Source: an uncultured archaeon
GTDB taxonomy: Archaea > Altiarchaeota > Altiarchaeia > IMC4 > SCGC-AAA252-I15
DNA length: 64,000 bases
Assembly (NCBI GenBank): GCA_964587725.1
Contig: CAZPLO010000002.1
Span: 25,521-89,520, forward strand
Direction of reading: 5' to 3'
Shown: positions 1 through 64,000 of the stretch, one piece after another
How the letters are laid out: every line of letters starts with the position of its first letter
Position numbering within the stretch: the first letter of the stretch is position 1
The notes under the pieces: generated by a model
The model's database searches: none
Told to the model about the DNA's origin: nothing
What the model saw: the letters and a program-made list of their open reading frames with translations, nothing else
Made by a program: the position numbers and the translations under genes

Positions 1-40
1 TTATCAGTCGAACGCTCTAACCGAACTGAGCCACGGGACC
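1..40 (-). tRNA. tRNA-Ile(GAT), 5' half; the rest lies outside the window
   Basis: Minus strand reads GGTCCCGTGGCTCAGTTCGGTTAGAGCGTTCGACTGATAA: acceptor 5' strand, D-arm, anticodon stem TTCGA and loop CT-GAT-AA. Truncated by the window edge. Confidence 0.85.
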
Positions 41-76
41 GATTTGTCACTAGGTTCTTAGGTTTTTGGCGAATAT

Positions 77-196
77 GTCCGTTGGGGGTCTCGCGACCTT
101 TCGACGCGTGAAAGGCGGAGCCTTTCAGCGCGCCGGAAACCTTCGGTTTCCGAGCGTTATCAGTCGAACGCTCTAACCGAACTGAGCCACGGGACC
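77..196 (-). pseudogene. Disrupted second copy of tRNA-Ile(GAT)
   Basis: 157-196 is identical to 1-40. A 52-nt insertion (105-156) follows the anticodon loop, then TCGAAAGGTCGCGAG resumes (90-104). No TTCGA T-loop and no intact acceptor 3' strand follow. Confidence 0.7.
105..156. repeat. Two tandem 26-nt palindromic (REP-like) units
   Basis: cgcgTGAAAGGCggaGCCTTTCAgcg (105-130) and cgcCGGAAACCttcGGTTTCCGagcg (131-156). Each has an 8-bp core stem, a 3-nt loop and cgc...agcg ends. Confidence 0.8.
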
Positions 197-255
197 TTTT
201 TCGTAGGATATATAGTGGTTTAAACCATTAAAAGTAGAGGCGCTTTACCCTAAGG

Positions 256-855
256 TTATTCCAGGTAGTCTGTGATTTTTCCGCAGCGTTTGGCCATTCT
301 GGTTTCCATGGCGTGGGGTTCGCGGTGTTTCACCGGCATCATCCTGTTCATGAGTTTGAGGTTTCTGCGTTCGCGGATGTATGTGCTGTCGTAGTATTTC
401 CCCCACAGGCTGTCGTCGAAGTCCAGGCCCTCCATCAGTGGGTGAGGGGGCAGGTGTTTCTCCAGTTCCTTCACGGTTTCTTCGACGCAGGCTGTGTACG
501 CGGTCACGGTGCCGCGTGTGTCTGCCACATACGTTTTACCGCGGTGTTCCAGGGCGATGTGGAATACTGGGAAGCGGCGGTGGAAGTGGTTGAGCAGCAG
601 GTCTGCGACGTCGTGTTCCAGGCGGGGTTTGCCGTAGAGTATGCCGTGCCGGGACCGGTTCAAACGCATGAACCCCTTCTTCAGGTGGAGGCCGCATCCG
701 ACCTCCCGGTGCATTCTATAGAGTTTCCTGGCTTCGGGGGTGGCGATGTTCATTACGAGTGTGCGGTCCTGGCAGGCCACCTTATCCAGCAATCGGGGGT
801 CGTAGTTTCTGTGGCGGGGTGCGAGACCGAACCGCTCCCTCAGCTCAGGTTCCAT
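256..855 (-). CDS. DUF4130 / TIGR03915-like putative DNA repair protein
   Basis: H-x2-KGFMR and HF-x2-RFP motifs plus C-terminal W-x2-YYDSTYI-x-ER-x-N. Overlaps the radical SAM gene, its usual partner. Confidence 0.8.
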   Translation of the reverse strand: MEPELRERFGLAPRHRNYDPRLLDKVACQDRTLVMNIATPEARKLYRMHREVGCGLHLKKGFMRLNRSRHGILYGKPRLEHDVADLLLNHFHRRFPVFHIALEHRGKTYVADTRGTVTAYTACVEETVKELEKHLPPHPLMEGLDFDDSLWGKYYDSTYIRERRNLKLMNRMMPVKHREPHAMETRMAKRCGKITDYLE

Positions 856-1972
856 AGTCGAGCAGCCTCCGCTGAGTGCGGCCGTTGATTTTGATGAACG
901 GCTCAGCCCTTTTCAACACCACGCCGATGCTTTTGAGTTCGTTTCTCTTGGTCAGCCGACCGCCGCGGCGCCGCACCCCCATAATCCTGCGCGCGCTCAT
1001 GGGTCCGATGCCGGGGACTCTTATGAGCTCCTCCATGCTGCATTCGTTCACGTCCACTGGGTCGTCGAAGTACAGGTTCGCCAAATGGATTTTGGGGTCG
1101 CCGCGGGGCAGGTTGCCGGCGTCCATCATCTCCCTGAACTCCCTCAACGGGGTGTCGTATTTCCGGAGCATGAAGTCGACCTGATACAAACGGTGTTCGC
1201 GTTCATACGGTGTTCCAGCCTTCCTCTCCAACGGTGTGTTTTTCAGGGGGCTGAAGGCGCTGTAGTATACGCGTTTAACACCCATTTTCCTGTACTCCCA
1301 GTCCGTGGCCTCCAGTATCTCCAGGTCGGTTTCGTCTGAGCCTCCGACCACCATCTGAGTGGTCTGCCCGGACGGCGGCTTCACAGAGTCTATCCACCGC
1401 TGCCGCCGCAGGATGTCGGTGCCGTAGTCTTTCACTGAACTTACTTCCTTGAGGCGGGTTTTGCTGGGGGCCTCCAGGTTTATGGACAGTCGGTCGGAGA
1501 AGGCGGCAGCCTGTCTGATATGTTCTCTGCTGGTGCCCGGCAGCACCTTGAAGTGTATGTAGCCCCTGAATTTGTATCTGTCGCGTATCAGGTTCACCGC
1601 CTCTATCATTTTTTCGGTGGTGGCGTCGGGGCTGCCGGATATGCCGGATGACAGGAACAGTCCTTCCACGTGGTTGCCGAGGTACAGGTGCATGAACACT
1701 TTAGCGAGTTCATTGGGTTCATATGCGGTGGTGCGTTTGCTGCAGTGGGCTGAGTTGCTGCAGTACCTGCAGTCGAACCCGCAGTCGTTGGTCATCAGTG
1801 TCTTGAACAGTGACACGCAGCGGCCGTCTTCGGTGAAGGAATGGCATATCCCCCCGAGTGCCGCGTTGCCTATTCTGTCCCCGCCCGTGACTTTCCGGGG
1901 TGAGGCGGTGCTGGAGCAGGTGTCCCATTTCCCTGCTTCACTGAGTACGCGGACTTTTTCGACAGTGTTCAT
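845..1972 (-). CDS. Putative DNA modification/repair radical SAM protein with HhH motif (TIGR03916-like)
   Basis: GICHSF, CxxxCxxC (CGFDCRYC), GLFLSS, GQTTQ, REHRLYQ and HhH (RVPGIGP). Start taken at MNTVEK (1972). Confidence 0.9.
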   Translation of the reverse strand: MNTVEKVRVLSEAGKWDTCSSTASPRKVTGGDRIGNAALGGICHSFTEDGRCVSLFKTLMTNDCGFDCRYCSNSAHCSKRTTAYEPNELAKVFMHLYLGNHVEGLFLSSGISGSPDATTEKMIEAVNLIRDRYKFRGYIHFKVLPGTSREHIRQAAAFSDRLSINLEAPSKTRLKEVSSVKDYGTDILRRQRWIDSVKPPSGQTTQMVVGGSDETDLEILEATDWEYRKMGVKRVYYSAFSPLKNTPLERKAGTPYEREHRLYQVDFMLRKYDTPLREFREMMDAGNLPRGDPKIHLANLYFDDPVDVNECSMEELIRVPGIGPMSARRIMGVRRRGGRLTKRNELKSIGVVLKRAEPFIKINGRTQRRLLDYGT

Positions 1973-2025
1973 CGATACTGTCTGCGAATGGGTTGGATTA
2001 AAAGACGGGGGAGAGCGGTGGAAAA

Positions 2026-2619
2026 CTATTTCCACCTGCGTATTCTGCCCACGGGCTTCTCCAGTGTCATCTTGTACCTGGGCGGCCTATAAGGTATCTG
2101 TGCGGCCTCCGCGGCCCGAACGTCCTCTATGGTGATGAACGCGTTTGGGTCTATAGCCTTGACTATGGTGACCACGTCTTCGACGTTCACCCGCTTCACC
2201 ACCGTGTAAATGACGCGCATCACGCCCTCGTTTCCTTCGGCGGTGACGCTGGTGAGCCCGTAGCCGGCGTCCTTCAGCCGCCCCATCATCCTGTCCCCCT
2301 CCTTCTTGGTTATCACCTGAACCACCTGGAGTCCGACCGCCAGCTGCTCCTCCAGCCAGATTCCCACGTAGTTTCCGGCTGCGAAACCGCCCGCGAAGGC
2401 GACGTAGGCGGCCCAGTTGGTTAGGTTCTGTATTATCTGGGTGATGGCGAGAAGCCAGGCCAGCGACTCGATGAAACCTAGTATGGGGGCGGCGTATTTC
2501 ATGCCCTTGGCCACGAACATTATCCGAAGCGTCCCTATGCTGACGTCCAGTATCCTGGCCAGGAATATGACTGTTGGGAGTATAACCCAGTTGGCCATCC
2601 ACGGTTCTATGGTTAGCAT
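2026..2619 (-). CDS. UPF0316 / DUF2179-DUF5698 (YebE-like) membrane protein
   Basis: IFLARILDVSIGTLR and GGFAAGNYVG motifs, three TM segments, and a C-terminal IDPNAFITI ferredoxin-like domain. Confidence 0.85.
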   Translation of the reverse strand: MLTIEPWMANWVILPTVIFLARILDVSIGTLRIMFVAKGMKYAAPILGFIESLAWLLAITQIIQNLTNWAAYVAFAGGFAAGNYVGIWLEEQLAVGLQVVQVITKKEGDRMMGRLKDAGYGLTSVTAEGNEGVMRVIYTVVKRVNVEDVVTIVKAIDPNAFITIEDVRAAEAAQIPYRPPRYKMTLEKPVGRIRRWK

Positions 2620-2651
2620 GTTTAAGCCTCAAGCGATACTAGTTTAAAAAG

Positions 2652-3293
2652 TCACAGGTATGTGTCGTTGCACTCCGCCTCCACCGCAGGGTCCACGATG
2701 AGGTAGCACAGGTTCGGGTTTATCCTCTCCAACTCGATGTGCTGCATCATGCAGCGGTCGTGGAGGGTGCTGTTGGTTAGGAGGAAGCAGACGTAGGGGT
2801 CGGCTTCCTTGTCGCGGACGTAGTCGTACAAACACTTCTCCATCACCTGACGGTCGTGTATTTCGTCGCAGTAAGCCCTGTTGTTCCACCGGAACGCCAT
2901 AGTACGGTAGCATATGTCTTTCTCGTCGAGCACGTCTATTCTTTCACAGTAGTCTGGTTTGTCTTCGAGGCGGGCGAGGCACCGGAACTTCAGGTTGTCG
3001 CCGCCTATTTTGTTGCAGGCTCCGCGGTCCTTCATCCTGTAGGCTAGGTCGTAGAGGCAGCGGTCCGCCTCCGCGGAATCCGACAGCAGCATGCACTCCG
3101 CCTCCCCCGTCGGCTGCTTCACCGTCGTCAGCGTCATCTCCGGAGGAAGCGTCTCCGACGTAACCGTGGTCGACGTATTCAGGCTGGTGGTTGCTCCCGC
3201 CGCCGGAGTTTCCGTAGTAACGGTGGTCGACGTCTCCTCCGTACCGACGCACCCGCACAGCAGCACAGCCAGAACAATCAGAGCAGTCCTCAT
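2652..3293 (-). CDS. Secreted or lipid-anchored protein with Thr-rich linker and periodic Cys repeats
   Basis: Start MRTALIVLAVLLCGC (ATGA overlap with the upstream stop), lipobox-like motif, TTTVTT linker, then cysteines about every 11-15 aa. Confidence 0.7.
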   Translation of the reverse strand: MRTALIVLAVLLCGCVGTEETSTTVTTETPAAGATTSLNTSTTVTSETLPPEMTLTTVKQPTGEAECMLLSDSAEADRCLYDLAYRMKDRGACNKIGGDNLKFRCLARLEDKPDYCERIDVLDEKDICYRTMAFRWNNRAYCDEIHDRQVMEKCLYDYVRDKEADPYVCFLLTNSTLHDRCMMQHIELERINPNLCYLIVDPAVEAECNDTYL

Positions 3294-3910
3294 TCTTTCA
3301 GTTTCACGGTTTTGGGTTTGAAGGTGTTGTCCACCGTTATCTTCCCGTTTTTCACTGTGAATGGTAGTGTGTGTATTTTCACCCCTCCCTTCATGCGGGT
3401 GGGGAATGGGCGGAGTATGTCTTCGATGCGGGGGTGGTATGGGCCGTGGCGGGCAAGCAGAATTCGGTCGCTCAAGACGGCGGAGGGGAATCCGCCCCGC
3501 CTGTACGCGGACGTGACCTTGGCATCGTCTTTCAGTGCGCGGAGGAGCATGAGGCTGTCCTCTGGCATGTGGTAGGCCCGCCCGGCCTTGAGGGTGAACC
3601 CGTCGGCTATTTGCTGGTCGTCCACCAAGCCGGGGGTGTTGAACGGGTCTGCGTAGATTCTGTAGGCAGGCAGGCTGTAGTCGACGGGTTTGTCTGCTAT
3701 CAGCGCCAGAAGTCCTTCCTCGTCGCGTTCTTGGAAGCACAGCTGCACCGGCTCCACGCCCTCAAACGTTTGCTCCCTTTCGGTGGTTGCTAGCAGGAAA
3801 TCGACTCCCGCCTTGTCTATGAGGTAGTCTTGGAGGACGGTGGAGTCATCCATCCGCTTCCTCAGGCGGTCGTCTACCTTATCCAGTAACGCGAGGGTGA
3901 CGCAGGTCAT
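3290..3910 (-). CDS. Hypothetical protein
   Basis: 206-aa ORF with ATGA overlaps at both ends and protein-like composition; no motif recognised. Confidence 0.65.
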   Translation of the reverse strand: MTCVTLALLDKVDDRLRKRMDDSTVLQDYLIDKAGVDFLLATTEREQTFEGVEPVQLCFQERDEEGLLALIADKPVDYSLPAYRIYADPFNTPGLVDDQQIADGFTLKAGRAYHMPEDSLMLLRALKDDAKVTSAYRRGGFPSAVLSDRILLARHGPYHPRIEDILRPFPTRMKGGVKIHTLPFTVKNGKITVDNTFKPKTVKLKE

Positions 3911-5022
3911 CCCTCCACGTACTCCCTCACCTTCGTGGCGGTGCCCTCCGCCTTGAACGCCTGGAAGAACGCGAGCGCACTCTCCTTCGTGGCTTCGTCG
4001 ATTTTCTCAACGGCTTCAGGGGGCAGCGAGTCTATCTCCTCCTTGTATTCCTTGATGGCGCGCTTGATGTTCTTGCCTATCAGCTCCCCCCTGCTTATGC
4101 CTGGCTTCTTGGCCTTGAGTTTCTCGCTGTGTTTGCTCTGAAGCGTCCACTCCTCCATCTTCTCAACCAGGTCCGCGGGCATGGCTTCGAGGGCGACGTT
4201 CTGCCAGTTGGTTCCGACGTTCCCCTTGAACACGCCGGCGTCGATGAGCTTCCCCATCAGGTGAAGCGGTGTGCCGGTTATCCCGTGCTGGGCGACGTAC
4301 ACGCCGTACGGGGCTATCGCGTCCGCTATCGCCTTGGTGCGGTCCACGTCTATGCCAATCTGCTCCACCACGTTCCCGTCTTTGTCGTATATGTTCCCGT
4401 GCTGTGTGCCGTTGTTGGTTGCGAGCAGGTTGGGGTCGAAGCCCGCGTCCGTGATAGCCTTCACGTACGTTTTAGCTTCCTCCACGGATGTGAGGGCTTT
4501 CTCGCCGGTGCTGGGGTCTTTCCCCCCGACCTCCCCCACCTCTACTTCAAGGCCTGCGGTTTCGGGGATTAGTTCCGCCAGTTTCGTGGTGATTTCGATG
4601 TTGTCCGCCAGCTGCTCCCTCACCGAGTCGGCTTCAATGTTGAAGTTGTGGCTCGCGTCTATAGCGTACGACGTGAAACCGGCCTTGATTTCAGCCTTAA
4701 TCAGCTCCTCAGCCTCCTTCACCGCCTCTGGAGTGTTTTCTTTGATGGTGATGTGGTCTCCGTGGACTACGTACGGCTGGTTGAACTCCAGCTCCTCGGC
4801 GGTCTCCAGTATCATGTCCATGAACGTCTGCGGAGGCTGCGCAGTGTAGCCTATCTCGCTCTTCGCTATCTCAAACATCACCGCAGCATCCAATTCCTTG
4901 GCCGCCATCATTATGCCGCGGGCGCTGTGCGTTATCCTGATGTTGGCCGCCATCACTATGGTTCCCTTACCCCCGAGGGCGTTGACGAGGTCCCGCCCCT
5001 GAATAGGTCTGCTGTAGTCCAT
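3907..5022 (-). CDS. fba: Class II fructose-bisphosphate aldolase family protein
   Basis: VVHGDH, GFTSYAIDASH, EVEVGEVGG, NGTQHG, AQHGITG and KGNVGT motifs. Start at MDYSRP, about 25 nt after a TTTTATA box. Confidence 0.9.
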   Translation of the reverse strand: MDYSRPIQGRDLVNALGGKGTIVMAANIRITHSARGIMMAAKELDAAVMFEIAKSEIGYTAQPPQTFMDMILETAEELEFNQPYVVHGDHITIKENTPEAVKEAEELIKAEIKAGFTSYAIDASHNFNIEADSVREQLADNIEITTKLAELIPETAGLEVEVGEVGGKDPSTGEKALTSVEEAKTYVKAITDAGFDPNLLATNNGTQHGNIYDKDGNVVEQIGIDVDRTKAIADAIAPYGVYVAQHGITGTPLHLMGKLIDAGVFKGNVGTNWQNVALEAMPADLVEKMEEWTLQSKHSEKLKAKKPGISRGELIGKNIKRAIKEYKEEIDSLPPEAVEKIDEATKESALAFFQAFKAEGTATKVREYVEG

Positions 5023-5060
5023 TGTAGAATCCATTTGGAAGCCGAGTATAAAAGGGTTCT

Positions 5061-6248
5061 TCACCTGGTGAGTTGCCCCAGGGCTTCCTCCAGCTTCTCC
5101 ACGGTCATGCCTGCTCCGAAGCCCATGCGGAAGTGTTTCCTCAGGTGTTCGAAGCCCTTGAAGCTTCCGCCGAAGCTGGTGCCGGGTATGAACCCCGTCT
5201 TCCGTTCGGCAGCCATTTTTTTCACGAATTCTTCGCTGTCGCCGTCGTCGGGGGTGGTGGGGAACACCATGTAGGTTCCGGTCGGCTGGTAGGGGAAGTC
5301 GCACCCCCACTCACCCAATACCTTCTGGACGAGCTCACTCTTGGTCTTATAACCTTCTATCACCTCTTCGAGGAACGGCAGCGTCGGGTCTTTTTCTATC
5401 AGCGCTGTGACGCCCGCCTGTATGCCGCGGCTCGCGCCGGCGCTCAGATTCCTGAAGTAGAATGCGACCATCTTGTGGCTGTCGAGTACCGCGGGGCTCA
5501 CCCGTATGAACCCCAGTCGGATGTCCGGCTTCACAATCTTAGAAAACGACGACACGAGGCTGACGTGCCCGCTGATGTCGTCTGAGAAGCTCACAGGCGA
5601 CTCATACGGCGTCTTGTTGCGGTCGAATATGATGTACTTGTACGGTTCGTCCGATATTATTTCGAGGTTGTTGGACACAGCCCACCCGCACATCTCCTCC
5701 AATTCCTTAACAGGGACCATGGATGCGGTGGGGTTCGCCGGGAAGTTCACGTACACCGCCCGCGTCTTCTTTGTGAGGGCGGCTTCCGCGTTCTCGTGCA
5801 CGAACTCCCCGTCCGTGAAAAACGCGGCTGGCACGCCTTTGTTGCCGGAGTGCGCTACCATGTTGTGTATGGTCCCCCACGCGGGAGTGTTGACGAGTAT
5901 TTCGCTGCCTGCGGGGAACAAGCTGAACATGAACTGGAGCGCCTGCGACGCCCCCACCGTAACGTACAGCCGATGGAAGTCTTCTTCGGTGAGTTCGGCG
6001 CCGAACTTCGGCTCCATCTTCAATATGGCCTCGCGCATGGCGTTTTCGCCGACGAACGGCGGATACCCTGTGGCGTTTTTGGACTCCTGCCGGTGCACGG
6101 CTTCGGCGTACACCTTCAGTGCGTCTTCCGGCATCTTGTCCGGGACGCCGATGGTGAACATGTTCACCGCGCCCGCGTCCTTCGCCACACCCACCCAATA
6201 GCGTATGGGGTCGGGGATTATTCCGTCGAGGTTGTCCGTCAGCTTCAT
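5061..6248 (-). CDS. PLP-dependent aminotransferase, class I/II
   Basis: NFPANPT, ISDEPY, SFSK (PLP lysine) followed by IRLG, and PGTSF...RMGF. Confidence 0.88.
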   Translation of the reverse strand: MKLTDNLDGIIPDPIRYWVGVAKDAGAVNMFTIGVPDKMPEDALKVYAEAVHRQESKNATGYPPFVGENAMREAILKMEPKFGAELTEEDFHRLYVTVGASQALQFMFSLFPAGSEILVNTPAWGTIHNMVAHSGNKGVPAAFFTDGEFVHENAEAALTKKTRAVYVNFPANPTASMVPVKELEEMCGWAVSNNLEIISDEPYKYIIFDRNKTPYESPVSFSDDISGHVSLVSSFSKIVKPDIRLGFIRVSPAVLDSHKMVAFYFRNLSAGASRGIQAGVTALIEKDPTLPFLEEVIEGYKTKSELVQKVLGEWGCDFPYQPTGTYMVFPTTPDDGDSEEFVKKMAAERKTGFIPGTSFGGSFKGFEHLRKHFRMGFGAGMTVEKLEEALGQLTR

Positions 6249-6315
6249 TTTAACGTCGTATGTCGATTTTTATGTTGGTTCAGATTATGTGCGTGCATAA
6301 ATAAAAAGGGCCCGG

Positions 6316-7338
6316 CTAGCCGAAGAACGTCTTCGCAATATCATACCATTCGTCGTCGACCTGACGGTCTTTTATCGCCTCATCCAGCGGCAGCGACTCG
6401 ATTCTGTCGTTCCTCAACGTCACCATGACTCCGAAGTTGTTCATGTGTGCGTAGTGGACTGCCTTGACACCGAAGCGTGTGGCCAGCAGCCGGTCTTCGG
6501 CGGTCGGGGTCCCGCCCCTCTGTATGTGGCCTAGTATCGACGCCCTGGTCTCGAAGCCCGTGCGCTCCGCAATCTCCTTCTTCAGCCAGTTAGCCACACC
6601 CCCCAATGCGACGTGGCCGAAGTCGTCCAAATCCCCGCTCTTGGTCGTCGTCTTACCGCCGCGCGGGTGGGCGCCCTCAGCCACAACCACTATGGTGAAC
6701 CTCTTCCGCTCATGCCGTTTCTTTATGACCTCGCAGACCTCGTCTATGTCGAACGGCCTCTCAGGAATCAGTATCAGGTCCGCGCCCCCGGATATTCCTC
6801 CGAGGGTGGCTATCCAGCCGGCGTGCCGGCCCATGACCTCCAACACCATCACCCTATGGTGCGACTCCGCGGTGGTGTGGAGCTTGTCTATCGCCTCCAC
6901 CACGGTTGTGAATGCGGTGTTGAATCCTATGGTTCGGTTGGTGCCGAGGAGGTCGTTGTCTATGGTCTTGGGTATGCCGATTACGTCCAGGCCGTTCTTG
7001 CTCATCTCCGACGCCACATACAGTGTGTCGTCGCCTCCGATAGCTATCAACGCGTCCAACCCCAGTTTCTTGAACCCGTCCAAAACCTTCTGTATCCCGC
7101 CTTCCATCTTCACAGGGTTGGTTCTGGACGAGCCGAGTATGGTGCCTCCTTTGACGAGTATCCCTGAAACATTGTCCAGCGTGAGCGGGAAGCCGTCGGC
7201 CTCTATCATGCCCTTCCACCCGTCCCGGATGCCGGTGAACTCCATCCCGTACTCTCTGACACCCTTCTTAACAACCGCCCGTATGGCGGCGTTCAACCCC
7301 GGGCAGTCGCCGCCGCCGGTCAGCACGCCTATCTTCAT
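6316..7338 (-). CDS. pfkA: PfkA-family 6-phosphofructokinase, PPi-type signature
   Basis: LTGGGDCPGLN, GTILGSSRTN, GGDDT, PKTIDND, EVMGRHAG, LGHIQRGG. Confidence 0.93.
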   Translation of the reverse strand: MKIGVLTGGGDCPGLNAAIRAVVKKGVREYGMEFTGIRDGWKGMIEADGFPLTLDNVSGILVKGGTILGSSRTNPVKMEGGIQKVLDGFKKLGLDALIAIGGDDTLYVASEMSKNGLDVIGIPKTIDNDLLGTNRTIGFNTAFTTVVEAIDKLHTTAESHHRVMVLEVMGRHAGWIATLGGISGGADLILIPERPFDIDEVCEVIKKRHERKRFTIVVVAEGAHPRGGKTTTKSGDLDDFGHVALGGVANWLKKEIAERTGFETRASILGHIQRGGTPTAEDRLLATRFGVKAVHYAHMNNFGVMVTLRNDRIESLPLDEAIKDRQVDDEWYDIAKTFFG

Positions 7339-7342
7339 GTTT

Positions 7343-8365
7343 TCACCCGAAGAATATTTCAGCGAGATTGTACCAGTAGTCCGTCACACACCGTTCCTTC
7401 GTCGCCTCAGCCAACGGGACCGTGACTATCTCGTCGCCGTCCAACGCCACCATGACCCCGTGGGCGTTCTCCAAGACCAACTCCATGGCCCTGACCCCGA
7501 AACGGGTCGCCAGTATCCTGTCCTCCACCGTCGGCGTGCCGCCGCGTTGGGTGTGGCCGAGTATGATGGCGCGGGTGTCGAAGTCCAGCCGCTCCTTTAT
7601 CTCCCTCTTCAGCCAGTTGGCGACGCCGCCTATGGTGTGGTACCCGAATGCGTCCTCTTCATCGGTTTTGATGATGGTTTCGCCTCCGCTTTCATGAGCG
7701 CCCTCGGCGACGACCACTATGGTGTAGTTTCTTATCTTGTGCCGTTCCCGGATTATGTCGCAGACCTCCCCTATGCTGAACGGCTTCTCAGGTATGAGTA
7801 TGATGTCTGCGCCGCCGGCGATGCCGGCAACCGTGGCTATCCACCCCGCATCCCGGCCCATAACCTCCACTATCATCACCCGGTGGTGGGATTCCGCGGT
7901 GGTGTGTATCCTGTCGATGGCCTCGACCGCCACGGTGACTGCGGTGTTGAACCCTATGGTGCGTTCGGTCCCGTTTATGTCGTTGTCTATGGTCTTGGGT
8001 ATGCCTACGATGTTGAGTCCCGCCTCGCTCATCTTCGCCGCAACATGCAGCGTGCTGTCGCCGCCCACCACTATCAGCGAGTCTAGCCCGAGTTTCCCGT
8101 AGCCGTTAATCAGCTTCGCCAGTTCGACGTCGCCCTTGAATGTCTTGGAGGGGGTTGAACCCAGTATGGTGCCGCCCCGTATTATGAGGCCGCCCACCGA
8201 CATCCGGTCCAACGGCTCTGACTCACCCTCCAACAGGCCCTTCCACCCGTTTTTAACCCCCAATATATCCACGCCGTCTTCTAGGATTCCGCGCCTCACG
8301 ATAGCCCGTATGGCGGCGTTCAAGCCGGGGCAGTCGCCTCCGCCGGTGAGTATCCCAACTTTCAC
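7343..8365 (-). CDS. pfkA: PfkA-family phosphofructokinase paralog with divergent donor site
   Basis: Same motifs as the neighbour but GTILGSTPSK and GGDST. Probable GTG start at 8365. Confidence 0.88.
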   Translation of the reverse strand: MKVGILTGGGDCPGLNAAIRAIVRRGILEDGVDILGVKNGWKGLLEGESEPLDRMSVGGLIIRGGTILGSTPSKTFKGDVELAKLINGYGKLGLDSLIVVGGDSTLHVAAKMSEAGLNIVGIPKTIDNDINGTERTIGFNTAVTVAVEAIDRIHTTAESHHRVMIVEVMGRDAGWIATVAGIAGGADIILIPEKPFSIGEVCDIIRERHKIRNYTIVVVAEGAHESGGETIIKTDEEDAFGYHTIGGVANWLKREIKERLDFDTRAIILGHTQRGGTPTVEDRILATRFGVRAMELVLENAHGVMVALDGDEIVTVPLAEATKERCVTDYWYNLAEIFFG

Positions 8366-8366
8366 T

Positions 8367-9302
8367 TTAATAGTATTCTCTCGCGTCCCTGGCTGCCTTG
8401 AATATCTCCTCAAGGGTTTCTATGAGGTCTTTGTTCCCAATGTATATGGGCACCCTCGAGTCCATGTTTATGGGGTCTATGTCGAGGAGGTTCTTCGACC
8501 CGCAGCTTGAGCTGCCGCCCGCCTGCTCCGCTATCATCGCCATGGGGTTGCCTTCGAACACCAGCCTCAGCTTCCCCTTGGGGTTGTCGAGCGTGGCGGG
8601 GTATCCGAAGAAGCCTCCGTGGTGGAGTACCTGGTTGAAGTCTCCCACGAAGCTGCCGCCGTAGCGGTTCTTCAACCCCTTGTTACGGAGCAGCTTCACG
8701 AACAGCTCGAACTCCGGCACCCACTTCTCGGGGTTCCCTCCGACACCGTATATCTTAGGCTCCGGGAACCGCACGTTCTCGTGAAGCAGTATGAACTCCT
8801 GCGTCCCCCTCCGGGCTTTCACGAACTCGTAGACGCCGTCTCCGACGGTCATAACCAACGTGGTGGAGGGTCCGTAGAGCTTGTAGAACGCCGCCACCTG
8901 GTTTCTGCCCTTCCCCGGCTTGTCCTTGCTCTTGTAGACTCCCATTATGGTGCCGAAGAGGTTGTTGCTTTTCACGTTGCTGGACCCGTCCAGCGGGTCC
9001 ATTGCGACGTTGAACTTGCCCTTCCCGTCTTCACTTTCAACCGGCTCCGGCAGCTCCTCGCTCACCACCGTCTTAACGAGGCCGGAGTCCATCATCTTCT
9101 CCGTGAGCAGGTCGTTGACCCACACATCAAGGGCTTTCTGGTCTTCACCGTACTTGTTTTTGGTTCCCGCGTCTCCGAAACGGTGGGGGAACTCCCTGCG
9201 TATTGGTATGACCTGTTTGCTGACCTCCAGAATGAGTTCGCCTAAGTCATCGTCGACTCCTCTTCCCTGAAGGAAGTCCTTCAATGTGACTTCGGATTTC
9301 AT
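8367..9302 (-). CDS. fbp: Fructose-1,6-bisphosphatase, class I
   Basis: VSEE, DPLDGSSN, LYGPST, RYGGSFVGD, GKLRLVFE, AEQAGG. Confidence 0.93.
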   Translation of the reverse strand: MKSEVTLKDFLQGRGVDDDLGELILEVSKQVIPIRREFPHRFGDAGTKNKYGEDQKALDVWVNDLLTEKMMDSGLVKTVVSEELPEPVESEDGKGKFNVAMDPLDGSSNVKSNNLFGTIMGVYKSKDKPGKGRNQVAAFYKLYGPSTTLVMTVGDGVYEFVKARRGTQEFILLHENVRFPEPKIYGVGGNPEKWVPEFELFVKLLRNKGLKNRYGGSFVGDFNQVLHHGGFFGYPATLDNPKGKLRLVFEGNPMAMIAEQAGGSSSCGSKNLLDIDPINMDSRVPIYIGNKDLIETLEEIFKAARDAREYY

Positions 9303-9330
9303 CGTATCACTGTATTGTTAACCAAGTAAT

Positions 9331-10356
9331 TTAAACTATCCTCTGCCGTATCACCTTGTGGCCCTTGCCCCTATACTGCCGTGAAATCGTTTCCGCGGCC
9401 TTCAACCCCCTCAGCTGCACCCACGTCTCCGGAGAACTCACCACCGAGTGGGCGCACGCGAACCCGGTCTCCATGGCGTGCTCCACGTCACGGTCCCCGC
9501 AGTAGGCTGAAACGAACCCTGAGCCGAAGGCGTCTCCGGCGCCCACCACGTTCACCACCTCCACCGGATACGGTCGTGCAGTGTACTTGTGTTTGCCGTC
9601 GAACACGTACGTGTTGTTGTCGCCGTTTGTTACTACGATGAGGTCGGGCCCCACCCTGTGGAGGGCCTTGAGTATGTGGTCTACCTCCGCCTCCGGCAGC
9701 TGCGCGTCGTTCGGTCTTCTGCCCAGGAGTATCTGCGCCTCCTCCATGTTGACCATGAACACAGTAGACAGCCGCATCACCTTCCGTATGTGATCCATTC
9801 CCCTCCGGACCACGTAGCTGCTGGGGTTGAACACGATATCCTTTCCTTTGTCCACCGCCCACTCCCCGAGCTTCTTCATGGTCCTATAGGATTCGCCGAC
9901 CATGCTGGCGAAGTAGTACCAGTCGACGCCGCGGAGATTGTTTTTGTTGAAGTCCTTCCACCGAAGGTCGTTGTTGGCGCCCTTGTAGGCTAGTATTACG
10001 CGGTCTCCGTCGTCGCTTTTGATGATGATGCTGAATCCCGTGTCGTGTTTGGATTTTTTTGTGTCGACGACCTCGACGTTCTCCTCCTTCAACGTCTTCA
10101 TTATGTCGGCGGCGTTTTTGTCGTCCCCCAGTTTACCCAAATATTTCACGTCGTTTCCGAGGCGGGATAAGTCCACGGCGGTGTTGACTCCGCCTCCGCC
10201 GACACGGGTGTTCAATTCCCGCACCTGCATCTTGCTCCCAGACTCGAAGGATATGAGGTCTGTCTCGTATCCCCCAGACTCGACCCTGACGGTGCCGACT
10301 TCGACGTCGAGGAACAGGTCTGTGGTGGCGGACCCGCAGGTGAGTATCCTGCACAT
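9331..10356 (-). CDS. PfkB-family carbohydrate kinase
   Basis: GGGGVN...LSRLG signature and VGAGDAFGSGF. Confidence 0.9.
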   Translation of the reverse strand: MCRILTCGSATTDLFLDVEVGTVRVESGGYETDLISFESGSKMQVRELNTRVGGGGVNTAVDLSRLGNDVKYLGKLGDDKNAADIMKTLKEENVEVVDTKKSKHDTGFSIIIKSDDGDRVILAYKGANNDLRWKDFNKNNLRGVDWYYFASMVGESYRTMKKLGEWAVDKGKDIVFNPSSYVVRRGMDHIRKVMRLSTVFMVNMEEAQILLGRRPNDAQLPEAEVDHILKALHRVGPDLIVVTNGDNNTYVFDGKHKYTARPYPVEVVNVVGAGDAFGSGFVSAYCGDRDVEHAMETGFACAHSVVSSPETWVQLRGLKAAETISRQYRGKGHKVIRQRIV

Positions 10357-10426
10357 AACATAGAATGTGAACCGGCTCTTAAAATAGTTTAGAAGAATTT
10401 CAAAATAGTTTATAACATTTTTTAAA

Positions 10427-11578
10427 CTATTTGAAGGCTTCTTTCACCCGGTCCCACATGCCTTTGGTGGGCTGTTCCTCGACTTCCGCGAGCCGTTCCA
10501 CGGTCTCCCGCTGCTCTTTGCTCAGCTTGCCTGGGACGTGTATTACGGCCCGGACGTGCTGGTCCCCCCGGCCCCCGTTGAGGTGTGGGATTCCTTGGCC
10601 GCGCAGCCGGAAGACGGTGTGGCTCTGCGTCCCCGCAGGCACCTTAACGGTCGCCTTTCCGCCGTCTATGGTCGGCACCTCCACCTCAGACCCCAACACC
10701 GCCTGCGTGTAGGTTATCGGCATCTCGCATATTAGGTCGTCTCCGCGGCGGGTGAACACTGGATGATCTTTCTCGTGTACGACCACGTACAGGTCGCCTT
10801 TGGCGCCGCCCTGGGCTCCGCTGTTTCCTTCTCCGCGGAGCCGGAGGTGGTTGCCTTCCGCTATGCCCGCGGGTATCTCCACCTTGATGTCCCTGCCCTT
10901 CTTCTCTATGCCGTCTCCCTGGCAGCGTGTGCAGGGGTCGTCCGCTATCCTCCCCCTGCCTCCGCAGCGGCTGCAGGTGGTTACGGTGGCGAAGTAGCCG
11001 AACGGTGTCTTACGCTGCTTCCGCTCCTGTCCGCTGCCGTGGCAGACGGGGCAGGGTTTCAGTTTCCCGGATTTGCTGCCTGTGCCGTTGCATTCCCCGC
11101 AGCGTTCATACCGTTTCACCCGTATCTTCTTCTCCACCCCGGAGGCTATCTCCTCCAAGGTGAGGTCGACGTCGTATCTGATGTCCGTGCCTCTGGGAGC
11201 TCCGCCCTGCCGCCGGAATCCTCCCATGCCGCCGATGCCGCTGCCGAAGAACAAGTCGAATACGTTCCTGCCGAAGAAGTCCGACCCCGTGAACAAGTCC
11301 TCTATGTCGCTGAAGTGGCTGAAGTCCTGCCACTGGAACCCCTGCCCGCCGAAGTTCACTCCGGCGCGGCCGAACCGGTCGTAGTTGGCCCTCTTCTCCT
11401 TGTCGGCGAGGACCTCGTATGCTTCGCTGACTTCCTTGAACTTTTCCTCGGCGTCCGCGTTTTTGTTGACGTCGGGGTGGTACTTCTTAGCCAGGCGTCT
11501 GTACGCCCTCTTTATGTCGGCTTCGGACGCGTCCTTGGAGACGCCCAACACCTCATAGTAGTCTCGTTCGGAAGCCAT
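10427..11578 (-). CDS. dnaJ: Chaperone DnaJ
   Basis: J-domain with HPD, G/F-rich region and four CxxCxGxG repeats. Confidence 0.97.
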
Positions 11579-11579
11579 C

Positions 11580-12716
11580 TCACCCTATCTCATAGTATTC
11601 CCTGACCGTTCCCCTGTAGGTCATTTCTCTGCGGACCTTGCCTTCGGGGAGTGTAAGGGGTTTGCCGTCGGAGCGCACGGTAAATGCGAAAACCTGGCTT
11701 TCGATTCGCGGATCCTCCAACCTCCTCAACGTTCTGTCTTCGCCGACAATCCGCAGGGTTTCGGAAGTCATTCTTGCTGTGCCCTCTCTTTTTAGGAGGG
11801 GGTAGATCCGGTTCTGCAGCAGACTGACTTTTCCCGGAGCGTATGTGAAGGGTCCGTAGGCGTCCCATATCTCGTCGAATCTGCCGGTTATGTCTGCGTC
11901 GTCTATGTCTGCTTCTATGAAGTTCACGTAGTCCGGGTGAGCGTAGTCTCGCCTGCTGATGCCAACCATCCTGAGCGCCACGCCGTCTGAGAACCGCAGC
12001 AGCTTCCCCTCCCCCGAGTCCACGGTCTCGTAGGGTCCGAACTCCTTCCGTAGCCTTGAGGCGAGGTCTCTGAAGGCCTTGCATTCTCCGCACCCCAGAT
12101 CCAGTACGTCGACTCTGCCGGTATTTTTCAGCCGCTCGGCTACGACATCCTGAAGCTGCGCGCCCAACAGGGAATTGTAACCCGGCCGTTCCTTGCCTCT
12201 AGAGTCTATGAAATCATACAGTCCCCTGCTGGTTATCTGGCCTCTTTCCCGCACCAGGGAAGGAACCTTATGGAATTCCTCCACCCCTCCCACGTCTTTG
12301 ATGAACCCCAGCAGAAGAATATGGGATGCCTCCCTGACTGCGGGCTTTACCACCCCCTCCTCGACCCTCTTCTGCATGAAGTCCCTGACCCTTTTAACAC
12401 TCTTTCTCCAATACAGGAAGAGTTCGTGCACCTCTTGGAGGGATTCCACCAGCTTCTGCAGCTGTTCCCCGCCTTCCACGCCCGTGTCCTTCATGAGCTG
12501 GGTCTTCCGTCGTCGGAGGTTTACGAGCGGCTTCAGTTCATCGTCTCCCAAGTCTTTGAGGCCGTATTCACTCCGCAGCTGGGATGCTGTTCTGCCGTCC
12601 CCCTGTTTTTTCACGCCGACGTCACTTACCAGTCTGTCGAGTTCGCGTTTCTGCTCCCTCCTCCACCTGGCTTTGGCCAGCAGCTCCTTCTCCTGGGGGT
12701 GGAGTCCTGATGGCAT
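11580..12716 (-). CDS. Class I SAM-dependent methyltransferase with a charged N-terminal extension
   Basis: VLDLGCGEC (motif I), EADI, FDEI and LLKREG. Start taken at MPSGLHP, downstream of the dnaK stop. Confidence 0.7.
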
Positions 12717-12747
12717 GGGATATATTAGGGAACCGGGGGAAAAGAGC

Positions 12748-14670
12748 CTATTCCTTGTCGTCTTCGACCTCGTATTCTGCGTCGACGACGTTCTCATCCT
12801 CTTCCTTCTCTTCCATCTTCTGTCCGCCGCCTTCCTCCTGGGCGGCTGCCTGCTGTTGCTGTTGTGCGGCCTGCTGGTAGAGTTTCCCGAAGATTTCCTG
12901 GCTGGCTTTGCTGAGGTCCTCCGACTTAGACTTTATCTTGTCGGCGTCGCCCGATGAGACGGCCTCGCGCAGGTCCTTCACCCTCCCCTCCAGGTCCTCT
13001 TTCTGTTTGCCGTCGACTTTGTCTCCGAGCTCCTGCAGGGCTTTTTCGACGCTGTACGCTAGTGTGTCTGCCTGGTTGACGGTCTCCGCCGTCTCCTTCT
13101 TCTGTTTGTCTTCCTCGGCGTGTTCCTCCGCCTCCTTCTGCATCTTCTTGATGTCTTCCTCGGCGAGGCCGGACTTCGCCTGGATGGTTATGGCCTGCTG
13201 CTTCCCCGTCGCAAGGTCTTTCGCGCTCACGTTGAGTATGCCGTTCGCGTCTATCTTGAAGGACACCTCAATCTGCGGCACCCCCCGCGGCGCGGGCGGT
13301 ATGCCTGTTAACTGGAAGCGGCCGAGGCTTTTGTTGTCGGCTGCCATCGCCCTGTCGCCCTGTAAGACGTTGATTTCCACGCTCGGCTGGTTGTCTGCGG
13401 CAGTAGAAAACACCTGTGTTTTCTCGGTTGGTATGGTGGTGTTCCGTTCAATCAGCTTCGTGAATACTCCACCGAGGGTTTCTATGCCCAGCGATAGCGG
13501 CGTCACATCCAACAATAGGACGTCCTTCACCTCTCCACCCAACACGCCCGCCTGTATGGCGGCGCCGACTGCAACGACTTCGTCGGGGTTGACGCCCTTG
13601 TGGGGGTCGCGGCCGAACAGCTTCTTAACCGTCTCCTGTACGGCGGGCATGCGTGTCTGCCCGCCGACGAGTATCACCTCCTGTATGTCCGACGGCTGCA
13701 TCCCCGCGTCCTTCAACGCCTGCTTGCAGGGGCCGATGGTCTTCTCCACGAGTTCGCCCGTTAACTGCTCCAGTTTCGCCCGTGAGAGGGTGACGTTCAG
13801 GTGCAGCGGCCCGGACGGCCCCTGGGTTATGAACGGCAGGTTTATTTCAGTCTGCGTGGTAGACGACAGCTCTATCTTCGCCTTCTCGGCAGCGTCTTTG
13901 AGACGCTGCAGCGTCATCTTGTCTTCGCGGAGGTCTACGCCGTTCTCCTTCTTGAATTCGTCGGCGAGCCAGTGTATGATCTTCTGGTCGAAGTCGTCTC
14001 CGCCCAAGTGGGTGTTGCCGTTTGTGGATTTCACTTCGAACACGCCGTCGCCGACCTCCAGTATGCTGATGTCGAACGTGCCTCCCCCCAAATCGTATAC
14101 CGCAATCTTCTTCTCCGTTTTTTTGTCGAGGCCGTATGCGAGGGATGCGGCGGTCGGCTCGTTTATTATCCGCAGCACCTCCAGCCCCGCTATTTTGCCC
14201 GCGTCCTTTGTCGCCTGGCGTTGGCTGTCGTTGAAGTACGCCGGCACCGTGATGACTGCCTGCTTCACCCCCTCGCCGAGGTAGGCTTCGGCGTCGGCCT
14301 TCAGCTTCTGCAGCACCATAGCCGAAATCTCCGGGGGAGCGTATTCGCGGTCCTTCACCTTCACGCGTATGTCGCCGTTCGACGCCTCGGTTACGTTGTA
14401 GGACAGGCTCTCCCGTATCTCCTCCATCTCTGCGTCCTTGTATTTGCGGCCTATGAACCGTTTCACACTGTATACTGTGTTCTCCGGGTTGGTTATGGCC
14501 TGGCGTTTGGCGACCTGCCCCGCTAGCCGCTCCCCGTCTTTGGTGAACGCCACAATCGACGGAGTGGTCCGGTTGCCTTCCGCGTTCGGTATCACCGTCG
14601 CCTTCCCCGCTTCCATAACAGCCATGCACGAGTTGGTTGTCCCCAAGTCTATTCCAAGTATCTTAGCCAT
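12748..14670 (-). CDS. dnaK: Chaperone DnaK (Hsp70)
   Basis: [39 protein letters not shown]. Confidence 0.98.
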
Positions 14671-14672
14671 CG

Positions 14673-15152
14673 TCAATCCCCTCCGGGTTTAGTTATCTTA
14701 ACCTTTGCGGGCCGTAAAACCCTTGAATGCAGCATGTAGCCCTTCTGCAGGACCTCCGACACGGTCTCGTCTTCGACGTCGCCTTCATCGGCCATCAACG
14801 CCTCGTGGAAGCTGGGGTCGAACCGTTCGCCTGCGGGGTTTATCTCCTCCACCCCGTGTTTTTTCAGCAGATTGTCGAGCTGCCGGAGCGTCAACTCCAC
14901 CCCCTCAACCACGGTTTCGCCGCTGTTGGCGAGGGCGCGCTCCAGGTTGTCCCTGACCTCCAGGAACTCCTCCACAATCTGTTGGTTCGCGTATTTCCGG
15001 TCTTCTTCGCGCTCCCGCTCAACCCGTTTACGGTAGTTTTCGAAGTCGGCCTGCACGCTCTGCAGCAGCCCAGTGTACTCCTCCAGCTTCTCCTCCGCTT
15101 CCTTCAGGCGTTTTTCAAGCTCTTCGCCGGCCCCTTTTTTCTTCCTGCTCAC
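14673..15152 (-). CDS. grpE: Nucleotide exchange factor GrpE
   Basis: [17 protein letters not shown] and KGY...VLRPAKV; directly upstream of dnaK. Confidence 0.95.
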
Positions 15153-15273
15153 TTTAACCCTTCACTGCAGAACTGAGATTACTTATTGGTTTGCTTGTAT
15201 ATAAAAATCTTGTCTTCTTCTCACCCGCCCTGCCGTGATTTTATACGCCTAAAATCAATAGTTTACGTAAAAA

Positions 15274-15744
15274 ATGAATTTCCGCTCCATGGTCACGATG
15301 CTTGTCGTGTTGTCCCTGGCCGCGGCGGCCGTGTCCGCCCTCACAGACAACCCCCTCGTCAACGCACACCGGATAACAGCATGTATCCTGAAGCTGGCGG
15401 ACGACATCGCACCCTACATCGCCCTCGCGTTCATCCTAATGGGCGGCATAACATACATCAGCGGCGCAGACAACACGAAACAGATGCTGATGGGGAAAAA
15501 ATACGCCACATTCGGCGTAGTGGGCTTAATCTGCGTGAAGGTGCTGGTGGCGTTGGCGGCGATGCCTCCATTCGAAATAACCCCCGACGACTGCGTGAAC
15601 ATATCAGCCGTAGACGACCCATTAGCCTATGGATTCCCCAACCGCTACCTCGTAAACCCCGGTGACGGAGACACACTAGGAACAAACCTCCTGCTGCCGC
15701 TGACACACGCACTCAAACAACAAATAAATACCCTACCTACGTAG
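15274..15744 (+). CDS. TrbC/VirB2-like pilin-family membrane protein
   Basis: Signal peptide followed by a two-helix hydrophobic hairpin (IALAFILMGGITYIS...GKK...GVVGLI). Confidence 0.6.
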   Translation: MNFRSMVTMLVVLSLAAAAVSALTDNPLVNAHRITACILKLADDIAPYIALAFILMGGITYISGADNTKQMLMGKKYATFGVVGLICVKVLVALAAMPPFEITPDDCVNISAVDDPLAYGFPNRYLVNPGDGDTLGTNLLLPLTHALKQQINTLPT

Positions 15745-15760
15745 TATTATCCTACTTACT

Positions 15761-15787
15761 GGGCTGGTGGTCTAGTCTGGTTACGAC
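15761..15787 (+). repeat. Copy of the tRNA-Val 5' end (26/27 nt identical)
   Basis: gggctggtggtctagtctggttacgac versus ...ttatgac at 15887; followed by an AT-rich hairpin at 15788-15825. Confidence 0.85.
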
Positions 15788-15886
15788 GAACCTTTTTCTT
15801 TCTTTAAAAAGAAAGAAAAACGTTCACGAAAAAGAAAGAAAATAGCGCTAATAAAACCTAATCCCCCAAGTATTACCTGCAAGTCA

Positions 15887-15961
15887 GGGCTGGTGGTCTA
15901 GTCTGGTTATGACATCGCCTTTACGAGGCGAGGATCCCCGGTTCGAATCCGGGCCAGCCCA
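15887..15961 (+). tRNA. tRNA-Val(TAC)
   Basis: Acceptor GGGCTGG/CCAGCCC-A, anticodon arm TCGCC-TTTACGA-GGCGA, T-arm CCCGG-TTCGAAT-CCGGG; CCA not encoded. Confidence 0.97.
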
Positions 15962-16030
15962 TTTGTATCACGTCGACAGCAATGTCGTCTCACATACTGG
16001 CCCGGATAAGCGAGCTGTAAGCGAGCGGGG

Positions 16031-16044
16031 TCCGGGCCAGCCCA
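16031..16044 (+). repeat. Copy of the tRNA-Val 3' end (14 nt)
   Basis: tccgggccagccca is identical to 15948-15961. Confidence 0.8.
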
Positions 16045-16062
16045 CTCTCCTGTCATAGCGGG

Positions 16063-16899
16063 TTACTCTAGTTTTTCTCTGTTTTCTTTCATTGCTTTAA
16101 GCCTGTGGAGAACCTCTCTTCTGGGTGTTTTCTGTCTGACGTATTCGAGGCCCTTGGGCGTAAGTCCTGTGTGCCCCGGGTCATCCGCTGGGTAGAGTAT
16201 TCCTTCACGCAGGTATCTTTTCTCATCCCGCTTCAGGCTGAACTGGAAGAGCCGGTGGGGGTTGTCGACCGACAGCAGAATGAAGCCGTCCGGTCCGTGT
16301 CCCTCATAGAATTCGCTGACTGATTTCATCCTCTTTTCCGCAGTCACGTGTGAGGCAGCCACGATACTCACTCCAACACCCGCCAACACCGGGTTCCCTG
16401 TTGGGAGACTCACCCCCACACTTGTCCCCAGGAGCAGACTCTGGGCTAAGAGCTCCTCGAAGTTTGCGCCGGTTGATTTTTCCTTCCACGGAATGCTCTT
16501 CCTGTTAGACACCAGAGATTCAGCCCGCCCCTCAGTGAATGTCCTCTTGGTAAGGCGGTCTTTCAAGTCCCCCCACCGGGTCTTCATATCGCCCAGTTCG
16601 CTCACCTCCATGTCCTGGTTTATCAGGGTGTCTGCAGAGTGCGACAGCTCATGTTCGACCAAGCTCTTCGTGTCGTCTGTTTCGATGGAGTGAGTGTCCG
16701 GGTGATAAACCGAAGCCGTCAGATGGGGTTTCATGGGTTCACGAACAGGCGTCAACTCCTCCACTGGAATATCCCATACCTCGGATATTCTGTCAAATAC
16801 AGCCTTCACCTTCGGTGGGAGATTCTCTCGCCTGAACTTCCCCCATTCCGGTGGCAGGGGCAACTCTCTTCCTTCCTGTTTGTTCACCTGCTTCTGCAT
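16063..16899 (-). CDS. Hypothetical protein with HExxH motif and hydrophobic hairpin
   Basis: VEHELSH, a downstream TEGRAE glutamate, and a Gly/Val-rich hydrophobic segment. Confidence 0.6.
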   Translation of the reverse strand: MQKQVNKQEGRELPLPPEWGKFRRENLPPKVKAVFDRISEVWDIPVEELTPVREPMKPHLTASVYHPDTHSIETDDTKSLVEHELSHSADTLINQDMEVSELGDMKTRWGDLKDRLTKRTFTEGRAESLVSNRKSIPWKEKSTGANFEELLAQSLLLGTSVGVSLPTGNPVLAGVGVSIVAASHVTAEKRMKSVSEFYEGHGPDGFILLSVDNPHRLFQFSLKRDEKRYLREGILYPADDPGHTGLTPKGLEYVRQKTPRREVLHRLKAMKENREKLE

Positions 16900-16943
16900 G
16901 GTCGATTCATTATTCTTTTATCACTACAGGACTATATGCTTTC

Positions 16944-17354
16944 ATGGCCCTTCCAGACACTCCGCTGCTGACGGTGGATGCGGTGATTGTGGAAGATGAT
17001 AAGGTGGTTCTCATCCGGAGGGTTAATCCTCCGTTTCAGGGGGTGTGGGCGCTGCCCGGCGGGTTCGTGGATGTCGGCGAGTCTACGGAGGACGCGTGCG
17101 CCCGCGAGGCTTTGGAGGAGACCGGGTTGAAGGTTAAGGTGGATTCTTTGGTTGGCGTCTACAGCGACCCTGGACGGGACCCGCGGCGCCACACCGTCAG
17201 CGCCGCCTACCTATGCGGGGTGGTGGGTGGTGAACTGGAGGCCGCGGACGACGCGGCGGAGGCACGGTGGTTCAGCTTTGAAGACCTGCCGGAGCTCGCG
17301 TTCGACCACGGCAGGATACTCGCTGACGCGCAGTCTATGCTAGCACATCCCTGA
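16944..17354 (+). CDS. NUDIX hydrolase (ADP-ribose pyrophosphatase-like)
   Basis: Nudix box GGFVDVGESTEDACAREALEETGL, RDPR and LAFDH. Start at MALPDTP. Confidence 0.92.
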   Translation: MALPDTPLLTVDAVIVEDDKVVLIRRVNPPFQGVWALPGGFVDVGESTEDACAREALEETGLKVKVDSLVGVYSDPGRDPRRHTVSAAYLCGVVGGELEAADDAAEARWFSFEDLPELAFDHGRILADAQSMLAHP

Positions 17355-18363
17355 CTTCCTCCAACACAGCCTTTGTGGAGTCCAGCACTTCTCCCTCTGC
17401 GGCCGGCGCCTCACCGCCCAACAGCGTGGACACAATCCTGTGGTGGGTCTGCGGCAGCGTCTGGAGATTGTATCCGCCCTCCAACTCCAGAACAAGCTTC
17501 CCATCGCAAACTCCGTCGGCCAACCCCATCAGCTTCGCAGTCATCTCCGCATAGCCGTCGTCCGTCAGGCGTAAGCCGGATATGGTGTCAGTGGCGTGGC
17601 TGTCCTGCCCCGCCGCCACAACCAGCAGCTCCGGGCCGAACTCCCGGATGTAGTCGAGGACGAAGTCGTCCAGTATGTGGATGTAGTCCGGGTCGCCGGT
17701 GCCCGCCGGCACTGGAATGTTGACGCAGCATCCCGTTCCCCAGCCGTCGCCGACCTGCTCCACGAATCCCGTACCCGGGTAGAATGTGCGGGGGTCCTGG
17801 TGGACTGAAACCGTGAGGACGTCGGGGTCTGTGTAGAATACTTCCATGGTGCCGTGGCCTGCGTGCGCGTCCCAGTCGAACACCGCAACCCGTTTGACTC
17901 CGTGTACTTCGCGCATGTGTTCTATGGCAACGGCTGCGTTGTTGAAGTAGCAGAACCCCGCAGGCAATCCTCGTTGGGCGTGGTGGCCCGGCGGCCGTAC
18001 CAGGGCGAAGCAGTTGCCGACCTTCCCAGTCCACACCGACTCCAAAGCCTTAATCAGCCCGCCGGCAGCCAAATAGGCGGTGTCGCACGTTCGGGGTGAC
18101 ACGTACACGTCCGTGTTCAACACCGTGTTCTCGTCATACCCTGTTTCGCTCAACGTGTGGATGTAGTCCGCGTGCTCCGGAGTGTGGACGCGCAGTATGT
18201 CGTCCGAGGAGGCGGGTTCCGGATTCAGAAGAGTCAGCTGGTCCAGCAGCCCCGTCTCACGGAAGTAACTGTATGTCCCGGAAATCCGTTCAGGGACTTC
18301 AGGGTTGCCCCTGAACGGGATGTGGTTGACGTAGTCTGGATGGTACACCAATCCTGTGGCCAT
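17335..18363 (-). CDS. Zn-dependent histone deacetylase / acetylpolyamine amidohydrolase family protein
   Basis: RPPGHHA, GFCYFNN, DWDAHAGHGT, AGQD, LEGGY. Confidence 0.92.
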   Translation of the reverse strand: MATGLVYHPDYVNHIPFRGNPEVPERISGTYSYFRETGLLDQLTLLNPEPASSDDILRVHTPEHADYIHTLSETGYDENTVLNTDVYVSPRTCDTAYLAAGGLIKALESVWTGKVGNCFALVRPPGHHAQRGLPAGFCYFNNAAVAIEHMREVHGVKRVAVFDWDAHAGHGTMEVFYTDPDVLTVSVHQDPRTFYPGTGFVEQVGDGWGTGCCVNIPVPAGTGDPDYIHILDDFVLDYIREFGPELLVVAAGQDSHATDTISGLRLTDDGYAEMTAKLMGLADGVCDGKLVLELEGGYNLQTLPQTHHRIVSTLLGGEAPAAEGEVLDSTKAVLEEVRDVLA

Positions 18364-18375
18364 AATTCACGGAAC

Positions 18376-19371
<996 letters not shown>

Positions 19372-19470
19372 TCAAAATGGAGTTATGTATTGAAACCGGG
19401 TATTAAAAACGATTTTTATGCATAAATGCATATAATGTATTCTATAAGGGTTGGTTGGCTGTAACTTAAG

Positions 19471-20169
19471 ATGGAACAGTTGGACCAGCTCATGGAGTCG
19501 GAGGACGTGACGTGGAGGGACATCCTCTACGAGGTCCTCAGGGGGATGGACCCCTGGGACGTTGATTTGGTGGAGCTGGCCACCCGCTATTCTAAGAAAG
19601 TGGATGAGATGCGGGAGATGAACTTCCGCATACCAGCTAACGTAATACTCGTGTGCTCCGTGCTGCTGCGGATGAAGGCCGACATCATGACCCCGCAGGA
19701 GGACGAGTACCTGGACTACGGAACCTCATTGGATTTCATATTCAACTCCGACTACCCCATCTCCGCGTTGGTCGGCGACGCCGAGCCCTATCCCATAGCG
19801 GTGAAGCCAGCCCGCGTGCTGACCAGGCGGGTTACGGCGGACGAACTCATCGACGCCATACAGGATGCGATGCGCGAGCGGACGAGGAAGGTGGAGCGCG
19901 CAGCAGCCAAAGCAGCATGCCGTGAGGAGGAAGTCCACGAGGACGTGGTGTTGGAGCCTGAAATAAACATTCTCGAAGTCATAGAGGACACCTACCGCAG
20001 GGTGATGGACATCCTGTCGGGGAAGGATGTGGTGTTGTTCAGCGAGATGGCCCGCACGCGGGACGAGATGCTCCACGTGTTCCTCAGCATACTCCACCTC
20101 AGCAACAGCGAAAGAATCTGCCTGAGCCAGGAGCAGCTGTTCGGGGAAATCTACATCCGGCCGGCGTAG
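19471..20169 (+). CDS. scpA: Segregation/condensation protein A (kleisin)
   Basis: MDPWDVDLVELA, LLRMKA, R-x-VTADELIDA and C-terminal FLSILHL...QEQLFGEI. Confidence 0.88.
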   Translation: MEQLDQLMESEDVTWRDILYEVLRGMDPWDVDLVELATRYSKKVDEMREMNFRIPANVILVCSVLLRMKADIMTPQEDEYLDYGTSLDFIFNSDYPISALVGDAEPYPIAVKPARVLTRRVTADELIDAIQDAMRERTRKVERAAAKAACREEEVHEDVVLEPEINILEVIEDTYRRVMDILSGKDVVLFSEMARTRDEMLHVFLSILHLSNSERICLSQEQLFGEIYIRPA

Positions 20170-20205
20170 AACATATTTAAATAACCCCGCCATATACTGT
20201 CTACG

Positions 20206-20628
20206 ATGACGGTCTTAAACTTCAAGATAAACAAGCTGTCCGGGGAGCGCAGGGACAAGAACGTCAAGAGCATCGAGATAAAGGCGAACTCCACCATATT
20301 GTCTGTCAAGAAAGACAAGGACAAGCGAATAGGCGAATACCTGCACGTGAACTTCAAATACACCGTCGCATATGAGCCCGAAGTGGGTGAAGTCCACATG
20401 GAAGGCAGCCTCTGGTACACCCACCCCAAGCTGAACAGCGTCTACTCTGAAATCAAGGACAAGGTGGAGCTGAAGAACGAGGCGGTGAAGGAGATATCAA
20501 ACGCGGTGATACAGGAGAGCATCGTCGAGGCACTGGGTATGTCCCGGAAGCTTCAGCTGCCTGCGCCGTTCCAGCTTCCCACGGTGACTGTGAAGCCGGA
20601 GAAGATGAAGTTCAAAAAAGCCGATTGA
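20206..20628 (+). CDS. Conserved archaeal hypothetical protein, possibly SecB-like fold
   Basis: Beta-strand pattern (VNFKYTVAYEP...HMEG) then a helix ending LQLPAPFQLP; TATA box TTTAAATA upstream. Confidence 0.65.
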   Translation: MTVLNFKINKLSGERRDKNVKSIEIKANSTILSVKKDKDKRIGEYLHVNFKYTVAYEPEVGEVHMEGSLWYTHPKLNSVYSEIKDKVELKNEAVKEISNAVIQESIVEALGMSRKLQLPAPFQLPTVTVKPEKMKFKKAD

Positions 20629-20638
20629 AACCGGTAAA

Positions 20639-20842
20639 ATGGATTCTATGGGGATCTGCGACATCTGCGGTAAACCCGACAGCCTCTACACCTGCAAACT
20701 ATGCGGGCGCCGCGTCTGCCGCGAGCACATAACAGTCGGCGGCGTCTGCAAACAATGCGCCGGCGGCCGGAGCATCCAGGCCGACGAGAAAAGGGTGAAG
20801 GACCGGGTGCTGAAGGAAAAGGGTTTGGACGCCGACTTCTAA
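20639..20842 (+). CDS. Small zinc-finger protein
   Basis: CDIC...CKLCGRRVCREH...CKQC. Confidence 0.7.
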   Translation: MDSMGICDICGKPDSLYTCKLCGRRVCREHITVGGVCKQCAGGRSIQADEKRVKDRVLKEKGLDADF

Positions 20843-22080
20843 GGCGGCGTCACGGTCATAATCCTGCGGGCCTGCTTCGGGTACTCCGCTATGAACTTGA
20901 CCTCGTCTTCCGTGACGGGCTTCTGGGTGTGGACGTTCGCGTATCGTACCAGCTCCAGCACCTCCCGCGCCTCCGTTTCGTTCTTGAACCGTATCTTGTA
21001 GCGGCCCGCCATGTTCTTGAACCCCTTGATGCCGGAGTATTCGCCTGTTGTTATGAGGCGGCCGGTCTCCACCTGCTCTATGTGGCCCCGTCCGACGTCC
21101 TTGTGGTCGTATAGTTCGTAGTTTCGGCGGTCCTTCAATGCGCCGTCCGCGTGTATGCCGGATTCGTGGGCGAAGGCGTTGTCGCCCACAGCCACTTGAT
21201 TCACGGGAATGGGTATGTGGAAGCTGCGGGAGGCGTAGTTGGCTATGGTCCATGCCTTCGACAAATCTATGCCGCTGCCTAGTCTGTATTCCTTTTTGAA
21301 GCCGCTGCTCTTCTGCACGGCAAGTATGCAGGATACGAGGTCGGCGTTGCCCGTGCGTTCGCCGAGGCCGTTTATGGTGGTGTTGATGTATGCGTTGACG
21401 CCCGCGTCCACCGCCGCCTTGGCGCCGGCGACCGAGCAGGCGACCGCCATCCCCAGGTCGTTGTGGCAGTGCAGTTCGATGTCTATGTTGACTGCTTCAG
21501 CCAGCGTCTTCACCTTGTGGTAGATGGTGAAGGGGTCGTCGAATCCGAGTGTGTCGCAGTAGCGTATGCGTGCGGCGCCGTGTTCCTTGGCGTTTTCGCT
21601 GAACTCCACCAGCCGCTCTATGCTGGTTCTCGACGCGTCCTCCGCGTTCACGCCTATGTCTTCGGCGCCGAGGTCTTGGGCGCGGTCCAGGGCGTCGGCT
21701 GTCGCTGCAAGTATGTCCTTCCACTTCATCTTGCCGCCGAACTTCCCCTTTATCATCTGTTTGCTGGTGCTGATGCTCATGTTCAAATATTTTATCTCTG
21801 GGACGAGCTCGAAGGCCTTGTCCACGTCTTTTCGGATGGCGCGCATCCACCCGCTCAGCCGCATCTTCTTTATGGCTCCGAGTTCCGCGAGTTCCAGGTT
21901 AGTGTTCAAGTAGTTTGTCTCGTGCAGTGTCACCGGGAACCCGAACTCGCTCTGCCACACCCCCATCTTGTCGAGGTACATGTTTATCATGGTCTTCTCC
22001 AGTTTCGCCAATCCTATCCTGGAGGTCTGCACCCCGTCGCGGTTGGTGACGTCTATGAAATAAATCCTCTGCTTTGACAT
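20839..22080 (-). CDS. DRE-TIM metallolyase (homocitrate/isopropylmalate synthase family)
   Basis: DVTNRDGVQ, HCHNDLGMA, GLGERTGNA, AHESGIHADG; no C-terminal LeuA regulatory domain. Confidence 0.88.
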   Translation of the reverse strand: MSKQRIYFIDVTNRDGVQTSRIGLAKLEKTMINMYLDKMGVWQSEFGFPVTLHETNYLNTNLELAELGAIKKMRLSGWMRAIRKDVDKAFELVPEIKYLNMSISTSKQMIKGKFGGKMKWKDILAATADALDRAQDLGAEDIGVNAEDASRTSIERLVEFSENAKEHGAARIRYCDTLGFDDPFTIYHKVKTLAEAVNIDIELHCHNDLGMAVACSVAGAKAAVDAGVNAYINTTINGLGERTGNADLVSCILAVQKSSGFKKEYRLGSGIDLSKAWTIANYASRSFHIPIPVNQVAVGDNAFAHESGIHADGALKDRRNYELYDHKDVGRGHIEQVETGRLITTGEYSGIKGFKNMAGRYKIRFKNETEAREVLELVRYANVHTQKPVTEDEVKFIAEYPKQARRIMTVTPP

Positions 22081-22122
22081 GTTGAAATCCTCAGCTATTT
22101 CATATAATATTGCATGAATACT

Positions 22123-22842
22123 TTAAAAATCACCGCTCAGCTGCTTGAGTTCTCCAAAATACAGTATCTCCCCTTCTTCCACGCCGTAGGCCCTGAAACC
22201 GCCGATGTCGCCCTGGAGGAGGGGGCTGAGCGTATTCTCCTGCAGGACATCGACGCCCTCGGCTATGAAGTTCAGCGACGGCAGCACAATCAGGCATCTA
22301 CCCTCCCATTCGCCGACGAGGAAGCACTTCACCTTCTCCACCCTCCCCTCCTCCCTTAAACCGACGCACGGGTGCTCGTGGCCTATCACCACCGTCTCCA
22401 CGCCACGGAGGTCTTCCGGCGGGATGTGGCCGTGGACGAACAATGCCGGTCCGAGTCTGACCTCGTCCAACACCTCCACGTTCCTCTTCCGCGCTATGGG
22501 GCCGAGTATGTTGTCGTGGTTGCCTTTCACCAGCTTCACGTCGTACTCGTCGAACAGCTTGAGGAATTGCAGGACCTCACGCCACTCCTGCCCGCTTATG
22601 CCCCCGAACTCGTGCTTCAAATCGCCGTTGATTATTATTGTCGACGGCCGGGTCTGCTTCACCGCCTCCTTAACATACGACACGACGTCGTTGAACTGGA
22701 AGTGCGGCACCAGCACGCCCTCCCTGTTCAGCATCTCCTCGTAGCCGAGGTGGACGTCCGCGAACACGAGGGTGTCGTGTTCCGGCAGGTGCAGCGTCAG
22801 ACCAACTGCGTCGTAGCCCGAAAGCAGCTCCATGGACTCCAT
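22123..22842 (-). CDS. Calcineurin-like metallophosphoesterase (Lhr-associated type)
   Basis: ADVHLG, NGDLKH, GNHD, VHGH, GHEHP. Confidence 0.9.
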   Translation of the reverse strand: MESMELLSGYDAVGLTLHLPEHDTLVFADVHLGYEEMLNREGVLVPHFQFNDVVSYVKEAVKQTRPSTIIINGDLKHEFGGISGQEWREVLQFLKLFDEYDVKLVKGNHDNILGPIARKRNVEVLDEVRLGPALFVHGHIPPEDLRGVETVVIGHEHPCVGLREEGRVEKVKCFLVGEWEGRCLIVLPSLNFIAEGVDVLQENTLSPLLQGDIGGFRAYGVEEGEILYFGELKQLSGDF

Positions 22843-22876
22843 CGAACTATTTTTAGGGCGGGGGGATAATTAAAAC

Positions 22877-23812
22877 ATGGGGGTAAGGGATTTGTTCTGG
22901 GGTTCGGCTCGGGCTGCCGCAGTAGTCCTGCAGGCGCTGGGTTTAACAGACCTCAAACTCCGCCTGCTGCCGTCGGATGCCGCGGCAATAGTATTCTACC
23001 ACAACCCATCTGGGGGGCTGTTCAGGCGGCATATGCGGTTCCTGAAAAAAAGGTATAATATCGTCCCGCTGCGTCACGTAGTCGACCATGTCCGAGGTGA
23101 AAAGCAGCTCCCCCGGAATTCACTGGCCATAACCTTCGACGACGGATTCAAGGAACTCTACACGGAAGTGTATCCCGTGCTGCAGGAGGAAAAGGTTCCG
23201 GCGACCGTGTTCCTGGTGTCGGATTACTTGGACACTGACACGGAGCTGTGGTGGATTCTGTTGAGGAGCGTCAGGGAGGCTGGTGAGGATGTTCCAGACG
23301 AGCAGAGCCTGAAGGACATCCCGGATGAAGAGAAAAACAGGCTGCTCAAGGAGCTCGCTGAAAAATACCATGTGGTCGGGGGGGACGCCTGCCTGTCCTC
23401 CAGTGAAGTAAGGGACATGCTGTCCGGCGGCCTCGTTACCGTCGGTTCACACACCAAAACGCACCCGTGCCTCATCAGAACCGGCAGGGAGAAGATGGCT
23501 GACGAAATCCGCGGCTCCAAAAGAGACTTGGAGGAAATGTTCGGCGTCGGCGTGGATGTCCTATCATACCCCAACGGGGACTTCAACCAGGAAGTCGTTG
23601 AAGCCGCAAGGAAAGCGGGCTACAGGGCGGCGTTGACCGTGCTCCCCGGACGGAATCCGCGGGGCGCGGACCCCTACCGGGTAAGGCGTTTCCACGCGGA
23701 CGGTGAAGCTGGCCTAGCACTCATCAACCTCCAGTGCTCCGGATTATCTGCTGTCGTGGGACTGGATTTCATCCAGGAGCGGTGGCACCGGAGACGCGGC
23801 GTCGGGCCTTAA
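22877..23812 (+). CDS. Polysaccharide deacetylase (NodB/PgaB-like)
   Basis: FYH, ITFDDGF, GSHTKTHP, SYPNG. Confidence 0.9.
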   Translation: MGVRDLFWGSARAAAVVLQALGLTDLKLRLLPSDAAAIVFYHNPSGGLFRRHMRFLKKRYNIVPLRHVVDHVRGEKQLPRNSLAITFDDGFKELYTEVYPVLQEEKVPATVFLVSDYLDTDTELWWILLRSVREAGEDVPDEQSLKDIPDEEKNRLLKELAEKYHVVGGDACLSSSEVRDMLSGGLVTVGSHTKTHPCLIRTGREKMADEIRGSKRDLEEMFGVGVDVLSYPNGDFNQEVVEAARKAGYRAALTVLPGRNPRGADPYRVRRFHADGEAGLALINLQCSGLSAVVGLDFIQERWHRRRGVGP

Positions 23813-26376
23813 TCGCCTATCCTCTCCAGCAGCGCCTCATGCATCCTCCGTATGAACTCCCGCCTGTCCTCGGTGCGGAGTACGTCCATGTAGCCCCTGC
23901 CTATGAGGTTCAAGGCGAACGGCGTGGGTATGTCCGTGTTGATTTCAACCACATCTATCCTGCCGGCTGTTATCTTCGCCAGCACTTCGGCGGCGCTTTT
24001 GATGTCCATCAAATCCTCGAAGACTTCCCGGCGGGCCTCCTCGAGTATGGGGAATTTCTGGTCCAGTTTTTTCACGAAGCTCAGCAGTATCCTGCCCCCC
24101 ATCTGCTGCCGTCCCACGCTCTTACGGCGGCCCTTATAATTTCGGAGTATCATCATGGCGCGGGCTGCGCAGTGGCGGAAACGGCGCATAAGTACTTCTG
24201 TCTTGTCCACGGCCTCAACCAGCATGCTGCGGAGGTTGTTTTCGTTCAACTGTTTGAAGGCGTTGTATGCCTGTACCTTCCCATTCAACGTCAGGTAGAA
24301 TCCGTTGTCCGACAGGCTTATGGCGACGTTCTTCCGCTCCTTCCTCGATATGATGTATGCGACGGCTCGCGACAGCGCGTCGTTGACGCGGCGGCCGAAC
24401 AAACTGTGGAACACTATATATCTCTTCTTGAACGCCTTGTTGTATTCTATCACAATCCGTTTGTCGTGCGGTATCACCGAGTAACGGTACTGTTCGCGGA
24501 AGTACTGGTATATGCTGTTGACTGCGTTGTCGTCCGCGTACAAGTACTCGTGGAGCCACTTCTTCACCTCCGCTTCGGGCTTGTCCATCCGCTCCTCCAT
24601 CAGCCGTCTGAACCGCTGAATCTCCATCGCCAGCCCGTAGCTTAATGGGAGGCTCTCGCTCGCCCACGAAGGCACCGTCGGCGGCCCCGCATCTGGTTTC
24701 ACGTGGCAAGTCATGCCGCGGCAGTAGTGAAACCGGTAGATTTTACCGCCCAACACGAAGATGTCCCCTTTGGTGAGTCTCTCCAGAAAGGCTTCATCTA
24801 GCTTCCCCACCATCTGGTCCCCGACCTTCACCTTCACGAACGACTCGTCGGGGATGGTGCCGATGTTGGTGCTGTATATGGGCCGCGCCAGCCGCCCCCG
24901 CTTACCCATCAACCCCGTGTCCTCGTCCACCCAGATTTTGGCGTACACGCTCCGCTGCTCCAGTTCCGCGTAGTCCCCCGCCAGATAGGATATGACGCTG
25001 TCGAAGTCCTCCCGCTTCAAATTCCGGTAGCAGTAGCTGCGTTTCACCGTAGCGTACACGTTTTCCACGTAGTCTCTCCCGGAGATGGCTGTCGCGTATA
25101 TCTGCTGCGCCAGCACGTCTAAGCAGTTTTCCGGGATGTCTATCTCGTCTATCCTGCCTTCGACCGCGTTCTTCAGCAGCACGCTGCATTCCACCAGGTC
25201 ATCGCGGTCCAACACGATTATTCGGCCCTTGGCTTTGTCGTGCAGCCGGTGGCCGGACCTGCCTATACGCTGCAGCGCCCGCGAAACGCTTTTAGGAGAA
25301 CCCAGGAGGACTACCAGGTCTATGTATCCGATGTCTATGCCCAATTCCAGGCTGGTGGACGACACAACCACCTTCAACTCCCCCCTTTTCAGTTTCTCCT
25401 CCACATCGAGGCGGTGGTCAGCGCTCAACGAGCTGTGGTGGGCGCCGACGTTCTCCATGTATTTGCCTGGGAACTTGGTCTTCAAGTGGTTTATCACCCG
25501 TTCCGTGCCGGAGCGGGTGTTGGTGAACACCAGTGTCGTCTTATGCTGCTGTATGAGGTCGTCAAGGAGGTTGTAGAGGCTGTTCTGCATGTGCTCCTGG
25601 CTCGACGACACCATGTTCGACACCGGACACAACACCTTGATGTCCAGTTCCTTCGCGTATCGGACGTCCACTATACGGCAGTCACGGGGCTTCCCCCTCT
25701 CGTATCCGACCACGTACTCCGCAATCTTGTCTAGGGGGTTTATGGTGGCGCTCAACCCTATGCGGGTGAACCTGCCTGCGAGGTTCTGCAGGCGTTCAAC
25801 GCTCAGACTCAGGTCGACGCCGCGCTTGTTTTCCGCGAGGGCGTGGACTTCGTCCAGGATGAGCCACTTCAAATCCTTCAGCTTCTGGCTGAACTTCGGC
25901 GACGCGAGAATCAACGCCAGGCTCTCCGGCGTGGTGATGAGTATGTGCGGCGGCGTCTTCAGCATCCTGGCCCGCTGGCTGGTGGGTGTGTCGCCTGTGC
26001 GGACCATCACCCGTATGCCCAGGTCCTTCCCGTGGAGTTCCTCCAGTTCCGCGAGCGGCTCCTCCAGGTTACGGTGTATGTCGTTGTTCAACGCCTTCAA
26101 CGGGGACACGTACAGGCAGTACACCTTGTCCTCCAGGCCCCCCACCAGAGATTGCTCGATGAGCTTGTCCAACACGCTCATGAACGCCGTCAGCGTTTTA
26201 CCGCTGCCTGTTGGGGCGGACACCACCGTGTTCTTCCCGTGCATGATGTTCGGTATCGCGTGCAGCTGCGGCGGCGCGAACTCACCGTATTTTTCGCCGA
26301 ACCACCGTCTCACCAGCGGATGCAGCTCCTTCAGTATCGCATCCCTCGGATACGGCTCCTTCTGAAACTCTACCAT
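23809..26376 (-). CDS. lhr: ATP-dependent Lhr-type SF2 helicase
   Basis: APTGSGKT, SPLKAL, TTPESL, DEVH, LELGID, QRIGRSGH, IGTIPD. Start at MVEFQ, 24 nt after a TTTTATA box. Confidence 0.93.
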   Translation of the reverse strand: MVEFQKEPYPRDAILKELHPLVRRWFGEKYGEFAPPQLHAIPNIMHGKNTVVSAPTGSGKTLTAFMSVLDKLIEQSLVGGLEDKVYCLYVSPLKALNNDIHRNLEEPLAELEELHGKDLGIRVMVRTGDTPTSQRARMLKTPPHILITTPESLALILASPKFSQKLKDLKWLILDEVHALAENKRGVDLSLSVERLQNLAGRFTRIGLSATINPLDKIAEYVVGYERGKPRDCRIVDVRYAKELDIKVLCPVSNMVSSSQEHMQNSLYNLLDDLIQQHKTTLVFTNTRSGTERVINHLKTKFPGKYMENVGAHHSSLSADHRLDVEEKLKRGELKVVVSSTSLELGIDIGYIDLVVLLGSPKSVSRALQRIGRSGHRLHDKAKGRIIVLDRDDLVECSVLLKNAVEGRIDEIDIPENCLDVLAQQIYATAISGRDYVENVYATVKRSYCYRNLKREDFDSVISYLAGDYAELEQRSVYAKIWVDEDTGLMGKRGRLARPIYSTNIGTIPDESFVKVKVGDQMVGKLDEAFLERLTKGDIFVLGGKIYRFHYCRGMTCHVKPDAGPPTVPSWASESLPLSYGLAMEIQRFRRLMEERMDKPEAEVKKWLHEYLYADDNAVNSIYQYFREQYRYSVIPHDKRIVIEYNKAFKKRYIVFHSLFGRRVNDALSRAVAYIISRKERKNVAISLSDNGFYLTLNGKVQAYNAFKQLNENNLRSMLVEAVDKTEVLMRRFRHCAARAMMILRNYKGRRKSVGRQQMGGRILLSFVKKLDQKFPILEEARREVFEDLMDIKSAAEVLAKITAGRIDVVEINTDIPTPFALNLIGRGYMDVLRTEDRREFIRRMHEALLERIGD

Positions 26377-26409
26377 AGCGCTTTTAATACGACATTCCAA
26401 TATAAAACC

Positions 26410-26528
26410 GAGGGGTGGATGGTTCGGCCGTCAACAATTTGTAACCGGGTCCGCGACCGACATCCGAGCAATACATGACGTTGCCGGCGGGGCGGACATC
26501 CAATGTAAAACGCATGAACCAGCCCCTC
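26410..26528 (+). ncRNA. Candidate structured non-coding RNA (rod with central bubble); strand not certain
   Basis: Nested inverted repeats fill the interval between the lhr and dUTPase promoters (detailed in findings). Confidence 0.5.
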
Positions 26529-26574
26529 ACTTCTTCTCAAGCACTTTTTATATGGTGTTTCACACCCTGTAACC

Positions 26575-27024
26575 ATGGCTGAAATACTGAAGGGCAATGA
26601 TGCGGCATCCATGGTGTCGGAGGTCGTCCACATGGAAACGCAGGTTAAGGAAAACAGCATAGACTTGACGGTGTCCGAGGTTTATGCGCTTGAAGGGAAG
26701 GGGGCGCTGGACTTCGGAGGCAGCGAGTACACGGAACCACGGAGGGGCAGGCTGCAGCCCGTCAAGGAGGGCGACGACGAATACGGGTGGTGGGATTTGA
26801 AGCCCGGCACCTACCTGATAACCTTGAACGAGGTCGTCTCAGGGCTGAAGGGCGTGGGGTTCCTGTCGCCGCATCCCAGATTGTTGAAGGCGGGGGCCAC
26901 GCATCCGACGCTGTTCACAATGGAGTGGAAGAAAGACTACATACTGCCTATAGAGGTGAGTATGCAGGGTTTGAAGATCAAGGAGAACGCCCGCGTGTCG
27001 AAGCTGATGGTACTCCGTCTCTGA
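26575..27024 (+). CDS. dCTP deaminase / trimeric dUTPase family protein
   Basis: QV-x2-NSIDLTV, LKPGTYLITLNE and ENARVSKL. Confidence 0.8.
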   Translation: MAEILKGNDAASMVSEVVHMETQVKENSIDLTVSEVYALEGKGALDFGGSEYTEPRRGRLQPVKEGDDEYGWWDLKPGTYLITLNEVVSGLKGVGFLSPHPRLLKAGATHPTLFTMEWKKDYILPIEVSMQGLKIKENARVSKLMVLRL

Positions 27025-27853
27025 AGTACTCTTCCACGAACGGCGGCAGGTTGAAGCTGCTGAAGTGGGTTCCGCGGCTGTAGTACCTAGCATCCAGGCC
27101 GTCTGCATCGTCTATCCTCTGCGGCTTCAAGGGACTGTGTTTCAGCGAGCAGAAGTAGAACCCTATGAGGCCGCTGGGGTACGTCGGCACGACGGTGTAG
27201 TAGTAGTCTACGACCGGGAACAAATCCTTTATGAATGTGTACATGTCCTCTATGATGTTCTTGTGGAGGAAGAAGGACTCGCCCTGGCTGACTATTATCC
27301 CGTTTTTTCTGAGAGCTGCCTTCATGCCCTTGTAGAACGGCTTCTGAAACAGCACCTCCGCGGGGCCTACGGGATCGGAGGAGTCCACGATAATGACGTC
27401 GAAGGCGCCTTTGTTCTCGCGCACGAACTCGGCCCCGTCTCTGAAGTGGAGTGTGACGCGGTCGTCGTCCAAGCCGGAGGCCATGTTGGGGAAGTACTCC
27501 CTGCACACGTCCACCACGCCCTCGTCTATCTCGCACAGGTGCGCTTCCCGGACGCAGTCGTGTTTCAGCACCTCGCGTATGACGCCGCCGTCTCCGCCGC
27601 CGATGACCAGCACCTTCTCCGGGCGGGGGTGGGTTATCAACGGGACATGCGATATCATCTCCTGATAGCAGAATTCGTCGAATTCCGTGAACATTATAAT
27701 TCCGTCCAACGCCAGCATCCTCCCGAAATTGGTTGTTTCCAACACGTCTATCTGCTGGTAATCCGTCTTCCGGCTGAGGAGGTGCTGTTTTATCTTCAGT
27801 TTCGTGGTTATGCCTCTCTCCAGCTCCAGCGCCTCCTCAAACCACAGCTCCAT
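26978..27853 (-). CDS. speE: Polyamine aminopropyltransferase (spermidine synthase)
   Basis: VLVIGGGDGGVIRE, CEID, DVIIVDSSDPVGP, PTYPSG. Confidence 0.95.
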   Translation of the reverse strand: MELWFEEALELERGITTKLKIKQHLLSRKTDYQQIDVLETTNFGRMLALDGIIMFTEFDEFCYQEMISHVPLITHPRPEKVLVIGGGDGGVIREVLKHDCVREAHLCEIDEGVVDVCREYFPNMASGLDDDRVTLHFRDGAEFVRENKGAFDVIIVDSSDPVGPAEVLFQKPFYKGMKAALRKNGIIVSQGESFFLHKNIIEDMYTFIKDLFPVVDYYYTVVPTYPSGLIGFYFCSLKHSPLKPQRIDDADGLDARYYSRGTHFSSFNLPPFVEEYFRDGVPSASTRGRSP

Positions 27854-27856
27854 CCT

Positions 27857-28225
27857 CTAGGACCTCGCTGTGACCTTGTACACTACGCGCTCGCCCTTGA
27901 AGAATTCCTTGGTGAACGCCACTGCTTTTTCGACGTCGTAGGGTTTGCAGCTGAAGATGTCTATGTAGGCGGTGTTGGAGGCGTTGGCGAAGTGGCCTGA
28001 AATCAGGGATGTTTCGATGAGCTGTATCATGCTGTATCCCTCCACCCGCTCGTCCTCGCCAAAATGAACAACCTGGGTGTCGCCGAACCGCCTCATCTCG
28101 ATGAGGTCGCAGAGCTCCACAACATACTCTTTTATCTTGTCGGCGTCCCGTATGATGCCGGGGTCGCAGTCGTACACGTCCACGGCCGTGGACACCCCCC
28201 ACACGTTCTCGTTTATGCTCTCCAT
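27857..28225 (-). CDS. SpeD-fold pyruvoyl decarboxylase, divergent paralog
   Basis: GYS...LIETSLISGHF...YIDIFSCK; the ESH cleavage motif is replaced by ETSL. Confidence 0.8.
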   Translation of the reverse strand: MESINENVWGVSTAVDVYDCDPGIIRDADKIKEYVVELCDLIEMRRFGDTQVVHFGEDERVEGYSMIQLIETSLISGHFANASNTAYIDIFSCKPYDVEKAVAFTKEFFKGERVVYKVTARS

Positions 28226-28226
28226 C

Positions 28227-28613
28227 TTATGCTGTTGGCTTATACTTCAGCGTGTACTCCGGGAAATCCAACACACCACGTTTCAACTCCATGACGGTGG
28301 CGTTACCGGCTTGGAACGCATTCTTCATGTGTTTGAGTGCTGCGTGGTTGTCGACGGTTTCCCCGCACGTGAATATGTCTATGGCGCAGTAGCCGTACTC
28401 CGGCCACGTGTGTATGCTGAAATGCGACTCCGCGATGACGACGACGCCGCTTACGCCGTGCGGCGCGAACTTGTGGAAAACCGACTTGATTCTCGTAGCC
28501 TTCGAGACATGGACTGCCTCGTTGAGTATGTCCTCAACCTCCCGGGTGTCGTTCAGCGTCTCCCGGTTGCAGTCGAACAGTTCCACTATGAAGTGCTTCC
28601 CCAACGCATCCAT
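28227..28613 (-). CDS. speD: S-adenosylmethionine decarboxylase proenzyme
   Basis: LGKH, GVSGVVVIAESHFSIHTWPE, DIFTCG; GGAGGT SD 8 nt upstream. Confidence 0.93.
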   Translation of the reverse strand: MDALGKHFIVELFDCNRETLNDTREVEDILNEAVHVSKATRIKSVFHKFAPHGVSGVVVIAESHFSIHTWPEYGYCAIDIFTCGETVDNHAALKHMKNAFQAGNATVMELKRGVLDFPEYTLKYKPTA

Positions 28614-28732
28614 TCATAAATACCTCCCTCCTTAACGCTAGCGCGACATTTTTGGTCCGCTAGAAATGTCTGCAATGGTCTGTGCAGTCCACAATGGACT
28701 GATACACTATCTAAGACGTTTCAGCTTAAAAA
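28614..28732 (-). promoter_or_regulatory. TATA-like box and structured 5' leader of the speD operon
   Basis: TTTTTAAG at 28725-28732, two 7-bp hairpins, and GGAGGGAGGT SD. Confidence 0.45.
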
Positions 28733-28852
28733 TCACACTACAGGGCATTAGAGGGCCTTATCGGTTGTTTTCAGGTTTGTTTCGTGAAACCGGTTTTCGT
28801 CTTTCTAAGCCCTCGCAGTGAACTAATTAACCTGAGAACCCTAATACCTCTT

Positions 28853-29317
28853 ATGTCACCTGGGAGAGTCAGCGGTGGTGGCAGGCAGAAACCAGCCCCC
28901 GACCCCGGCGTCAAGCTGATGGCTCTGGGTCAGGGGTCTCCCCAGCAGAGGATACTGGTTCTCGAAGCCGACGACTCCAACCGGGATTTCGCCGAGAAAA
29001 CACTCACGGCGGAGGGGTTTAAAGTGGATGCTGTGCCCAACGTCGATGCGGCATTGAGGAAGGCTAAATCGAACAGGTACGCCGCGGTCTTGGTGGACAC
29101 CTCAGAAAGCGTTTCTTCCAGAGCAAACAAGCTGACGGACTACCTGTTCAGTTTGGGTGAGGACCGACCACCCATGATACTCACCACATCCGAAGACCAT
29201 TTTATGGGGAACAAACGGTACCACCAGTCCGTGGGTTACGCGGACGTCCTGAAGAAGCCGTTTGACAAGGAAAAGCTTGTGGCCTCCGTCAGAAAAAATA
29301 TGCGGTACACGCACTGA
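28853..29317 (+). CDS. Stand-alone response-regulator receiver domain
   Basis: RILVLEAD, VLVD (phospho-Asp position), ILTT, LKKPF. Start uncertain (28853 or 28919). Confidence 0.8.
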   Translation: MSPGRVSGGGRQKPAPDPGVKLMALGQGSPQQRILVLEADDSNRDFAEKTLTAEGFKVDAVPNVDAALRKAKSNRYAAVLVDTSESVSSRANKLTDYLFSLGEDRPPMILTTSEDHFMGNKRYHQSVGYADVLKKPFDKEKLVASVRKNMRYTH

Positions 29318-29319
29318 CC

Positions 29320-30228
29320 TCACATGGCCTCCAGCGCCCGTATCCTGTCGTCTATGGGTGGGTGGGTCTGGAAGAGGCTGGTTATCCTGTTTTTGGCGGG
29401 GTCTGCGAGGAACATGGGCGCCACCGCCTCGTTGACTTTCGTGTGCTTCCGAGGCTCAGCGTAGTCGGCCTTAATCTTACGCAACGCCTCTATGAGGCCG
29501 TCGGGGTAGCGGGTGAGTTCCACTCCGCCGGCGTCCGCCATGTACTCCCGTTTCCTGGATATGGCGAGCTGCACCAGTTTCACCACCAGCGGAGCCAGTA
29601 TTGCCAGCACAATCCCTATTACCAGCAGTGCGGCGTTTCCGCCGCCGCGCCTGCGCCCTCCGCCGAACCACAGACTCCGGAGGAACAGCTGGCTGATGAT
29701 GGATATGAGGCCGACCATCACCGCCACCAACGTGACGAAACGGATGTCGTAGTTTCTGATGTGTGTCATCTCGTGGGCGATGACGCCCTGGAGTTCGCTG
29801 CGGCTGAGCTTCGCAATCGCCCCCTCCGTCACGCACACGACGCTGTGCGCCGGGTCGCGGCCGGTGGCGAAGGCGTTGATGTCCTGGCTGGGCATCACAT
29901 AGATCCGGGGCTTAGGTATGCCACTCGCCAGCGTCATCTCCTCCACGATGTTGATGAGCTGCTGGTGCCGGTGGTCTGCGGGGTACGCGTTCACGGCCTT
30001 CAACGCAACCTTGTCGCTGTTGTAGTATGTGTAGAGGACGTAGCCTATGTTGAACACGGTCGCGAGGATGAGGAACAGGAACATGACGCCGACGTCGTAT
30101 ACGTTGCCGATGATGAATGCCATCGCCAGCGTCACAAACCCGAGGGTGACGGCTACCGCCACAATCAGTATCCACGACGCTCGTTTGTTCCGGTCTATCT
30201 GGTCGTAGAAGCTCCGCTTCATCCTCAC
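29320..30228 (-). CDS. htpX: M48 zinc metalloprotease HtpX
   Basis: [25 protein letters not shown]. Confidence 0.93.
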
Positions 30229-30803
30229 TTCCTAAAGTCTACCTTCGGCACTTCCCGGGTTCCCTCCTCGGTTTCGAAGTAGTCCCGGTCCGCGAAGTTG
30301 AACATGCCCGCGACGATGTTGCCCGGGAACGTCTGCCTGCTGGTGTCGTATCTCATGACGCTGTCGTTGTAGAACTGCCGCGCATACGCTATCTTGTTCT
30401 CCGTGGTGGTTAATTCCTCCTGCAGTTGCATGAAGTTCTCGTTCGCCTTCAGCTCAGGATAGTTCTCGGCGACCGCGAACAGACTCTTCAAAGCGCCGGT
30501 GAGCATGTTATCCGCCTTCTCGGTTTCCTTCACCGTCTCCGCCTTGGCCATCGCCGCCCGCGCCTCCGTCACGCGCTGGAACGTCTCCTGCTCGTGGGCT
30601 GCGTAGCCCTTCACAGTATCCACGAGATTCGGTATTAAATCGTTCCGCCTGCGCAGCTGAACCTCTATCTGGCTCCACGCGTTCTCACACCTGTTACGTA
30701 ACGTCACGAGGTTGTTGTAGATGAACACCACCGCTAAAACACCCAATACTACTGCTGCGGCGCCAGCCAACCCAACCAGTCCGATTACGGCTCCTAAGAC
30801 CAT
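30225..30803 (-). CDS. lemA: LemA family protein
   Basis: N-terminal [28 protein letters not shown]; GGTGA SD before 30803. Confidence 0.93.
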
Positions 30804-30846
30804 GTCATTCACCGTCAACATATTACAGACTGCATATAAATAAGGG

Positions 30847-32808
30847 TCACCCGGCTCCCCCTCCACCGCCTCCCCCACCCCCGCCTCCGCCGCCGGAGAA
30901 GCCGCCGCTTCCGCCGGTGGACGTTGCTGTGGAGAATGCGCTGGAGAAGCTGCCCACAGCGGAGCCGAAGCTGGCGGCGTTGAATCCGCCGACTCCGCCC
31001 ACGAATATGTGGGAGCCTGTTTCGCCCGTGTAGTTTCGGAACACGTCGTCCATGGCCTTCTGCACAGTGCCTGCGACCCCCAGGGGGATGGAGTATACGA
31101 GGTATTTCTCCCACAACACTATGGCGTCCGGCGGCACGTCTTTGAGGTTGCTGAAGTCGGACAGGAACTTCTTCAGCCTCGTCCATTTCACATGGTGTTC
31201 AGCGCCTTTTTGGGTTCTGTTGGGTAGGGCGTCCGGGAATATGGCGGCGAGGATGAATGCTTCACCGAGTACGGCGGCCGCCACCGGCAGGGTGAACAGG
31301 GCCGCAAGTATCGTGTTCGCCAGGCTCGCGGCTATGTAGGAGAGGTATCCCGTCTTCTTCGAAAAGAAACCCCGGTCTTTCGCCTCGTCCGACACGAGTT
31401 CCGTCCACTCCCTCAGCCACTTCTGTGTCTTGTAGGGTTTCGCCCGCAGGTACTTCTTCAGCTCATTCAACGTGACTATGTCTGGGGTGTCGTCCCTCAC
31501 CCCCTTCTTGAATATGAGTCCCTCATACCTGAACTTGGCTGCCTTCTTTATTATCTTGAACAACAGTCTCTCGCTCTCCGGCAGTCCCTCGTCGCTTTCG
31601 TCCGTTATTTGTATTTCATAGTCGCCTCCCCCGAACAGTCCCAGAACCCTATCCCCCTCAATCTTGCGTATCCTGGCTTTCCCCCGGAGGCAGATGTCCA
31701 GCAGCTCGGCTGCCATGCTCTCCTGCCTCGGCTTTTTGGTGACCTGGTGCATGAGCGCGTCCACGACTGCGGGGCTGTAGTCGTACGGCACATCCCGTTC
31801 GTACACGGACTGCACATCCACCTTGGGTTCGCGGCCGTAGGAATGCCAGATTCCTGCGAAGACTAGAATCTGAAGGGTGCCGAACACCGGCAGCCACAGG
31901 AAGTCGCCGACGGGGAACAGTCCTGCTACGAAGAAGATTGAGATGAACAGCATCATCATCCCCGCGAGCATCGCGGGCAGGAACACCCTCCCCAGTTTGT
32001 GGCCGAAGTCTGGGTTGACTCTCCGGAGTACGGCGAGGCCTATGCCTCCGAAGAAACCCATCCCCCAGACGAGCAGGAACAGGGGGAGGATGATTAACCA
32101 CATAGTATCTTCAGTGTCCTGTGGAGGCCGGTAGTTCTCCTCTTCCTCAATGACCTCATCCAGACCCGGTCCCTCATGCAGCACCGCCTCGGTCGGCTGC
32201 GGCAGCACATACCGGGGGAACACCGTCCGGACTTCAACCCACTGGCCTGCTGGAATGTTGAACGCCTGGAATATAACCTTCTCATCGTCCACCATCGCGA
32301 TTTTTCCGTTCAGTTCAGGGTGGCCCCATGTGTAGGCTTCAGAGGAATTCCCCACCTTACCTGGCAGCATTATGTGGCCTTCCAGTTCGCGTAGGCGGCG
32401 GTCCCATCCGCTCCCCCACACCCTCCAGTTGAGGTCGCAGACGTCACTGTAACAGTGCACGGCGTCCGTCAGATGATAATGGATGGTGAACGTCCGCTCC
32501 TCGTCTACCGCGTTATAATACCATTTCGCCCGGATGTGGGCTCCTTGGCTGGACACCTCCTTCCTAAGGGGGACGCCGTCTTCCGTCACCTCCATGCCGG
32601 TGATGACCCAGTCGCCCAGCCGGACGTCCCTGTAGGCGTGGGTGAAGGAGCCGGTGAAGTCGTATGTGATGTCTTCGCGGACGTCAACGGACCCGTCGGG
32701 GTTGACGGTCAATGAGACGTAGGCTTTGTCGATGGTGTAGGATTTTGCGGAAGCGGCGGTTGACAGGATGAGAAGTAGGGCGGCGGCTGCGATAACCTTA
32801 TCCTTCAT
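30847..32808 (-). CDS. DUF2207 membrane protein
   Basis: Signal peptide, DGS-x2-V-x-E-x-ITY, LWEKYLVY and a Gly-rich C-terminus; commonly adjacent to lemA. Confidence 0.88.
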
Positions 32809-33310
32809 CTTCCACGGCCTCTTCGGCGTGTTTCTTCACCAGCTCCTTGGCGTCGTTTATGCGGAAGTACTGGTTGAAATTGGGTGTCGTAATCAGTATC
32901 TTGGTGTGGCCCTCCGGCTTGCGTTCAATCAGCTGCAGCCCCTCAAGGCGTTTCACGTACTCGTACACGCGGTTGCCGCGGAGCTTCACCACATAAGACT
33001 GTTTGATAGGTTGCTCGTACGCTATCATGGCCAGCGTCTTCAGCATCGCCTTCGGCATGTCGGTTTCTGGAATCAACTGGGTGACGGTGTCCTCGTACTC
33101 CGGCTTAACGCGCATGCCGTAGGATTTACCGGACTTGAACACTTCGACGCCGCCGTCCCGCTGCGAGTACTCGCGGACCAGGCCTTCCGCAATCTCCTTC
33201 ACGGCCTTCACGTCCAGGCTGCCGCACACCCGCGCCAGCTTCTCAGCGCTCATGTTCTCGGAGGCCACGAACAACGCGGCCTCCACCACGCCTCTGTCCG
33301 ACATGTCCAT
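32798..33310 (-). CDS. scpB: SMC-Scp complex subunit ScpB
   Basis: VEAALF, TLAMIAYEQPI, KLRG, TTPNFNQYF. Start at MDMSD. Confidence 0.92.
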   Translation of the reverse strand: MDMSDRGVVEAALFVASENMSAEKLARVCGSLDVKAVKEIAEGLVREYSQRDGGVEVFKSGKSYGMRVKPEYEDTVTQLIPETDMPKAMLKTLAMIAYEQPIKQSYVVKLRGNRVYEYVKRLEGLQLIERKPEGHTKILITTPNFNQYFRINDAKELVKKHAEEAVEDEG

Positions 33311-33336
33311 GAAAAATGGGAATGCGCGGATAAAAA

Positions 33337-34854
33337 CTATTCCACCGCAGCCAGCGGCAGCTTCGCAGCCACCGCGAAAGCCAATGCAAGCACCGCCGGC
33401 AGCATCGGCAGGCAGCAAAGTCCCCCCCCTCCTTCTTCAGGCACGGTGGTTGTGGTGGGCTGGGTTGTGGGTGGGGCAGCCAACGTCGTGGCAGTGCTTT
33501 CGGTCGTGGTGGTTTCCTCAAACACGGTTGTGGTCGTCGTCTCCGGGCTGTAGTCCTCGTCTATCTCGTATAAGCGGACGTCTGTGCTGTACTCGTTCCC
33601 TCTTACGGTGCTTTGCTCCCAGTTCCAGGCCGCAACCACTTCGGCTTCGCCGTCGCCGTCGAGGTCGCCCATGTATGTGGCGACCGCGTTCGCGTCCCGT
33701 TCCTCATATGCTTTAGTCAGGCCCTGTATCTCTATGGTGTATTTCCAGCTGCCTATGAGGCTGCCGTCGTCGTCCAGCAGGTACAGGTATTTGGTTGTGC
33801 CGACCACCACCTCCATGCGTCCGTCCCCGTCCATGTCGTAGGCGCTCATACTGTATACTGTGCCTTCCACGGGTTCCGTCCACTCCCACAGCATCCTGCC
33901 GTTGCCCTCTAATGCGGTCACCCGCGGGGCTGAGCCGACCAGCACCTCCACGCCGCCCGAGCCGTCGAGGTTGACTGCGTGGACGCTGGAGACGATGTTG
34001 CCTGTGTCGTAGCTCCAGTCCAGGCTGCCGTCTCCGTCGTATGCGACTACTCCCTGCTCGGCCGTACCCACCACGACCATGTCTGCGGCGGTTTCTATGA
34101 GGTTTCCGGCCAACATTGCAGTGTAAACTCCACCCTCGATGTTCTCCTCCCAGAGTATCGTGCCGTCGGAGGATATGGCGTACACGTATGCGTCGCCGTA
34201 GCGGTGTGAGAGGGCGACCACTTCCGGGCTTCCGTCCCCGTCCAAGTCCACGGATTCAACATAGTATACGGGGTACTGTCTGGTGTCGACGCTCCACAGC
34301 ACCGGCTCCCGCTGCTTGGGGTCGTCTTTAAGCACGCACACCTTCTTGCTCTGCGTCCCCATTATGACGTTTAGTGTGCCTGTGCCGTCGAGGTCGGCTG
34401 CGTCGACGCTGTGGCTGAGACCGCATTCCTTGTCGAAGTTCCAGTCCTCTATGCTGGTGTCATGTATCACGCGCACGTATTCGCTGGGCGTTTCGGAGCC
34501 GGGGTGACTGGACTTCACCGAGTTAACCACCACCTGCTTCCTCCCGTCTCCGTCGAGGTCCGCCACGGCGAAGCTTTTCACGTTGCCGTCGGTGTCGAAG
34601 GACCAGCCTCCGCTGGTCAACGCAGTCCACTCGCTGGTGCAGTCAACGCCTTTGTAGACGTAGTTGTAGAGTATCCCGTTCACCGAGGTGCCCATGAGTA
34701 TGTTGGGTGTTCCGTCCCCGTCAAGGTCTTCTACTTCTATGACGTTGGCGAGGTCGTTTTTCAGGATGGACTGGCACGCCGGCTGAAACAGTTCAGCCGA
34801 TACCGTGCCTGCCAGCAGCACTATTAAGCCCAGGTAGAGTGCGCGGTATTTCAT
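33337..34854 (-). CDS. Secreted FG-GAP/VCBS-repeat beta-propeller protein with C-terminal anchor
   Basis: Signal peptide MKYRALYLG, many DLDGDG motifs, Thr-rich linker and GGGGLCCLP followed by a hydrophobic tail. Confidence 0.82.
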   Translation of the reverse strand: MKYRALYLGLIVLLAGTVSAELFQPACQSILKNDLANVIEVEDLDGDGTPNILMGTSVNGILYNYVYKGVDCTSEWTALTSGGWSFDTDGNVKSFAVADLDGDGRKQVVVNSVKSSHPGSETPSEYVRVIHDTSIEDWNFDKECGLSHSVDAADLDGTGTLNVIMGTQSKKVCVLKDDPKQREPVLWSVDTRQYPVYYVESVDLDGDGSPEVVALSHRYGDAYVYAISSDGTILWEENIEGGVYTAMLAGNLIETAADMVVVGTAEQGVVAYDGDGSLDWSYDTGNIVSSVHAVNLDGSGGVEVLVGSAPRVTALEGNGRMLWEWTEPVEGTVYSMSAYDMDGDGRMEVVVGTTKYLYLLDDDGSLIGSWKYTIEIQGLTKAYEERDANAVATYMGDLDGDGEAEVVAAWNWEQSTVRGNEYSTDVRLYEIDEDYSPETTTTTVFEETTTTESTATTLAAPPTTQPTTTTVPEEGGGGLCCLPMLPAVLALAFAVAAKLPLAAVE

Positions 34855-34864
34855 GTTATAAGCA

Positions 34865-35431
34865 TTACCGCCCGGTTTTATAAACGCCGGACAGCACACA
34901 CAACGTTTCGAAGAACAGTTTCTCCTCCGCCGCAACCTCCACGGTGAACCCCAGCCTCCCCATCTTCTCCACAACCAAGCCGACGTCGTTGAAGCTTGAT
35001 ATCAGCAGCCGCATCCGCCCGCCCGGCTTCAGGTGCTCCGCCGCACCCGCCAGAAACCGGTCTATGACCTCCCTGCCCGTTCCGCCGCCGGACCACGCCC
35101 CGTCCTCGCCTTCCACCGGCAGATACGGGGGGTTGAAGACTATGAGGTCGAATACACCGTCCACGTTCTCAAAGAGGTCGCTAACCATGAACTCTACGTT
35201 GGCTATGCCGTTGGATTCTGCGTTCTTCCCCGCCAACTCCACCGCGTCTGGGTTAACGTCGACCCCCAGCACGTACTCTGCCTTCTCCGCGGCAGTCAAA
35301 GCGATTACTCCGGTGCCGGTGCCCACCTCCAACACCCTGTCCCCCCGGCGGACGTCCAGGTTTTCTGCCAGCAGGAAACTATCCTCCGCCGGCTTATAGA
35401 CGCCTTCGGAGGTCTCCAGCTCCATGGTCAT
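34865..35431 (-). CDS. HemK2/MTQ2-type protein N5-glutamine methyltransferase
   Basis: YKPAEDSFLL, VLEVGTGTG, FNPPY, LFFE. Confidence 0.92.
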   Translation of the reverse strand: MTMELETSEGVYKPAEDSFLLAENLDVRRGDRVLEVGTGTGVIALTAAEKAEYVLGVDVNPDAVELAGKNAESNGIANVEFMVSDLFENVDGVFDLIVFNPPYLPVEGEDGAWSGGGTGREVIDRFLAGAAEHLKPGGRMRLLISSFNDVGLVVEKMGRLGFTVEVAAEEKLFFETLCVLSGVYKTGR

Positions 35432-35461
35432 TTAATACTGTGCCGCATCCTATATACTCCC

Positions 35462-36283
35462 ATGGAACTGTACCTGGATCGGAACCTGATACTGGAGTCC
35501 GCCGCCCAGCTGGAGGACGCGGACTACGTGCTGTTGGGCGTGCCGTTCGACGGCACCTCCTCTTACAGGCCGGGGAGCAGGTTCGCGCCGCTGGAGATTA
35601 GGAAGGAGTTTCTGGAGCTGGAGGCCGGTTCCATCAGATTCCACGACCTCGGCAACGTCGACGTCGTATACGGGAACGCCGCCGAAACCGTGAAGAGGGT
35701 TAGGGAGACGGTGTCGAAGGCGCTGGAGCGGAACAATTCAGCAGAGTACATTATCCTCGGCGGCGAACACCTCATCACCTACCCTGTGGTGGAGGCGTTG
35801 AAGGAACGGGTGGATGCTGTGGTGTGGCTGGACGCCCACCCCGACCTGCGGGACGAATACCAGGGGGGGCGGCTGAGCCACGCGTGCGTCGCCCGCAGGA
35901 TAACAGAGTTAGGCACTACATTGATCCAATACGGTGTTCGCAGCGGCAGCCCAGACCAGGAGGAGTTCATTCGGGAAAACGGCATACTGTCGCTGCCCCC
36001 GACGGCGGACTTCAAGGAGGTGATGGAGGCTGTCAGAGACAAAAGAGTGTATCTGAGCGTGGACTTGGACGTATTGGACCCCCGTGAAACCGACGGAGTG
36101 GGCAACCCGGAGCCGGGCGGCCTGTCCTTTAATACCCTGGAATCCATAGTAGAGTACGTGTCAGAGGGGTGTGAGGTCGCGGGCTTCGACGTCGTCGAGG
36201 CCTCGCCGGTATACGATTCCACGGCCGCCGTTTACGCGGCTAAGCTGCTCGCAACCCACATGATGAATGATGAAAAGCCATAA
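35462..36283 (+). CDS. speB: Agmatinase (ureohydrolase family)
   Basis: GVPFD...SYRPG, GGEH, DAHPD, SHA, DLDVLDP, PEPGG. Start at MELYLD. Confidence 0.9.
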   Translation: MELYLDRNLILESAAQLEDADYVLLGVPFDGTSSYRPGSRFAPLEIRKEFLELEAGSIRFHDLGNVDVVYGNAAETVKRVRETVSKALERNNSAEYIILGGEHLITYPVVEALKERVDAVVWLDAHPDLRDEYQGGRLSHACVARRITELGTTLIQYGVRSGSPDQEEFIRENGILSLPPTADFKEVMEAVRDKRVYLSVDLDVLDPRETDGVGNPEPGGLSFNTLESIVEYVSEGCEVAGFDVVEASPVYDSTAAVYAAKLLATHMMNDEKP

Positions 36284-36788
36284 GGTAGCTATCGGGGGTT
36301 CCTTCTCAGGCAACACGTCGGAGCTGTTTCACAGTTTGTCGGACGAGGACATCCTCCAGTTCTCGCTCTGCGGCCGGGAAGTCACCCTGCAGGTGCGCAG
36401 CGAAAACCTCGAATCCATTATAGAATCGCTGAAACGGCACGGCGTCGACAACATCAGCATCCTGGAGTGGAAAAAATACGGCACCACCGTCGCAGGCTCC
36501 GGCTCCGGCAACGACGACGGCACCTCAGTCAACGTCTCCTTGATTCCCGCCACACTAGGAGACGGCCTCCGGCCGCTGTCCGCCACCCATAGGGTGCCGT
36601 TGGACCGGAAACTATACATAGAGTTGCTGGCGAATCTGGAAGCAGTATTACTCGACGCAGGGGTCACCGACGTCCTGTATGCGGTGCAGATAGAGAAGGA
36701 GATGTCCAGACTAGAGTACTTGGATGCGGTGCGGGACGCCGCATTGAACGCTCTGTTCAACACCGGCGGCATCGTCGGCATAGAATAG
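36267..36788 (+). CDS. Hypothetical protein
   Basis: 173-aa ORF overlapping the end of speB; no motif recognised. Confidence 0.65.
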   Translation: MMKSHKVAIGGSFSGNTSELFHSLSDEDILQFSLCGREVTLQVRSENLESIIESLKRHGVDNISILEWKKYGTTVAGSGSGNDDGTSVNVSLIPATLGDGLRPLSATHRVPLDRKLYIELLANLEAVLLDAGVTDVLYAVQIEKEMSRLEYLDAVRDAALNALFNTGGIVGIE

Positions 36789-36831
36789 ATTTCCCACGCA
36801 CTCTCCCCCGTTTTATTGTCCCTGTTTTCCT

Positions 36832-38694
36832 ATGGAATGTGTGGACTGTTTCCCCTACTCCGCCGTCCGCAGCGGCCAGGAGGAGTTCATGCGCGACTGC
36901 AGCGAAGCATTCAAGAAAGCGGACGTGCTTGTCGCCCACGCACCCACCGGCATTGGGAAAACCGCCGCCGTTTTGTCCGCCGCAGTCGACCACGCCCTGA
37001 AAAACCAGAAGACCATATTCTTTCTGACCCCCAAACACACCCAGCACACCATCGTCGTAGACACCGTGAAGAGGATGCGGAAACGCCACGGAGTGTCGGC
37101 GTCGGTGGTGGACATAATAGGGAAGCAGTGGATGTGCCCACACCGCGTCCGCGACCTGAGCTCCCGGGAGTTCAACGAGTTCTGCCGCAGCCGGAAGAAG
37201 GACGAGACATGCGAGTACTACAACAACACCCGCAGGAACAAACTGTCCAGGAATGGGTTGGACGCCGCCGCCAAGATACTCGCGGAGCCCCTCCACAACG
37301 AGGAAGCGTTGAAAATATGTTCTGAATCAGGCCTCTGCCCGTATGAGGTGCTGCTGGAGGCCGGGCGGAAAGCGGACGTCATAGTATGCGACTACTTTCA
37401 CGTCTTCAGCCCGTCGGTGCGTCGGGCGTTCCTCAGCAAACTCGACCGCAGCGTAGAAGACAGCGTCCTCATAGTCGACGAAGCGCATAACCTGCCGGAC
37501 CGTATACGGTCGATTATGTCCAACACACTCAGCACGTACACGCTCGACCGGGCGTCGAAGGAGGCTAAGGCGTTGGACATGCGGCAGCTCGCCGACGACT
37601 TCATAGAAACCGTGAAGGTGCTGAAGAAGCTCGCAAGGAGCGTGAAGCCGGGCGGGGAGCGGTTCGTGGACAAGACGGAGTTCGCGGACGAACTGGAGGC
37701 TGCGTTGAAGATGCCGTACGACGACTTCCACGGGGGCGTGGAGGCGTTGGGGGAGGAGGTGCTGAAGCTGCCGAACCGCTACCGCTCCCACGCCAAGACC
37801 GCCGCACGGTTCCTGGAGTCGTGGCGGGGCCTGGACCTCGGTTACGCCCGCATACTTCGGAAGGAGAGGAAGGGATTGAAATTGTCTTACCGGTGCTTGG
37901 ACCCTGGCGTATCGTGCAGCGAGGTCTTCAACGCCGTTTACTCGGCTGTGCTGATGAGCGGCACCCTGACTCCATTGAGCATGTACTCGGACACCCTGGG
38001 TCTGCCTGGGAACAGGACCATGGAGCGCGCATACCGGAGCCCGTTCCCCAGGGAAAACCGCCTCACACTGCTGGTGCCGGGGCTGACGACGAAGTACGCG
38101 CAGCGCGGCGACTTCATGTACGGGAAGTACGCGTCCACGATTTCATCCGTCCTGTCCCACATACCCGGGAACGCGGCTGTCTTCTACCCGTCGTACAGGC
38201 TGCTGGCTGAGATCGGCGCGAGGGTGAAGTCGTCGAAGGAGGTGGTTGCGGAGCGGCAGGACATGAAGAAGGCGGACAGACGCCGCGTATTCAACCGGCT
38301 GGTGAACCTGCGCGGGGACGGCGGGGGGGTGTTGATGGGCGTGCAGGCCGGCGGCTTCAGCGAAGGGCTCGACTACGCAGGCAACCTGTTGGATGCGGTC
38401 GTCATCGTGGGGCTGCCGTTGGAGCACCCCACCCTGGAGACGCAGGCGCTGATAGACTACTACGACTTCCGTTTCGAACGCGGCTGGGACTACGGCTACA
38501 TCTACCCTGCCATGAACCGCGCCCTCCAGGCTGCCGGAAGGTGCATCCGCAGCGAAACAGACCGCGGAGCCATCATATTGTTGGATGAACGCTTCAAATG
38601 GGGTAATTATAGGAAATGCTTCCCCTCCGACTTCGATTTCATTGTCACGGAGAAGCCGGGGAAGTATCTGCAGCGTTTTTTTCAAATAGTTTAG
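36832..38694 (+). CDS. XPD/Rad3-family Fe-S DNA helicase
   Basis: Q motif, APTGIGKT, four Cys (MCP, FCR, TCEY, LCPY), DEAH, SGTL, SEGLD, QAAGRCIR. Confidence 0.93.
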   Translation: MECVDCFPYSAVRSGQEEFMRDCSEAFKKADVLVAHAPTGIGKTAAVLSAAVDHALKNQKTIFFLTPKHTQHTIVVDTVKRMRKRHGVSASVVDIIGKQWMCPHRVRDLSSREFNEFCRSRKKDETCEYYNNTRRNKLSRNGLDAAAKILAEPLHNEEALKICSESGLCPYEVLLEAGRKADVIVCDYFHVFSPSVRRAFLSKLDRSVEDSVLIVDEAHNLPDRIRSIMSNTLSTYTLDRASKEAKALDMRQLADDFIETVKVLKKLARSVKPGGERFVDKTEFADELEAALKMPYDDFHGGVEALGEEVLKLPNRYRSHAKTAARFLESWRGLDLGYARILRKERKGLKLSYRCLDPGVSCSEVFNAVYSAVLMSGTLTPLSMYSDTLGLPGNRTMERAYRSPFPRENRLTLLVPGLTTKYAQRGDFMYGKYASTISSVLSHIPGNAAVFYPSYRLLAEIGARVKSSKEVVAERQDMKKADRRRVFNRLVNLRGDGGGVLMGVQAGGFSEGLDYAGNLLDAVVIVGLPLEHPTLETQALIDYYDFRFERGWDYGYIYPAMNRALQAAGRCIRSETDRGAIILLDERFKWGNYRKCFPSDFDFIVTEKPGKYLQRFFQIV

Positions 38695-38723
38695 AGTAAA
38701 CTTTAAACTGTTTATACTTTCTT

Positions 38724-39605
38724 TTAAACTGTTTCAATTTGTATGGCGCCTTTGTAGACTTCCTCGGCGGGGCCGATGAGGTAGGCTTTTCTGATGTCGT
38801 CTTTTTTGCCTTCCAGTTCTACTTTCACGTCTCCTCCGCGGGCGTGGAACAGCAGCGGCCTTCCGATGTCTGCCCTCCCGTTCAATACTGCGGCGACGGC
38901 GGACGCGCAGATGCCTGTGCCGCAGGCGAGGGTCTCGTCTTCCACGCCGCGTTCGTAAGTCCTTATCTTGAACTCGTTCTCCCCCGCTTCTTCGATGAAG
39001 TGGACGTTGACGCCGTTGGGGAACAGCTGCGTGTAATAGCGTATCCGGGGGCCGATGGTCTTCAGGTCGAGGTTGTCTATGTCGCCGTTGAATATTATGG
39101 CGTGGGGGTTGCCCATGCCCACGGCGGTTATCTCGTATTCGAACCCGTGTATCATAACCTTCTCTCCGACGAATTTTTCATCCGGGTCTCCTGTGACCTG
39201 GGCTTCCCCGCGTTTCACCTGCGGGCGGTCCATGTCCACCTTCACCTCCAACACCGCGTCCTCCACCACTGTGAGTTCGAGCGTCTTCACGCCCGCCAGG
39301 GTTTCGGCGGTCATAGCCGGCGTGTCGACGAGCAGGTGGTCGTGGACGTATTTGGCGAGGCAGCGTATGCCGTTGCCGCACATTTCAGCGCGGCTGCCGT
39401 CGGGGTTGTAGAACACGAAGTTCACGTCCGCTTTACCGGATTTCTGGACGAATATGGCTCCGTCGGCGCCGACGCCGGTGTGGCGCCTGCACATTTTCTC
39501 CACGAAACTCGGTTTATCCGTGTCCGGGACTACCTTATTATCCCATTCCTCGACCACGATAAAGTCGTTGCCGCTTCCGTGCATCTTCGTGAACCTGACT
39601 TCCAT
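38724..39605 (-). CDS. dapF: Diaminopimelate epimerase
   Basis: KMHGSGNDF, EMCGNG, GNPH, ERGV-x2-ETLACGTG. Confidence 0.96.
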   Translation of the reverse strand: MEVRFTKMHGSGNDFIVVEEWDNKVVPDTDKPSFVEKMCRRHTGVGADGAIFVQKSGKADVNFVFYNPDGSRAEMCGNGIRCLAKYVHDHLLVDTPAMTAETLAGVKTLELTVVEDAVLEVKVDMDRPQVKRGEAQVTGDPDEKFVGEKVMIHGFEYEITAVGMGNPHAIIFNGDIDNLDLKTIGPRIRYYTQLFPNGVNVHFIEEAGENEFKIRTYERGVEDETLACGTGICASAVAAVLNGRADIGRPLLFHARGGDVKVELEGKKDDIRKAYLIGPAEEVYKGAIQIETV

Positions 39606-39660
39606 GTCCCATCCCTTTAGGCTTACAGATTATTAAAGCTTTGTTTAAGAATACTTTGAG

Positions 39661-41976
39661 ATGGTTAAGTGCCTGTTGGATGCGGACTACGTCACCCGCG
39701 CGGATAAGCCGGTGGTGAGGCTGTTCTATAAGACGGAATCCGGTGCTGTGACGGAGGAGGTGGAGGGTGTTGAACCCTACTTCTACGCCCTCCCCAGGGG
39801 CGATGTCGGCAGGTTGGCTGATGACGTGAATTCCCTGGGGGGTGTGGCCCGGGTGGAGGAGGTTGAGAAGCTCGACTTCGGCCGCCGGGTTAAGGCGTTG
39901 AAGGTTATGTCGCAGCTGCCACATGACGTCCCGAAGCTGCGGGAGGCGGTTGCGCGGTTGGACAGTTCCGTCGGCTACCGTGAAGCTGATATTCCGTTCG
40001 CCAGACGTTACATCATCGACTCTGGTGTGGTGCCGATGGAGGGGTGTGAATCTGTAGAGTTGAATGTCGCCGCATTGGACTTGGAGGTTGCTTCTGGCGG
40101 GGAGCCGGTCGCCTCCAGGCACCCGATTGCGATGATAAGCTACGCGGACTCCAGCGGCCTCCGTAGGGTGTGGACTTACGGGAAAGACGACCCTGGCGTC
40201 GACTACGTGGAGGTGTTGGGCAGTGAGGCGGAGATGCTGCGGAAGCTGGAGGATACCGTACGGGAGCGGGAGATAGACGTACTCACAGGCTATAACACGG
40301 ACAACTTCGACTTCCCGTATCTTCAGGAGCGCGCCAAACAGAACGGCTTCGAGCTGGCGTTGGGCGTGGACGGCCGCCCGTTCAAACTGGAGCGGCGTGG
40401 GATGAATATGGGCGCCCGCGTCACCGGCCGGCCGCACGTGGACATGTATCCCCTCTGCAGGCAGGTGTTCAACCTCCCCAGGTATCAGCTGGAGGACGTG
40501 TATGAGTCGTTGTTCGACGAGAAGAAGGTGGATATCAAGGTGGGTGAGATAACCGAGTTCTTCAACTCCCCGGACAGGGAAAAATTCGCCAGACTGTGCG
40601 AGTATTCGATGTCGGATGCGGACGCGACGTTGAAGATTGCGTTGAAGATGCTTCCGCTGGCGTATGAGCTGTCTAAGGTGATTAGGCAGCCGGTGTATGA
40701 GACGTCGCGGATGGGCAGCGGCCAGCGGGTGGAGTATCTGCTGATGGAGGAGGCTTACAGGCGCGGCATCATCGTGCCCAACAGGCCGTCGGACGAGGAA
40801 TACGGCTACCGCGACGAGACGCCGTATGAGGGGGCGTTTGTGGTTGACCCGGACAGGGGCATACACGACAACATTATCTTGTTTGACTTCCGCAGCCTGT
40901 ATCCGAGCATCATCATCTCCCACAATGTGGACCCAGCCACATTGGACTGCAGCTGCTGCGGCGACAGAGCGCCTAAGGCGCCGAACGGCCACTACTTCTG
41001 CTTGAAGGAGCGGGGTTTCATCCCCGAGGTTCTGCAGGGGTTGATTGAGAAGCGGGTGGAGCTGAAGAAGCGTTTGAAGGCGGAGGAGGACCCTGAAGTG
41101 AAGTCTATGTTGGATGTGGAGCAGCAGGCGATGAAGCTGCTGGCTAACAGCATGTACGGTTATTATGGCTTCCAGCGGGCCCGCTGGTACTGCCGCGAAT
41201 GCGCGGAGGCGATTGCCGGCTGGGGCCGCGAATACATTCAGAAGACGATTGAGTTGGCTGGAAAGCACGGGTTCAGGGTCATATACGGCGACACCGACAG
41301 CGTGTATCTGACGCGGCCGGACATGGACGACGTCGGCGAGATAATGCGTGTGTCGAAGGAGTTTCAGAAATCCATCAACAGCGAGCTGCCGGAGGCTATG
41401 GAGCTGGAGTTCGAAGGTTTTTACCCCCGGGGTGTGTTCATCACCAAGAAACGTTATGCGGTGGTGGACACGGAGGGTAAGCTGACGGTTAAGGGCTTGG
41501 AGACCCGGAGGAGGGACTGGTGTAACGTCGCCAAGGACACGCAGCGGAAGGTGTTGGATGCGTTGTTGCGTGACCGGGACCCGGATAAGGCGGCGCAGGT
41601 TGTGAAGGACGTGATAGAGGAGATTAAGGGCGGCGGCATCCTGTTGGAGGATTTGGCGATTAACACGCAGATGACCCGGAACATCGGCGGGTATGTGAGC
41701 GAGGGCCCGCATGTTGCGGCTGCGAAGAAGGCGATGAAGGAGGGTATGGACTTCAAGCAGGGCGACATCATAACCTACGTTATTACTCGGCGTGGCGGGT
41801 CAAGCATCGGCGACAAAGCGGTTGTTATCGACTTGGCGGAGGAGGGCGAATACGACCCCGACTACTACGTCAACAACCAGGTGCTGCCCGCCGTGATGAG
41901 GATTCTCGAAGCCCTGGGGTTCCAGGAGGATGAGTTGAAGGGCTACGGCCGTCAGATGAGTTTGGGCGACTGGTAG
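39661..41976 (+). CDS. polB: Family B DNA polymerase, archaeal B3 type
   Basis: Exonuclease DLE/YN-x3-FD/YSMSD, DFRSLYPS, K-x3-NSMYGY, YGDTDS, and C-terminal PIP box QMSLGDW; no intein. Confidence 0.97.
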   Translation: MVKCLLDADYVTRADKPVVRLFYKTESGAVTEEVEGVEPYFYALPRGDVGRLADDVNSLGGVARVEEVEKLDFGRRVKALKVMSQLPHDVPKLREAVARLDSSVGYREADIPFARRYIIDSGVVPMEGCESVELNVAALDLEVASGGEPVASRHPIAMISYADSSGLRRVWTYGKDDPGVDYVEVLGSEAEMLRKLEDTVREREIDVLTGYNTDNFDFPYLQERAKQNGFELALGVDGRPFKLERRGMNMGARVTGRPHVDMYPLCRQVFNLPRYQLEDVYESLFDEKKVDIKVGEITEFFNSPDREKFARLCEYSMSDADATLKIALKMLPLAYELSKVIRQPVYETSRMGSGQRVEYLLMEEAYRRGIIVPNRPSDEEYGYRDETPYEGAFVVDPDRGIHDNIILFDFRSLYPSIIISHNVDPATLDCSCCGDRAPKAPNGHYFCLKERGFIPEVLQGLIEKRVELKKRLKAEEDPEVKSMLDVEQQAMKLLANSMYGYYGFQRARWYCRECAEAIAGWGREYIQKTIELAGKHGFRVIYGDTDSVYLTRPDMDDVGEIMRVSKEFQKSINSELPEAMELEFEGFYPRGVFITKKRYAVVDTEGKLTVKGLETRRRDWCNVAKDTQRKVLDALLRDRDPDKAAQVVKDVIEEIKGGGILLEDLAINTQMTRNIGGYVSEGPHVAAAKKAMKEGMDFKQGDIITYVITRRGGSSIGDKAVVIDLAEEGEYDPDYYVNNQVLPAVMRILEALGFQEDELKGYGRQMSLGDW

Positions 41977-41988
41977 CCTTCACACACT

Positions 41989-42954
41989 CTATTCTTGTTT
42001 GGTTAGTTCCAGCAGTTTCAGGTGGAATACTAGGGTTTTCCCAGCCAGTGGAGGGTTGAAGTCTAATGTTATCTCGTCGTCTGTTACATCAACCACCTTG
42101 GCGGGGCCGTTCAACGTGACTATGTCCTGGCCTTCTTCGGCGTTCACCTCTATCACCACCTCCCCTTCGGTGGAGTAGACGAGGGCGTCTCCGAAGACGG
42201 TTTCTATGGTGGCGTTGCTGCCTGGGTGGTATTTGAAGGTTATGGTGTCGTTGTACACCTGCAGCACCTCCATGGGCCATGCTAGTTCGTAGGCGGAGGT
42301 GTTGGGTACCGTGAAGTTCAGTCCCTCATAGGGTGTTACGTTCACGTCCTCGAGGAACTGCTCTAGGCTGACGTTCTGGACTACGGGGCTGGTCTGCTTC
42401 CGGTCGACGGTCTGTATGAGCTCCTCCTGCGGGTATCCGAAGCCTTTCTCCGGCGGTATCGTAACCGTTTTTTCTTCGCCGACCTCCATGTCCATCACGG
42501 CCTCCTCGAAACCGGGTATGAGTCCTTCGTATCCTAGTGTGAATATGACCGGCTCGTACGGTCGTGCGGGGTTGTATATGCCCGCCTCCCGTGCGACGGA
42601 TTCTATGCTGGTGTCGAATACGGTGCCGTTGGTGTATCTGCCCGTGTATTCGACTTCGACGATGTCGTATTGGTCTGCTACGTTCGGGTTCTCGGGAGCT
42701 GTGGGCAGCGTGGTGGCTGACGGTGGTTCTTCGGGGCCGCCCTGGCCCATCAGGTAGGCTATGCCCGCTAAAACAGCTAAAACCGCCACTACCCCTATTA
42801 TTAGGTGTGTGGAGACCTTGAATTCCTCACCCTCTTCATCCTGTTCTTCGGCCTTCTTCTTGGTCTTCTTCTTACCGGCCTTTTTCCTTTTCTTCTTGGC
42901 TTCGGATTTCACCTGCTCCGAAGCCGCCTCCCCATTTTTTTCTTCGTCAGCCAT
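41989..42954 (-). CDS. Membrane-anchored FKBP/SlyD-type peptidyl-prolyl isomerase
   Basis: VEYTG...GTVFDTS, LIPGFEE, IPPEKGFG, DFNPPLAGKTL; N-terminal TM. Confidence 0.9.
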   Translation of the reverse strand: MADEEKNGEAASEQVKSEAKKKRKKAGKKKTKKKAEEQDEEGEEFKVSTHLIIGVVAVLAVLAGIAYLMGQGGPEEPPSATTLPTAPENPNVADQYDIVEVEYTGRYTNGTVFDTSIESVAREAGIYNPARPYEPVIFTLGYEGLIPGFEEAVMDMEVGEEKTVTIPPEKGFGYPQEELIQTVDRKQTSPVVQNVSLEQFLEDVNVTPYEGLNFTVPNTSAYELAWPMEVLQVYNDTITFKYHPGSNATIETVFGDALVYSTEGEVVIEVNAEEGQDIVTLNGPAKVVDVTDDEITLDFNPPLAGKTLVFHLKLLELTKQE

Positions 42955-43013
42955 CTTACAACGACTACATATTATAGATATATTAATTTAAAAACACAGG
43001 ATTAACACACACA

Positions 43014-45065
43014 ATGAACTCCACAGTAAAGACACTTATAGCAGCCCTGATACTCCTCTCCGCAGCCTATTCAGCCACAGCAGCAACCTGGGACACCGAC
43101 TTCAAATGGAACAACAACCACCAGGGGAGGTATTACGTTTACGGAGGTGAGGCTCATCTTACCGGATACGCCGAAGTCACCCCTCAAAAACATATTGTGG
43201 GGAATTTCGTCTTACATCGTTGTAACGGGGATGCTGGCGTGTGGGATGATTTCACAGGCAACCAAATATATGTGAGAGTACCTAACACCAACCTCCTACA
43301 GGACTATATAATCCAAAATCCAACGGTCTCTGTTACTGGGGATATGATTTCAATATCGTTTGATCAGGAGGCGTCTCGTTTGGGTGCTCTTACCAGTGAT
43401 GTATGGTATGTACGGTTCGACCTTCTGGTTCTGGAGGGTTCAACAACCCCTGGCTGCTCTGGCTGTAGCGTGCTGTGGCTGCCAACAGACCGAACTTTCG
43501 GTCCATACGAGGATTGTAACTTCTACGGCCCCCGTGTTAGGGATTTGGCCGCTTCTCCAAACGAGCTTGCATATGATTCACTATCAGCTGTTGGTGTTTC
43601 CTGCTCGGTAACCGACGACACCGGTGTTTTGTCGGTTGATGGTGAGATATCCATACCTGGTGATGGAACCCAGCAGGTGTCGATGGTTCCTGCGTCGGTG
43701 GGGCCGACGGGCAACGGCACATACGAGTACACGATACCTGAGAGTCAGATGGAGGTGTGGAACGACTCCGGCTACTGGGGTGTCTACTGGTTCAGAGTTA
43801 TTGCAGAGGATGTGGACGGTAACGTGAACGACTGGGTGAGGACGTCATTCAACCTTACCACTCCACCGGATGTGACCACCACAACCTCCACCACGACCAC
43901 GACGATACCGCAGCCCATACCGGACTCCATTAACGTCACATTCGAGTATTTTGAGGTGGAGCGTGACGTGATACAGTGGTGTGAGTTGTGGACCAACATC
44001 TCCGGCTCCTGGGGCGTTGACAAACTCAGCTACGAAGTCGAAAACCTGTCAATCAACCGGTTTATCAGGTACTATGTCCCCAACGGTACCTACATCTGGA
44101 ATGTCCGTTGCAAGACAGACACCAACTACACATTCATAGCGGAACAGCCGTGGCTGTTCCACGTCTGCATAGGCTGCGAACCCTGCTACCAGGTCTGCAG
44201 GGGCAACGGGTTTGACTACGGCATATGCCGGTCGGACGACTCCTGCTTGGATTATGAGTCGTTGGGAGGTGGCGTATGTACCTCCGGTGAACTATGCTGT
44301 TGTGGCAATGTTCAGACAACCACTACTACTACGGTGACCACTACGACCCTGTTCACCGCAACCACCATGACGATACCGCAGGTCTGCGGTGACACCTTTA
44401 TCATGGAACCTGAGGAATGTGACCCACCCAGATTTGATTCACCGGAATGCATGGCGGCGGGCTTCCAGAACTGCGACCTCGACTGCATCTGCACCAATTC
44501 GCCGATTACAACATCCACAACGTCAACCCCGACCACGACGCCGCCGACTACATCAACCACCACTACGACGTCAACAACATCAACCTCCACAACAACGACG
44601 TCGTCAACATCAACCACCACACTCGAAGTAAGCTGGAGTACTGGGTTCACTTGGAATCAGAATCACCAGGGTTCCACATACGTCGAAGGCGGCGAAGCCA
44701 ACATGGTTGGAATTGTTTCAGTAACAGGTGACAAGCATATTGTGGGGTCTTTCGAGTTAAATAGGTGTTCTGGCAACCCGGACTTATGGGATGATTTCAC
44801 AGGCAATAGCATCTACATTCGGATACCTAACACAAACCTCTTCCAGGATTTCATCCTATTCTCGCCCACAGTCACAGTCAACGATGATACAATAACCATC
44901 TCGTTTGACGAAGCTGCTCATACGTCAAGAATAGGCGATATAACCTCCGATGTGTGGTATGTCCGATTCGATTTGTTGTTGATGGAGGGTACCACCACAC
45001 CAGGATGCAGTGGCTGCAGCACCATCTGGATGCCCTCAAACTACGATGAACCCATGTGCAATTGA
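43014..45065 (+). CDS. Secreted modular surface protein with a duplicated terminal domain
   Basis: Signal peptide; a ~132-aa domain repeated at both ends; Ig-like, Cys-rich and poly-Thr segments between. Confidence 0.8.
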   Translation: MNSTVKTLIAALILLSAAYSATAATWDTDFKWNNNHQGRYYVYGGEAHLTGYAEVTPQKHIVGNFVLHRCNGDAGVWDDFTGNQIYVRVPNTNLLQDYIIQNPTVSVTGDMISISFDQEASRLGALTSDVWYVRFDLLVLEGSTTPGCSGCSVLWLPTDRTFGPYEDCNFYGPRVRDLAASPNELAYDSLSAVGVSCSVTDDTGVLSVDGEISIPGDGTQQVSMVPASVGPTGNGTYEYTIPESQMEVWNDSGYWGVYWFRVIAEDVDGNVNDWVRTSFNLTTPPDVTTTTSTTTTTIPQPIPDSINVTFEYFEVERDVIQWCELWTNISGSWGVDKLSYEVENLSINRFIRYYVPNGTYIWNVRCKTDTNYTFIAEQPWLFHVCIGCEPCYQVCRGNGFDYGICRSDDSCLDYESLGGGVCTSGELCCCGNVQTTTTTTVTTTTLFTATTMTIPQVCGDTFIMEPEECDPPRFDSPECMAAGFQNCDLDCICTNSPITTSTTSTPTTTPPTTSTTTTTSTTSTSTTTTSSTSTTTLEVSWSTGFTWNQNHQGSTYVEGGEANMVGIVSVTGDKHIVGSFELNRCSGNPDLWDDFTGNSIYIRIPNTNLFQDFILFSPTVTVNDDTITISFDEAAHTSRIGDITSDVWYVRFDLLLMEGTTTPGCSGCSTIWMPSNYDEPMCN

Positions 45066-45082
45066 GGTATAGTGCTCTGAAG

Positions 45083-46327
45083 ATGGTTTTTGAGCGTCCC
45101 CGCGGTGTGCGGGATTTCGGACCTGATGAGATGTCTGCGAGAGTGTCTGTAGAGTATGCTCTGTCGGATGTTTTCCGGTCGTTCGGTTATCGTCCCATAT
45201 TGATGCCTACGTTTGAGTTCGTGGAGTTGTTCGAGCTGAAGTCCGGGGAAGACATACGGGAACACCTGTATGTGTTCAAGGACAAGGGTGGGCGGCGGCT
45301 CTGCCTCCGGCCTGAGGCCACGGCTTCAGTGGCGAGAATGTATGCGTCGGAGCTGCGGAGCCTGCCTAAGCCGCTGCGCCTCAGTTATTATGGGCCAATG
45401 TTCCGGTATGAGGAGCCTCAGCGCGGCCGTTACCGGGAGTTCTGGCAGGCCGGCGTCGAACTCTTCGGCGTGGAGGGGCCGGAGGCAGACGCTGAAATAC
45501 TGCTGATGGCGTCCGAGTGCCTGAAGAAGCTGCGGCTGAAACACACTCTGCGGGTCAGCCACATAGGGGTTCTGCGTTCGCTTCTTGGGAATCAGGGTTT
45601 GGTTGAAGATGAGCAGGACAGTGTCCTACAGTCTCTGGACAGGGGCGACCTGGAGTCCGTTGAATCCAAGGTGGACGAGTCCTTCATTAAGCTGCTGGAG
45701 CTCCGGGGTTCGTCGGGGGTTGTGGGTGAAGCGTTGAAGTTGGTGTCGGACAAGGGTGTGCAGGCGTTGTTATCCGCATTCAAACGGTCTCTGGAGCTGC
45801 TGGATTCCGCGGGCGTCGACTACGTAGTCGACTTCGGCATGGCCCGCGGCCTGGACTATTACACCGGCATGGTATTCGACGTCCGCGTGGAGGGCTTGGG
45901 TGCTCAGGACCAGGTCTGTGGCGGCGGCCGCTACGACAACCTGGTAGGCTTGTTCGGCGGCCCGGACACGCCCGCCGTAGGGTTTGCATTTGGAGTCGAC
46001 CGCTTGTTGGAGGCTATGAAGGAGCAGGGTGTGCAGCCCGATATTGCTGCCGTTGACGTTTATGTTATACCCGTATCCGATGATGTATCGTCCCCTGCCT
46101 TCAATATTGCCGCCGACCTCAGGCGCAGTCTGGAAGGTACGGTTGAGTGCGAAATATCCGGACGTAAACTGAACAAGGCGTTGAAGGTCGCCAGCGACAC
46201 GGGAGTCAGATACGCGGTCATAGTCGGCCCCAAAGAGTTGGAGGAAGAGTCGGTCGTGCTCCGCGACATGAAGTCCGAGGAACAGTCGAACGTTAAACTG
46301 AAGGAGTTAGCCTCAAAAATCGGTTAG
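45083..46327 (+). CDS. hisS: Histidine--tRNA ligase
   Basis: RPRGVRDF, LRPEAT, FRYEEPQRGRYREFWQ, RGLDYYTG, GGGRYD. Confidence 0.97.
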   Translation: MVFERPRGVRDFGPDEMSARVSVEYALSDVFRSFGYRPILMPTFEFVELFELKSGEDIREHLYVFKDKGGRRLCLRPEATASVARMYASELRSLPKPLRLSYYGPMFRYEEPQRGRYREFWQAGVELFGVEGPEADAEILLMASECLKKLRLKHTLRVSHIGVLRSLLGNQGLVEDEQDSVLQSLDRGDLESVESKVDESFIKLLELRGSSGVVGEALKLVSDKGVQALLSAFKRSLELLDSAGVDYVVDFGMARGLDYYTGMVFDVRVEGLGAQDQVCGGGRYDNLVGLFGGPDTPAVGFAFGVDRLLEAMKEQGVQPDIAAVDVYVIPVSDDVSSPAFNIAADLRRSLEGTVECEISGRKLNKALKVASDTGVRYAVIVGPKELEEESVVLRDMKSEEQSNVKLKELASKIG

Positions 46328-46794
46328 CCCACCGGCCCCCATACGACTCCGTTGCTGACGTGTGCTAGCCCTGAGGAGGGGTTGGTGTAGCTTATGGTGA
46401 CATTGACTCTGTAGTATTCTCCGTTGCTGGCTTCGACGTTGCAGCCGCTGAAGTTGAGCATCCTTGTGGAGGCGGGGCGGAAGTCGTCCATTGGCATGGT
46501 GGTGTCGAGGTTGCACCATCCGCTGCCGCCTGAGACAACCGAGGCGTCCGCGTCGCTGACATCCAGTATGCTGCCGGCGTTGTTCTGGACAACGACCACG
46601 AAGTCGCCATCATCGCTGAGTTTCCAGTCCAGCGGCGTTATCTGGCTGAAACCCCGTTTGTCGGGGGTTACGTTCTGGGTTATGTTCAACAAACCCATCT
46701 GCCACACCAGAACTCCAACAACCATTATGACGAGTATGGCCCACCCGTACGTCATCATGTACTCGACCGCACTCTGGCCTCTAACGGCTCTCAT
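46324..46794 (-). CDS. Type IV pilin-like protein (class III signal peptide)
   Basis: RG/QSAVEYMMTYGWAILVI. Confidence 0.85.
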   Translation of the reverse strand: MRAVRGQSAVEYMMTYGWAILVIMVVGVLVWQMGLLNITQNVTPDKRGFSQITPLDWKLSDDGDFVVVVQNNAGSILDVSDADASVVSGGSGWCNLDTTMPMDDFRPASTRMLNFSGCNVEASNGEYYRVNVTISYTNPSSGLAHVSNGVVWGPVG

Positions 46795-46816
46795 GATAAT
46801 CTATGGTGTGGGAGGA

Positions 46817-46847
46817 AAATAAAAAGAAAAAGAGGGAAAAGGAGGCC
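46817..46847 (-). terminator. Pyrimidine/T-rich archaeal terminator after a pilin gene
   Basis: CCTCCTTTTCCCTCTTTTTCTTTTTATTTT directly after the stop codon. Confidence 0.55.
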
Positions 46848-47357
46848 TTATTCGTAGGGGCCTCTTATGGTTCCGGATTCGGTGTGTCCTACGGTCTGGC
46901 TGCCTATGGTGACGTCGTATTCTATTTCAACGTCGACGCTGTAGACGTCGCCTGAGGGTCCTGTCTGGCAGTCGCCTATCGATATCTTAAAGTTGTCTCC
47001 CCCGCCAACCGCTATTCCTCCACCATAGTCCCCAGCAACTGGATCAACACCGTCAGTGCTTCCAACGCAGGTTGTTGTGTCACCAGTTATCGTGACCTCG
47101 TATATCTCGATTTTGGTTCCTATTCCATTTGTGAAGGTTCCTACAAACAATCCAGGGTTCGGCGCACTGTTCCCCTGTAGTCCTGTTCCTGCTAGCTGCG
47201 GCTTTATTTTGGCGAAGCCGGTGAATGTTACGGTGGTTCCGCCCATGTTGAAGATGCCGAGCCTCCACATGGCTATGCCGACGACCATGACCACTAGTAT
47301 GGCCCAGCCGTATGTCATAAGGTACTCCATGGCACCCTGTCCCTTATTTTTTCTCAT
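46848..47357 (-). CDS. Type IV pilin, probable major pilin
   Basis: KG/QGAMEYLMTYGWAILVV; has its own TATA box, SD and terminator. Confidence 0.88.
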   Translation of the reverse strand: MRKNKGQGAMEYLMTYGWAILVVMVVGIAMWRLGIFNMGGTTVTFTGFAKIKPQLAGTGLQGNSAPNPGLFVGTFTNGIGTKIEIYEVTITGDTTTCVGSTDGVDPVAGDYGGGIAVGGGDNFKISIGDCQTGPSGDVYSVDVEIEYDVTIGSQTVGHTESGTIRGPYE

Positions 47358-47438
47358 GTTTTACACCTCAAATATTTCGATAGAATCCAGCCAAACACCG
47401 ATGTAATCTATTAAAACGGCGCATTTAAATACTGAGAA

Positions 47439-47918
47439 TCACTCGAATGGGCCGCGGATGGTGCCGAATTCGCTGTGGCGGCTCTGTACGTTACCGACCA
47501 CCACGTCGTAGGGGATGGAGAACTGGAGGTCGTAGACTTCCCCCGGCAAACCTGTGGCGCAGCCGCTGGCGCTGACCTTGAAATTCCGGCCCGCAGACAC
47601 CGTCACAGGGCTGATTTCTACGGTGGCGCACTCCGAACCGGAGCCGAGTTCGCGTATCACCGCATTCTCGGTGTCCGCGTACATTAAAGTGCCTAATCCG
47701 TTGGTGAATATGCCCTTGAATTCGCCGTCCCTGCCGAGTCCGCAGGCGGCCAGCTGCGGCTTTATTTTGGCCCAGCCGGTGGATGATACGCTGGAGCTGC
47801 CCATGCTGAATATCCCCAGCTGCCACATGGCTATGCCGACGACCATGACCACTAGTATGGCCCAGCCGTATGTCATAAGGTACTCCATGGCCGCCTGGCC
47901 GCGGGAACCAAATTTCAT
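47439..47918 (-). CDS. Type IV pilin
   Basis: RG/QAAMEYLMTYGWAILVV. Confidence 0.88.
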   Translation of the reverse strand: MKFGSRGQAAMEYLMTYGWAILVVMVVGIAMWQLGIFSMGSSSVSSTGWAKIKPQLAACGLGRDGEFKGIFTNGLGTLMYADTENAVIRELGSGSECATVEISPVTVSAGRNFKVSASGCATGLPGEVYDLQFSIPYDVVVGNVQSRHSEFGTIRGPFE

Positions 47919-47958
47919 GTAAAGTATTAAGTTTATCTGTTAATTAATTACGGATATC

Positions 47959-48888
47959 ATGTATCGTGAACGCGTGGTTGGCGTGGTGGTGCCAGCATAC
48001 AACGAGGGGGCTTTGATAACGCAGACGCTCGAATCAGTCCCCGGCTTCATAGACCACGTGTTCGTGGTCGACGACGGCAGCGAAGATAAGACATCGGAGA
48101 AGGCGAACTCCGTCGGGGACGGGCGGGTGCAAATCGTACGGCATGATGTCAACAGGGGGGTGGGCGCTGCCATAGTCTCCGGGTACCAGGCCGCCATAGA
48201 AGGAGGATGCGACCTGGTGGCGGTGATGGCCGGCGACCACCAGATGGACTCCAAATACTTGGCTCGGCTTCTGGACCCGCTGGTCGACGGCAGGGCGGAC
48301 TACAGCAAAGGCAACCGCCTGCTAAGCTCCCGCCGAAAGGGGATGCCGGGTTTCAGGCTGTTCGGCAACTCCCTCCTGTCTTTCCTCACCAAGGTGGCTT
48401 CCGGGTACTGGGATGTCATGGACCCCCAGAACGGGTACGCCGCAACAACCCGGGAGGTTCTGGAGGCCCTGCCGTTGGATAGGGTGTACCCACGTTACGG
48501 CTACCCGAACGACATGCTGGTTAAACTCAACGCCTACGGGTTCCGGGTCGTCGACGTGGTCATGCCCCCCCGATACGGCGACGAGAAGTCGAAGATAAAA
48601 ATCTGGAGCTACATACCGTCGGTGTCGTGGCTCCTCATAAAAGGGTTCTTCTGGAGGATGAAGGAGAAACACGTTTTACAGAGCTTCCACCCCCTCATAC
48701 TATTCTACGCACTTGGCCTCACACTCCTCCCGCTCGGAGTCCTCTCAGGATTCTACATGCTGTACCTCCGCCTGTCCACCGGAGGCATCACCGCAGCGAG
48801 CGCAATCATACCAATGTTCCTGCTCATCACCGGCCTCCAGAGCCTGTTCTTCGCCATGCTGTTCGACATGCAGTCAACCAAAAAATGA
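47959..48888 (+). CDS. GT2 glycosyltransferase (polyprenol-phosphate type, C-terminal TMs)
   Basis: VVVPAYNE, VDDGSED, N-x-GVG, AGDHQ, DPQNGY. Confidence 0.92.
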   Translation: MYRERVVGVVVPAYNEGALITQTLESVPGFIDHVFVVDDGSEDKTSEKANSVGDGRVQIVRHDVNRGVGAAIVSGYQAAIEGGCDLVAVMAGDHQMDSKYLARLLDPLVDGRADYSKGNRLLSSRRKGMPGFRLFGNSLLSFLTKVASGYWDVMDPQNGYAATTREVLEALPLDRVYPRYGYPNDMLVKLNAYGFRVVDVVMPPRYGDEKSKIKIWSYIPSVSWLLIKGFFWRMKEKHVLQSFHPLILFYALGLTLLPLGVLSGFYMLYLRLSTGGITAASAIIPMFLLITGLQSLFFAMLFDMQSTKK

Positions 48889-50060
48889 AGGTACTGATGC
48901 TCACCACATCATACCCTAGATGGGAGGGAGACTACGCTGGCTCTTTCATACATTCATTGTCAAAGAAGCTCATTGAAAAAGGATGTTCTGTTGTCGTTCT
49001 TGCCCCCCTCTACCAGTCTTCAAAGTCCTCCGAGGTGCTTGAAGGCGTATCTGTTAAACGTTTCAGTTATATGCCACTGTCAGTTTGGCAAAAACTTGCT
49101 TATGGCGCGGGCTTCCACCGAAATCTCCGCAACCCATTAAACCTGTTACAGCTCCCTTTTTTCACATTAAACCACCTAATTCGAGCTACTATTATGGCCA
49201 CCTCCTGCGACATAATACATGCCCACTGGCTGTTTTCAGGATTGATTGCAGTGTTAGCGGGGAAAATAACCAATAAGCCGGTGGTGTTAACGCTACACGG
49301 ATCCGGCCTAAAAAATATGCCCGATTCTATTATATCCAAGGTCTTGATCAAGTGGATTCTTTCAATGTGCAGTAAAACAATCACGGTCAACAGTAAAATG
49401 TGTGAAAGACTCATCTCATCTGGTGTAAATGCTGAAAAGATTACTTTCATACCTAATGGAGTTGACTGCAACCGGTTTAAGGAACCTCAGAAGACAGATA
49501 ACACAAACAGGATAATATCCGTCGGTTCACTTGTCGAGGTTAAAGGCCACATGTATCTGCTTCAGGCGTTTAAACACGTTTCCAAGGAATATCCTACGGC
49601 CCGGCTGGTCCTTGTTGGAGACGGTCCACTACGACATGAACTGGAAGACATTGCCTCCAAACTGGGTATTTCAGTGTCTGTTGAATTTGTTGGAGAAGTG
49701 GGCCACAATAGGGTTCCTTCGCTGCTGGAAAGTTCGGACCTGTTTGTACTGCCTTCGCTGAGCGAGGGAATGCCTTTAGCCCTACTAGAAGCCATGTGCG
49801 CTTCTATGGCGGTTATAGCCTCCAATATTGATGGAATACCCGACGTCGTGGAGGACGGTGTCACCGGATTAATCGTGGAGCCTGAAGACGCGTCCTCTCT
49901 GTCAGAATCTATTAAACGGCTTCTTGGGGATAATAAATTGAGATGTAAAATGGGTTTGGCTGCCAGGGCCCGGGTGATGTCAAAGTTCACCTTAGACCGG
50001 GTGTCCGAGGATACGCTGCAAGTATACCAAAAAGTTTACGGTGTGCACGGTGAAACGTGA
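48885..50060 (+). CDS. GT4 (GT-B) glycosyltransferase
   Basis: Start MKVLMLTTSYP (ATGA overlap), IHAHW, IPNGVD, EGMPLALLEAM; visibly lower GC. Confidence 0.92.
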   Translation: MKVLMLTTSYPRWEGDYAGSFIHSLSKKLIEKGCSVVVLAPLYQSSKSSEVLEGVSVKRFSYMPLSVWQKLAYGAGFHRNLRNPLNLLQLPFFTLNHLIRATIMATSCDIIHAHWLFSGLIAVLAGKITNKPVVLTLHGSGLKNMPDSIISKVLIKWILSMCSKTITVNSKMCERLISSGVNAEKITFIPNGVDCNRFKEPQKTDNTNRIISVGSLVEVKGHMYLLQAFKHVSKEYPTARLVLVGDGPLRHELEDIASKLGISVSVEFVGEVGHNRVPSLLESSDLFVLPSLSEGMPLALLEAMCASMAVIASNIDGIPDVVEDGVTGLIVEPEDASSLSESIKRLLGDNKLRCKMGLAARARVMSKFTLDRVSEDTLQVYQKVYGVHGET

Positions 50061-50574
50061 GGGGATAATACGCGAGCTCGCCGAGGGTAAGAGTGTCCTT
50101 GACGTCGGCAGCGTCGGCCAGAGCGGCGAATACTCCCTGTGGAACGAGTTGAAAGAGGTTGCCGGTTCACTGACCGGCATAGACGTGACCGACTCACCCG
50201 ACGAAGACGTGGTAAAAGGGGATATGGAGTCTTACGACTTTAGCCGAGAATTCGATGTTATCGTTCTTGGTGACGTGCTGGAGCACGTGAAAAACCAGGG
50301 CCTGTTGCTTGACAACGTGAGACGCCATCTCTCTGATGAGGGTGTGTTGGTTGTGACGACTCCGAACGCGAAATGGTGGACTGTCTTCCTGAAGCCGAAC
50401 CCCACACACACCCTATGGCACGACAGTTACACGTTAACGAGGATTCTGGAGGACCGCGGCTTCGCGGTGGAGCGTCTACTATACTACCCCGGCAACAAAA
50501 AAACCTACCCCCTGCCCCTCATTCCGTTCATCTGGCGTCAGGGCCTCCTTGCGATATGCAGAAAGCGGCTGTAG
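50041..50574 (+). CDS. Class I SAM-dependent methyltransferase
   Basis: VLDVGS, FDVIVLGDVLEH, VTTPN. Start may be the GTG at 50050. Confidence 0.85.
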   Translation: MCTVKREGIIRELAEGKSVLDVGSVGQSGEYSLWNELKEVAGSLTGIDVTDSPDEDVVKGDMESYDFSREFDVIVLGDVLEHVKNQGLLLDNVRRHLSDEGVLVVTTPNAKWWTVFLKPNPTHTLWHDSYTLTRILEDRGFAVERLLYYPGNKKTYPLPLIPFIWRQGLLAICRKRL

Positions 50575-51437
50575 AATAGAAATGCTGTCGCCGTAGCAAT
50601 CTCTGCGAGAATCATCACTGCCCTGCTGAGGATGGAGGCGGTGAAAGACTTCCCCCGGTCTATATTGAACAAGGCCGCGGACTCCGTGAATGCCACCTCC
50701 CTAACCCCCAACCCAGCGGGCAGGGGTGAGAAGAACCCGGACAAATAGCTCGTCTGGTCGGAGAACACGGTCTGCATGAAACCTGCATCTGTCTCACCCA
50801 AACCATTCAACAGCACATAGTATGACGCTGAAGTGGATACTGCCATCAGGACGCCCAACAGCAGCACCTGCACGGCCTTCCCCGGGTTCACCATCTGTAG
50901 CAGCCTATGTTTCTTAATCTCATGCCGCCGCCGTCTGGCGACCGCATACAGTACGGCAGCGAAAACCAACGTCAACACCATCACATACCCTGATTCTCTG
51001 GTCAAATTAAATAACGAGATGGATGCTACAGCAAACACAATAGCCCTCGAGGCGATACCTGAAACCGATTGTAGCAAAAACAATGCTGTAGACTTTCTAG
51101 TGTCTCCCAACCGCTCCCTGATGAAGGCTATCTTGGGGAGGGAAAACAGAGAAGAGGCTATTCCGAGATTGAGCATCATAGTGTAAACCTCTATCATCAC
51201 ACAGTCCGCCACAGGCAACATGTTGTCGGATAGCGCCCTCAGCATCAACGTCAGGCAAATGAACCCCACCACGGAAAAAAACAACGACTGGAGTAACGCA
51301 GCGGGCTCAACCAGCAGGAGCGTGTCAACTATCCCATACTCCCCGGCATACTGGACTATAACATACGCCGCCGCTGCTACCACAACCAACTTGAAAACAA
51401 AGAACATGCGCCTCCACAACCCACCCCCTCCAACCAT
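50538..51437 (-). CDS. Lysylphosphatidylglycerol synthase TM / flippase-like domain protein
   Basis: Multiple TM segments with the P-x-PAGLGVRE motif and a conserved late Arg. Confidence 0.78.
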   Translation of the reverse strand: MVGGGGLWRRMFFVFKLVVVAAAAYVIVQYAGEYGIVDTLLLVEPAALLQSLFFSVVGFICLTLMLRALSDNMLPVADCVMIEVYTMMLNLGIASSLFSLPKIAFIRERLGDTRKSTALFLLQSVSGIASRAIVFAVASISLFNLTRESGYVMVLTLVFAAVLYAVARRRRHEIKKHRLLQMVNPGKAVQVLLLGVLMAVSTSASYYVLLNGLGETDAGFMQTVFSDQTSYLSGFFSPLPAGLGVREVAFTESAALFNIDRGKSFTASILSRAVMILAEIATATAFLFYSRFLHIARRP

Positions 51438-51471
51438 AGTTAATAATACAATCCCCTCCTAATATCTGAGG

Positions 51472-53295
51472 ATGGAAAAACCCGATATCCTACTGTGTTC
51501 ATACGCCCTCATAACGTTTGTCCTGCTAACCTACACGTTGTCCCCGGGTGTGTGGGTGACCGACGAGTCAACGTATCTGCTTATGGTGAAGTCCTTCGCC
51601 GTCGACGGTTCCTTGGAGGTGTGGAACGGGTTCGACGAGATTGTCTCCTCGGAGCTGTGGCTGCCGGGTATGCAGCTGGTTTCTAATGGAGAGGAGGTGC
51701 GGATGTACGGGATTCCAGCGCCTCTATATCCGCTACTGGTGTCACCCGTATTCAACGTACTGGGTGTCTGGGGCCTGAACCTGGTTAACGTGGTCGCCTT
51801 CTGCCTGTCCGTCGTCGTGGTCTACCTGCTGTCCCTCAGGTTAATGTCGAAGAAGACTTCGGTGTTGGCGGGACTCTTCTACTCCCTCACCTACGCGATC
51901 GGGTACTCGCAGATGCTGTGGCCCCACATGGTGTCGGTTCTCATTGTCCTGTCGTCCGCATACCTCATCCTGAGGTATTACCTGTCTGACGCCACAGGCC
52001 CTACCCCTCTTTTTCTCGCCGGTCTTCTGTCCGGGCTGGCGGTGGGAGTCAGATACCCTAACGCCGTGTTCACTGCTGTGGCGCTGCTGTTCCTGTGGTT
52101 CACTTCTCGGCAGGGGATTAAGCCGTTCGCCACCGGGCTGATGTTGCCCGCTGCTGCATTGTCTTACCTGCATGTCCGACTGTACGGCAGCATCCTGGAG
52201 ACATCGTATCCTTCTCACGTGATAAAGTATCTTTGGATGCTGCTGGCAGCCTCCACGGCAGCCTTGCTGGCGGTCGAGGTTCTGGGGAAAAAAGGATACC
52301 GGCTTAAAGCGTCTCACCTGCGTTATGGTGTGGTGGGTTTTGCGTTAGTCCTCCTGGTTCTCTCTTTTTCGAGCTGGGGGCGGGATATGTTGCTGACCGC
52401 GTACGCCAAGTTGTTCGACATGTCCCATATGCCTGACTACCCCGGCTTGTATAAGAAGGCTCTGCTGCAGTCGGTGCCCGCGTTCGCGTTGGCGGCATTC
52501 GCACCCTACCTGATGTGGAAAAAAGACGTGAACAAAAATGCGGTCCTCCTGCTGTCCTCTCTCGTGTTGGCGGAGTTCATGCTCACGCCGTTCACATCCA
52601 TGGGCGGGTTGGACGAAACCTATGGTATGCGGTATCTCCTGGAATCCGTGCCTTTCTTGGCGGTACTCTCCATGTATTCTGCATCAGTGTTCCTGGCTGG
52701 CGTGAAGAAAAAACACATGATACTGTCCTTCATGGTCTTCGTTGTGTTCACGGCGTTCATGCTGTCTTCGGGCCATCGGCTGTACAGCAACGCAGGCCTC
52801 CACCGGACCCTCCCCCTGCTGCTGGCGGTTTCATTGTTTGTTTCATCGGCTGAGTGGTTCCGTGACCGCCGGGTGAAACTCGTCCTGCTGCTGTTCCTGG
52901 CGCTTTCAGCTGGCTACTCTGCGTCGGTGGGCTACGCGGACTTGAAGGTGATGAAGCTGACCCGGGACGTGGTGTGGGGGACGTCGGTGCAGCTGTTGGA
53001 GGGGGTGGAGGATGATTCCGTCATAGTGTATGCGAACAAACAGGCTTACCCGTACGTCGTCCTGCCAAAGGTTTACAAAAGGGTTCGGCTGGTGTCGGCG
53101 TACGCCGACGGGGGAGCTGATTTGCCTGCCGTCCTCGACTATTACGCTGGAGAGGGGAAGAAAGTGTACGTCAGCAACATGCTGGGTCCCGCATGGTATA
53201 ACGCCACCATGAACTATGCGGTTGAAAACAACATGTCCAACATGTTCTTCCTCAACTACGAGTTCAGGAACCCAGTCTATGTTATGGAAAAATAA
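51472..53295 (+). CDS. GT-C (PMT/ArnT-like) membrane glycosyltransferase
   Basis: DE after TM1 (TDESTY), PLYP, more than 10 TMs, and RYL motif. Confidence 0.75.
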   Translation: MEKPDILLCSYALITFVLLTYTLSPGVWVTDESTYLLMVKSFAVDGSLEVWNGFDEIVSSELWLPGMQLVSNGEEVRMYGIPAPLYPLLVSPVFNVLGVWGLNLVNVVAFCLSVVVVYLLSLRLMSKKTSVLAGLFYSLTYAIGYSQMLWPHMVSVLIVLSSAYLILRYYLSDATGPTPLFLAGLLSGLAVGVRYPNAVFTAVALLFLWFTSRQGIKPFATGLMLPAAALSYLHVRLYGSILETSYPSHVIKYLWMLLAASTAALLAVEVLGKKGYRLKASHLRYGVVGFALVLLVLSFSSWGRDMLLTAYAKLFDMSHMPDYPGLYKKALLQSVPAFALAAFAPYLMWKKDVNKNAVLLLSSLVLAEFMLTPFTSMGGLDETYGMRYLLESVPFLAVLSMYSASVFLAGVKKKHMILSFMVFVVFTAFMLSSGHRLYSNAGLHRTLPLLLAVSLFVSSAEWFRDRRVKLVLLLFLALSAGYSASVGYADLKVMKLTRDVVWGTSVQLLEGVEDDSVIVYANKQAYPYVVLPKVYKRVRLVSAYADGGADLPAVLDYYAGEGKKVYVSNMLGPAWYNATMNYAVENNMSNMFFLNYEFRNPVYVMEK

Positions 53296-53320
53296 AAAGG
53301 AAAAGGGGATGGAGTAAGTT

Positions 53321-53794
53321 TTACTCCATCGGCCCGCGTACGGTGCCTGATTCGGTGTGGTCTGACTGCACTCCACCAACAGTCACGGTGTACGGTATGG
53401 AGACAACCACGTTGTAGATGTCTCCTGCACTTCCGCTGACACAGCCGCTGGCCGTTATCTGGAAGTTCTGTCCGGCAGCGATAGCGGATGGTGTCACATC
53501 GTATGCGCCGCAGGTTTCTGTGCCGACTTCACGGATTACCATCCCTGTTGTGGTCACAGCTATGTTGGTTCCGACGCCGTTGGTGAATATTCCCTTGAAT
53601 ACTCCGGTGTGGTCCAGTCCCGTTCCTGCCAGCTGTGGCTTTATTTTGGCGAAGCCGGTTGATGTTACGGTGGTTCCGCCCATGTTGAAGATGCCCAGCT
53701 GCCACATTACTATTCCCACGATCATGACCACTAGTATGGCCCAGCCGTAGGTCATAAGGTACTCCATGGCACCCTGTCCTTTTCTTCCGATCAC
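53321..53794 (-). CDS. Type IV pilin, probable major pilin
   Basis: KG/QGAMEYLMTYGWAILVV; GTG start at 53794 after GAGGTG SD; pyrimidine-rich tract downstream. Confidence 0.88.
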   Translation of the reverse strand: MIGRKGQGAMEYLMTYGWAILVVMIVGIVMWQLGIFNMGGTTVTSTGFAKIKPQLAGTGLDHTGVFKGIFTNGVGTNIAVTTTGMVIREVGTETCGAYDVTPSAIAAGQNFQITASGCVSGSAGDIYNVVVSIPYTVTVGGVQSDHTESGTVRGPME

Positions 53795-53887
53795 GTTTTT
53801 CACCTCAGTTTTTTATAGAAACAGCCAACCAAATGGGTACTGATATCATATTAAAATGGTGTGTTTATAAATAGTGTTTGAGGGGCT

Positions 53888-54619
53888 ATGAGGGTTTTGT
53901 CGGATGGGGGCGCAGGGTATGTGTGGCGGAACACGCAGCTGGTGAAGAGCAGGGTACTATTGTTCCTCACGTTGCTGGTGTTGGCGTTCACCATGTTCCT
54001 ACTTGACCAGGCCCCGTACTCCAGCGTCGGCCTCATCCTGGTGCCGCTGGCGTACGTGCTCGGCATATACTCGTACAAAAGCTACCTCACATGGCGCGGC
54101 GGGTCCGTGGGGGAGGAAAGCGTAGCAGACGCCCTCAACGAGCTCGACGACTCCTACATACTGCTGAACGGACTCGTAGTCCCGCCGAACAGGGGGGACA
54201 CCGACCACATAGTCGTAGGCCCCAACGGATTCTACGTGATGGAGTCTAAAAACTACGGCGGACGCATAAGCTGCGACGGAGACCAGTGGAGTAAAGTGAA
54301 GGTGGGCCGCGGCGGCACAGTCTACACCCTCGAAATAGGCAGCCCCAGCAACCAGGTGAAACGGAACGCGAAAGTGTTGAAAGACTTCATACTGGAACAT
54401 CAGGGTGAAATATTCGAGGATAAGGCGCCGCACCTGTGGGTTCACGGGCTGCTGGTGTTCACCAACCCCGACGCCGAAGTCGAACTACACAACCCCACCG
54501 TGGAGGTGGTGGAACTCGACCAGCTCGCCGAACACATACAGTCCACCGACTCCTGCTACACGCTAACGCCCGGTGAAGTCGACTCCGCCGGCAGGCTCCT
54601 CATGAAGCACTGCCGCTAG
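53888..54619 (+). CDS. Membrane-anchored NERD-domain (PD-(D/E)xK) nuclease
   Basis: Two N-terminal TMs, then G-x2-GE...DTDHIVV...ESKNYGG...SP-x2-Q. Confidence 0.85.
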   Translation: MRVLSDGGAGYVWRNTQLVKSRVLLFLTLLVLAFTMFLLDQAPYSSVGLILVPLAYVLGIYSYKSYLTWRGGSVGEESVADALNELDDSYILLNGLVVPPNRGDTDHIVVGPNGFYVMESKNYGGRISCDGDQWSKVKVGRGGTVYTLEIGSPSNQVKRNAKVLKDFILEHQGEIFEDKAPHLWVHGLLVFTNPDAEVELHNPTVEVVELDQLAEHIQSTDSCYTLTPGEVDSAGRLLMKHCR

Positions 54620-55776
54620 AACACGATAATGCCGGAGAAGAATATGCCCAGCGCATACTTCAACGCCAGGAATATGGCCACCGAAGCCACTATGAACACC
54701 GGCGTATTCGGCACCCCCGACAAGACGTTGCCGGTTCGCAGCAGCCCCACCAGCAATGCGCCGAAGAACCCGGAGATAACAAGTATCGCCACGGCGTACA
54801 TCTGGAAGAACCCCGGGTCTATGCTCAGCGGCGACAACGCAATCATACCCTCCGGCGTCTCCTGAGCCAAGTCGGTGACGTTCAAGTTCTCCATCATCGT
54901 CGAGAAAATGGTTATGAACTGCAGCGACACCGCGAACAGCAGCGGCGCACCCACCATGATGGCGAAGATTATGAAGATTGCGTGGGCGTTTGTTTCAGCA
55001 GCCATCTGCTTCTTCAGATTATGCTCGCGGCGCATGTCCGTGGCAATACCCTGGAGGACGTTCGGCAGGTCGCCGCCCGACTTCATCCCCTGGATGATAA
55101 GGCGGACGCTCCGGGACAGCTTCGTCGAACGCACGTGATTGGTCATACCCACCAACGCGTCCGTCAACGGTATCCCCGTCAACGTCGCCTTGGCCACGTC
55201 CTGTATCTCCACCGCCAGCGGTCCGAACTCCGGGCGTGCCGCACTCCACAGCGCGTTATACGATGTCATCCCCGCCGTCATGTTCTGGGACACCATACTC
55301 AGGACGTCCGGGAGCACGTTCTCCACCGACTCGCTGCGGCCGTTGATAAGCAGGCTTAATATGATGAACGGCATCATAAACACCCCCACGAAACCAACCA
55401 ACACAGCCACCCACGCCATGTACTCCGGGAAACCAAGGACATTCGCCGCCAGGTAGGCGACCGCAGCAACCACTATACTGTACACGGCGGTGACGCTCAT
55501 CACCTCCTCCGAGGTCATGTCCACGCCCGCGTATATGAGCTGCTGGTTCATCCGGTTGCTGGACTTCCGGGGCATGAACCCCGCCATCAGCTTCGGAATG
55601 TGCACCATCACCACCTTCACGGTCTTGCTCATAATCTTGAAGAAGATGATGAACACCAATATCACAACGTTAACGGCCCTCAACAGAATCTGCACCAGAC
55701 CCACCACCAGCTGGGACATGGTGCTGGAGGCCTCCTTCACGCCCTTCGGAACCGCAGGTTTCTTGTCATCAGCCAT
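54616..55776 (-). CDS. Type IV pilus platform protein (T2SS-F / TadC-like)
   Basis: LPDVL...GMT...ARPEFGPL, SGGDL, multiple TMs. Confidence 0.9.
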   Translation of the reverse strand: MADDKKPAVPKGVKEASSTMSQLVVGLVQILLRAVNVVILVFIIFFKIMSKTVKVVMVHIPKLMAGFMPRKSSNRMNQQLIYAGVDMTSEEVMSVTAVYSIVVAAVAYLAANVLGFPEYMAWVAVLVGFVGVFMMPFIILSLLINGRSESVENVLPDVLSMVSQNMTAGMTSYNALWSAARPEFGPLAVEIQDVAKATLTGIPLTDALVGMTNHVRSTKLSRSVRLIIQGMKSGGDLPNVLQGIATDMRREHNLKKQMAAETNAHAIFIIFAIMVGAPLLFAVSLQFITIFSTMMENLNVTDLAQETPEGMIALSPLSIDPGFFQMYAVAILVISGFFGALLVGLLRTGNVLSGVPNTPVFIVASVAIFLALKYALGIFFSGIIVF

Positions 55777-55779
55777 CTC

Positions 55780-56646
55780 TTACACCGCAGGCCTCTTGCC
55801 TTTAACGTACATTATGAACACCAGCTGGAATATCACCAACCCCACCATGATAATCCAGAACACATCCTCCGTAATCACGCCCTCGCCCAGGAAACTGGAG
55901 AGTATGACAAGCAGCGTGACCCCCATCGACGGTATTATGACGCCCAGCATCATGTAGACGAGGCCGTAGAGGTTCAATTCCTTCCCATAGGCTTTTATCC
56001 GGTTCTCCTTCTCCATGCGGATGTCGCTGGATATCGCCTCCAACGCCTTCACCACGTCGCTGCCGGTCTTCAACGCGTTCACAATCTGCCACATAGTCTT
56101 CCTGAAATACTCCGACGGACTCCACATTCCCACGTCGTCCAACACCTCAGTCATCGACTTCCCCTGCTGCACCTCCTGGATGATGCCCTCGCAGATTAAC
56201 GAGCATTCCCCGTACTCCCCGCGGGCTATGTTGACCAGGCTGTCGAACAACGGAACGCCGGAATTCAACTGAATCTGTATGTCCTTCAACATGTACTCAA
56301 GGTCCTGGTCTATCAGCGTAGCCCTCCTCCTCATCTTCACCTTCGGCAGATAGATGAGGTAGAGTAGGGCGACGGCGGATATGAACAGCGTGAATATTAT
56401 GCTGCCGTAGCTGGCCTGCAAGCCGTCGGCGAGTACGAACGGCACCACAGCAACAAGCATCACCCCCGTGAAAACCACAAGGGTCAGGTATAAAGCCACC
56501 GACAGGTACTGGACGGAGTCGATGGTGTATCCGCTGCGTTTCAAATCCCACTCCATCTGCGGGAACAGCGGCTCCAGGTGGCGGGAGAAATCCAGCAGAG
56601 GCTCAGCCATGTGCAGCATGGTCCGGGACTCTAGTGTGGAAGCCAT
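55780..56646 (-). CDS. Type IV pilus platform protein (T2SS-F / TadB-like)
   Basis: SGVPLFD...YGE, WQIVNALKTG, TMs; adjacent to the ATPase. Confidence 0.88.
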   Translation of the reverse strand: MASTLESRTMLHMAEPLLDFSRHLEPLFPQMEWDLKRSGYTIDSVQYLSVALYLTLVVFTGVMLVAVVPFVLADGLQASYGSIIFTLFISAVALLYLIYLPKVKMRRRATLIDQDLEYMLKDIQIQLNSGVPLFDSLVNIARGEYGECSLICEGIIQEVQQGKSMTEVLDDVGMWSPSEYFRKTMWQIVNALKTGSDVVKALEAISSDIRMEKENRIKAYGKELNLYGLVYMMLGVIIPSMGVTLLVILSSFLGEGVITEDVFWIIMVGLVIFQLVFIMYVKGKRPAV

Positions 56647-56647
56647 C

Positions 56648-58462
56648 CTACTGTACCAACTTGTTAATGTCTACTTTACTCTTACTCTTGGCAAGGTCTA
56701 TGATTTTACCGCGGTCCAGGTAGTATTCCGTCACCATCCTGCCCACGCTGTTAACGTCCTTTATGTCGAGGTCGAGCATCCACTCCAGCACCTGCCTCTT
56801 GCCCTGCAGGTCCTCATCCACCTCCTTCTCCGTCATCCCCGTGAACAGCGCCAGCTCGTCCTTCACCCTGATGCTCGGATACATCCTGTTTATGCTGTCG
56901 CTGCGGGGGTCCCACTTGTAGAGGGTGTTCAACGTGGGGGTGTCGGATTCGTCCTTGGTGAGCTCGCATATCTCGAACGTCCGCCGCTGCCTGGTCCTGC
57001 GGTTCCTGTACTGTATCACAATCAAGTGCAGGGACTTCATCACCGTCGGGGGAATGTCCATGGGCGGACTGGTTATCCTGTCCACCACCTCCTGCGCGCG
57101 TTCCGCGTGGAATGTGGAGTAGACGCTGTGGCCGGTGTGCATGGACTCGAACAACACCTCCGTCTCCCGCTTCGCCCGGACCTCCCCCACTATAATCCTG
57201 TCGGGCCGCATACGCAGAGAGTTCTGCAGCAGCTCCAGCATCCCTATCCCGCCTTCGCCGTCGGGGTTAGGGGGCCGGATGGTCATGGGAATCCACTGCA
57301 GGTACTCCGGCAGATTCAGCTCCCGAGTATCCTCCAGAGAGATTATCCTCTGGTTCGCGGGCATGAACGGCATAATCGCGTTCAACACCGTCGTCTTACC
57401 CGAGGCGGTCCCGCCGCCCACGAGTATGCTCATCTCGTACTCCACACCCATCCACAGGAAAGCCGCCACCTCCGGCGTCAGCGTGGCCGTATCCGGGTCT
57501 ATCAAATGGACTGCGCTCCACGGCAGCCTCGAAAACCTCCGTATGGTAAGGGTGTTCCCTGAAGTGGATATGGGGAATAATGTGGCGTTAACCCTGTCCC
57601 CAGTAACAAGGTGGGCGTCCAGCAGCGGGTTCAAATGCGTTATCTCCCTGCCGACCTCACGGGCCACCCGCGACGCATAGTTCTGTATCAAATCCTCCGT
57701 CGGCAGTATGATGTTGGTTTTAAGCCAGCCCCGCTCCTTGTGGTAAACCCACACCACGTCCTGGCTGTTGTTGACCACCACCTCCTCCAACCGGTTGTCC
57801 ATAAGCAGGTACTCTATGTCTCCGAGCCCCAGCATCTCATTCACCAGTAGCCTGCTCAACGTCGCAATATACTCTTCAGACGACTTCTTCAGCACGTTCC
57901 GGAGCTTTTCCTTGGCGCGGCTGATGAACTTCACCTTCATCTTCTGGAACTTCATGGTGTCGAACACGTCCCTGGTCTCAATCTGGATTTCACCTATCAG
58001 CGCCCGCTTGGTCTCGTCCAGCAGCGCCCTGGTCACGAAGTCGATGTGGGGCATAGACACCATGTAGTGGGGGACGTAGTCTCCGCTGTCCACTACCTTC
58101 ACGCCGACGCTGAAGTCGTCGCTGGTGAGTGTGTAACCGTCTAATTCCTCCTCTCCCTTTTCAGACGGCCGGGCCTTGGGGGCCTCCGGCGTGTGCATTT
58201 CAACCGACTCTGTCTCCCGCTCCTGGAGCTCATTCTTCCGCTCCTTGTAGTCGAGGGACTCCAGGTCAGGCTCCTTCAGGTAGTGGGACTCCACCCGTAT
58301 CAGCTTCCGCTGCATCAAATCCTCCGCCAACCGGGTGACCATGGTCTTGTCTATTTCGAGTTTGTCTGAGGCTTCGGACACGTTTATCCTGCCGGAGGAG
58401 TTTATCAAGTCCAGAAGCCGTTTCCTCTGCCCCGTAACTCCAGAATCAGCGTTCTCCTCCAT
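56648..58462 (-). CDS. Type IV pilus assembly ATPase (CpaF/VirB11/ArlI family) with N-terminal wHTH
   Basis: GGTASGKTT, LEDTREL, LRMRPDRIIVGEVR, TGH...TFHA. Confidence 0.95.
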   Translation of the reverse strand: MEENADSGVTGQRKRLLDLINSSGRINVSEASDKLEIDKTMVTRLAEDLMQRKLIRVESHYLKEPDLESLDYKERKNELQERETESVEMHTPEAPKARPSEKGEEELDGYTLTSDDFSVGVKVVDSGDYVPHYMVSMPHIDFVTRALLDETKRALIGEIQIETRDVFDTMKFQKMKVKFISRAKEKLRNVLKKSSEEYIATLSRLLVNEMLGLGDIEYLLMDNRLEEVVVNNSQDVVWVYHKERGWLKTNIILPTEDLIQNYASRVAREVGREITHLNPLLDAHLVTGDRVNATLFPISTSGNTLTIRRFSRLPWSAVHLIDPDTATLTPEVAAFLWMGVEYEMSILVGGGTASGKTTVLNAIMPFMPANQRIISLEDTRELNLPEYLQWIPMTIRPPNPDGEGGIGMLELLQNSLRMRPDRIIVGEVRAKRETEVLFESMHTGHSVYSTFHAERAQEVVDRITSPPMDIPPTVMKSLHLIVIQYRNRRTRQRRTFEICELTKDESDTPTLNTLYKWDPRSDSINRMYPSIRVKDELALFTGMTEKEVDEDLQGKRQVLEWMLDLDIKDVNSVGRMVTEYYLDRGKIIDLAKSKSKVDINKLVQ

Positions 58463-58505
58463 TTTCCGGTCGCTTTAATTATGCTTTCCGCGCAATAAAT
58501 ACATC

Positions 58506-59822
58506 CTAGTCCACGACGTCCAAGTGGAAGTCGCCGTCGTGGTCTGCGCACACTACAGTGTATGTTCCCGTCTCGTTGAACAGCCACTTGAAGCTGCTGC
58601 CGGCGTGTAATGTTCTGTCGCCCTCCCATGCGTCACCTCCGAAGCCTATGGCCACCAGGTGGTGCTCCACTCCGGCCGCCTCAACCCATGTGACTGTGGT
58701 GTCGACGGGCACAGTCATCCTCGGCGGTATGAACAAGTCCGTTCCCCCGTCGTGGGTTACCGTGGCCAGACAGTTCAGCCCCCTCACACCGTATTCGGTC
58801 GCGTGTTCTATGTCCAGTCGGAACCCAGGGTGCCGGGTCATCCCCTCCACCGTGCACCTGCTGGAGACGTTGCTCCAGTACAGGTAGTCTACCTGGCTGA
58901 GGTTACCGTTCACGGACACGTTGTATTCGCTCAGCAGGTCCAGGTTAACCAGGCTCTCCAGGCTTATGTTTCCGGGCCGGTCGCCGACCATGAACAGCGT
59001 GTCCGCCGCCCGGTCAAGGAACTTGCTGCTCAGGTTCGCCCGCCCCTCCATACGGTCGAAGAACGACGGCGCATCGTACTCGGTCGTTGAGGGGAGGTAG
59101 CAGCCGCTGTCTATCCAGTCGTCCAGTACGCTGCCGTTCACCACACCCGTATCAGGGCATCTTTTGAAGCCGTGTATGGCCGCCGGCACGCCTGTCGTCG
59201 TATAATGCATGGGGTCCTCCAGCGGCTCAATGGACACAATCGACGTTACAGGGAGTCCGCGGCCAATGTAGCGGTTGCCGCTTGACTCATCCAACACCGT
59301 CAAATCGATTTCGCTCACTATGGCGTAGTGCCAGGGCTCGTATAATGCGATGCTCATGTTCCTGAACTCCACCGTCACATTGTATCCTACGGCATCCACT
59401 CTGTCCGTCCAGTCCAATACGGTGTTGTTTCTCATGTACTTTCTGATGTCTGTTGCCGGCTGGACCGTGTTCTCTAGGGTGCCGCACACCATCAGCTCAG
59501 CCAGCGCCGCCTCCACGCCGTCGACGTGGTATCTGAAGGAGGTGCAGTTCTCCATCACGTAACCGTCGAATGTTTCGTTGGTTAATATTACGTGGTTGAC
59601 GGCGTACGCTGTCGCCCGCTGCCCGGAGATGGCGAACGCCCGCCCAGCGTCCTCCATCAGTGACTCAACGTAGTAGTGGAGTTCGTCCAAGTCCATGCGG
59701 TTAGACACGTCCGCGTAGGCGGGGGAGGATATGGCTGTGTAGAAGAACGCTAGGGACAGGGCAATCAGGATAAGCATTGTGGTAACCAGGGTGAAAACGT
59801 ATCCGCGGGAGCCTAAACCCAT
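58506..59822 (-). CDS. Minor pilin-like protein with C-terminal cupredoxin-like domain
   Basis: SRG/YVFTL class III-like signal, IEPLEDP, PSFFDRMEG; C-terminal TVTW...H...GTY-x3-C-x2-H. Confidence 0.72.
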   Translation of the reverse strand: MGLGSRGYVFTLVTTMLILIALSLAFFYTAISSPAYADVSNRMDLDELHYYVESLMEDAGRAFAISGQRATAYAVNHVILTNETFDGYVMENCTSFRYHVDGVEAALAELMVCGTLENTVQPATDIRKYMRNNTVLDWTDRVDAVGYNVTVEFRNMSIALYEPWHYAIVSEIDLTVLDESSGNRYIGRGLPVTSIVSIEPLEDPMHYTTTGVPAAIHGFKRCPDTGVVNGSVLDDWIDSGCYLPSTTEYDAPSFFDRMEGRANLSSKFLDRAADTLFMVGDRPGNISLESLVNLDLLSEYNVSVNGNLSQVDYLYWSNVSSRCTVEGMTRHPGFRLDIEHATEYGVRGLNCLATVTHDGGTDLFIPPRMTVPVDTTVTWVEAAGVEHHLVAIGFGGDAWEGDRTLHAGSSFKWLFNETGTYTVVCADHDGDFHLDVVD

Positions 59823-60478
59823 ACTATCAACCTCATCTCCATCGGCCCCCACAGCGTCTGCACGCCTATCCTGCCTTCGGCGTCGAAGGTCATGTTGTCC
59901 CTGTACGGTATGTCCATGACGCCGTCGCCGTCCAAATCAAGCGTTTCGTTGAGGAGGCGGTAGACTGCGTCGTCGACCGCGTCGTCCGTGTTCGGGTGAC
60001 TGTGCGATTCGAAGGTGTACTGGTGCACCCCCCCGTCGCAGCTGTAGCCCTGGGGAATGGGTGTGTCGGGGGTGAACAGGTCCGGTTCCCTCCCATACTG
60101 TATCCTCCAGCATCCGCCGTCGCTGAAGCGGTGGGGCTCCCCGTACGCGACCTCACTCACCAGGGTGGAGCGTGAGAACGTGACCTTCACGTCGTCCACG
60201 GAGAGGTTGCCCGCCGCCTCGGACTTCAATACCGTCGGGACAGTGCAGTTGCCTGATGCGGGGTCGTATATGCAGCCTATGCACCAGCACCCACCCCTTA
60301 CGTAGCGGTTCACGCTGCCGGTGGCCTCTACGGTTTCCGGGCCTGCGAAGGTTGTCGAGGCAGCCCATTCGTAGTCTGTGTCGTTGCCGACGTCCAGGAA
60401 TATTCCCGACTGGGCGTGTGCTGTGAGCAGTGCCGCGGCGGCCAGCAAACCCGCCAGCAGGTAGAAACCAGACCTCAT
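59813..60478 (-). CDS. Secreted / minor pilin-like protein
   Basis: Hydrophobic N-terminus, AVDDAVYRL and terminal WGP...LIVW; overlaps the next pilus gene. Confidence 0.6.
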   Translation of the reverse strand: MRSGFYLLAGLLAAAALLTAHAQSGIFLDVGNDTDYEWAASTTFAGPETVEATGSVNRYVRGGCWCIGCIYDPASGNCTVPTVLKSEAAGNLSVDDVKVTFSRSTLVSEVAYGEPHRFSDGGCWRIQYGREPDLFTPDTPIPQGYSCDGGVHQYTFESHSHPNTDDAVDDAVYRLLNETLDLDGDGVMDIPYRDNMTFDAEGRIGVQTLWGPMEMRLIVWV

Positions 60479-60518
60479 ATCCAATCATATATATGTTCTT
60501 TTAAACAAATACCTGTGC

Positions 60519-60983
60519 ATGGTACTGGAGGACTGGCTGTGGGTTCTGCTCATCACATGCGTGCCGTGGATTGAGTTGCGGGGCAGCATACCCGCGGGCA
60601 TAATCCGGTTCGGCTTGAATCCCGTGCTGGTGTTCGCGTCCGCCGTGTTGGTGAACATAGCGGTCATATACCCTGCGTTCGTGTTCCTGGACTGGTTCTT
60701 CGACTTGATGAACAGCACGCCCTTGAGGCACTTCATAGACCGGACGCAGCGTAAGGCACAGCCGTACGTGGAGAAATACGGGATGCTGGGTCTGGCGTTG
60801 TTCGTGGCTGTTCCGCTGCCGGGCACCGGCGCATACTCCGGCTCCCTGGCGGCCCACATATTCGGGATTAAAAACAGGCGCGCGTTCCTCTCCATAGCGG
60901 CGGGGGTTACTGCAGCAGGTGTAGCCGTCACGTTGATGTCGACGCTGTTCAGGGACACGTTCGGCTGGCTGTTAGGACTTTAG
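60519..60983 (+). CDS. Putative small multidrug export family membrane protein
   Basis: PWIELRGSIP and LFVAVPLPGTGA motifs. Confidence 0.88.
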   Translation: MVLEDWLWVLLITCVPWIELRGSIPAGIIRFGLNPVLVFASAVLVNIAVIYPAFVFLDWFFDLMNSTPLRHFIDRTQRKAQPYVEKYGMLGLALFVAVPLPGTGAYSGSLAAHIFGIKNRRAFLSIAAGVTAAGVAVTLMSTLFRDTFGWLLGL

Positions 60984-61520
60984 GTCCCGGCGCATGCTCT
61001 GGAGGTACTCCTCCACTTCGCGGGTGAAGTCCTCTTTCATGGGCTTCCCCAGCAGGTTCTTCTTCGCCACAGAACGGTAAATCTGCTTCCTCAGCCTCCT
61101 GCTCTTCTTCGAATCACCCTCCCGTATCACTGGCAGGTTCTTCATCGGCGGGTAGATGACCTCCACCACCTTGTGTTTGTCGAGGAAACGCACCAGGTCG
61201 TTCAGCGCGTAGATGCTGACGTCCAGTTCCGTCGCTATCTCGGCCATGTCTATGGTCTTCCTCCTCTCCAGCAGAGTGAGTATGTGGAATATGAGCAGCT
61301 TCTTCTCTCGTTCGTCAAGGCCGCCTTCCTCCTTCTTCCCGGAGGGGCTGAAGGAGCCGGTGAGGTAGTTTATGTCGGAGTCTCGTGTGACGACCGCAAT
61401 AAGTATGACGGCGACTACTACCACGTAGAGGCTCAGCTGGGAGCCGAAGCCGAGGAGCAGCACCAGCAATGCGGTGAACGCGACTATTACGCCCACCATC
61501 GTCTTGGTGTTCTCTTTCAC
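60972..61520 (-). CDS. Membrane protein with a wHTH-like domain
   Basis: Two N-terminal TMs, then IDMAEIATELDVS...LVRFLDKHKVVEV. Confidence 0.6.
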   Translation of the reverse strand: MKENTKTMVGVIVAFTALLVLLLGFGSQLSLYVVVVAVILIAVVTRDSDINYLTGSFSPSGKKEEGGLDEREKKLLIFHILTLLERRKTIDMAEIATELDVSIYALNDLVRFLDKHKVVEVIYPPMKNLPVIREGDSKKSRRLRKQIYRSVAKKNLLGKPMKEDFTREVEEYLQSMRRDLKS

Positions 61521-61521
61521 C

Positions 61522-63861
61522 CTACACCTCCTCCTTCTCCAGGGCGGCGAGTTCCTCGTCTATTTCGTCGCGGGGCATCCGCGGCCGCCCAGTCGAAGGC
61601 TTCTTAAGCCTAACATAAGCTACCGCGGCCACGGCCACGGCAAAAGCCAGTATCACGTAGATTGTGTAGTCCTGTCCTTCGCCGCCTCCGCCGTTGACGG
61701 GTTTGCCGATGCTCTGGTTCGCCCTCCGCACCAAATCCAGGGCGGTGTCGGAGGCGTTGTGGTAGTCCGCGCGCTCGTATAGTTCGCCGGCGGTTTCCGC
61801 ATAGGACATGGCCTTGGGGTAGTCTCCGGACTCGTAGGCGGTCAGCGCAATCCTGTAGTGGCGGTCCGCTATCCTGATGACCAGTATGTCCGACCGCACG
61901 GTTCCGTTGTAGTCGTCTATCTCGGCATATATCTCCTTGGCCCGGTCTATCATCATCAGCGCCCCGGAGTAGTTGCCGAAGTTACTCAGCGTGACGGCTT
62001 TGGTGTAGTATCCGTCCGCCGTAAGTCGCTTCTGCATCCTCATCTCGTCCCTGATGCTGTCCTCGAGTTCGTCGCAGTTTTCCACACCCGTTCCGTCGCC
62101 TATCTTCTCGTATATTCTGCGGGCGTCGTCTATCTTCCGCAGGGCGGCCTCCAGGTTGTTCATGGCGTAGTAGCTTAGGGCCTGCGAATAGTGGCGGTCC
62201 GCCTCCTCCTTGTTCTTCACCCTGAACTCGTCGTCTATCCTGGCCCTGAGCAGGTTCACCCGGGGAAGGCTGTCACGGTCTCCTATGTCGTTGTAAAGTT
62301 CCGCAGCCTTGTCGACGTATATGCTGGCGTTGGTGACGTCGCCGGAGACGAGGTTGTCATAGGCTATGTTGTAGAAGTTGTCTGCCCGGAATTTCTTGAT
62401 ATAGTACTCTGTGGCTTCGAACCGGGTGACGTTGGCCGTGGTGTAGCCTATGAAGTCCGTGAGTCCGTTACCGTCCACGTCAGCCACCCTGAATCCGTAA
62501 AGCGACTTGCCCGCGAAGTAGCTCCACTTGAGGCTGCCGACGGCGTTGTATACGTACACGTTGCCGTCCCTGGAAGAGACTATCACGTCCTTGAAACCGT
62601 CTAACTCCACGTCCTCCATACGTATGTCTGTGATGGCGTCGTCGACCCTCTGTTTCCACCGGAGTCTGCCGTTGCTCTCATACGTCTCTATGACGCCGCC
62701 GCTGCTCCCCGCCGTGACCTCCATGGTGCCCTGGCCGTCAACGTTGGCGGCGTACACCCGCCGCACCTGGCCCCCAAGGTCCGACCCCCACCTAGCTCCC
62801 ATGGCACTCACGTTTGATGCGTTAATGACGTAGAACATTCCGTTATTGGATGCTATGACGAGCTCCCTCAGGATGTTGCCGTCTATGTCGCCCGCGTATA
62901 TGTCGCGGACGCTGTTGTCCACCCCCTCCACGATTTTGCCGTCGTCGTCCCTCTTCCACACTTCGTATGTGCCGGCCACGCCACCGGCCTGGTCCAGTAC
63001 GACTACTGTGCCGTTCATATCCTTGTATTCGACGTAACGCCACCCCAACACATCACCCGTAGACCCCTCCTCGCATATTATCTTCGTGTAGGTGCGGTAG
63101 CAGATGTCTTCGGTCTGGTTTCCCTCAATTTCCTCCTCAGACCATCTGCAGCTGCAGTCCCTCAACCCGGCGCAGCATTTGCTGGGGTCGAGGCAGTCTG
63201 CTTCCGTCGCCCACCCGGATTCCTCGTCCACGACGTCCTCGCTGTAGCAGACCTGCCCCTCAATGGGCTCGTCGGTTTTCTCGTTGTATACGTATATGAC
63301 GTTGTCTCCAACTCCGGCGGCCACGTACCTTTTACCCTGCTGCCTGAGGAACGAAACGGATTTTACGCTGTCAGGGGTTATGTGCCTCCACACGGGGCTG
63401 CCGTCCGGATTCACCACGTAAACCCCCCCGTGGTACCTTATAACACGGTACAGGACCCTGTTCTTTGGCAACACGCCCATGCCCTCCTCGTCAACCTCGA
63501 AGTCCTGGGGCGTGTAGGTGCGAACCTCCTTGGCGCCGCCGAGCCCGAATATAAGCTCTTCGACGCCGTCCCCGTCCACGTCTCCGGCGTCCATGCAGTA
63601 TATCCTACCTATCATGCTGTGGTTTCCGAGCGCGAACTCGTCCACCAGCCTCCCGAACCGGTCCAGGACCACCACGGTGTTGTTCTGCAGGCCCACGTAC
63701 ACCTCACTGTATCCGTCTCCGTCGGCGTCAGCCAAAACCATGTCCCCCACGGACACCCTGGCGCCGTACGACCACTTCACGTCCAGGTTCATCCGCGGAG
63801 AGGCGGCCGACGCATACGACGCCAGCAGCACCACAGCCAATATGGTTAAAACGTGTTTCAT
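61522..63861 (-). CDS. Secreted FG-GAP beta-propeller plus TPR-like helical protein with C-terminal TM
   Basis: Signal peptide, DxDGDG motifs, Cys-rich insert, A-x3-Y helical repeats, TM and charged tail. Confidence 0.8.
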   Translation of the reverse strand: MKHVLTILAVVLLASYASAASPRMNLDVKWSYGARVSVGDMVLADADGDGYSEVYVGLQNNTVVVLDRFGRLVDEFALGNHSMIGRIYCMDAGDVDGDGVEELIFGLGGAKEVRTYTPQDFEVDEEGMGVLPKNRVLYRVIRYHGGVYVVNPDGSPVWRHITPDSVKSVSFLRQQGKRYVAAGVGDNVIYVYNEKTDEPIEGQVCYSEDVVDEESGWATEADCLDPSKCCAGLRDCSCRWSEEEIEGNQTEDICYRTYTKIICEEGSTGDVLGWRYVEYKDMNGTVVVLDQAGGVAGTYEVWKRDDDGKIVEGVDNSVRDIYAGDIDGNILRELVIASNNGMFYVINASNVSAMGARWGSDLGGQVRRVYAANVDGQGTMEVTAGSSGGVIETYESNGRLRWKQRVDDAITDIRMEDVELDGFKDVIVSSRDGNVYVYNAVGSLKWSYFAGKSLYGFRVADVDGNGLTDFIGYTTANVTRFEATEYYIKKFRADNFYNIAYDNLVSGDVTNASIYVDKAAELYNDIGDRDSLPRVNLLRARIDDEFRVKNKEEADRHYSQALSYYAMNNLEAALRKIDDARRIYEKIGDGTGVENCDELEDSIRDEMRMQKRLTADGYYTKAVTLSNFGNYSGALMMIDRAKEIYAEIDDYNGTVRSDILVIRIADRHYRIALTAYESGDYPKAMSYAETAGELYERADYHNASDTALDLVRRANQSIGKPVNGGGGEGQDYTIYVILAFAVAVAAVAYVRLKKPSTGRPRMPRDEIDEELAALEKEEV

Positions 63862-63865
63862 CTTC

Positions 63866-64000
63866 CTATCCCACCGGCGCCTTCACCTTATCCAATACTT
63901 TGGAGATTATGTCGTCCGGGGTGATGCCGAAGTCTCTCGAGTCCGGATTCAATATTATCCTGTGCCGGAGCACCGGGAACGCCAGGTTCTTAATGTCTTC
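63866..64000 (-). CDS. MoxR-family AAA+ ATPase, C-terminal end (partial)
   Basis: My translation, not in the ORF track: EDIKNLAFPVLRHRIILNPDSRDFGITPDDIISKVLDKVKAPVG*; VLRHRI lid motif. Confidence 0.85.
   Translation of the reverse strand, partial: EDIKNLAFPVLRHRIILNPDSRDFGITPDDIISKVLDKVKAPVG

Follow-up and report, generated by a model that had tools for sequence, protein, structure and literature searches.

The locus described here raises the question of how the first 40 nt of a tRNA-Ile(GAU) gene came to be present twice within 200 nt, one of the two copies being split in its anticodon loop by a pair of hairpins. It lies at the very start of a stretch of 64,000 nt (the window) from an uncultured archaeon of the Altiarchaeota, whose genome, labelled G000, comprises 1.56 Mb and is 92% complete. 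The arrival and movement of archaeal tRNA introns is an acknowledged open question, and the available part of a 2026 preprint on tRNA introns likewise states that "how they arrive remains open" (10.64898/2026.10.13.758758). The explanation that we prefer, though we hold its chances to be about even, is that the interrupted copy is a scar left by recombination, with a mobile twin-palindrome cassette in it, and that cassettes of this kind are also found in the tRNA introns of relatives.

The features of the locus are collected in Table 1. The neighbouring genes encode a DUF4130 protein, a radical SAM protein and TFIIE-alpha, and no integrase is found among them. The repeated segments (window 1-40 and 157-196) are identical, as the initial annotation had noted, and the similarity extends to 45 nt at 96%; the 40-mer is absent elsewhere in the genome, and the 116 nt between the repeats contain no ORF. 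The stub at 157-196 aligns to the intact tRNA-Ile of six relatives, and positions 1-37 of the Rfam tRNA model match the window from 40 to 1 on the minus strand, with the anticodon GAU. The two hairpins that had been placed between tRNA positions 38 and 39 are indeed there, with perfect 8-bp stems (at 134-152 and 109-127) and 3-nt loops. The anticodon stem and the variable loop resume after them as described, whereas the T-arm, which had been taken as lost, is partly retained: TCGAAAGGTCGCGAG (104->90), which follows the cassette, comprises the anticodon-stem 3' strand, the variable loop and also the T-stem 5' strand, and the break falls at 53/54. Both arms are identical to the host gene at this locus (40/40 and 15/15), thus a foreign origin cannot be shown here. 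In the leader, TTTAAA is located at -28 to -23 relative to the first base of the stub, and no comparable TATA-like box is present in the 49-nt spacer of the second copy.

Table 1. Features of the interrupted tRNA-Ile(GAU) locus (positions are those of the window)
Feature	Position	Strand	Remarks
tRNA-Ile(GAU) 5' stub, tRNA positions 1-38, 40 nt (acceptor 5' strand, D arm, anticodon stem 5' strand and loop)	157..196	-	same as window 1-40
Twin-hairpin cassette, 52 nt	105..156	-	perfect 8-bp stems and fold; strict pattern
Cassette unit A	156->131	-	CGC-T-CGGAAACC-GAA-GGTTTCCG-GCG
Cassette unit B	130->105	-	CGC-TGAAAGGC-TCC-GCCTTTCA-CGCG
tRNA-Ile positions 39-53, last part of the stub	90..104	-	direct reading of the sequence
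49-nt spacer, no similarity found elsewhere, without ORF	41..89	-	30-mers 41-70 and 71-100 single in the genome
Second tRNA-Ile(GAU) copy, start (positions 1-38), cut by the 100-N gap	1..40	-	
Intergenic leader of the stub with TATA-like TTTAAA at 219-224	197..255	-	putative promoter

Because window position 1 directly adjoins a 100-N scaffold gap (C2:25421-25520), the edge copy of the repeat is a contig end. Contigs of four public runs were used, all from one study, and two of these runs are possible sources of the DNA. Each of the four has a 176-nt unitig that spans 11-186 with both novel junctions. The repeat forms a loop in the graph of the contigs of these runs at 1.5-2x the depth of the flanks, which, as the k=31 contig graph breaks at the 40-mer, is equally compatible with a tandem array in the chromosome and with a chromosome accompanied by a 156-nt circle. 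The 156-bp unit may also exist as an excised minicircle, which, if real, would explain this depth. Furthermore, contigs of runs X3 and X4 lead from the 40-mer straight into TCGAAAGGTCGCGAGTTCAAATCTCGCCGG (tRNA-sense strand), the intronless 3' half of the gene; therefore, an intact tRNA-Ile exists, and the edge copy, which the initial annotation had proposed to check, is not another broken one. Window 90-104 equals the first 15 nt of this intact 3' half, a loose end in the run contigs, and AATCTCGCCGGGACCA, the 3' end of the tRNA, is found past the 100-N gap. With both junctions covered in every run, the repeat is no scaffolding artefact. Metagenome scans for independent assemblies, one with the junction of the 156-bp unit and one with the 29-nt half-cassette, gave no match.

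The cassette belongs to a family with the consensus CGCTC-hairpin-GGCGCGCC-hairpin-GAGCG, a length of 50-56 nt and fixed ends. Its members were searched for by pattern and structure scans instead of a covariance model, because MAFFT misaligned the variable stems. The copy studied here shows the CG start, the two hairpins around a GCGCGC core, the GCG end, the position in a tRNA loop and the tRNA sense that characterize the family, and its 3' end, CACGCG, departs from the GAGCG consensus. Strict sites with the core and both hairpins number four in G000, this locus included, and all four are in loops of tRNA fragments; shuffled sequences, with about three times more GCGCGC cores, gave 2, 2 and 0 matches. 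At the tRNA-Phe, tRNA-Ser(TGA) and tRNA-Arg(TCT) genes of G000, a partial 3' copy that bears the cassette at 59/60 comes after the intact tRNA, and the same arrangement holds for a variant cassette at a gene named Asp by ARAGORN. The four strict copies and the one variant seen in this genome, all inside tRNA fragments, do not bear out the REP-like accumulation that had been proposed.

The strict pattern matches 16 of 41 related genomes, and the cassette also occurs in named Altiarchaeota and DPANN-type MAGs, at the T loop (59/60), the D loop (20/21) or the anticodon loop (38/39) of many different tRNAs. Among 17 contexts in relatives, nine (by ARAGORN) and two more (by eye) are fragments behind an intact tRNA, two lie in the long introns that interrupt the anticodon loop of full-length tRNAs present as sole copies (a tRNA-Ile GAU is one of these), and four are unassigned. 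In G022, a more distant relative, the cassette is part of an intron of ~190 nt at 37/38 of tRNA-Ile(GAU), and a tRNA-Val-like gene of the same genome carries one too. The 5'-type plan of our locus recurs in a named Altiarchaeota MAG, in the order tRNA 1-20, cassette, 14 nt, a 29-nt spacer and a complete tRNA, and in G019 a full-length copy loaded with the cassette at 59/60 stands ahead of a clean copy; none of 17 T-loop contexts is a sole complete gene with the cassette at 59/60. At the syntenic site, all six close relatives have an intronless tRNA-Ile. Most copies contain two hairpin units, with four in one relative and one in another. Our cassette is identical to one of the same genus over its first 29 nt (tRNA sense) and 81% identical overall, and the cassettes at tRNA-Phe of G000 and tRNA-Gly of G012, from different genera, agree at 52 of 56 positions, all differences being in the loops, while their arms differ and each matches its own host. 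Such host-matching arms are as compatible with a cassette that moves on its own as with recombination mediated by the arms. The ends and the core are conserved over phylum-level distances. Pattern matches in bacteria (e.g. Collinsella) were judged, from the table alone, to be chance or coding matches.

These results uphold the initial annotation in its idea of a tRNA-linked miniature element built of similar-sized hairpin units, as GC-clamped units recur in tRNA fragments of G000 and its relatives, and in its idea that tRNA duplication accompanies the element, the intact gene being preserved at the loci of G000 and in relatives. The two independent, iterative insertions that it had envisaged give way to a single conserved cassette.

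In G000, stubs that repeat a tRNA's own ends accompany 14 of 28 tRNAs at a distance of up to 400 nt, while five sets of shuffled flanks gave 0, 0, 0, 1 and 0; the stubs are 12 to 40 nt long, and a hairpin abuts 11 of 18 stubs as opposed to 383 of 3000 random sites. Repeats of the att type at the scale of an island were sought as well, and the tRNA 16-mers found elsewhere in G000 mostly reflect isoacceptor similarity. The scaffolds of G000 contain 15 gaps of 100 N and three of 10 N, and for nine of the 28 tRNAs the nearest contig end or gap is no more than 400 nt away, as compared to 0.97 expected. In the reading preferred below, the 156-bp unit is repeated or excisable, which would break the assembly. 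Stubs on half of the tRNA genes of this genome confuse tRNA finders, and their loci break assemblies. ARAGORN overlooked the tRNA-Ile and seems to give a wrong name to a tRNA-His.

In the reading that we prefer, window 41-196 (minus strand) would be a non-functional scar at the DNA level, a 156-bp unit standing as a direct repeat ahead of the intact, intronless tRNA-Ile and made up of tRNA-Ile 1-53, split at 38/39 by the cassette, plus 49 nt of filler. The cassette would be a small selfish or passively spread piece of DNA that resides at loop-coding positions of tRNA-like DNA and moves among tRNA loci by recombination via tRNA-derived sequence, possibly by one crossover in which a small unit with tRNA arms takes part, or alternatively through short-homology gene conversion or template switching. 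An asymmetry of the arms speaks for this reading: terminal arms show 3 mismatches in 182 positions as opposed to 93 in 286 for inner arms, a count that is inflated because the 22-nt inner-arm window includes positions past the duplication boundary, and inner arms do not everywhere match the tRNA next to them. What the data show is the anatomy of the locus, the cassette family and its link to tRNAs, the intact copy downstream and a strand-symmetric, Watson-Crick constraint as expected of DNA, whereas this route and the lack of function of the stub are inferred. As copies in essential genes would be tolerated only if they can be spliced, the cassette survives in G000 where a partial copy is redundant and a clean gene stands next to it. 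The clean copy itself is presumably co-transcribed from the promoter of the stub, judging from the position of the TATA-like box.

A wider proposal, which we put forward tentatively and consider rather unlikely, is that the cassette is protein-less mobile DNA serving as raw material of archaeal tRNA introns, entering redundant partial copies first and then a spliceable site in a working gene. It would spread via the universally conserved sequences that flank the loops of tRNA genes and become an intron, as in the tRNA-Ile and the tRNA-Val-like gene of G022. Cassettes in dead stubs, in loaded full copies and in the introns of sole genes provide intermediates defined by sequence, through which the question of intron arrival becomes testable, and the pattern in this archaeal group may show how tRNA introns arise.

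Among the rival explanations, the one that fares best, although we regard it as unlikely, holds that the cassette alone is a miniature transposon that targets loops, inserted into the DNA of tRNA loops by a HUH/RAYT or another enzyme; either hits in working genes would be lethal, so that only those in redundant partial duplicates survive, or the insertion itself would make the duplication. The presence of the same cassette in three different loops of many tRNAs speaks for it, as do the 93% identity of the tRNA-Phe and tRNA-Gly cassettes with their host-specific arms, the variable number of hairpin units (1, 2 or 4) and the short terminal inverted ends CGCTC/GAGCG (5 nt) of a family with overall dyad symmetry, although the copy at hand ends in CGCG. 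In addition, one non-tRNA copy is flanked on both sides by GCAAGCCA, an 8-nt direct repeat, and the available part of a MITE census gives Ca. Altiarchaeum as the archaeal maximum of MITE density (PMC11602168). However, the Y1 HUH/RAYT gene that had been anticipated was not found: Y1_Tnp (PF01797) has no match in the 92%-complete G000 and is absent from three of five other cassette-bearing genomes, being present in the other two. Small GIY-YIG ORFs were also considered and set aside, since the cassette is beside the gene at 0 of 8 loci and a tRNA is within 1.5 kb at 2 of 8. Furthermore, the cassette borders in tRNA loops show no target-site duplication, stub lengths ranging from 12 to 40 nt are a misfit with a fixed staggered cut, and the inner arms are sometimes foreign to the neighbouring tRNA. 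The single tyrosine recombinase (PF00589) of G000 is encoded on C27, 1.5 kb from a tRNA. As to viral donors, the strict pattern gave no case among the matches listed, and the loose pattern gave at least 120 matches at chance level, with twin hairpins in none of the 80 that were fetched. No recombinase, transposase or donor molecule for the cassette was identified in our searches of G000, its relatives and the viral loci listed, which weighs against the reading that we prefer.

Could the insertion instead be an intron, or the remains of one? The interrupted copy halts at 53, without T loop, T-stem 3' strand or acceptor 3' strand, and hence forms no complete cloverleaf. We read the splice motif by hand under the hBHBh' criteria (a 4-bp central helix, two 3-nt bulges, and outer helices at the exon-intron borders), calibrated on a canonical tRNA-His intron of the same genome (C1:103955; H = CUGU/GCAG, bulges GG|C and CG|A). 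A bulge-helix-bulge at 37/38 would have H = CUGA/UCAC with three of four pairs, no inner helix and G38 left after splicing; one at 38/39 would require T39 of the stem for its 3' bulge; and the MFE fold of the stub does not form the motif. The view that the insertion is not a normal archaeal intron therefore agrees with our reading of this site. G000 itself has one EndA-type match, in a 176-aa frame.

These tests bear on a second rival, by which the ancestral tRNA-Ile had the cassette as an anticodon-loop intron until an intronless segment was integrated, which would follow the model of Sugahara et al. 2012 (attP x attB recombination, or else gene conversion), regenerated a clean gene and pushed the old intron-bearing 5' part upstream, still behind its original promoter. 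The TATA-like box does precede the stub and not the clean copy, tRNA-Ile(GAU) of G022 has its cassette-containing intron at 37/38, and the accessible part of Sugahara et al. (PMC3293823) describes an integrating element that caused a tRNA 5' fragment and a change of intron. Moreover, the conserved 3' end of T-loop cassettes, UGAGCG, pairs with the T loop so that a proper central helix and a 3' bulge result, which hints at a constraint at the RNA level, i.e. splicing. Nevertheless, we consider this course of events improbable, as tRNA-Ile is intronless in all six closer relatives, the splice motif fails here in the respects just given, only 49 nt without an element body or an integrase separate the copies, and T-loop cassettes at 59/60 are never in a sole complete gene (0 of 17), the loaded copy of G019 sitting beside a clean one.

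Still less probable, in our judgement, is a function of the stub and cassette as RNA, whether as a structured 5' leader on which RNase P or the splicing endonuclease acts or, under the same estimate, as the source of a stable or circular small RNA or as a decoy att site protecting the real gene from integrating elements. Since the only recognisable promoter box belongs to the stub, the transcript that yields the clean tRNA probably starts with the stub and cassette. The conservation of ends and core over phylum-level distances would also suit such a function, the stub region folds far below shuffled sequences (z = -4.5), and several fragments have an inner arm that is unlike the host tRNA and still pairs with the terminal arm. 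On the other hand, among 19 non-redundant cassettes the sense strand folds better in five, the antisense strand in five, and nine are equal, with only 4 and 2 G-U pairs, which is unusual for structure selected as RNA. The stems are nearly purely Watson-Crick and without strand bias, which points to an element at the DNA level. In addition, positions, arms and spacers vary highly among loci and relatives, six relatives make tRNA-Ile without such a leader, and the cassette has no Rfam match at E<=1. A Hammerhead_II match at 2379-2460 (E 0.97; 19.9 bits, the cutoff being 37 bits) was taken as chance.

Finally, an assembly artefact, whether two strain variants joined in a chimera or a repeat collapsed or misjoined at the contig end, is scarcely credible: the repeat does stop exactly at the contig end by the 100-N gap, tRNA loci are enriched at breaks and all runs come from a single study that may include the source of the DNA, but the junction-crossing unitig is in all four runs at 1.5-2x the depth of the flanks, and the same architecture lies within contigs elsewhere in G000 and in numerous further genomes, with repeats shorter than the usual k.

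We found no published description of a tRNA-linked twin-hairpin cassette, and the scar that we propose shares different traits with several known systems. Like attL and attR of SSV-type and pNOB8-type integration, it shows a direct repeat of a tRNA end, here 40 nt and exact, with an intact gene regenerated, and it is broken within or close to the anticodon and T loops; unlike integrase att sites, the repeats are 0-150 nt apart without an element body or an integrase, occur in arrays of several stubs, and have a conserved hairpin cassette at the junction. REP and REPIN sequences are short GC-rich hairpins, often paired, which are mobilised by RAYT (Y1 HUH) and reach tens to hundreds of extragenic copies. 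The cassettes resemble them as short GC-rich hairpin pairs with a conserved plan and variable stems, and differ in the absence of a Y1 gene from G000, in the handful of copies per genome and in being tied strictly to sequence derived from tRNAs. The mitochondrial DNA of fungi and algae contains double-hairpin elements and GC clusters that are mobile, ~30-80 bp long, have two hairpins and no protein, and use intergenic regions, introns and the vicinity of tRNA genes as insertion sites. Our cassette is likewise small, protein-less two-hairpin mobile DNA near tRNA genes, whereas the mitochondrial elements are organellar and unrelated in sequence, and coupling to the duplication of a tRNA end is not reported for them.

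In Thermococcaceae, tRNA fragments flank elements of 9-23 kb, according to the part of the source available (PMC9897764). Another parallel is the tRNA-Thr of Caldiarchaeum subterraneum, for which Sugahara et al. 2012, in the portion accessible to us, described gene disruption by an integrating mobile element (PMC3293823). As in our case, the full gene is preceded by a direct repeat of its 5' part, the copies differ in their intron, and a natural population is heterogeneous, the cause proposed there being recombination via a tRNA-like sequence of the mobile element; but a 1.8-kb insertion encoding a recombinase separates the copies there and 49 nt without a gene do so here, where the fragment and not the working gene holds the insert, a conserved cassette present at many tRNAs (PMC3293823). 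For the transposition of tRNA introns in Thermoproteales (Fujishima et al. 2010, as covered in the available part of a review, PMC4090602), movement is likewise presumed to be at the DNA level, by a mechanism that is unknown. Those introns are spliceable, flanked by bulge-helix-bulge motifs and lodged in working genes, whereas our cassettes mostly sit in dead partial copies next to clean genes, the motif not being formed at this site, and the lineages also differ, the cassettes described here being those of Altiarchaeota and DPANN-type archaea.

The tRNA-Ile(GAU) locus at the window edge consists of a stub, i.e. a partial tRNA copy carrying a 52-nt cassette of two perfect hairpins (each an 8-bp stem and a 3-nt loop) between tRNA positions 38 and 39, followed by a spacer and a second copy of the tRNA 5' part (table). 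The direct repeat is exact over 40 nt, or 96% identical over 45 nt, and the 40-nt repeat does not occur again in a whole-genome search of G000, the genome holding the window. The folding energy of the whole stub is -56.4 kcal/mol (z = -4.5 relative to shuffles). ARAGORN calls no tRNA at the stub or second-copy site, and the Rfam tRNA model matches the second copy as a 3'-truncated hit. Exactly 100 N adjoin position 1 on the left (window = G000:C2:25521-89520); as the genome contains 15 runs of 100 N and 3 of 10 N, these are scaffolder gaps. Past this gap, in tRNA sense, lies AATCTCGCCGGGACCA, comprising the T-loop end, T-stem 3' strand, acceptor 3' strand and discriminator.

Features at the tRNA-Ile locus and at related sites (C, contigs of G000; L, loci from relatives or named genomes)
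Feature	Position	Strand
tRNA-Ile(GAU) positions 1-38 (GGTCCCG...CTGATAA)	window 196->157	minus
52-nt insert	window 156->105	minus
TCGAAAGGTCGCGAG, tRNA positions 39-53	window 104->90	minus
Unrelated sequence, 49 nt	window 89->41	minus
Exact repeat of tRNA positions 1-38	window 40->1	minus
Strict cassette sites besides tRNA-Ile: tRNA-Phe; Ser(TGA); Arg(TCT)	C10; C9; C1	
tRNA-Val(TAC)	window 15887-15961	
Its 5' stub (positions 1-23)	window 15761-15783	
Its 3' stub (positions 62-75)	window 16031-16044	
ACGGCTnGCTCCGTnCACACGC stubs: tRNA-Met; Gly-GCC; two others	C1:5235; C1:144934; C22:2538, C30:10	
ACGGCTnGCTCCGTnCACACGC stub: His gene		
AACCTTTTcttt/aaagAAAAGGTT hairpin, downstream of tRNA-Leu; Met; Ser	C16; C1; C4, C9	
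AACCTTTTcttt/aaagAAAAGGTT hairpin, at upstream stubs	window ~15790-15840 (Val); C27	
ATGCACC-hairpin-GGGAAGA, relatives' tRNA-Ile	L013, L014, L015, L017	
ATGCACC-hairpin-GGGAAGA, upstream of tRNA-Arg, tRNA-Met	C1	
Minihelix copy	L124, about 145-270	reverse
Minihelix copy, upstream of tRNA-Ser(GGA)	C4	
tRNA with intron	C1:103955-104050	minus
Tyrosine-recombinase match	C27:14306-14797	minus

The stretch is present in four public runs (X1-X4) of one microbial mat metagenome study, two of them possibly those behind the assembled DNA. In the run contigs, a 19,216-nt contig terminates in the 40-mer, a 13,451-nt contig begins from it, and a 176-nt unitig spanning 11-186 forms a loop from the 40-mer through 41-156 to the 40-mer. 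The plus-strand sequence preceding the 40-mer in X3 and X4 is CCGGCGAGATTTGAACTCGCGACCTTTCGA; in tRNA sense, the 40-mer continues there directly into TCGAAAGGTCGCGAGTTCAAATCTCGCCGG, and an intact, intronless tRNA-Ile therefore exists. Leftward extension, proposed in the initial annotation as a check of the edge copy, has thus recovered a tRNA 3' end beyond the gap and a complete gene in the X3 and X4 contigs. Its cloverleaf, drawn by hand, is regular (acceptor GGTCCCG/CGGGACC, D stem GCTC/GAGC, anticodon stem TTCGA/TCGAA, T stem GCGAG/CTCGC). Depths of flank, loop and 40-mer are 47, 72 and 100 in X1, 79, 154 and 265 in X2, 8-10, 15 and 28 in X3, and 5-6, 9 and 10.6 in X4. As the loop is 1.5-2x deeper than its flanks and a contig ends exactly at the 40-mer end, these data suggest either an average above one unit per genome or circles that have been excised, which a k=31 graph does not separate. 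The clean gene is probably transcribed through the stub, since a TATA-like TTTAAA lies at -28 to -23 upstream of the stub and no comparable box is found within the 49-nt spacer.

A scan of G000 for a GCGCGC core with a hairpin directly on each side returned four sites, compared with 2, 2 and 0 in shuffled controls despite about three times as many cores. GCGCGC itself is about three-fold rarer than expected in this genome (257 sites vs about 810-860 in shuffles). At the three sites other than tRNA-Ile, a partial copy of the tRNA's own 3' part begins 0-130 nt behind the intact gene, and in this copy the cassette lies between TTCRAA and TC, i.e. at T-loop position 59/60; a shorter-core variant is likewise placed behind a gene that ARAGORN calls Asp. 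The minimum-energy fold of all 19 non-redundant T-loop cassettes is two GC-clamped hairpins, CGC-N-stem-loop-stem-GCG then CGC-stem-loop-stem-N-GCG, which bears out the initial annotation's remark on a common plan with different stems. Its view of tRNA-linked hairpin units holds in that similar units occur at other tRNAs; these units, however, form a conserved one-cassette family with a shared core. The first 29 bases of the window cassette, in tRNA sense, are identical to those of a same-genus cassette (81% identity overall), which fixes its orientation.

These cassettes bear the signature of palindromes that are maintained or regenerated as DNA, and not of a strand-specific RNA fold, because folding is strand-symmetric (sense better in 5, antisense in 5, equal in 9 of the 19), G-U pairs in stems are few (4 sense, 2 antisense), and all four differences between the tRNA-Phe cassette and a tRNA-Gly cassette of the related genome G012 (52/56 identical) fall in loops. 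Pointing the other way, the 3' end of the T-loop cassette would be half a splice motif under rules calibrated by hand on the perfect hBHBh' intron at C1:103955: the conserved UGAGCG base-pairs with the T loop's universal UUCR to form a central helix of 4 bp, with a bulge of 3 nt (CG|U) beside the T stem, and the inner helix for the 5' splice site is missing. The window insert itself fails the motif by hand (3/4 central pairs, no inner helix, G38), in agreement with the earlier contrast to the usual archaeal intron. G000 has one EndA match, in a 176-aa frame. The calibration gene, which ARAGORN reads as tRNA-Asp(GTC) with an odd intron, is by hand tRNA-His(GUG), with encoded G-1, C73 and a textbook intron at 37/38.

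Among 41 related genomes, 16 contain matches to GCGCGCC-N15-27-GWGCGTC, with few for the reversed control. When 17 contexts were read in detail, 13 could be assigned: the fragment was preceded by an ARAGORN tRNA in nine and, by eye, by a tRNA at contig starts in two more; in two, both from G022, the cassette lies within anticodon-loop introns (157 and 194 nt) of sole full-length tRNAs, a tRNA-Ile(GAU) and one reading by hand as Val(TAC). The layout of the window's tRNA-Ile locus recurs exactly, though in another loop, at one named Altiarchaeota locus (tRNA 1-20, then the cassette at 20/21, 14 tRNA nt, 29-nt spacer, complete gene). A tRNA-Ser(GCT) copy of full length in G019, bearing both an insert in the anticodon loop and a cassette in the T loop, lies ~110 nt ahead of a clean copy. 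Unit number varies, with four hairpins in one relative and a single hairpin before the tRNA-Ile 3' stub in another. Among named genomes, a stricter pattern matches MAGs labelled Altiarchaeales/Altiarchaeota, Woese-, Pace-, Nano- and Parvarchaeota, some Methanosarcinales and others, and also many bacteria, presumably by chance or in coding sequence. In a Woesearchaeota MAG (L079, L111, L112, L113) the cassette sits within a longer repeat whose flanks are identical over >60 nt in either direction; of its four places, three are contig ends. At the tRNA-Ile locus, the order gene A, gene B (DUF4130), tRNA-Ile, gene C (TFIIE-alpha) is kept relative to the same-genus genome, which has two extra genes between gene B and tRNA-Ile (UPF0047 and an ORF of 639 aa that matches nothing in Pfam). 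An intact tRNA-Ile with no intron is present in each of the six relatives examined, and in four of them hairpin-plus-3'-stub arrays lie downstream of it.

Stubs are common in G000: within 400 nt of 14 of its 28 ARAGORN tRNAs there is an exact same-strand duplicate, 12 nt or longer, of the gene's 5' end on the upstream side, of its 3' end on the downstream side, or of both (shuffled flanks: 0, 0, 0, 1, 0), and a hairpin of at least 6 bp directly abuts 11/18 stubs vs 383/3000 random positions. Stub arrays also exist, as at a tRNA-Gly with three direct 17-nt repeats, and 9/28 tRNAs are found no more than 400 nt from a gap or the end of a contig vs 0.97 expected (binomial 2.8e-7). The tRNA-Val(TAC) has a 5' stub at a distance of 103 nt upstream, with a T/A-rich hairpin behind it, and a 3' stub 69 nt downstream, preceded by GATAAGCGAGCTGTAAGCGAGCGGGG. 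Other modules were also observed. In five 5' stubs the tRNA copy breaks off within the D arm and is followed by the conserved motif ACGGCTnGCTCCGTnCACACGC, a module distinct from the twin-hairpin cassette. Immediately behind stubs and tRNA 3' ends, a hairpin of the form AACCTTTTcttt-loop-aaagAAAAGGTT recurs, with GATCAAAAG or CACGAAAA after it; it may represent a terminator or a further family of repeats. An ATGCACC-hairpin-GGGAAGA element is conserved ~30-40 nt upstream of many tRNA genes and is absent from the G000 tRNA-Ile locus. Collapsed 'minihelix' copies (5' acceptor strand, hairpin, 3' acceptor strand) lie upstream of real genes.

We put at about even the probability that the stub is a DNA-level recombination scar holding a mobile cassette. 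Arm-mediated recombination is favoured because mismatches to the host are far rarer in the terminal tRNA-derived arm than in the inner arm (3/182 vs 93/286, the latter partly a boundary effect), because the inner arm is in some cases foreign to the tRNA beside it or the reverse complement of the terminal arm, and because duplications include 2-7 nt of trailer or leader and were thus not made from mature tRNA. It could take the form of one crossover involving a small X-cassette-Y'-spacer unit, or of one-sided homologous plus microhomology joining, and survival would be limited to crossovers that keep the clean gene. Near-identical cassettes paired with different, host-matching arms are evidence for the other possibility, movement of the cassette by itself. 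The Y1 HUH/RAYT gene suggested initially was sought and not found in G000 (92% complete) or in three of five other cassette-bearing genomes, while the other two have one. No cassette-linked GIY-YIG gene, no integrase at the tRNA-Ile locus and no viral donor among the viral loci examined were found. The sole tyrosine-recombinase match in G000 is a 502-aa open frame at a distance of 1.5 kb from a tRNA with a 25-nt 5'-end stub 96 nt upstream.

Literature searches, supplements aside, yielded no description of the cassette or of short stub arrays. The closest published model is that of Sugahara 2012 (PMC3293823); a review (PMC4090602) lists intron positions including 20/21 and 59/60 and calls the mechanism of intron transposition unknown, a preprint (10.64898/2026.10.13.758758) regards intron arrival as open, and archaeal MITE density is given as highest in Ca. 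Altiarchaeum (PMC11602168). Elements flanked by tRNA fragments are described in PMC9897764; these hold 9-23 kb between the fragments, whereas in the window a 49-nt spacer precedes the clean copy.

Follow-up and report, generated by a model that had tools for sequence, protein, structure and literature searches.

Between the divergent lhr gene and a downstream open reading frame of an uncultured archaeon of the Altiarchaeota lies an interval of about 120 nt, and it raises the question of whether this is a gene in its own right specifying a structured RNA and, if so, to which class that RNA belongs. Altiarchaeota are uncultivated archaea with no cultured member, and no published work on their non-coding RNAs was found in a limited literature search. 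The interval lies within the 64,000 nt stretch of DNA analyzed here, referred to below as the window. A sequence-only reading of the window had proposed an independently transcribed RNA of unassigned class, folded as a rod with a central bubble and possibly mimicking an open promoter. It had also suggested examining Rfam matches, homologues and their covariation, folding of shuffled sequences, repeat copies and complementarity of the bubble to rRNA and tRNA.

The flanking genes were characterized from their Pfam domains and start codons. The upstream gene matched DEAD, Helicase_C, WH_Lhr and DEAD_assoc, identifying it as lhr, and the alignment of relatives from their first residue onward supports its start at ATG 26376 on the minus strand. 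The downstream gene had been taken for a dUTPase; its match to Pfam DCD reached 20.2 bits against a cut-off of 27 bits, so that it can be described only as weakly dCTP-deaminase/dUTPase-like. Both genes have their own TATA box near the start codon, where these had been placed previously. Comparison with homologues defined a conserved block with sharp borders, beginning with GAGG and ending with CCUC-AC, and covariance-model matches spanned the full model length in every homologue. The features of the locus are as follows.

26382..26389, plus strand: TATA-like element, TTTTAATA, of the promoter of the RNA gene, its last base 21 nt upstream of the first G
26399..26407, minus strand: TATA box of the divergent lhr gene, TTTTATAT, not part of the RNA
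26410..26530, plus strand: predicted mature RNA of 121 nt, from GAGGGG to CCCCUC-AC, set by the conservation edges
26410..26416, plus strand: 5' strand of helix P1, GAGGGGU, pairing with 26522-26528; the first two pairs never vary
26421..26428, plus strand: 5' strand of helix P2 and its extension (GGUUC, one unpaired G, GC), pairing with GAACC 26516-20 and GC 26512-13
26429..26448, plus strand: 5' strand of the central bubble, 20 nt, CGUCAACAAUUUGUAACCGG, with conserved CAAC and UNAAC motifs
26449..26454, plus strand: 5' strand of helix P3, GUCCGC, pairing with 26492-26497
26455..26456, plus strand: 5' side, GA, of the 2x4 purine-rich internal loop; the 3' side is CGGG, 26488-26491
26457..26487, plus strand: upper arm, comprising helix P4 (CCG 26457-59 / CGG 26485-87) and a variable apex
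26466..26478, plus strand: K-loop-like motif GAG-N7-UGA, GAGCAAUACAUGA, with which a plain hairpin, GCAA/UUGC, competes in the window genome
26498..26511, plus strand: 3' strand of the central bubble, 14 nt, AUCCAAUGUAAAAC, with a conserved (G)U(U)AAAAC motif
26512..26528, plus strand: 3' strands of the P2 extension, P2 and P1 (GC, AUG, GAACC, A, GCCCCUC)
26529..26530, plus strand: conserved unpaired 3' tail, AC
26545-53, plus strand: TATA box of the downstream DCD-like open reading frame, TTTTTATAT

The TATA-like element of the RNA gene matches TTTAWATA at seven of eight positions. An octamer with at least six matching positions, ending at -21 to -25 on the plus strand, was present in all 19 homologues, compared with 10.6% of 3800 positions taken at random from these loci; matches of at least seven positions were present in 12 of the 19 copies and at 1.3% of random positions. 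These data support the earlier placement of a plus-strand start near 26410 from an element near 26382. The gene is presumably transcribed, with the predicted ends given above, and the RNA likely starts at or beside the invariant GAG, directed by the TATA box 21 nt upstream. The lhr TATA box sits between the TATA box of the RNA gene and the RNA start, the two promoters overlapping in an interdigitated arrangement. At the other end, a pyrimidine tract is present after 26528 as had been reported, but no consistent oligo-T terminator was seen 3' of the homologues.

The fold described previously was recovered from the window sequence. Pairing of GAGGGG (26410-15) with CCCCTC (26523-28), of (T)GGTTC (26420-25) with GAACC(A) (26516-21) and of GTCCGC (26449-54) with GCGGAC (26492-97) was confirmed, as was the presence of TGTAA at both 26440-44 and 26504-08, and the MFE fold of 26410-26528 reproduced the same nested rod with its central bubble. 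The apical pairing of CCG-A-GCAA with TTGC-CGG was also present in the window MFE fold but is not conserved at the family level, where the order is P3, a 2x4 loop, P4 and a variable apex. Compared with shuffled controls, the folding energy of the window sequence was modest (z = -2.05, a value equalled or bettered by 6 of 200 shuffles; z = -1.69 for the minus strand), whereas 16 homologues gave strong values of -2.8 to -5.9, with none of 200 shuffles as good in 13 of the 16. Chance is thus excluded by the comparison with relatives and not by the window sequence alone.

Homologues were identified in 19 genomes of the order, with two further copies on metagenome contigs. The RNA is carried by 16 of 21 genomes and 10 of 11 genera of the window's own family and by three genomes (G023, G033 and G038) in two sister families. 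Two of the 22 genomes of sister family f5 carried it and none was detected in f2, f3, f6, f7, f8 or f9; this absence from most sister families suggests that the RNA family is young or fast-evolving. Among thirty Lhr loci searched only the two from Altiarchaeota carry the RNA, and it was absent from five other archaeal genomes searched. So far the family has been seen only in Altiarchaeota-type archaea. The locus was present in one copy in its own genome by blastn, each genome gave one forward-strand model match apart from a weak second match in G008, and viral contigs gave no match to the model, results which reject a MITE or other multi-copy repeat. The second match in G008 (E 0.65) and a weak match in G029 were judged false, having no TATA box and a poor fold. 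A genome-wide scan for sibling RNAs, defined by GARG...CYTC-AC ends and a TATA box, yielded five candidates, one of them the RNA itself; another was read as the start of a signal-peptide open reading frame and the remaining three were assumed to be chance matches.

The neighbourhood of the RNA gene varied between homologues. The upstream neighbour was the divergent Lhr gene in 7 of 15 loci and another gene in the other 8, and the genes downstream differed (M48 peptidase, PIN, AP endonuclease, GT4, DCD-like) and were often convergent or on the opposite strand. No conserved neighbouring gene points to a protein partner.

Covariation was assessed in an 18-sequence alignment, in which 94.1% of cells were paired compared with 77.0% in shuffles (none of 500 reaching this value) and 41-50% in slid controls, paired percentages being inflated in alignments A6 and A7 because these were fitted to the structure of the model. 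RNAalifold applied to a plain MAFFT alignment of seven sequences also recovered P1-P4. Compensatory changes were found in all four helices, 20 of the 23 base pairs having changed on both sides: 5 of 7 in P1, 6 of 7 in P2, 6 of 6 in P3 and 3 of 3 in P4. In the first three helices 100%, 87.7% and 97.2% of cells, respectively, were paired, with the same caution as to alignments fitted to the structure. The alignment also contained 13 G-U cells, which on the opposite strand would give A-C mismatches, and in G002 the reverse-strand model match scored 26 bits against 78 bits for the forward strand. Together with the fixed distance of the TATA box, the G-U cells and the strand asymmetry of model scores argue for a plus-strand RNA and not a DNA cruciform. 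The homologues range from 109 to 131 nt. A small open reading frame was considered and rejected: the AUG at 26420 is not conserved, 7 of the 19 copies have stops in all six frames, and no reading frame is conserved or open across the homologues.

On these grounds the plus strand of 26410-26530 is very probably the gene of a real structured RNA. The earlier proposal of an independent non-coding RNA, and not a 5' UTR, is upheld by the sharp edges, the TATA box of all 19 homologues, the compensatory changes, the varied downstream genes and the lack of a known Rfam family described below.

The RNA would form a closed rod. At its base lies a terminal stem of 7 bp, whose end is invariant and from which the two nucleotides AC overhang; above this come a second stem and an open, A/U-rich bubble, measuring about 20 x 14 nt, in which the CAAC, UNAAC and UUAAAAC motifs are conserved. 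Further up follow a stem of 6 bp, the purine-rich GR/NGGG loop (2x4) and, at the tip, a variable apical arm. The terminal stem reads GAGGGAG/CUCCCUC, GAGGAGG/CCUCCUC or GAGAGAG/CUCUCUC in different members. It is followed by CAC (counting the last paired base) in 15 of the 19 homologues, and the next base varies, giving ACA in only 5 of the 19. The two strands of the bubble pair weakly (-0.3 to -4.8 kcal/mol in 15 homologues) and in inconsistent registers. With a UNAAC-type motif on each strand, the bubble looks pseudo-twofold. Pairing of these motifs into a helix was rejected, since some members permit it but in differing registers. The 5' side of the 2x4 loop is GA, GG or AG among homologues. 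Its 3' side is CGGG or AGGG in G007, G014 and G023 after re-pairing by hand, AAUG in G009 as read by hand, and AAUG or GAUG in genus g8. A standard K-turn at the GR/NGGG loop was rejected, because the bulged strand is one nucleotide short, four members have G at position 1n and the base that would be 2b covaries in Watson-Crick fashion.

The apex differs in sequence among genera, yet each forms a hairpin. A GAG-N7-9-UGA motif at apical positions 53-58 was present in 9 of the 19 copies, from seven genera, and missing in 10. In several members, including that of the window, the same apical bases can pair in another way, giving a plain hairpin or else a symmetric tandem-GA loop, and the window MFE fold uses the alternative apical pairing, not the K-loop-like form. 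The apical arm of roughly half the members would present a K-loop-like GA...UGA element, a putative L7Ae-type binding site at which L7Ae may bind. Since 10 of the 19 members lack the motif, L7Ae cannot be essential to the function of the RNA.

Membership of known RNA classes was examined with the 4227 models of Rfam 15, at the gathering score and then at E<=10. At the gathering threshold the whole window gave only a tRNA elsewhere. At E<=10, positions 26300-26650 gave one chance-level minus-strand match to the eL15 leader (15 bits against a cut-off of 33.7 bits), and 14 homologue loci gave nothing on the element, so that no Rfam family could be assigned. The same genome has separate loci for SRP RNA (158.6 bits), 5S RNA (76.3 bits) and RNase P RNA (48.7 bits, with recognizable C- and S-domain elements), and identity with any of these three was rejected accordingly. 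A box C/D sRNA was also rejected, as the ends carry no C box (RUGAUGA) or D box (CUGA) and form a Watson-Crick stem. The K-loop-like motif does resemble C'/D' K-loops in having NGA, a 9-10 nt loop ending in (R)U and then GA on a short stem, and two Altiarchaeota members read CGAUGA, resembling a C' box; in contrast to C/D sRNAs, the RNA lacks terminal C and D boxes and guide regions, and the motif is missing in 10 of 19 members. Y RNAs are rods of about 100-120 nt with paired 5' and 3' ends and a large internal loop that act through protein binding (Ro60/Rsr). The Altiarchaeota RNA shares the rod formed by end pairing and the large internal loop. However, it has no match to a Y RNA in Rfam, and no match to TROVE/Ro (PF05731) was obtained in the 92%-complete genome, a Deinococcus positive control being matched. 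As judged by sequence and predicted fold, the RNA fits none of the archaeal classes considered (C/D, H/ACA, SRP, RNase P, 5S and tRNA). What is new is the family and class of the RNA, a claim that does not extend to its function.

The best explanation overall, to which we give about an even chance, is that of a stable, trans-acting ribonucleoprotein RNA of approximately 121 nt, the founding example of its family. The RNA would be transcribed on its own and fold into the closed rod, its GC-rich stems, together with L7Ae where the K-loop is present, providing a rigid, nuclease-resistant frame and its open bubble the working surface. A hypothetical protein partner would read the bubble sequence-specifically, by scaffold or decoy logic, rather than the bubble pairing with rRNA or tRNA. 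The pseudo-twofold look of the bubble would suit a protein reader, and this mechanism is put forward tentatively, at somewhat less than even chances. A more specific form of the proposal is unlikely, at perhaps one chance in several: the RNA would be the first member of a new archaeal RNP class, its permanently open conserved bubble capturing a protein or tRNA-like ligand in trans, and, with an L7Ae-type K-loop as part of its frame, it would correspond in function to the 6S, 7SK or Y-type capture RNAs of other organisms.

Several other functions were weighed against this reading. A base-pairing guide or chaperone, in which the bubble strands bind a target bipartitely in the manner of H/ACA or snR30/U17, or bind mRNAs as an sRNA, is rather improbable. 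In its favour, the RNA is an independently promoted hairpin rod with a large loop enclosed between lower and upper stems, a K-loop-like GA...GA motif at the apex of roughly half the members and a short 3' tail starting A-C, which corresponds to the archaeal H/ACA plan (PMC7991803); the genome encodes Cbf5 and two L7Ae-family proteins, and conserved single-stranded segments are typical of seed regions. The H/ACA rules given there comprise an ACA box after the lower stem, 14-16 nt from ACA to the top of the pocket and a K-turn or K-loop 5-6 nt above the pocket (PMC7991803). In the Altiarchaeota RNA, by contrast, only 5 of the 19 copies have an ACA tail, the distance from the window tail (26529) to the base of P3 (26497) is 31 nt, and 17 nt separate the GA motif (26466) from the bubble top (26449) below it, the 2x4 loop and P4 lying between. 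The RNA is also about twice the usual size of a single-hairpin H/ACA sRNA, the guide of the archaeal Cbf5-Nop10-Gar1-L7Ae RNP, and the bubble residues adjoining the upper stem, which bear the guide function in H/ACA RNAs, are the ones that vary between close relatives. The doubt expressed earlier about an H/ACA assignment was therefore well placed, as both the ACA box and the distance rules fail. Nor did pairing searches favour a guide. Duplexes of the bubble strands with 16S, 23S and 5S rRNA and the whole 9-kb rRNA operon region, with tRNAs (14 from aragorn, a partial coverage), and with SRP RNA and RNase P RNA were no better than those of shuffles, in searches that covered the stable RNAs of one genome and would miss an mRNA or short bipartite target; the test for rRNA and tRNA complementarity that had been suggested earlier thus came out negative. 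One 23S site was discarded because its pairing involved chiefly the variable portion of the 3' strand. The exact 12-mer complements present at other genomic sites lay in coding-looking sequence with no second arm nearby. The 12-mer GCCGTCAACAAT itself had three further genome occurrences compared with approximately 0.2 expected, all three in coding-looking sequence with no further similarity, and these were judged to reflect chance or codon bias.

Docking of tRNAs or tRNA-like RNAs through a double T-loop, as a tRNA-elbow binder, is very unlikely. The system compared was the S-domain of archaeal RNase P RNA (P10/11, the J11/12-J12/13 double T-loop and P12 with L7Ae K-turns). The Altiarchaeota RNA resembles it in plan: besides the stems, there is an internal loop whose two strands carry a similar pentamer-plus-AC(G) motif, and the arm above this loop bears an L7Ae-type motif. 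In G000, G013, G004 and G018 each of the two strands contains UGUAA or UGUUA, and UAAAACG of the 3' bubble strand resembles UGAAACG of the Rfam RNase P consensus. However, of the six near-invariant nucleotides of the double T-loop module, AGNNA...UGNNA (PMC3664808), the invariants are kept in a minority of members only: by hand count, about 5-7 of 16 homologues match [A/U]GNNA on both bubble strands, and the supposedly invariant G is missing on one or both strands in G002, G007, G009, G011 and G001, so that the module was rejected. The RNA is free-standing with its own promoter, and at E<=10 neither the element nor any homologue gave a match to an RNase P model. An S-domain supplied in trans was likewise rejected, because the host RNase P RNA keeps its own S-domain, with AGAGA and UGAGA, leaving nothing missing for the Altiarchaeota RNA to replace. 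A decoy of 6S type, as in the earlier suggestion of an open-promoter mimic, with the bubble imitating melted promoter DNA to capture archaeal RNA polymerase or an initiation factor, is less probable still. The closed rod, the large central bubble (about 20 x 14 nt) between GC-rich stems, the A/U-rich character and conservation of both bubble strands and the single-copy, independently promoted gene are all shared with, or suited to, such an RNA, and the Altiarchaeota RNA could in principle likewise work by capturing a protein. Bacterial 6S RNA is about 180 nt in length, compared with 109-131 nt here, and its Rfam covariance model gave no match; the invariant GAG/CUC end, the GR/NGGG loop and the K-loop-like apex are extra conserved features without 6S counterpart. 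It is the overall shape that speaks for the decoy; nothing in the sequence is specific to RNA polymerase, and archaea are not known to have the sigma-70 holoenzyme, which is the 6S target. Slightly less credible again is an element acting in cis on a neighbouring gene (lhr or the DCD-like gene), whether as leader, as 3' UTR or as antisense regulator, or acting at the DNA level as an inverted repeat that serves as a protein binding or recombination site. The divergent Lhr gene does lie upstream in 7 of 15 loci, and where promoters interdigitate as in the window, transcription of one could disturb the other. Against this stand the non-Lhr neighbours of 8 loci, the variable and often convergent downstream genes, the flanking genes' own TATA boxes, the 13 G-U cells, the strand asymmetry and the TATA box of all 19 homologues. 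Least likely of all is a new self-cleaving or otherwise catalytic fold with the bubble and purine-rich loop as its core. Ribozyme cores typically consist of highly conserved unpaired nucleotides enclosed by helices that covary, but no Rfam ribozyme matched at E<=10, no hint of a cleavage site was seen and there was no association with mobile elements, repeats or viral contigs.

An RNA gene at this locus is well supported: its promoter is defined, its ends are predicted, covariation backs its fold and its open bubble is conserved. With the covariance models constructed in this work the RNA can be annotated in new genomes. Should the RNA guide processing, it would act as an H/ACA-like device at odds with the known ruler rules; should its bubble be read by a protein or tRNA, it would represent a new type of archaeal RNP.

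The predicted ncRNA gene lies in an intergenic interval arranged as follows.

26377-26574: intergenic interval holding the element, flanked by a divergent gene for an Lhr-type helicase and by an ORF weakly resembling dCTP deaminase
ATG at 26376, minus strand: Lhr-type helicase gene (lhr; Pfam DEAD, Helicase_C, WH_Lhr, DEAD_assoc)
26382-89, plus strand: TATA box of the RNA, 6 nt from the lhr start codon
26399-26407, minus strand: lhr TATA box, between the TATA box of the RNA and the RNA start
26410-26530, plus strand: predicted RNA
26575-27024, plus strand: weakly dCTP-deaminase-like ORF (Pfam DCD 20.2 bits, E = 7e-4, cut-off 27 bits)

The promoters of the RNA and of the divergent lhr gene interdigitate (26374-26410), so that initiation complexes on the two should be mutually exclusive, which suggests transcriptional interference or coupling. 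The nearest relatives of the window's Lhr are from Candidatus Altiarchaeota or Altiarchaeales (79-82% identity), which supports assigning the genome to Altiarchaeota. The downstream gene, called a dUTPase in the sequence-only reading, is present as an ORF but its identity is weak, the DCD score falling below the cut-off; its mRNA is probably leaderless, since its TATA box lies approximately 21 nt from the ATG.

Inspection of the sequence located every stem previously proposed, at the positions then given, and the nested rod that they form is the minimum-free-energy fold of 26410-26528. Taken alone, this copy folds only modestly better than its dinucleotide shuffles (plus strand z = -2.05, with 6 of 200 shuffles equally good; minus strand z = -1.69), so it is the comparison with relatives that carries the case for the element. 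In its own genome (1.56 Mb, 92% complete) the element occurs once and is hence not a multi-copy MITE or repeat. Blastn detected it in the genomes of six relatives (74-84% identity), with matches restricted to 26409-26531; similarity sets in exactly at GAGGGG, runs as far as CCCCTCAC and is lost in both flanks. Three covariance models built one after another identified it in 16 of the 21 genomes belonging to the window's family, which represent 10 of its 11 genera, with one forward-strand match each apart from a weak second match in one genome (G008) that was judged false. The five family genomes without a match are 57-89% complete, two of them having been searched with earlier models only. Among sister families, one match was present in the only genome of f4, and matches in two of 22 f5 genomes, from one genus, were weak but architecturally convincing. 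No match was obtained with the last model in f3 (0/2), f7 (0/1) or f8 (0/4) or, under strict filtering, with the second model in f2 (0/1), f6 (0/1) or f9 (0/8). In the f5 homologues (L053:1501-1613 and L054:1501-1611) the GAGUC motif, apical in the window's family, is found instead in the bubble's 5' strand (GAGUCAAGGGCU...); they have a plain hairpin as apex and start P1 with GAAGG, not GAGG. An exact-pattern scan found two further copies on metagenome contigs and none on viral contigs, and the element was not found in five non-Altiarchaeota archaeal genomes reached via Lhr loci.

The common architecture, from base to tip, is as follows.

P1: 7 bp, of which the first two never vary; an unpaired AC tail follows in 15/19 copies
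5' linker: between P1 and P2, variable
P2: with a 2-bp extension
Bubble: between P2 and P3, open, with approximately 20 nt on the 5' strand and 14 nt on the 3' strand
P3: 6 bp
Purine-rich internal loop: 5' side GR, 3' side NGGG (AAUG or GAUG on the 3' side in two genera)
P4: followed by a variable apical hairpin

In an 18-sequence model alignment 94.1% of cells held standard pairs, compared with 77.0% after partner shuffling (0 of 500 as high) and 41-50% when partners were slid by 1-3 columns, and 20 of 23 pairs showed changes on both sides; a 15-sequence alignment gave 95.0% and 17 of 23. Both alignments were fitted to the structure of the model and are therefore biased towards it. As independent checks, RNAalifold recovered the same four helices from a plain MAFFT alignment of seven sequences, and raw sequences contain the P1 variants GAGGGAG/CUCCCUC, GAGGAGG/CCUCCUC, GAGGAAG/CUUCCUC and GAGAGAG/CUCUCUC. 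Folding z-scores of 16 homologues ranged from -2.8 to -5.9. The search for homologues and covariation advised by the sequence-only reading returned both. Pairing between the bubble strands is weak at best (-0.3 to -4.8 kcal/mol) and its register differs between members, indicating that in the modelled fold the bubble is genuinely open, as first proposed. The motifs conserved within it are CAAC and UNAAC (5' strand) and (G)UUAAAAC (3' strand); the segments adjoining P3 vary.

In all 19 genome copies the element's own strand carries a TTTAWATA-like octamer (at least 6/8) whose end lies 21-25 nt before the first G, compared with 10.6% of 3800 trials at random positions of the same loci; at 7/8 or better the figures are 12/19 and 1.3%. 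This agrees with the earlier placing of a plus-strand start near 26410, and from the fixed TATA spacing and the sharp 5' conservation edge we infer initiation at or beside the invariant GAG. Copies are 109-131 nt long with indels that are not multiples of three, no reading frame is open across all 19, stops occur in all six frames in seven, and an AUG at 26420 is not conserved among homologues. Of the 15 loci examined, seven have a divergent Lhr gene upstream and the others a homocitrate-synthase-like, eRF1, ScpB, PTPS or other gene; downstream genes vary and are often convergent, consistent with the earlier view that this is not a 5' UTR. With such neighbours and no coding frame, the RNA is therefore a gene in its own right, and very probably a real structured RNA gene.

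Rfam 15 gave no match to the element at gathering scores and, at E<=10, nothing meaningful for the interval and nothing for 14 homologous loci; the sole gathering-level match, a tRNA gene (15887-15961, plus strand, 65.2 bits), lies elsewhere in the 64-kb window. SRP RNA, RNase P RNA, 5S, 16S and 23S genes are separate loci elsewhere in the genome. Its RNase P RNA (L051:1501-1698; contig C1:97691-97888, minus strand; a local 198-nt match of 48.7 bits, Rfam gathering score 84) shares its strand with the 23S rRNA gene (C1:98696-101556) and lies approximately 800 nt downstream of it, as if within or adjoining the rRNA operon. The bubble 12-mer GCCGTCAACAAT or its complement recurs at three further genomic sites (C7:42767, C9:17242 and C41:4735; approximately 0.2 expected), in coding-looking sequence with no similarity beyond the 12-mer.

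Genes for Cbf5 and two L7Ae-family proteins indicate that H/ACA machinery exists, yet the element breaks H/ACA ruler distances. In the archaeal rules (PMC7991803) the ACA tail lies 14-16 nt from the loop top and the GA motif 5-6 nt above the loop, compared with 31 and 17 nt here; the tail is ACA in only 5/19 copies, and the would-be guide residues adjoining the upper stem differ between close relatives, vindicating earlier doubts. A base-pairing guide or regulator is unlikely: in this genome, complementarity of the bubble strands to rRNA and tRNAs, a check suggested earlier, and to the pre-rRNA region, SRP RNA and RNase P RNA did not exceed that of shuffles. The terminal boxes of a C/D box sRNA are lacking. 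GAG-N7-9-UGA, the arrangement of L7Ae-binding K-loops of C'/D' motifs, is present at the apex of 9/19 members from seven genera and absent from the rest, and in several members, including the window's, the GA-motif bases can alternatively fold into a plain hairpin or a symmetric loop of tandem G-A. No Ro/TROVE gene, expected of a Y RNA system, was found in the genome.

Binding of the tRNA elbow is suggested by a layout strikingly similar to the RNase P S-domain, with UGNNA on both strands in some members; however, the double T-loop invariants AGNNA...UGNNA (PMC3664808) occur on both strands in only approximately 5-7 of 16 members (hand count), making both a double T-loop and elbow binding improbable. 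An RNase P S-domain role was ruled out, the host RNase P RNA having its own. A 6S-like decoy shares general shape and nothing more, and is very unlikely. More doubtful still is a cis-acting or DNA-level element: neighbours vary, 13 G-U cells of the 18-sequence alignment would turn into A-C mismatches if the other strand were the one read, and the sole reverse-strand covariance match scored 26 bits against 78 forward. A ribozyme is the least credible reading.

A narrowly worded literature search on Altiarchaeota non-coding RNAs found nothing on the subject. Because every class tested fails on a defining feature and Rfam gives no match, the element is filed, on sequence grounds, as a new RNA family without an assigned class, the lack of a class being what the sequence-only reading had supposed; its true distance from known systems would hinge on function. 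The favoured, though tentative, mechanism is that of a stable, trans-acting RNP RNA, in which the stems, plus L7Ae where a K-loop is present, would form a rigid frame and a protein partner would read the bubble, which is open, pseudo-symmetric and conserved in sequence, as a scaffold or decoy.
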